64,000 nucleotides of DNA from Amoebidium appalachense (GCA_963693365.1 CAVNZM010000009.1:2668231-2732230); one strand, 5' to 3'; shown: positions 1-64,000, counted from the stretch's first letter. Program-made: numbers and translations. Notes: generated from the sequence alone by a model not told the origin.

Positions 1-839
1 TTTTTCAGAAACGACCCAATTGCAAACCAAGAGCAAACCAGGGGCTTGGTAAAAATCAATGCATGATATGAAGAAAGGTAAACGATATGATAGCTCGGCC
101 CTGAAGGCCAAAAGGTCAATATGGGGGTCCTACAGCTCGAATTTCATCTATGAAAGAACCAAGCATGAACATACCACCCCTTCAAATTGACTGTCACAAG
201 AACGCCGGCGCAAAAATTCTATCATTATTTGTTTGTTATTGGGTGGAAGGAGAAGGAACAGCACGTGGCGACATTAAACCTGTTTTTCTGACTATCTGAT
301 TGGTGGAAATAGTATGATATTGATACCTTTTTCCGGGGGGGGGGGGGGGGAGAAGGGAAGGGGGGGGGGGGTTGTATTTTAGATTTGAATTTGACGGAAA
401 GAGAAGTAAGTATTTAGCACGATGCCATCTGCACTGTCTGGCAACAGAATGGGCCATTTCTATTACTGTACGGTTGAACTTTTCGTATTGGGTATATCTC
501 CTTGGATATCCAGTGAAGCTATCTCATCGACTATCTCGTTGTGTTTGCGGCAACTGTACTATATATCCATTCTTAGCCCCGTCTGAAACCCCGATCTAAT
601 AAATTTTATGATAGAAAATTGAAAACCCCCATTAGATCAGTCTACCTCTGTAGACTAGAAGCCAATCAAAAACGGCGGCACTCATGCAATGTGCATGACG
701 TCCCTAAAAATGTACGGGATGGATATCACAAAGTTACTTTCTGTAGACTACATATTAACCAATCAGATACGGTAGAGTCGATACCATATATGGTAATATT
801 TGGTAGCCACCTGTTATGTTACAACCTTTTCTTAAACTA

Positions 840-871
<32 letters not shown>

Positions 872-1125
872 ATGCATATATATATTATATATATATTCTC
901 TTTCTGCTCCCATCTCTCTCTTCCCAGACCACCACCACCAACCCTACCTCTCAGCTTTTTTTGTTATTAGTTTCATATCAACGGAAAACGAAATGTAGCC
1001 CGTACTGTATTGTCCAGTGTCTAAAACAGGCTATGCATGCTCATTGATGATTGGTTCAAATGTAAATTAATTCATGTCGGCACATCTCACTAATTATCCT
1101 CTTCATTCTGATTTTCTAACTTCTT

Positions 1126-1174
<49 letters not shown>

Positions 1175-1245
1175 AAAAAATAATAATAATAATAACTAAT
1201 GAATAAAATAAAAATAAATCGAATGAAAACAAATAAAAAATACAG

Positions 1246-1824
1246 GTTGAGTATCGGGCGACACAGAAGAACGTGGCCAGGCGTTTCTACAGCCAAAACA
1301 CGAGCCTATCTTTCGAAAATCGCATGGACGATGCAATCGTATATCGGGATTTCTACAAAGACTCCGGGTGTAATAAAACCTTGGATTATCGTCTCCTGCT
1401 ACGGCCAAAGGGCGGCGGGTGTGTGCGCGCCGACAGGCACTATCGCATGGCGGTGCTTCGTGGGATAGACAAGAGAAATATGTCCATGTATCACACAATT
1501 TACGTGAAAACAGAGGTGATATATGTTGAAATTCCAGAGTATAATGCTCCTGCGGTATGGTTTGCGGGTTTTGATTTTTATTCCGACTCGGAATGTACCA
1601 TAGCAGTCCCGTTTTTCACTCCTATGGATGGAACGGTATTGGCGGATACCGAGCCTGAATATTGCTGGCAGTTGGATAACGGGTACCATAGATATACCAT
1701 TTTGGATAGTGACGGGATAAACGCGTCTTCTTCCGAGCCGTATGCCAGCGATGGTGATGGCCACCCCGGTAAGAGCAAACACGTAGACCAGGTTCTCTTC
1801 TTCTGCTTCTTTTCTTTTTATTTG

Positions 1825-1862
<38 letters not shown>

Positions 1863-2043
1863 CCCCTCTCTTTTCACCTTTTTTGTTTTTACACTGTATC
1901 GGGTAGTGGACTAGGGAGAGAAGGCGGGAAGAATCTTGGGGTTATAATGGTGATAGTAAAATGCATATTGGGTGGGAAATTTGATGAAGGAAGGGGAGGG
2001 GGGGGAGGGGGAGGGGGGCGGGGGGGAGAGACAGTGAGCAAAG

Positions 2044-2132
<89 letters not shown>

Positions 2133-2560
2133 GGAAAAAGCAAAGGGGAGAGGGAGAGAGAGATGGGAAATGCATGCCTTGGAACGGAGCTCCAGACACA
2201 CACACAGACTCTCTTCCCTTCTCTCAGTCACCCATACGCAGAAGTTGTTCACGCACGCGTGTGCACGCACATTCTATTACTCACACACTTTCATGCACAC
2301 ACACACATGCACATGCACACACGCGCGCGCACACACACACACACAGACACACAGACACACAGACACAGACACACACAGACACACACACACACACGAACAC
2401 ACACACACACATGCACACACTCATACACCCAGTTCACCAGACACATTCACCCATGACCACTGACAATTTCTTATAATCCTGCCATCCCCTGCCAATTTAT
2501 GCAATTCCTCCTCTTCCCCTCCCCCTGCCCCCCCCTCCCCCCCCCCTCCCCCCCCCCCCT

Positions 2561-2592
<32 letters not shown>

Positions 2593-2844
2593 TCCTCTCC
2601 CACCCCCCGCCCGCCCGCCCGCCCACCCACCCTTCCCCTCCAAACACACATGTGCACCCACGTCTGCTAGTGGCAGGACCCCTCCTCTTCCCTCTCTTAT
2701 CCCCCTCCACCACCCTTACCCCCCCTCCCTCCCCCCTCCCCCGCCCCCTCCCCCTCCCCCCCCCCCCCCCCCCCCCCCCCCCGGCGCCCCCTCTCTCCCT
2801 CTCTTCCCCTCCCTTTCTCCCCTTCTCCCCCCCCCCTTCCCCCC

Positions 2845-2875
<31 letters not shown>

Positions 2876-4912
2876 ACACACACCACCATCACATCCATAT
2901 GCAGCCAACACCTTGTTCAGTCAGTGGGGTGATTGGAGCCGCTGTGGCTGCAATACCTTTATGAGAACACGTACGTGCACAAGTGGACGCACGTGTGGGC
3001 CGGACTCCGTGTGGGGGGAACACTGCGACGACCCAGAATGCGAGGAGGATGGATTGGGGTGGGTGCAAAGTTTGTTTGTTTTTTTTTGTTTGTTTTTTTC
3101 TCGCCTTTTTTTTTTTTTTTTTTTTTGGGGGGGGGGGGGGGGGTAGAAAAGGAGGGAGGTAAGGGAAGGGGGAGAGGTGGGGAGGGTCCCGGGAGGGGGG
3201 GGGGGGGGGTTGGAGTGCTGTTGGGATTTGTGATGCTTTTGGTTGTATTTCAGCGTGGCTTTGCTAGTCGGGCTGGTTATTTTAAAAACCACCTCTGAAC
3301 CCCCTCTCCCCCCTCCCCCCTCCCTCCTTCCCCCTGCCCTATTTCATCCCTCCTCCCCCTTCCCCCTTCCCCGTGGATCTTCCTTCCACCTCCTTGCTCC
3401 CCCCTGCCCCACCCCCGACCCCCAACCCCCCTCCCCACTGATATTTGCCCTTTTTGTGTATTCATTTTTGCAGAGGCTGCTTTGCGTTGTCTTTTCGTGC
3501 GTTTACCTCGTATCCAATTTTACTTTTTAACCCTCTCCCCCGCTTCCCCCCATCAGGACGTCTACCATTGTTGGAATCATATTGGGTCTTGTTGGTGGGT
3601 TGCTGGTGGGGGGGGCCTTAGCTGTATATTGGCTTATCAGAAGAATAAAAAGGTAGGAACCACCCCCCCCCCCCCCCCCCCCTCCCCCACCCCTTTGTGG
3701 AGGCACAGGAGTGTTGCACCCCCCCCTCCCCCCCCCCCCTCCCCCCCCCCCCCCCCCGCAATGATAATGGATTCTGTTCAAGTATCGTCCTCCCTGCATG
3801 TGTCGGTTGTTTTTTTTTTTTTTCGTGCGTATGTTGAAACGTTTTTCAATGTCTTAGACTACAAGGAGTTACCACCAGCTAGTATGTATGTACTCCCCCT
3901 CCCCCCCCCCCCCCTCCCCCCCCCCCCTCTTTCCCCAATCACTAGCTCTGCTGTCCACCTCCCCATTTCTTCCATTGCCCATCCAAGTAAGAATTGTGTA
4001 TTTACAAGAGGAAAATATAGCAAAGTAAAGAGGATATTGGTAGAGGTTGGTGTGTAATATATTTGCCGATTGTTGACCTAGGAGTAACATAGTCGCATAT
4101 GGTGCTATCAATGAATGACGGCACACACCACAGCCACACACACAACACACATGCACACAGACCCACAGAGGGAGGGAGAGGAGAGGGAGGGAGAGCGGAA
4201 GGGAAGGAGGGATGGGTGGGTGGAATTGGGGGGGGGGGGGGGGCATACATTCAGCCCCTACACCATGTAACCAATTCTCATACCCTCACCCTCCCCACAG
4301 GGCAAAGATAGCCAATCAAAGAGGGTTTCAAAATGTCTACTACAAGGTACCCCACCCTCTCACCACCCTCCCCTATGTGTCCCTCCTCCCCCCCCTCCCC
4401 TCCTCCGCGGGTGTTGCCTTGGAGAAAGGTCAAGAGAGAATGAGGGGTAGTGACGGTGAGAGAGGTGGGGGGAAAGGGAGGAGGGGGGGGTGGGGAGGGG
4501 AGGATGACAGAGAGCAAGGGAAGGAGAGCGTGAGAGAGACTCGAAGAGGGAGAACATGAGAAGTCGAGGGGAGAGAAAGGGGGGGGGGGGGAGGGGGGAG
4601 AGAGGGGAGAGAGAGAGCGAGAGTGTGTGTGTGTGTGTGTGTGTGTGTTAGTGTACTGCGAGTAACTAGTAGAGCCGTGGTCCTCACTATACACACTCAT
4701 TCCCTTTTAGGGAAAGGACAACTTCCCCAAGGAGTTTATGAAGGTAGCAACGCGGGAAGGTATTATCCTCCTTCGCTCCCCCCCTTCATCCCCTCGCATT
4801 ATGACCTCCTCCCCCCCCCCCCCCTCTTCCCCCCCCCCCCAAACCCCAACCCCCCCCCCACCCACATATCTACCACCAACACCATAATGACTACTTTTCC
4901 GTCTTACCTCCT

Positions 4913-4966
<54 letters not shown>

Positions 4967-5120
4967 AAGAAAGAAAGAGAGAGAGAAAAAGAAAGTAGAA
5001 AAAATCCGATTTCATTCGTCGCCGCTCTGGTTTAGAACCATGAATGCATATCTAGGTACACGACGGCGCATTCACACCGGCAACACACACACATATACAC
5101 ACGTGCGCGTACACCCACCC

Positions 5121-5154
<34 letters not shown>

Positions 5155-6454
5155 ACCACCACCACCACCACCACCACCACCACCACCACCACCACCACCA
5201 CACACACACACACGTACCCCCCCCCCCCCGCTTAACACACACCAACAAACACAAAACACGCACACATGCACACACATAGCACAGGCACACCCACGCACGC
5301 AAACAGGGATGGGGTTGGGGGGAGCAGTATGCAAACATGCACACACACATGCCCACACGTTCTGACACTCACCCGCGCATAAACACGCACATATTAGAAC
5401 CCACACACACGGGCAGACAAACTAGAGTCACATGTAAACATGCACACGCAGCACATATATTCTCTTGACACCCGCCACCACACTCAGAACCCACGTTTCC
5501 AACAAACACAACATCACTGTAATCGATCCTACTGATTGAAAGCAATAAACTACCATCAGTATAAGAGAGGACAATTCGCCCAATTTGCCCCGCCTCTGAC
5601 ATCATATTATGTGACAGGGCTTGGAGCACCGGGATTGGTCCATCCTGGCAGGCAGCCGAATGTTCCCATAGCGCACAGCACACTTACCAAAGTAGGAAAG
5701 TTGGGAGAGGGCCACTATGGTGTCGTCTACTTCGGTATATGCCCCCCCCCCCCCCCCCCCCCCACAACAACCAAACAAAAAAATCCGTTTCGCTCCGTCT
5801 CTGTGTATTTTGTGGTGTTTTGTCTTTCGTCTTTTGATGATTTCTCCAATTCCATAGATCCCACTCTCTAATGCATACATCCCCCCCCCCCCCCCCCCCC
5901 CCCCCCAAAAAAGCAAGACTTGACTGAGGGGTTAAAGGATTGAAGCCCAATCTTTATGGAGGCATAGGAAGGCGCCCTGATGATGGCCTCTGTTCATCTT
6001 CTGCCTGCCCAATTGGGTTTAGTCTGTTAAGTTTTATTTTCTTACGTTTTTCCATGTCTTTGCTTACACGATTGTCACTCTCTAATGCATCTATCATCAT
6101 TTCCATCCCTCCCCCCCCCCCCCTCCCCCTCCCCCCCCCCCCCCCCCCCCCCCCCCCCCTTTCTCCCTTTCCTCATCCCCCTCTTTGCCGCCACCCACAA
6201 TTTCCGTCAACCCACACACTTTTCCCCGGGATGTTTTGTGTTTTGTCTCGATGTCTCCTCCTCCATACTTCCAACCCTCTAGTATTGCATGCATCCCCCC
6301 CCCCCCCCCCCCCCCCCCCCCCAGGTCTTATGAAGGAACAGGGCAGTGTGTATGCAGTGGCTGTCAAGGAGCTATGGGATTGCATCTCAGATGAGGCTGC
6401 AGCACTCACACTCAAAGAGGCCGTACGTGTCCCTCCCCCCCCCCTCCCCCCCCC

Positions 6455-6525
<71 letters not shown>

Positions 6526-6533
6526 AGCCTGCA

Positions 6534-6589
<56 letters not shown>

Positions 6590-7130
6590 TTTTTGGATAT
6601 TGTATGTGTACCGCTTTAATTTCGTCTTTTGATGTCTCCGCTTTCAAGATTCCAAAACTTTGACACCCTGTAATGTGTACATTATTTCCCCCCCTCCTCT
6701 CCCTCTCCCCCCCGGATCTCCTTTTCCACTCTTCCTTCTGACCTCAATGGGTTGATTGATTTTCCTGGTAAATGACATTTGCATGTGTGTGTCGGCTTTG
6801 ATAATGATTTAAGGAAAAAGTAATGATGGGAATCCCCACCTCCCCTCGATGTGGGTTTGGTTACCTGTGGGTGCAAATTTCTTTGACCCATTCTTATTGG
6901 TGCAAATTCAATTAACACATTTCTACTGGCACAAAACCGATTGACCCATTTTTCATTGGTTCAAAAATCAGGCGTTGATGGGCGAGCTCGATCATCCCAA
7001 CGTGCTGCGATGTGTCGGGACTACGTCTGAAAAGAGACGCCCACTGATGATAGTGATGGAGTTGATGGGGTTGGGCAGCCTACAGGACTATCTGAGAATA
7101 CGGTGGGTGGGTGTGGGTGTGTGGGTGTGT

Positions 7131-7188
<58 letters not shown>

Positions 7189-7782
7189 TGGGGGGGGGGG
7201 GGGGAGGGAGGGGGGGTGGGGGGTGGGTGGGTGGGTGGGTAGGTGTCTATCTTTGGAGTGCGTGTGTGTGTGTGTGTGTGTGTTTGGGGGGGGGGGGGGA
7301 GGGAGGGGGAGAACTCTCCCCCGGGAGGGAGAGGGGTAGGCTGGGTGGGTGGGTGGGTGGGTGGGTAGTGGGATGCGGGGGAGGAGGGGGGGGGGTCAAA
7401 GTGTGTGTGTGTGTGTGTGTTTGTGTGTGTGTGTTTGTGTGTGTGTGTTTGTGTGTTAGGTGTGTGTACGTGTGCGTGTGAGTGTTTTTTTTGGGGGGGT
7501 GCGGGTGGGGGGGGGGGGGGGGGGGGGGTGGATGGGTTGGCGTGTGAAGCGTCTAAGGGGTTTGGGGTTGAGTTCATGTGAATTCGAGTTTGAGGGGATG
7601 GGGACGTGGCTCAGTGTACTGGTGTGTGAAGGCATGTCTGTGTGTGTGTCTGTGTCACTGTGTGCCCACAAGGTTAAGGTTTACCTTTTCCCACATCCAA
7701 CCTCCCTCCGCCCTCCCTTACTCCCCCCCCCCCCACTTTCCCCCTCCTCCTGCCCAACACCTTTCCACCACACACATGCGCG

Positions 7783-7827
<45 letters not shown>

Positions 7828-7931
7828 CTCGCCCCTCCCCTTCCCCCTCTCCCCCCCTCTCCCCCTTCTCCACACACACAACACACACGCCCCCCCTCCC
7901 CCCCCCCCCCCCCCCCCCAAACCATCCCACA

Positions 7932-7968
<37 letters not shown>

Positions 7969-8205
7969 ATACACAGCAAGAAGAGAGAGCAACCAGTCAG
8001 TGTATCTACCCGTCTCCATGTTGCCTATCAGATCGCACAGGGTATGGCCTATCTATCTTCTAAGGGCCTAGTCCACAGAGATTTGGCAGCTAGAAACTGT
8101 TTGCTGGCCGATGGAGACTCATCAACTTTCGGTAAAAACTCCCCCTCCTCACCTCCCCGTCCCCAACAACCCTATCCCCAATCTTTCCCCCCGATTTCCC
8201 CCCCT

Positions 8206-8237
<32 letters not shown>

Positions 8238-10522
8238 CCCCCTCCCCCCCCCCTTGGGCCCTCCCTGAGGATGGGCTCTGCTTATGACGCATACTGTGCG
8301 CATGGCTGATGCTGCATACTTGAATGTTTGCCTTTGCATGTGTCCTGCACCATGCTTCTCATCGTGTATGCGTACTTCGTACTGTGTTCCGCATTCAAAA
8401 CCCCCCCTGTCTTCTTTCAGAGGTGTCCTTTCAGGACAGACCACTGTGTGGAGACATCTTTACTTCCATGCAACCGGGCATGGTTGCTCTGTGTCGTGCA
8501 TCTGTAAGCACATACGCGTTTGTCGCTGCACTGCATTAGTTTGCACATACATCTTCACCGTTTTGCTCACCTTGCTTGCATAAGCAACCCTGCTCGTCTT
8601 TGATCAAGACGGGTTGACCCACCCAAGTTCAGTTGATGCTGCTGTCTGAGTTGGAGCGTCGTATATACGCGGGCTAAGGGGTCGAAACTCAGACGCAATT
8701 GATGACTTGGGCCCTCCCTGAGGATGGGCTCTGCTTATGACGCATACTGTGCGCATGGCTGATGCTGCATACTTGAATGTTTGCCTTTGCATGTGTCCTG
8801 CACCATGCTTCTCATCGTGTATGCGTACTTCGTACTGTGTTCCGCATTCAAAACCCCCCCTGTCTTCTTTCAGAGGTGTCCTTTCAGGACAGACCACTGT
8901 GTGGAGACATCTTTACTTCCATGCAACCGGGCATGGTTGCTCTGTGTCGTGCATCTGTAAGCACATACGCGTTTGTCGCTGCACTGCATTAGTTTGCACA
9001 TACATCTTCACCGTTTTGCTCACCTTGCTTGCATAAGCAACCCTGCTCGTCTTTGATCAAGACGGGTTGACCCACCCAAGTTCAGTTGATGCTGCTGTCT
9101 GAGTTGGAGCGTCGTATATACGCGGGCTAAGGGGTCGAAACTCAGACGCAATTGATGACTTGGGCCCTCCCTGAGGATGGGCTCTGCTTATGACGCATAC
9201 TGTGCGCATGGCTGATGCTGCATACTTGAATGTTTGCCTTTGCATGTGTCCTGCACCATGCTTCTCATCGTGTATGCGTACTTCGTACTGTGTTCCGCAT
9301 TCAAAACCCCCCCTGTCTTCTTTCAGAGGTGTCCTTTCAGGACAGACCACTGTGTGGAGACATCTTTACTTCCATGCAACCGGGCATGGTTGCTCTGTGT
9401 CGTGCATCTGTAAGCACATACGCGTTTGTCGCTGCACTGCATTAGTTTGCACATACATCTTCACCGTTTTGCTCACCTTGCTTGCATAAGCAACCCTGCT
9501 CGTCTTTGATCAAGACGGGTTGACCCACCCAAGTTCAGTTGATGCTGCTGTCTGAGTTGGAGCGTCGTATATACGCGGGCTAAGGGGTCGAAACTCAGAC
9601 GCAATTGATGACTTGGGCCCTCCCTGAGGATGGGCTCTGCTTATGACGCATACTGTGCGCATGGCTGATGCTGCATACTTGAATGTTTGCCTTTGCATGT
9701 GTCCTGCACCATGCTTCTCATCGTGTATGCGTACTTCGTACTGTGTTCCGCATTCAAAACCCCCCCTGTCTTCTTTCAGAGGTGTCCTTTCAGGACAGAC
9801 CACTGTGTGGAGACATCTTTACTTCCATGCAACCGGGCATGGTTGCTCTGTGTCGTGCATCTGTAAGCACATACGCGTTTGTCGCTGCACTGCATTAGTT
9901 TGCACATACATCTTCACCGTTTTGCTCACCTTGCTTGCATAAGCAACCCTGCTCGTCTTTGATCAAGACGGGTTGACCCACCCAAGTTCAGTTGATGCTG
10001 CTGTCTGAGTTGGAGCGTCGTATATACGCGGGCTAAGGGGTCGAAACTCAGACGCAATTGATGACTTGGGCCCTCCCTGAGGATGGGCTCTGCTTATGAC
10101 GCATACTGTGCGCATGGCTGATGCTGCATACTTGAATGTTTGCCTTTGCATGTGTCCTGCACCATGCTTCTCATCGTGTATGCGTACTTCGTACTGTGTT
10201 CCGCATTCAAAACCCCCCCCCCCCCGCCCGCCCCCTCCCCCTTACCCTTGTAGATGGCTTGGGTCTTCCCTGGGCGCTATGTATGATGCACATTCCGTTG
10301 TGTGCACTCATTTTGCACAATCTGCGATGTGTTTGTCCGTCGTGAATGTGTCCTTCGTACTCTGTAAGGCATCCTAACCTCTCCTTCCCCTCCTCACACA
10401 CCTTTCCCATTACACACACACACACACACACATACACACACACACACCCATACATACACACACACACACACACAACCAACACACACGACATACGCATGCG
10501 CGCACACGCACACATACTCAAA

Positions 10523-10553
<31 letters not shown>

Positions 10554-10703
10554 GTACGCACACGTGTTCACACACACGTGCAGACAACCCCATTGTCAAG
10601 GTTTCAGACTTCGGCATGGCAAGACATATGCTTGGTGACCAATATATCACCTCGAAAAGAGGTTGGTTGCCCCGCCCTCCCCCTTCTCCCCCCTTCCCCC
10701 CCC

Positions 10704-10757
<54 letters not shown>

Positions 10758-11395
10758 ACCACCACCACCACCATCACCACCACCCATTCCGCCCTGCCCC
10801 TCCCCCCCCCCCCCCCCCCCCCCCCCCCCAACCCCTCCCCCAGGCCCCACAAGCCCTTCCGTCACAAGCCCATTCCACCTCCCCATATCCCCATCTCTTC
10901 AGGGTGTTTTCCTTATCAGTCTGTCTGGCTCGATGTTGTAAAAATTGTGGGTCCGAACAGGTTGAAGCCTGTCTGGGCCTGGGCTGAATTTTGGAAACCT
11001 TAAATCTGCGTGTGTTTTGACCCCTCCCTTCTGTCTCTGTGGTTTAGTTACGAACATGAGTGAATGGGCCAAGACTCATTGAGCTAAGGAATGCAACTTG
11101 AGGCGTATGAGCCATTCTGATTGGGTGGTTATTTCAGGAGCCTTGGCGGTGGCGTGGATGGCGCCAGAGGTGATCGTGCAGGGACAGTGCAGCGAATTCA
11201 GTGATGTGTGGAGCTTTGGCGTGGTCATGTGGGAGGTGGGTGCAGGCACATGCACGCAGACACATGCACATACATTCACACACATGTACGCATATACACA
11301 CATGTGCACGGACATGCATGAACACTTGAACTAACACGCAAAAACAGGCGCTCTCTCACACACTCACACACGCACATCCCCCCTCCCTTCCCCCC

Positions 11396-11426
<31 letters not shown>

Positions 11427-11546
11427 ACACACATACACACACACATACACATACACACTCAGGGGGAAAAGGTGGGAAGGGAGGGAGAGGTGGAGAAAGA
11501 CGAAACATACATACACACACACATTCACGCACGCACACACACACCG

Positions 11547-11587
<41 letters not shown>

Positions 11588-12294
11588 ACACACCCCACCC
11601 CCCCGACACACACACACACACATCCATGCACCCACACACACATCCGCAGACGCGCGCGCGCAGACACCCACACGCACACACACACATGCGCACGTGTACA
11701 TCCACACACAGTCAGGGAGAGTAAGAGACTCTACGTATCACAATGGAGAGGCTCCAGGGTTTAATACCTTACCCACAGTATCCCTGTCACATTTACACAC
11801 TGCAAGAAGCACACTCGATCGCTCTGGCTAAGCACACACCCTCAGTTTGTGAGTGCACACCAACCATTGTAACACATGCACGGAAAAATCATTTTGGAAT
11901 GCTTTCGGGAAAATTTACACCTTACCCCTGCCCTCCTTCCCGCCCCTCTTTTTTTTTTTTTTTTTTTTTTTTTGATGTGATCTGACCGAACATGCAAAGG
12001 TTGCATTAACTTCAGGTACCTTTTTTGTTTTTAGACTTCGAGGCCACAAGTGCTATATGCCTGCATGCCTGACTTTTGCCCAATCACAGATATTTATGGA
12101 TGCAGCAACCCCGTTTGCAAGAGAAGATGTAGGATCTCCCCCCGCCCCCTCAACGCACACACACACGCACACACACACACACAAAAGAAAAAGAAAAAGA
12201 AAAAAAAGAAAGGAAAAGAAAAAGGAGGAAGATACGAAGAACTCGAAGAAACAGGGAGCCGGTTTTCTTTTGAGGGCAGGAGGTGGGGAAAGGG

Positions 12295-12338
<44 letters not shown>

Positions 12339-12506
12339 TTGTTAACGTATTTTGTGGTTCGTTTGTATTCCAGATGACAAAGAAAGTGTAGGGGTGTGTG
12401 GTGGGGAGGTCAGGGAAGGAAGAGCCACCCCCGGTCCCTCCATCCCCAACACAATTGCAACACCCTTGCACATGCACCTGCACGTGCGCACACACACACA
12501 CACACA

Positions 12507-12572
<66 letters not shown>

Positions 12573-13128
12573 TTCTGTCCCCCCCCCCCCCCCCCCCCCC
12601 CCCCGTCTGTCTGTCTGTCTATATCCCTCTCCTCCTCCCTCTCCCTCCCCCCACCTCATCCCCACCCCACCCCCCTTCCTCGTTCAAGCTCTTGAGATTT
12701 GCGACAGGGGTAACAGGTTTATCTATCCGATGTCACTAATCATTCATCTAAGTTTTCTTCTCCAATTATCGGGTGGCAACTCTGAAAAGTCTCTTGCACA
12801 GAGGTGCTAAAGACTTATCTACTCAATGGAGTTTTTATATAGTATATATGCTTCCGATCAATGTCATTGCCCATCTTTTATTACACCGTTTATCCAAATT
12901 TCTCTCCCATCTAAATTTCTCATGTATACATATGTCTCATATGTCTAAACTCTCATAATTCCGTATCTCGTATATCTAAATATTTCATATATCGATTTTT
13001 CTGTAATTAAATATCTCATATATCCAAATATCTCCCACAGAAACGTACAGTGGGTCATCGTGTAGCCTCAGGCAACCTTCGGCTTCGCGCCCCTTCAAAC
13101 TGCCCACCAGTACTCTCCCCCTCCCTCC

Positions 13129-13173
<45 letters not shown>

Positions 13174-13685
13174 CATTCTCACCACCATCTCCACCAACCC
13201 CACCCCCACCATCACACAACGCACACGCATCCGACACAGACGCAGCCTACTAACTAAACTCCTTCAAACACTCGTTTTGCATAAATGGCCTATACTTTAT
13301 ATTGACAAGTAAGAATCGATACAAACTTCTTGGATATTTGGTGTGTGTGTTTGCTGTGGGGGGGGGGGGGGGGAGGGGGGGGAGGGGGGAGAGGGCAGGG
13401 GGACGGGGAGGCGGGGAGGCGGAGGCGGAGGCGGAGCGGAGGGGGGGGGCGGGGGGGGGAGGTGGGCGGGAGAGGGCAGGGGGAAGGGGAGGCGGGGAGG
13501 TGGAGGCGGAGCGGAGGGGGGGAGGGGGGGGGGGGGGGGGGGGGGGGGTGAATGGAAGGATGCTGCATGGAGGTGAATATTGCTGTTTCATTTGAGCTCA
13601 AGAATGGACCCACATTTACGCCCTTGCACATGCACATACTCATGGCTTGCATGTGCGGACACACGTGCCACACACACACGCGCGC

Positions 13686-13732
<47 letters not shown>

Positions 13733-14416
13733 AGGTACAGAGAATGATGTGGGACTGCTGGCAGCCCGTACCCAATCAGAGGCCACGGTTTAGCGAACTG
13801 GTTGGAAGGCTGGCAGAGATTTTTGCGGCACAAAAACCAGCGAAGATACAGAAAGTAGGTGTCCGAATTCTCTAGCTTCTTCCTTCCTTTTTATTTCTTG
13901 TTTCCTTCCTTACTTTTCTTTTTTTTTCTGATTTGCTTTTTTATACGTGTGTGCGGTTGTGAGAGAGAGAGGGGGGGGGGGGGGGATGGGGATGGGAATT
14001 AAAAAACTAGAAAACTAAGCCAGAAACCGGAGCAAGAGAAGGATGGATGGTATTCCAATAACAATTTTCCTTGCGGGATACATACGTCATACCTGGGTGG
14101 TGGCTTGCACTATTCATCGAATTTTAAAGAAGGTAAAAAGTCTATAAGGCTCACACCTTTTTTTTTAATCCAAAACAGCTGCCGACCGGCGAAATTGAAC
14201 TGACAGAGGCCAAACCAAATGAAGTCATGAAGAGTGAAAAACCGCAAGTCTCATCCCGTGTTCCTGATCAGGTATAAAACCCTCCCTGCCACCGTCACAC
14301 ACAGATGCGCTTCTAAAGAGAGAGAGAGAGCGGGGGTGGGGCCGAGTGAGAAGGGAGGGAGGGAGAAAGGGAGGGAGGGAGGAGTCCCCACCAAAGCACA
14401 CACCCGCCCGCGCGCG

Positions 14417-14490
<74 letters not shown>

Positions 14491-14504
14491 TACACACAAA
14501 CGCA

Positions 14505-14562
<58 letters not shown>

Positions 14563-15544
14563 TACACAACCCCCCCCCCCCCCCCCCCAAAACACACACA
14601 CACACACACACACATGCACACATACTACAGACACATGCGCGCCCGTGCGCGCGTACACGTGTGCGTGGGCGCACGTATACACACGCACACACTGTCACGA
14701 ACACCTATGCTATACTTCACACAAAGGAGTGGGTTGCCTTCAATGTAGAGGTAGGAAGGGAGGGGAGGAGCGAGAGAGAGAGGGGGGGGGGGGGGGGGGG
14801 GGGGGAGTGAGAGTGACGGAGAAGAAGAAAACGGGTAAGAACACAGAAAGTTTCAAGGTGTTTAGTGGCTGTCAGGTGTGCGCATTTTGTGTACATGATA
14901 CTGTGTGCCATATTGTGCACGTGTGTGCGGCGTATTCACATGTTTTGCTAATTTTGGGGATGTGGGGGCTTTTAGGTTCATGTGCATGTATACTGGCATA
15001 CATACGCACACGCATGCGCACATGCACACACACATGCTTGGACTACAAGCACACATTTGGCTGACTGTTTTGCAATCCGCAGGTGATTGTGGATATTGAT
15101 CAGGATGAAGGGTCCGAAAATTCAACCGATGAGGATGAAGGGTTCGAAAATTCAACTCCCAGGGGGGTCGGTAGCCCCATTGATAGCCGAACAGTGGATG
15201 CAAACACCCCTCCGGACGCGCCGCAAATTGATAGTTTGGACGGATGGCGGATGGATGGATATGTTGATACCAATGCAAAAGCAGATACCAAGTGTGAAGG
15301 AGTTGAAAATTCAACGGAGAGGGGGATCCCCAACAATGGCCGAGCAGTGGATGCAAACCCCCCTCCAGGGGCCCCCCAACTTGAAAATATGAATTATGAG
15401 GATGGATATGTCGACACGAACTCCAAAGCAGATTCTCAGGGTGAACGCAGGAGGAAAAACGATGCGAGCAGCACCGGGGAGTGTGAGAAAAATGTTGATG
15501 TTGGCGCCATTCGATTGGGCACAAATCATTGTGTGGCATTGTAG
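1246..15544 (+). CDS. Receptor tyrosine kinase, multi-exon (extracellular region with TSP1 repeat, single TM helix, tyrosine kinase domain, acidic tail); start codon not located
   Basis: Phase-compatible GT-AG exons: 1246-1768 (extracellular); 2905-3058 ([17 protein letters not shown]1); 3557-3652 ([31 protein letters not shown]); 4301-4346; 4711-4759; 5618-5734 (LGEGHYGVV); 6325-6422 (VAVK); 6972-7102; 7977-8131 ([11 protein letters not shown]); 10584-10661 (KVSDFGMAR); ~11138-11236 ([17 protein letters not shown]); ~12090-12128; ~13041-13109; 13732-13855 (CW..RPRF); ~14179-14271; 15083-15544 (stop). Small exons between 12.1 and 13.1 kb are uncertain. Confidence 0.9.
8254..10212 (+). mobile_element. 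Head-to-tail array of a 453-bp non-coding element (4 full units + 147 bp) in the RTK intron 8132-10583, flanked by poly-C
   Basis: TTGGGCCCTCCCTGAGG recurs at 8254, 8707, 9160, 9613 and 10066 (period 453); the ORF-track translations of the units are identical; the array ends at GCATTCAAAA followed by a C-run; homologous dispersed copies occur elsewhere in the window. Confidence 0.9.
10253..10380 (+). mobile_element. Degenerate older copy of the element 3' module directly after the array
   Basis: GATGGCTTGGGTCTTCCCTG...CTTCGTACTCTGTAAGGCATCCTAACC resembles GATGACTTGGGCCCTCCCTG...CTTCGTACTGTGTTCCGCATTCAAAACC. Confidence 0.6.
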
Positions 15545-15632
15545 GGCGAGAAACCAAGGGTGAACCCTAATTCCACTTGAGGATATTAACCTGCATGTGT
15601 GCGTGTGCGTGTGTGTGCGTGTGCGTGTGCGT

Positions 15633-15699
<67 letters not shown>

Positions 15700-15822
15700 C
15701 GTGCGTGCGTGTGCGTGCGTGCGTGCGTGCGCGCGCACGCCTGAGAGATGGTGTGGTTGTGTGGGCTCGCGATGAAAGAGAAGAAGGAGAGACAAGTTCG
15801 GAGGGAGGGTGGGGGGGCTGGG

Positions 15823-15865
<43 letters not shown>

Positions 15866-16250
15866 CAATGTGTCGGTGCCCAGGTCTGCGTGTTTGTGTG
15901 TGTGGTTGGTGTCCAGTATCCCTCCTTCTTTATTTTTAATTTTAATTTTATTCTATTTTTGTTTTTGTTTTTATTACAGTAGGAGAATTGGGTTCACAAT
16001 TTATGTTGTTACAAGCTACCCAAAATGTAGCATATATTTAAAGAAAATACCATATACCCCTCGTGTATTATTTCAACGCAGGCGCGTACATCATGAGTTA
16101 TTGTGACGCTGAAACACACGGTTATTTTTACTTCACCGTCAATTTAGGATTTCTGTTGAAAATGTACTGCGTAGATAGGGAGCGAGACTGCATATTAGAT
16201 ACACCCTTAAAGTTTTCTCCAACGCATTGGTGGTGTCAAGTCATCCCGTT

Positions 16251-16328
16251 AAGTTACGAATAATCCAGTAATAAGTTATCTTTAAGTTACAAACATTCCA
16301 GTAATAAGTTATCTTTAAGTTATGAACA
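16251..16328. repeat. 33-bp minisatellite, about 2.3 copies
   Basis: AAGTTAC.AA.A.TCCAGTAATAAGTTATCTTT repeated in tandem. Confidence 0.7.
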
Positions 16329-18338
16329 ATCTCGTTAACAGCTCGCCGGATTGGTTGAACCATCCGGGGCAGCGATTATCTTTTTGTCTTTCTTTCTTTC
16401 TTTTTTTTTTTACGCGAATGCGATTTGAAAATAGAGTAGGTTGGACACGATCAGGTGTATCAGTTAAATATATATAAATTACGTAGATATATCACTAAGG
16501 TTGAAAGTTGTAGAAATAGATAGTTGCTGCTACGAGCAACTTCTAGTACGGGTGACGTAAATAGTCGAATACCAAATACATTTATTTTATTAAATGAATT
16601 AGACCCACATATGTCACAGTGTGACACACCATTATCGGCTGAGTTGCTCTCTGAATCAATAAAAGGCAACCAATGAGCTGACTCCCTGCATGCATAATTC
16701 TAGAAATAGTCACAACATCTTGGCCCTTAAAACATACATGCACACATGTGTACACACACACACACACAAAACTTCTGCAACTCCACATCCTGATCGATCC
16801 CTCCTGGCCCCTTCCCCTCCCCTCTCCCCCCTCCCCCCTCCCCCTCCCCTCCGGACCCCCCAGCACTAAGACTTGAGCCCCCCCCTCCCCCCCCCCCCCT
16901 CATGTCCGCTGATGGTATTATGTTTAATGATATGGTTTCCTCCCGTGTCTCCAAAGCCAAAAAATGTCTAAATTGGTATAGAATCAACCACCTGTCTGTC
17001 ATAGGAATCACCCACCCCTCTAATTGACTTAAGCTCTTCAAAGTTTTTGTTCGTCCTTCATGTGAATATGGTTTGCCCCTTTTAGCCTTAGCCCCTGCCG
17101 TCGTATATCAGGAAGCCCTTAAACCTTTAATTTCTTTTCAGTATGGAGAGGTTAATAAGTTTTAGTTGGTAGTGGTATCCCCTTCCCCCATCGGTTATTT
17201 GGTTGTATCTTTGCACTCACACAACCCACACATCGCCATGCACACACTCGCACTTCGCTTTCACTTTCACATCGAACGCGTACAACGCAGCGCACCCAAC
17301 CACCCACTGTTCCGTCACCACTTCTCACTCCCCCGCCCCCCTGACCTCCACCTTTTCCCCAATCCCTCCAAAATCTCCCTGCTTCGTGCCTTTAAGCCTT
17401 ACCGCACTATACTCCCACCCCATCCCAACCTTCACGACACTCCCCTCCTACACACACGCATGGACCGTTTATTACACGCACAACACAAAACACGCATCTC
17501 CAACACATTTAACGCAAGCACCCGCATACACAAACCGTTAGTGCAATATGTTTGCTCCACAGGCCGTGAAAAACGGTCTCTAGCTGATAGTATCGTGGGT
17601 TTCCCTAGTGGTTTACTAGCACAGTGGTCTCTTCAATGGCGTGCTAATCGGTTCCTGAAGTTTCCTAGACGGTGGTGCCCTAGTGGGTCACACCCTTGGT
17701 GCCGTAGCTGTGTGGGCCGGTGTATTGTGTTCCCCTTTGTTCCGTTAGCCACCAAGGCCTCCTTTTCTTCCACACTCGTCACCCACCTATCCACTTCTCG
17801 TCACCCTGCACAACACTTTACCATCATTGACTTCCTTCTTAACACGGGTGATTTTCTCACTGCCCAACTTTGTTTTCAATACCTGCGCACTCACGTCACA
17901 CACGTAATACAACCACCCTTCCAACCCGGTTAATTAGCTCCTTTTCTTTCTTCCTTTCTTTCTTTTTCTCTTCTCCCCCCCCCCCCCCTTTTTTTTTTTT
18001 TTTAGGTGTTTGTGTGTGTGTTGTCTTAGATACTGTGTCTGTAAGGTGTGTGACTTGAGCGGCCGTGGCCGTGTAATAGGGACCATTAATATGGGGTGGC
18101 TCTCGTCTGTATTATGATGTACATATATCATGCATATGGGGCACATGTTGTGTTTCCGGATTGGCCGGAGGGAGCGGGAGCGGCCAATGAAGTGCAATGA
18201 TCCCATATAAGTACTTACAGTGAAAGATTTATGGCGGTGGCCACCATGCCAAATCCACGATACTGTCGCTTATGTCCGATGCTTTGAGAAGGAGAGTGTG
18301 TCTGTGTGTACGTGTGTTCCAGTCTGTGTGACTGTCGA

Positions 18339-18391
<53 letters not shown>

Positions 18392-18652
18392 GTGCACGTG
18401 TGTGTGAGTGTGTGAGTGTGTGAGTCGCCTCCATGGCCAGAGGGGCCCGGGCCAGGAGGATGGGGGGAATCCTGGGAGAGAGAGAGAGATGTCCACCAGT
18501 TAAGGCTATACTTTTTTACCTATGTATGCAGTCTGGGGAACTAACTGTGACATGCACCTTTTTAATCATAAAGTCAATATAATAGACCGTGTTCATGAGG
18601 AAGGAGACCCAATGTAATTAGAATTAGGGGCTAAGTTTTTTTTTTTTTTTTT

Positions 18653-18693
<41 letters not shown>

Positions 18694-19058
18694 AGAATCA
18701 TTCAGAAGATCATCGAAATCAAAGGATCTACCTAAATTGGCATATCAACATTTCAATGATCCGTTCAAGATATGTAAGTAAGCTGCAAGCAACAACAAGA
18801 AATTCTCCGAGGGAGCATATAACTGAGATTACTGTAGGCCATACTATAGCTAGGCCATACATGATGTATATAGAGTCCGTCGAATTCCACATCAGAGTCT
18901 CGCCTCGTTCCGAAATCCCGATCGAACCCCTCCTGGAAAGTCGTAAACACCGCTGTTTTCACCGGGTGGGTCACCAGGGGCCGCGAGCAAAACTGCTACG
19001 GGCCGGGGATTCCAGAGGTATTTTCCCAAGGTAGGTGCCAGCCGGTGCGTTTTTGTTT

Positions 19059-19102
<44 letters not shown>

Positions 19103-19841
19103 ATCACGTTTTGTTCCCGGAGGGCCTTTTCAGGCCCTCTAGGGAAACTACCGTCTACCACACAGCACCGACAGTACACTAGTTAAGGTGCTATCTATGA
19201 GTTCAGCTAAGCTAAACCATCCTTCACAACCTAACTATAAGTACACACTTTGCCCAGGGCTACTACCCCAGCCACGCCGGCAGGAGTGCTGGTGCGGTGG
19301 TGGGGTCGTGATTCCGAGGGCCTCCCTGGAGGGGCGAGGGACCTCGGAAAAGAGGGAGGCAGGTGGGAGGGACGGCGGAAGTGGAGGGAGGGTGGGTGGG
19401 TTGAGGATGGGTTGGTGGGTGAGGGGGTGGTGTGGTGGTGGTTGTGGTGGGGGGGAGGGGGGAGGGGGGGAGGGGGGAGGGGGGGGGGGGAGGGGGGCGA
19501 GAGGATCCGGAGGGGGGGGGGGGAGGGGGGGGGGGGGCTTGATGGATTTGGGGGCCTTAGCTATGGAGAGGCCGCAAGTGATTCCCCCCCCCCCCCCCCC
19601 TCCCCTCCCTCCCCCCCCCCCCCCTTCCCCCTCCGCCCGTGGCCCCACCTTTCTTTTATGTTGGCAAATTGCATGTACACGCACGTCATGACCAACATCA
19701 CACAACAAACATTTCTTTAAAATTTATTCTGGCTGTGAGCAGGTGTATGTTCCTGCATTTAAGTACTAACGTCTAACATGAAAAACCATTTAAGAAACAC
19801 CGGCAAGAAACAGTGGCATCTTATACTGTACCTTTTAAAAA

Positions 19842-20957
19842 TCAATCGTGTTTACCCTTGGGGCAATATGCAACGTTAACACCACTATGGCCCCTCCATG
19901 TTCGTACCACCTCAGGCCACGGAAACAGAACCGACCAAATCCCATTACCAAAAATAGGCGTCAGAAGCAGATTCCATTTGCTCTCATGTTCACATCGATT
20001 CTTTAAACACTCGAGCAAAAAAGACGGAAAGCGACGCCAAGAAACCCGTAATTTTCGTAGGAATTGCATGGTGGAAAGGTTACAAAACAGGAGAAACAAC
20101 TGTACAAACAGAAGATACCCCACACAAAAACACAACATAAAAAGCGGTACGAATATAATCGAAAGACCCAATCCGAAATGTCGACATCTCTCCGTCCTCA
20201 CTGCTGATTGGCGCATCGACCCGGTGCCTTGTGACATTGGACCAGTAAAAACGCTCAAAAATGGAAAAATCGAGTCAGAGATTGGTCCGTTTTTACCCGC
20301 CGTCGCCGCCATATACGGTTGCACAAGGCAATCCGAGAAAATTGGTCCCGTAATTACCAGCGCGTAGGCTAGACTGAATGCAGCGTAGCATAAAAACAAC
20401 AGGAAAAACGCATAATTGTCGCGCCCGACACACCCATTGGTGAACGGGCAGTGGTGATCTACTAGATCGACACACTTTCTGCACACCCGGCAATGTTCCG
20501 CGCCTGGGGGTTTATCCCGGTTGCAGTATCGGCAGAACCTCGTCTGTGATTGGTTAATCTCCGACACACTGGCTGGATTTGAAGCTGCTTTTGAAGTAGG
20601 AAGAGGGCCTGATGTGGGTGCTTGTACAGGTGGGATTTCCGTGCTCGTGGGGTCTATTTGCTGCGTGTTGGGGGTATTCAAAGTTTGTGAAGTCGCGGGT
20701 TTGGACCCTCCTGAGCCTGAAAGGGGAAAAATATGTGTCAGAATACGGGTAAAAGGCAGGTAAAACGAGACTCAGTGTGGACTGATTCGTTTGCATAACC
20801 GCCTTAACGGGAGTGTCTTTAGGGCGGTAGTTTTGGTGGTTTGTAATGTTTACATAATGGAGGGGTGTGTCCGTGTGTCTGTTGGTGTGTGTGGACATGG
20901 AGGGAGGGTTTTTGAGTGGTAATGAGGTGTGCGGGTATGGGGCCAATGAGCTCTTGT

Positions 20958-21039
<82 letters not shown>

Positions 21040-21630
21040 CGTGCGTGTGTGTGTGTATGTGTGTGCGCGCGCGAATGTGTGAGTGTGAGCGTGTGAGTGT
21101 GTGTGTGTGTGCGCGCGCGAATGTGTGAGTGTGAGTGAGTGTGTGAGTGTGTTTGTATGTGTGTGTGTATGTATGTCTCTCTCTCTATCTGTGTACGGGT
21201 GTCTGCACAGTGTGCATGAGTCCGTACGTTCTGTGGAACACACTCTTTCCTTCTCTCTTGCTTGTATATCTGATGTGTATGTGGAACGTGAATGCATGTG
21301 CCTGTTGGTAGGAGTCTGTGCGTGATGTATACGGTGGCTTTGGGCAAATTGGGGGTAGAAGCACAAGAGGGCGCGGAGCAAGTAGGAAAAAAGGAGGGGG
21401 GGGGGGGGGGGGGGGAGGGGGGAGGGTCGGTCCAATGTGAGAGTGGAATTGAGAATAAAAAATTGGAACAGGGTAGAAGACAGAGATTCGAAAGTGATGG
21501 CAGGGGCCGGGGGAGGGGGGGGGGGAGGGGGGGGGAGGGGGGGGGGAACCTGTAACTCCAAGTGTATGATTTTTTCAGAGCGTGTGAAAGTTTTTTTTAA
21601 TGTTGTGTTGCACTTACGCGCACGCACGGG

Positions 21631-21697
<67 letters not shown>

Positions 21698-22979
21698 GTA
21701 GGGGGGTGGGGGGGTGGGGGTGGGGATTCTTTTTTCAACACACAAGTGAGGGGTTAAAGAGTAAGACAAAAATTTTGCAAGAGAAAATGAAACGGCAATG
21801 AAGTATCATCCATGGCCATGAGATCTTTCACTTTGTGTTCAATGGGACTAGAAGCAAGGTGGTTTTCGAGAGGTTGATATAGTAGGTTAAGGGGGGGAGG
21901 GGCAGATGAAACAGGATGAGGAAAGACAAAAATGGCGCTTTAACTGCAAGCATGGGAGGGAAGGAGAACAGGTGTGAGGAAGATGTGCTTATGGCCACAT
22001 GATGAGGGGGGAGGAGTTTGATAGCGTGCCTTGGAAGAAAGAAGAAAAAAAGGGCGGGCAGGGGGGGGGAAGGGGGAGAATGAGAGTAAGTGAAAAGGAA
22101 AGAGGGAGAGAAAGAGTAGCATAAGAGAAAAAGAGAGAGATGGGGAGAGGGAAGCGCAAGAACGGACGGTGGGGGGCCCAGAGAGCGACAGACAGGCAGA
22201 CAAAGAGAGAGATAGAGACGAGAAAGAGGGTGGGTGGGGGGGTGGATGGGAGGGAGGGAGGAGGGGGGAAGAGAAAGAGAGAGAGAGACGCAGGGAGGGA
22301 GAGAGGGAGAGAGGGAGAGAGAGAGAGATCGAGAGAGAGAGAGAGAGGGAGAAAGTGAGAGAGACAGACAGAGATAGGGGGAGAGATAACCCAGGAGGCG
22401 GGAGGGGGGACAACACAGTGTCTGAGTACGGGCAGGGGAGATAGGCAGAAACCATACGAAACAATGTGTTATGTGTGTGTGCGCGCACATTTGCCTGCAG
22501 GTGGTATTTATCGTTCAGAACAGTTGGGAGCTGTAAAAGAAAGGAGGAAAGGCCAAATTCTGTGACTAAATGAAGCAGTAACGACACAGCCACAATTCGC
22601 CTGGTCAGAAGACATGCCACTATTTACCTTCATTTCCAGTTCTTGGTTGCAGCTCAGCCGAAGGTGGAGTAGCTACAGTTGTAACATACAAGGCCAACCC
22701 CGTCAAGGCAATGTAGCTGGTAAACAAAACATGAAACCACCACCATATAACATGCTTTCCCTTGACTGTAAACTCAAGTGTCCAGGCGAAGTGAACAAAA
22801 ACACAAAACGCATAGACTGCAAATATGGATGTGACCAATCCGTACGAAACTAGTTTTTGCGTGGGTCGCCCCAACCCACCGGGTATCAAGTTGTCAAGGG
22901 CATCTATTACAAGTGGGAGCTGGATTATGCCTGTTATGGCTATAAGAATCCATGAGAGTGTTTCCATAGATAGCTCCAT
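19842..22979 (-). CDS. DHHC-type (zDHHC) protein S-palmitoyltransferase
   Basis: Exon 22979-22628 (ATG, hydrophobic TM segments, ends ...TVATPP..NE G|gtaaat) joins in phase to exon 20716-19842, which carries CRYCNRDKPPGAEHCRVCRKCVDLVDHHCPFTNGCVGRDNY and further TM helices. Additional small exons cannot be excluded. Confidence 0.9.
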
Positions 22980-23961
22980 GACTACTGTAAAGGATTGTCG
23001 GATATGGGCCCCGCGGGAAAACAATATTTTCTCTTTATAAATGCCTGCTGCTAGTGAACGACGGATGCATTAGGCCGGTTTTATAAAAAGAATAAGGGAA
23101 AGAAAAAAACTTAGCACGCAGTAATTTGTGTTGTGTATACATATAAAGCGTCAGCTCAGACTTTGAAAAATGCATGAAGCTGATAACAGTAACTTTTTCT
23201 GGCGAGCTACATAGTGTGGCCCAGTTTGTTTGTTCGAGTCCGTTTTTGCGCCGAAATCGGTGCGCCAAACTCTGAAGTGCCAAGCTGAGCGTTAATTGGT
23301 TGTTGGCGCATCGATTACGTCATCATACCTCGGGAATAAAAATGCCGTCTTTCTGAAGTACGAATAGAGAGTGGCGAGGTTCACGCGGCACAAGTGCATT
23401 TCCCTTCCATACCGGCCAGCAGGTAAAGGAATAGTAAGGGGATTGGCCATCTGCATGGACATATGTATAGAGTTCGCCTGTAACGGTATCCGATGATCTA
23501 TATCGGTGTATATGACAGCCGGGCGCGGACGGAGCTACTGTAGACACTAGATGCATGGTAGTATCGATATCAGAGTCCTTGCAAACTTTGAATCAGGAAG
23601 ATTAATTAATGTAACTCGAACGTATGGCTTGGAAAGGTCATGTTTATGTGGTAGCTCCAGGCCCCGGGGAAAAGAATTTGCTTTTTACACGCGTCCATGC
23701 CAATCTTCCGTGTATTATATATACACGCTGGCGCAAGCGCATTAATTCGTGTGCGTTGGTGTGCGTGCATTCCCAGACCCATGCATATGGTGTGTGTGTC
23801 TCTCTCTCTCTGCGTGTGTGTGAGCATGCACGCGTGTTTCGCGTGTCTGTGTGTATATACTTTCTTCTTTCTTTCCTTTCCAGCCCCCCCCCCCCCCCCC
23901 CCCCCCTCTTTCTTTTCTTTTTCTTCTCTCTCTCTATGTGTGTGTGTGTGTGTTTTTTTTT

Positions 23962-24021
<60 letters not shown>

Positions 24022-24045
24022 GGTGGTGGTGGTGGTGGTGGTGGT

Positions 24046-24115
<70 letters not shown>

Positions 24116-24644
24116 GGAATAGAGCTATTATCAAAAGTTTAACATAACATTGACAGGTATGTATAGCAGCCACGGCAGTCCTCATCTACTCAAATATTCG
24201 ATAACATTGTGAATACTAGAAACCACGGTTATGACAGGTCACATGCCAGCATACACCTGTTCCTTAACAAACTGAAAAGTTGAATTAAAATACCAATACC
24301 CTACCCCAAGATAAAACTTCAAGTGATACGTCCACCCACTATGGCATATGTATGGGGGATGAGCCTTGGCTTTGGGCAGCTCATACACCCGTTTACACGA
24401 ACAAAACCAAGTGCTCTCAAGTAACGGGAAAAAACAATTGCTACGGGCCACTTCTATAATACCGGCCACCATTTTAGTGATTTCCAACATCAGACACTTT
24501 CTCCCAAACAAAACCCTAACTGTCTAACCCACAATACCTCTGACACAGATATACTTTTCGTTTCATGTTTGTACATTCTGCTTCAGTTTAACAGTTGCCA
24601 ACACTTCATGTTCTTACCCCGTTTTCTTGTATGCCGTATACGGT

Positions 24645-43192
<18,548 letters not shown>

Positions 43193-44073
43193 CTTAGACC
43201 CCTTCCACCACCCTTCCGAGCAAAACCTGTTATAACAACGTCTTTTCCCCCCAACCACTATATAACTACGCCTTCTCGAGCTCCCCCCTCCAAGGCTTCA
43301 ACACGAGTCGACCTTCACACACTGAGTTACCGAAGCCGCTGGCGGTTGCGGCCCAGATTATCACTTTTGCGTAAAAATCCGAAAATCACGTGCCCAATGA
43401 CGTCATATGCCTCTACTGACTGGATAGTTTTTGGCGCCAAATATTTGAATTTGAGACCTTGTACAAGTTGTCAGCGCCGCACTCAGCACAGCCATCAGCC
43501 ACAAAACACGATACAAAAACGCCTTCCGGTTTTGTTCTTGTTTTTGTATTTTTGCCAGTTTATATAGCTGTACTTTTTTCCTTCTTTTACAGCTATATGA
43601 GTATGAGGATTATTGGCACTCAGACACCTACTTTTGTAGCGGCTTTTCCGTCCTAATATTAGCAAGCGATTTTCATCGGGGCAGAACGAAATGCTAAGAA
43701 GGGGCTTCGTTATGGTAAAGTCAAGTTAAATTTACCACACATAAATTCTTGATATATATAGATTTAGCTTATTTACAGTACGTATGATGACCATGAGCCT
43801 TGACTATGCGTTCATGAGCCCTTAGTCACAATAACCTTTCACAGCATCGTCTGGCGGCCTTCATCCCTTAAGTTCGTAACCCAACACACCGTTTTTTCTT
43901 TAGCACTCATTCTCTTGTAACTTTCTTCGTTTCTTTGCTCCTTCTGCTTATTTATCTCAGAATTTTTCACCGCATGGAAAAGAAAACCCTTGTATTTGTG
44001 GATACAGCAAAGAGCATGGATTAGTACTTTTCACAGGGCAAAACGGAAGTTTTCGGAAGGCCAGCTGGGCACA
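43193..44073. promoter_or_regulatory. Divergent NCBP1/RMI1 promoter region with an E-box, CCAAT, CRE, E2F palindrome and CHR-like motif cluster
   Basis: CACGTG 43387-92, CCAAT 43394-98, TGACGTCA 43398-405, TTTGGCGCCAAA 43430-41 and TTTGAA 43444-49, lying between two head-to-head ATGs 882 bp apart. Confidence 0.6.
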
Positions 44074-50892
<6,819 letters not shown>

Positions 50893-51109
50893 TGGTCATG
50901 TGGATGTGGGTGTTTGTGTAAATGCACATGGTGTTTTGGTGAATGCTGTGGAGTTGTATGGTTGGAATGTGTACGTGTCGTGCATGCTTTCTATATGCAC
51001 GCAATATTGGTACGGTTCACAAACGTGTACTCCTGCACTCATAGTAATACCTACAACACACAGGGTTACGCAAGCGCACGCAAACGTGTGCGGCGCGCGG
51101 GTGCGCGCG

Positions 51110-51170
<61 letters not shown>

Positions 51171-51862
51171 TAGCGAATGGAGGGGTTAGCCACGATGAGC
51201 TCGAAGGAAGACAGTGTCCATAACACACCTGTTTTCTAGAGCCCAACAAATCAATCTCTTTTCACAGATTTATTGTGTAATGGGCGTGTCACGTGCCGGA
51301 GTCAAGTTTGCATGAATGGTATGTACAAGGGACCTAGATTGGTGAGTACTGTACAGATATCTAGCATACGTGAAAAGTATACGGCATGAAGCAGAGTCCA
51401 TTTAACCGTCGGTTTCAGATAAGTATAAGCTAATTTAGAACGAACAAAAATAAAATAATTGCGAGCACGAGATTCTATCACACACCCCATTTCACGAATT
51501 TATGGCTTGGTGTGTTACTGCTAAAGAGTCCTCTGAAAAACGTGCACAAGCCCAATTTATTTCTTTTAAGAGTCCTACACACATCTATCACACTTTCACA
51601 ACTAATATTGTTGTGTGCATTCAATCCTCACGAGCTAAATTCCAGAAAAATCATCTCAAACAGAATTCGTGTCCATTTTTTCACTCTCAGAACGTTGGAT
51701 CGACATACTTATTTCCATTCACTAAGCTAAATAGAAATTCATTTCAATGTTTCCCTCGAAATATTAAACCACACCCACCGCTCTTCATTTTCGGGTGTGG
51801 AAACACCTCGTCGGTATGTCATTCGCGCATCTCTTTCCCCTTCTTCCACCCAAGAACAACGC

Positions 51863-63665
<11,803 letters not shown>

Positions 63666-64000
63666 CTGTGGGTGGGTGCACACATAGATGTTTTTAGTAC
63701 ACGTAAGTGTTTTGCAATCGTAAGTGTTTTGCATACGTGCATGTTTTGCACAAACACGTGTCTAGCGCACGTACAATTTTAGCACACATGCACGTTTGGC
63801 AATCCTTTTTTTTTTTTCCTCCCTTTTTTTCTTGCTTTTTTTGGCGGGGGTGGGGGGGGGAGGGGGGAGGGGGGAGGGGTGGTTCTCAGTATATGGGTAT
63901 GGATGAGAAAGACATGACATGAGACAGGAGAGGGAAATGTGGTGACATAGGGAGGGGACGGGATGTGCAGGAAAAGAGAGGGAGAGGGAGGTGCCGGGGG

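Follow-up and report, generated by a model that had tools for sequence, protein, structure and literature searches.

The 453-nt repeat described here folds into a structure that contains all conserved sequence blocks of the hammerhead ribozyme in the non-circular order S-G-C. We consider the fold likely, with a probability of roughly 0.6 judged from the sequence, to be the domain by which a retrozyme-like non-autonomous retroelement cleaves itself, with a predicted cut after U8652. With the same confidence, our most likely interpretation is a retrozyme-like repeat with a newly wired hammerhead ribozyme. The analysis was performed on a 64,000-nucleotide (64 kb) stretch of Amoebidium appalachense DNA, referred to as the window, which is eukaryotic and intron-rich and contains poly-C and CA tracts. 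Features of the repeat are collected in Table 1, where v1 denotes the array unit. Position labels on the element (G10.1, U16.1, H17, C3-A9 etc.) follow the hammerhead numbering.

Table 1 Features of the element and its copies. Positions are counted from the first nucleotide of the window.
Feature	Position	Strand	Remarks
Head-to-tail array	8253..10219	+	453-nt unit x4.3, copies identical; intron of tyrosine-kinase gene
One full unit (retrozyme-like monomer)	8407..8859	+	End ...TTCAAA adjoining poly-C
Closing helix P1	8579-86/8732-39	+	From sequence
P1/P1b 5' strand	8579..8590	+	Partner 8726-8739; predicted to hold split core strand together
P2 hairpin, palindromic TGATCA loop	8592..8614	+	Second helix inserted between A9 and G10.1
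Stem II 5' strand (pseudoknot strand of the preliminary description)	8616..8620	+	G10.1 = 8616; crossing helix with 8679-83
P3 5' strand (stem I/II bridging helix of type SGC and K-turn C-helix)	8622..8631	+	Arm pairs 8622-27/8706-11
K-turn bulged strand	8632..8637	+	3-nt bulge, G1b A2b U3b
Stem III (long helix)	8640-51/8687-97	+
Block S	8640..8655	+	Stem III 5' strand, U16.1 8651, H17 8652, proximal stem I 8653-55
Predicted cleavage	Between 8652 and 8653 (after U8652)	+	From hammerhead blocks
P5, weak hairpin inserted in stem I	8656..8670	+	10-nt palindrome 8660-69; candidate dimerisation site
Distal stem I GGG	8671..8673	+	Pairs with 8712-14
Block G	8679..8697	+	Stem II 3' strand (C11.1 = 8683), G12-A13-A14-A15.1 8684-87, stem III 3' strand
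K-turn non-bulged strand and P3 3' strand	8700..8711	+
Rival hairpin P6	8711-29	+	Alternative to stem I; CUGAGGA in loop
Block C, first half	8712..8725	+	Stem I 3' strand 8712-17, C3-A9 CUGAGGA 8718-24, bulged U 8725
P1b/P1 3' strand	8726..8739	+
Diverged 5'-truncated copy	10248..10383	+	Directly 3' of array
5'-truncated v1-type copy	31419..31568	-	94.6% identical; poly-C, NCBP1 intron
Variant v2, complete fold	36205..36720	-	G10.1 36419, U16.1 36385, G12 36356, C3 36322
Two old fragments	53372..54422	-	53372-53418: CUGANGA kept, N7 changed; 54347-54422: GGGUC-GAAA kept
Truncated copy	59176..59291	-	Perfect P6 hairpin, core strand broken
v2-type copy, truncated inside P1	59967..60205	-	All hammerhead blocks present; fold region 60055-60205 matches v2
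v3	62086..62460	-	5' half v2-like; 3' half degenerate: G12 changed, no CUGANGA
Two stacked 5'-truncated copies	62473..62783	-	Single poly-C site

Hammerhead blocks in the repeat

The crossing helix of the fold ends in C and is followed by GAAA, the final A of which pairs with U8651; U8652 and GGA come next. UCC followed by CUGAGGA, thirty bases downstream, corresponds to a stem I strand and the core strand. CUGANGA with a stem I strand before it is found at 8718-8724 and at 36322, and GAAA (8684-87) lies between stems II and III, with an A15.1-U16.1 pair (U8651) and an H17 other than G (U8652). Stem III has 9 and 13 uninterrupted pairs, stem I consists of 3+3 bp with a palindromic hairpin inserted after the third pair (6 bp in both v1 and v2), and stem II, of 5-6 bp, is formed with a separate strand 110 nt upstream. 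The predicted cleavage triplet of the element is GUU, which speaks against a hammerhead, in which it is usually GUC. The helices named in the preliminary description, including the crossing pairing, were all found in place. It had missed stem I and the catalytic core, and its view that the fold belongs to no known family is superseded by the assignment of the hammerhead blocks.

A hit to a known RNA in Rfam had also been allowed for, and no match at gathering score was found in the 64 kb. The type I model RF00163 independently aligned the crossing helix of v2 and GAAAC as stem II at a sub-threshold 14.2 bits vs 34 (E 3.6), and for hammerhead types I, II and III (Rfam CL00010) neither the nested circular permutation nor the gathering score was found. 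Other Rfam output consisted of one irrelevant match at E<=10, at the start of the array, and four weak matches around v2. No tRNA or tmRNA was detected. U3 or box C/D snoRNA, SECIS and HDV-like RNA were compared by eye with their consensus features and were rejected, as were, likewise by eye, hairpin, twister, pistol and VS ribozymes, RNase P/MRP and telomerase RNA; none of these candidates had Rfam support.

A block descriptor, written after the motif had been seen, accepted any block order and required at least 6 bp in stem III and at least 3 bp in stem I. On both strands of the 64 kb it gave six matches, all in the order S-G-C and all in the element, namely the four array units, v2 and the v2-type copy at 60 kb. 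Among dinucleotide shuffles, a complete core was present in 13, 8 and 14 of 20,000 (0.04-0.07%). That the repeat is structured but carries the hammerhead motifs by chance, its palindromes acting on DNA or not at all, is the explanation to which we give the least weight. It would agree with the post hoc descriptor, with the modest folding-energy z-scores (v1 -2.4 and its reverse strand -3.4, v2 -0.9, whole unit -1.3) and with the abundance of 10-nt palindromes (1.9 per kb in the window). However, the rarity of the complete core among shuffles argues against chance, as do the changes that keep G.U pairs and favour the RNA strand, the three different palindromes at one place, and the agreement of register and strands with published SGC ribozymes (PMC10085705).

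Comparison to type-SGC hammerheads

The order S-G-C is a non-circular permutation for which Eckert et al. 2023 demonstrated cleavage (PMC10085705). In that work the three core blocks are assumed to be uninterruptible, which gives six possible orders, and the rows of the type-SGC variant run from a bridging helix through a stem I strand, CUGANGA, a bulged U, a stem II strand (often GACC) and 1-3 A to the bridging helix again, with a stem I of 6-7 bp (PMC10085705). Three of the published rows carry the v1 strands ACUUGGG, CUGAGGA-U-GACC and CCCAAGU in the same register (PMC10085705), and we therefore identified the arm as the bridging helix, the pseudoknot as stem II and the long helix as stem III. 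The element shares with HRIMA-1 and the SGC variants the S-G-C order, the bulged U between A9 and G10.1, a 5-6-bp stem II that is often GACC/GGUC, a 6-bp stem I, a short linker between stems I and II, a helix that joins the other sides of these two stems, and some near-identical strands (PMC10085705). In the element this last helix is P3, which shows covariation and pairs the sequence 5' of the stem I 3' strand with that 3' of the stem II 5' strand.

Block C of the element is not uninterrupted but split by P1 and P2, and we therefore filed the element as a variant of type SGC rather than as a member. In the predicted fold, its core strand breaks off at the bulged U that follows A9 and would be kept together by two additional helices; we infer that A9 runs into P1 and that G10.1 is reached from P2, which would create a four-way junction. 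The element also differs in the palindromic hairpin inside stem I, in a stem III of 13-14 bp, and in the K-turn that closes the end left open in SGC (PMC10085705). It is a eukaryotic nuclear repeat, whereas type-SGC RNAs are known so far from metatranscriptome contigs and none was reported in genomes of known organisms (PMC10085705). Known alignments have no insertion longer than 1-2 nt between CUGAnGA and its stems (PMC10085705), and the core insertions in Perreault et al. 2011 are of 1-2 nt only (PMC3088659). Hammerhead variants with additional helices have been reported, with three citations including PMC10085705 and PMC10162972 (PMC13725137), and an earlier precedent for a helix at A9/G10.1 may exist. 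In the accessible text of PMC10085705, 'kink' and 'palindrom' are absent from the main text and supplement, and ichthyosporean names from the supplement. The literature searched, covering few subscription papers, gave no account of the element or of a K-turn-closed split-core hammerhead.

The published rows also bear on whether the repeat could be an ordinary contiguous type-SGC hammerhead, in which the weak GGGCUC after A9 would be stem II and GACC an antagonist that turns the monomer off. We regard this as very improbable. After the bulged U, G10.1-C11.1 and a G.U pair are possible, and 5 of 6 positions pair in v1 (-7.0 kcal/mol). In both variants, however, a stem II placed directly (0-2 nt) after A9 has only 2 bp ahead of a G.G mismatch (position 3), and v2 forms only 4 of 6 pairs (-3.8). 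GACC/GGUC is stronger (-10.7 and -9.0) and covaries, and the bridging helix comes after it just as in the published SGC rows.

Where the preliminary description had seen K-turn-like TGA/GA motifs, both complete variants show the sequence of a standard simple K-turn as defined by Huang and Lilley 2016 (PMC5061560), with a C helix and a 3-nt bulge followed by G1b.A1n and A2b.G2n. At the level of sequence, the 3b.3n position of v2 is A.G as in HmKt-7, whereas that of v1 is U.U and the -1 pair of the element is A-U instead of C-G (PMC5061560). The predicted K-turn would join stem III to the bridging helix. These two helices are far apart in the crystal structure, and their joining was flagged as difficult for zero-linker SGC examples (PMC10085705).

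Covariation between variants

Only v1 and v2 served as complete variants for comparison, the copy at 60055-60205 matching v2 over the fold. Between them, six pairs are changed on both sides (one each in stem II, the bridging helix and stem I, and three in stem III) and four on one side (arm 1, long helix 3) with pairing kept; the long-helix pairs were counted with one bulge of v1 omitted manually. Pairs of non-standard type are confined to helix ends or their vicinity. In stem I, the third pair is A-U in v1 and G-C in v2. The compensatory changes reported earlier thus hold for the crossing helix, the arm and the long helix, and stem I, which had been overlooked, also has one. The closing helix and the TGATCA hairpin show no covariation because they are nearly identical in v1 and v2, and v3 can serve as a third row in its 5' half only, its 3' half being degenerate. 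In the uncurated alignment 93.5% of 153 cells are paired vs 29-45% when slid. The covariation score was reached by 12 of 500 shuffles and the number of two-sided pairs by 50 of 500, and this pair-counting result is only suggestive since the rows are few and related and the structure was derived from the same rows. When the unit is folded as a circle, P3 and the long helix pair at ~0.99, and P1 and P2 at <=0.1. The earlier proposal of a selected tertiary RNA structure with a K-turn is supported. Among contigs of the sequencing runs described below there are 21 variable sites, with none in 17 core positions (p 0.44) and none in 18 palindrome positions (p 0.18), neither being significant; one common variant, at 8611, disrupts a pair of P2.

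A non-catalytic RNA domain (a signal for reverse-transcriptase recognition, packaging or dimerisation) that descended from a type-SGC hammerhead and no longer cuts, its CUGAGGA lying in the loop of P6, is in our opinion unlikely, although it deserves more weight than the alternatives above. The P6 hairpin that can bury CUGAGGA has -9.4 and -6.8 kcal/mol vs -5.2 and -6.0 for the proximal stem I duplex, and is predicted at a pairing probability of 0.6 by nested folding, which cannot show stems I and II. CUGANGA is intact in 6 of the 15 regions examined; as to the other nine, truncation extends to it or beyond in several, four have diverged and one combines a perfect P6 (at 59291) with a broken core. 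Loss of the core strand in several diverged copies would suit a domain that has ceased to cut, as would the split core strand, unlike that of published rows (PMC10085705), and the harm that an active ribozyme could do in host introns. Copies without blocks S and G, however, face no ribozyme selection. In addition, T>C at 8715 between v1 and v2 is compensated in stem I and breaks a P6 pair, every core letter is identical in these variants although they are 81% alike overall, and in the fragment at 53372 CUGANGA is altered at the free N7 position only. The self-cleaving hammerhead remains our preferred reading.

Array and dispersed copies

The intron that hosts the array has GT near 8131 and AG near 10582, and v2 has an upstream part of ~255 nt that differs from v1. 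A profile made from eight copies of the window gave 22 matches at E<=1; leaving out three weak matches (E>=0.016) and the four complete units of the array gave a set of 15 fragments. The majority of these share the 3' end motif ...TCAAA/CTAA-CCC, all 15 have more C than G in their element-strand flanks, and 8 start at model positions 120-142, the 3' foot of the P3/K-turn helix. This cluster of 5' ends fits a stop of reverse transcriptase at a stable RNA helix, or CCC microhomology with the poly-C target. Stacked copies are found at several sites (62473-62783, 59967-60344 and, behind the array, 10248), and within the window there is no clear case of a copy starting at the predicted cut site. 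The functional strand had been taken to be the host-sense strand. It is the element-sense strand, which follows the poly-C strand and is usually host-sense, but the rule fails at 38055-38360 (+), where a 43-nt element fragment lies between probable minus-strand exons, followed by poly-C/poly-A/short AAACACAAATCC-like spacer x3.

Some copies deviate in the core strand. At 59255-59298 (-), P6 is a perfect 7-bp helix with both C3 and A9 changed, which reflects either a core-less subfamily or a quasi-palindrome correction. Copies near 31566, 54367 and 62587 (-) have CGAGGA in place of UGAGGA, at core position 4, as either a subfamily trait, a truncation junction or a CpG-related change.

The unit is present in 20 sequencing runs (7 studies, 5 organism codes), 2 of which are possibly the source of the window DNA; no RNA runs are among those listed as containing it. 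In four runs examined (3 studies), 9741, 5358, 6 and 6 contigs map to the unit. The head-to-tail junction occurs in all four (11, 4, 1 and 2 contigs, with varying linkers), so that the tandem form is not peculiar to the array locus. Contigs of 776 and 783 nt in runs X10 and X20 have the v2-type fold with ~500 nt upstream of P1, twice that of the v2 copy in the window, and may represent either a complete v2 monomer or the 3' terminus of an element of greater length.

Outside the window, exact patterns matched metagenome contigs 0 and 13 times and prokaryote genomes 13 times, with no match (0 and 0) in viral contigs. A loose block test was passed by 4 of the 26 pattern loci (L001, L012, L014, L017), the first three of which were judged to be coding DNA without stem II or P3. 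With these metagenome, viral and prokaryote patterns, and with L017 assessed by the block test only, no relative was recognised outside the host group of the element.

Every array unit has a 3'-splice-site-like stretch at its junction (8395-8420, +; TCAAAC branch-like, pyrimidines, CAG) and, 83 nt after these signals, a donor-like GTAAGC (8504-8509, +), and each unit could provide a cryptic exon within the host intron. The 43-codon frame of the unit (8408-8536, +) ends before the fold and has no Pfam family above cut-off, a CxC7 match below it (E 0.008) being probably noise. Another frame of 123 codons (54570-54938, -), directly upstream of a degenerate element copy, has no Pfam match. Host genes of the window encode a tyrosine kinase (5500-13900, +), a DHHC palmitoyltransferase (19845-20771, -), an NCBP1/MIF4G-like protein (27000-32000, -), a weakly RMI1-like protein (43921-44304, +) and a PI4 kinase (52000-58200, -). 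The Pfam families of their exons are tyrosine kinase, PI3/PI4 kinase, MIF4G-like (NCBP1) and DHHC. The sole match of the NCBP1 exon, at 81% identity, is a protein labelled Ihof, presumably for Ichthyophonus hoferi, so that the host is likely an ichthyosporean, a single-celled relative of animals; Physarum, considered at first, was rejected on this match. AT-AC (U12-type) introns extend from 58067 to ~57686 (-) and from 61936 to ~61523 (-), with the 5' end ATATCCGCT vs canonical ATATCCTT and with CCTTAAC/CCTTGAC branch sites before AC; a further ATATCCG is at 23005 (-).

Palindromes and proposed mechanism

As described earlier, the three variants have different apical palindromes of 10 nt each at the same place, all of them exact. 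P5 alone has -1.5 to -3.7 kcal/mol vs -15.8 to -19.5 for the homoduplex in the three variants, and dimerisation of the RNA via palindromes is plausible. Judging by helix lengths only, a lone monomer would find it hard to keep stems II and III coaxial with a 50-degree K-turn connecting stem III with a 9-bp helix that is itself fixed to stems I and II. This conflict leaves two solutions: a strand-swapped dimer, in which two units would exchange strands with the P5 palindrome as cross-bar, or a compact monomer, in which the extra junctions would provide the bends. That the K-turn keeps the lone monomer out of the active geometry and that the stem I palindrome lets two units swap strands into an active dimer is the least certain part of our interpretation, and we offer it tentatively, at somewhat less than even odds. 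We think it rather unlikely that the element embodies a fourth topological freedom of the hammerhead, with the catalytic strand in two pieces and rebuilt by a four-way junction, and with a K-turn lock such that only palindrome-paired dimers or tandem transcripts would cleave, possibly under control of a host protein of the 15.5K/L7Ae family.

In the proposed mechanism, transcripts of tandem units, arising together with the host intron, for example, or from the element itself, would be cut once per unit between 8652 and 8653 to yield 453-nt monomers, perhaps to be circularised. The reverse transcriptase of an autonomous partner, for which a Penelope-like element (PLE) is the best guess, would then copy the monomers back into poly-C tracts, and reverse transcription would often halt at the foot of the K-turn helix.

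Comparison to retrozymes and Penelope-like elements

The element resembles the non-LTR retrozymes of animals in being a non-coding repeat arranged head to tail, with a single ribozyme core in each unit, and in its dispersed copies, the published repeats being of 150-450 bp (453 in the element) (PMC7229834; 10.64898/2026.07.22.740005). Those retrozymes have type I hammerheads and a GC content under 45-50%, whereas the element lacks a type I hammerhead and has an SGC-like core and ~52% GC (PMC7229834; 10.64898/2026.07.22.740005). Vertebrate non-LTR retrozymes are reported to be excluded from introns, in contrast to the element, which sits in introns and is known here from DNA (PMC7229834; 10.64898/2026.07.22.740005). 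For animal retrozymes, circularisation and reverse transcription by a partner have been proposed (PMC7229834; 10.64898/2026.07.22.740005).

The 5' truncation, tandem insertion and (C)n/(CA)n targets of the element are of the Chlamys type. Non-autonomous Chlamys PLEs, e.g. MRC1, likewise show 5' truncation, multicopy head-to-tail arrangement, a preference for (C)n and no canonical hammerhead that could be detected (PMC8557442). The host of the element is probably an ichthyosporean, unlike the hosts of the Chlamys elements in that report (PMC8557442), and no sequence similarity was found to the 3' end of Chlamys-1_pPol from Physarum, the single Chlamys 3' end compared. Three motifs of the element were not found in the accessible supplement of PMC8557442, in which line breaks and cut sequence could hide matches. 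Among 14 frames scanned, Pfam gave no transposon or reverse-transcriptase family, and no autonomous partner was found in the window. The accessible text of PMC11244446 does not mention Penelope elements.

A palindromic loop and a base bulged 5' of stem II are shared with the minimal PLE hammerheads that act as dimers (PMC4209133). Their cleavage was proposed to take place in multimers and not in monomers, as in the tentative dimer model for the element; their palindrome caps a stem III of 1-2 bp, whereas stem III of the element is long and its palindromes are in stem I and P2 (PMC4209133).

Conclusions

The wiring predicted for self-cleavage is not described in the literature searched and would widen the known ways to build a hammerhead. 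A working split-core form would show that the assumption of uninterrupted blocks (PMC10085705) is too strict and that a class of ribozymes escapes screens by descriptor and by Rfam, and it bears on PLEs reported without canonical hammerheads or with only 'half cores' (PMC8557442). The element also offers a direct test of the question raised by Eckert et al. of how stem III may be joined to the I/II bridging helix, since both strands would meet via the K-turn. If our reading is right, a nuclear genome would harbour a non-circular permutation seen hitherto in metatranscriptome contigs. If the dimer model is also true, a genome-encoded, non-circularly permuted and dimer-gated ribozyme would drive an intron-resident retrozyme in a relative of animals.
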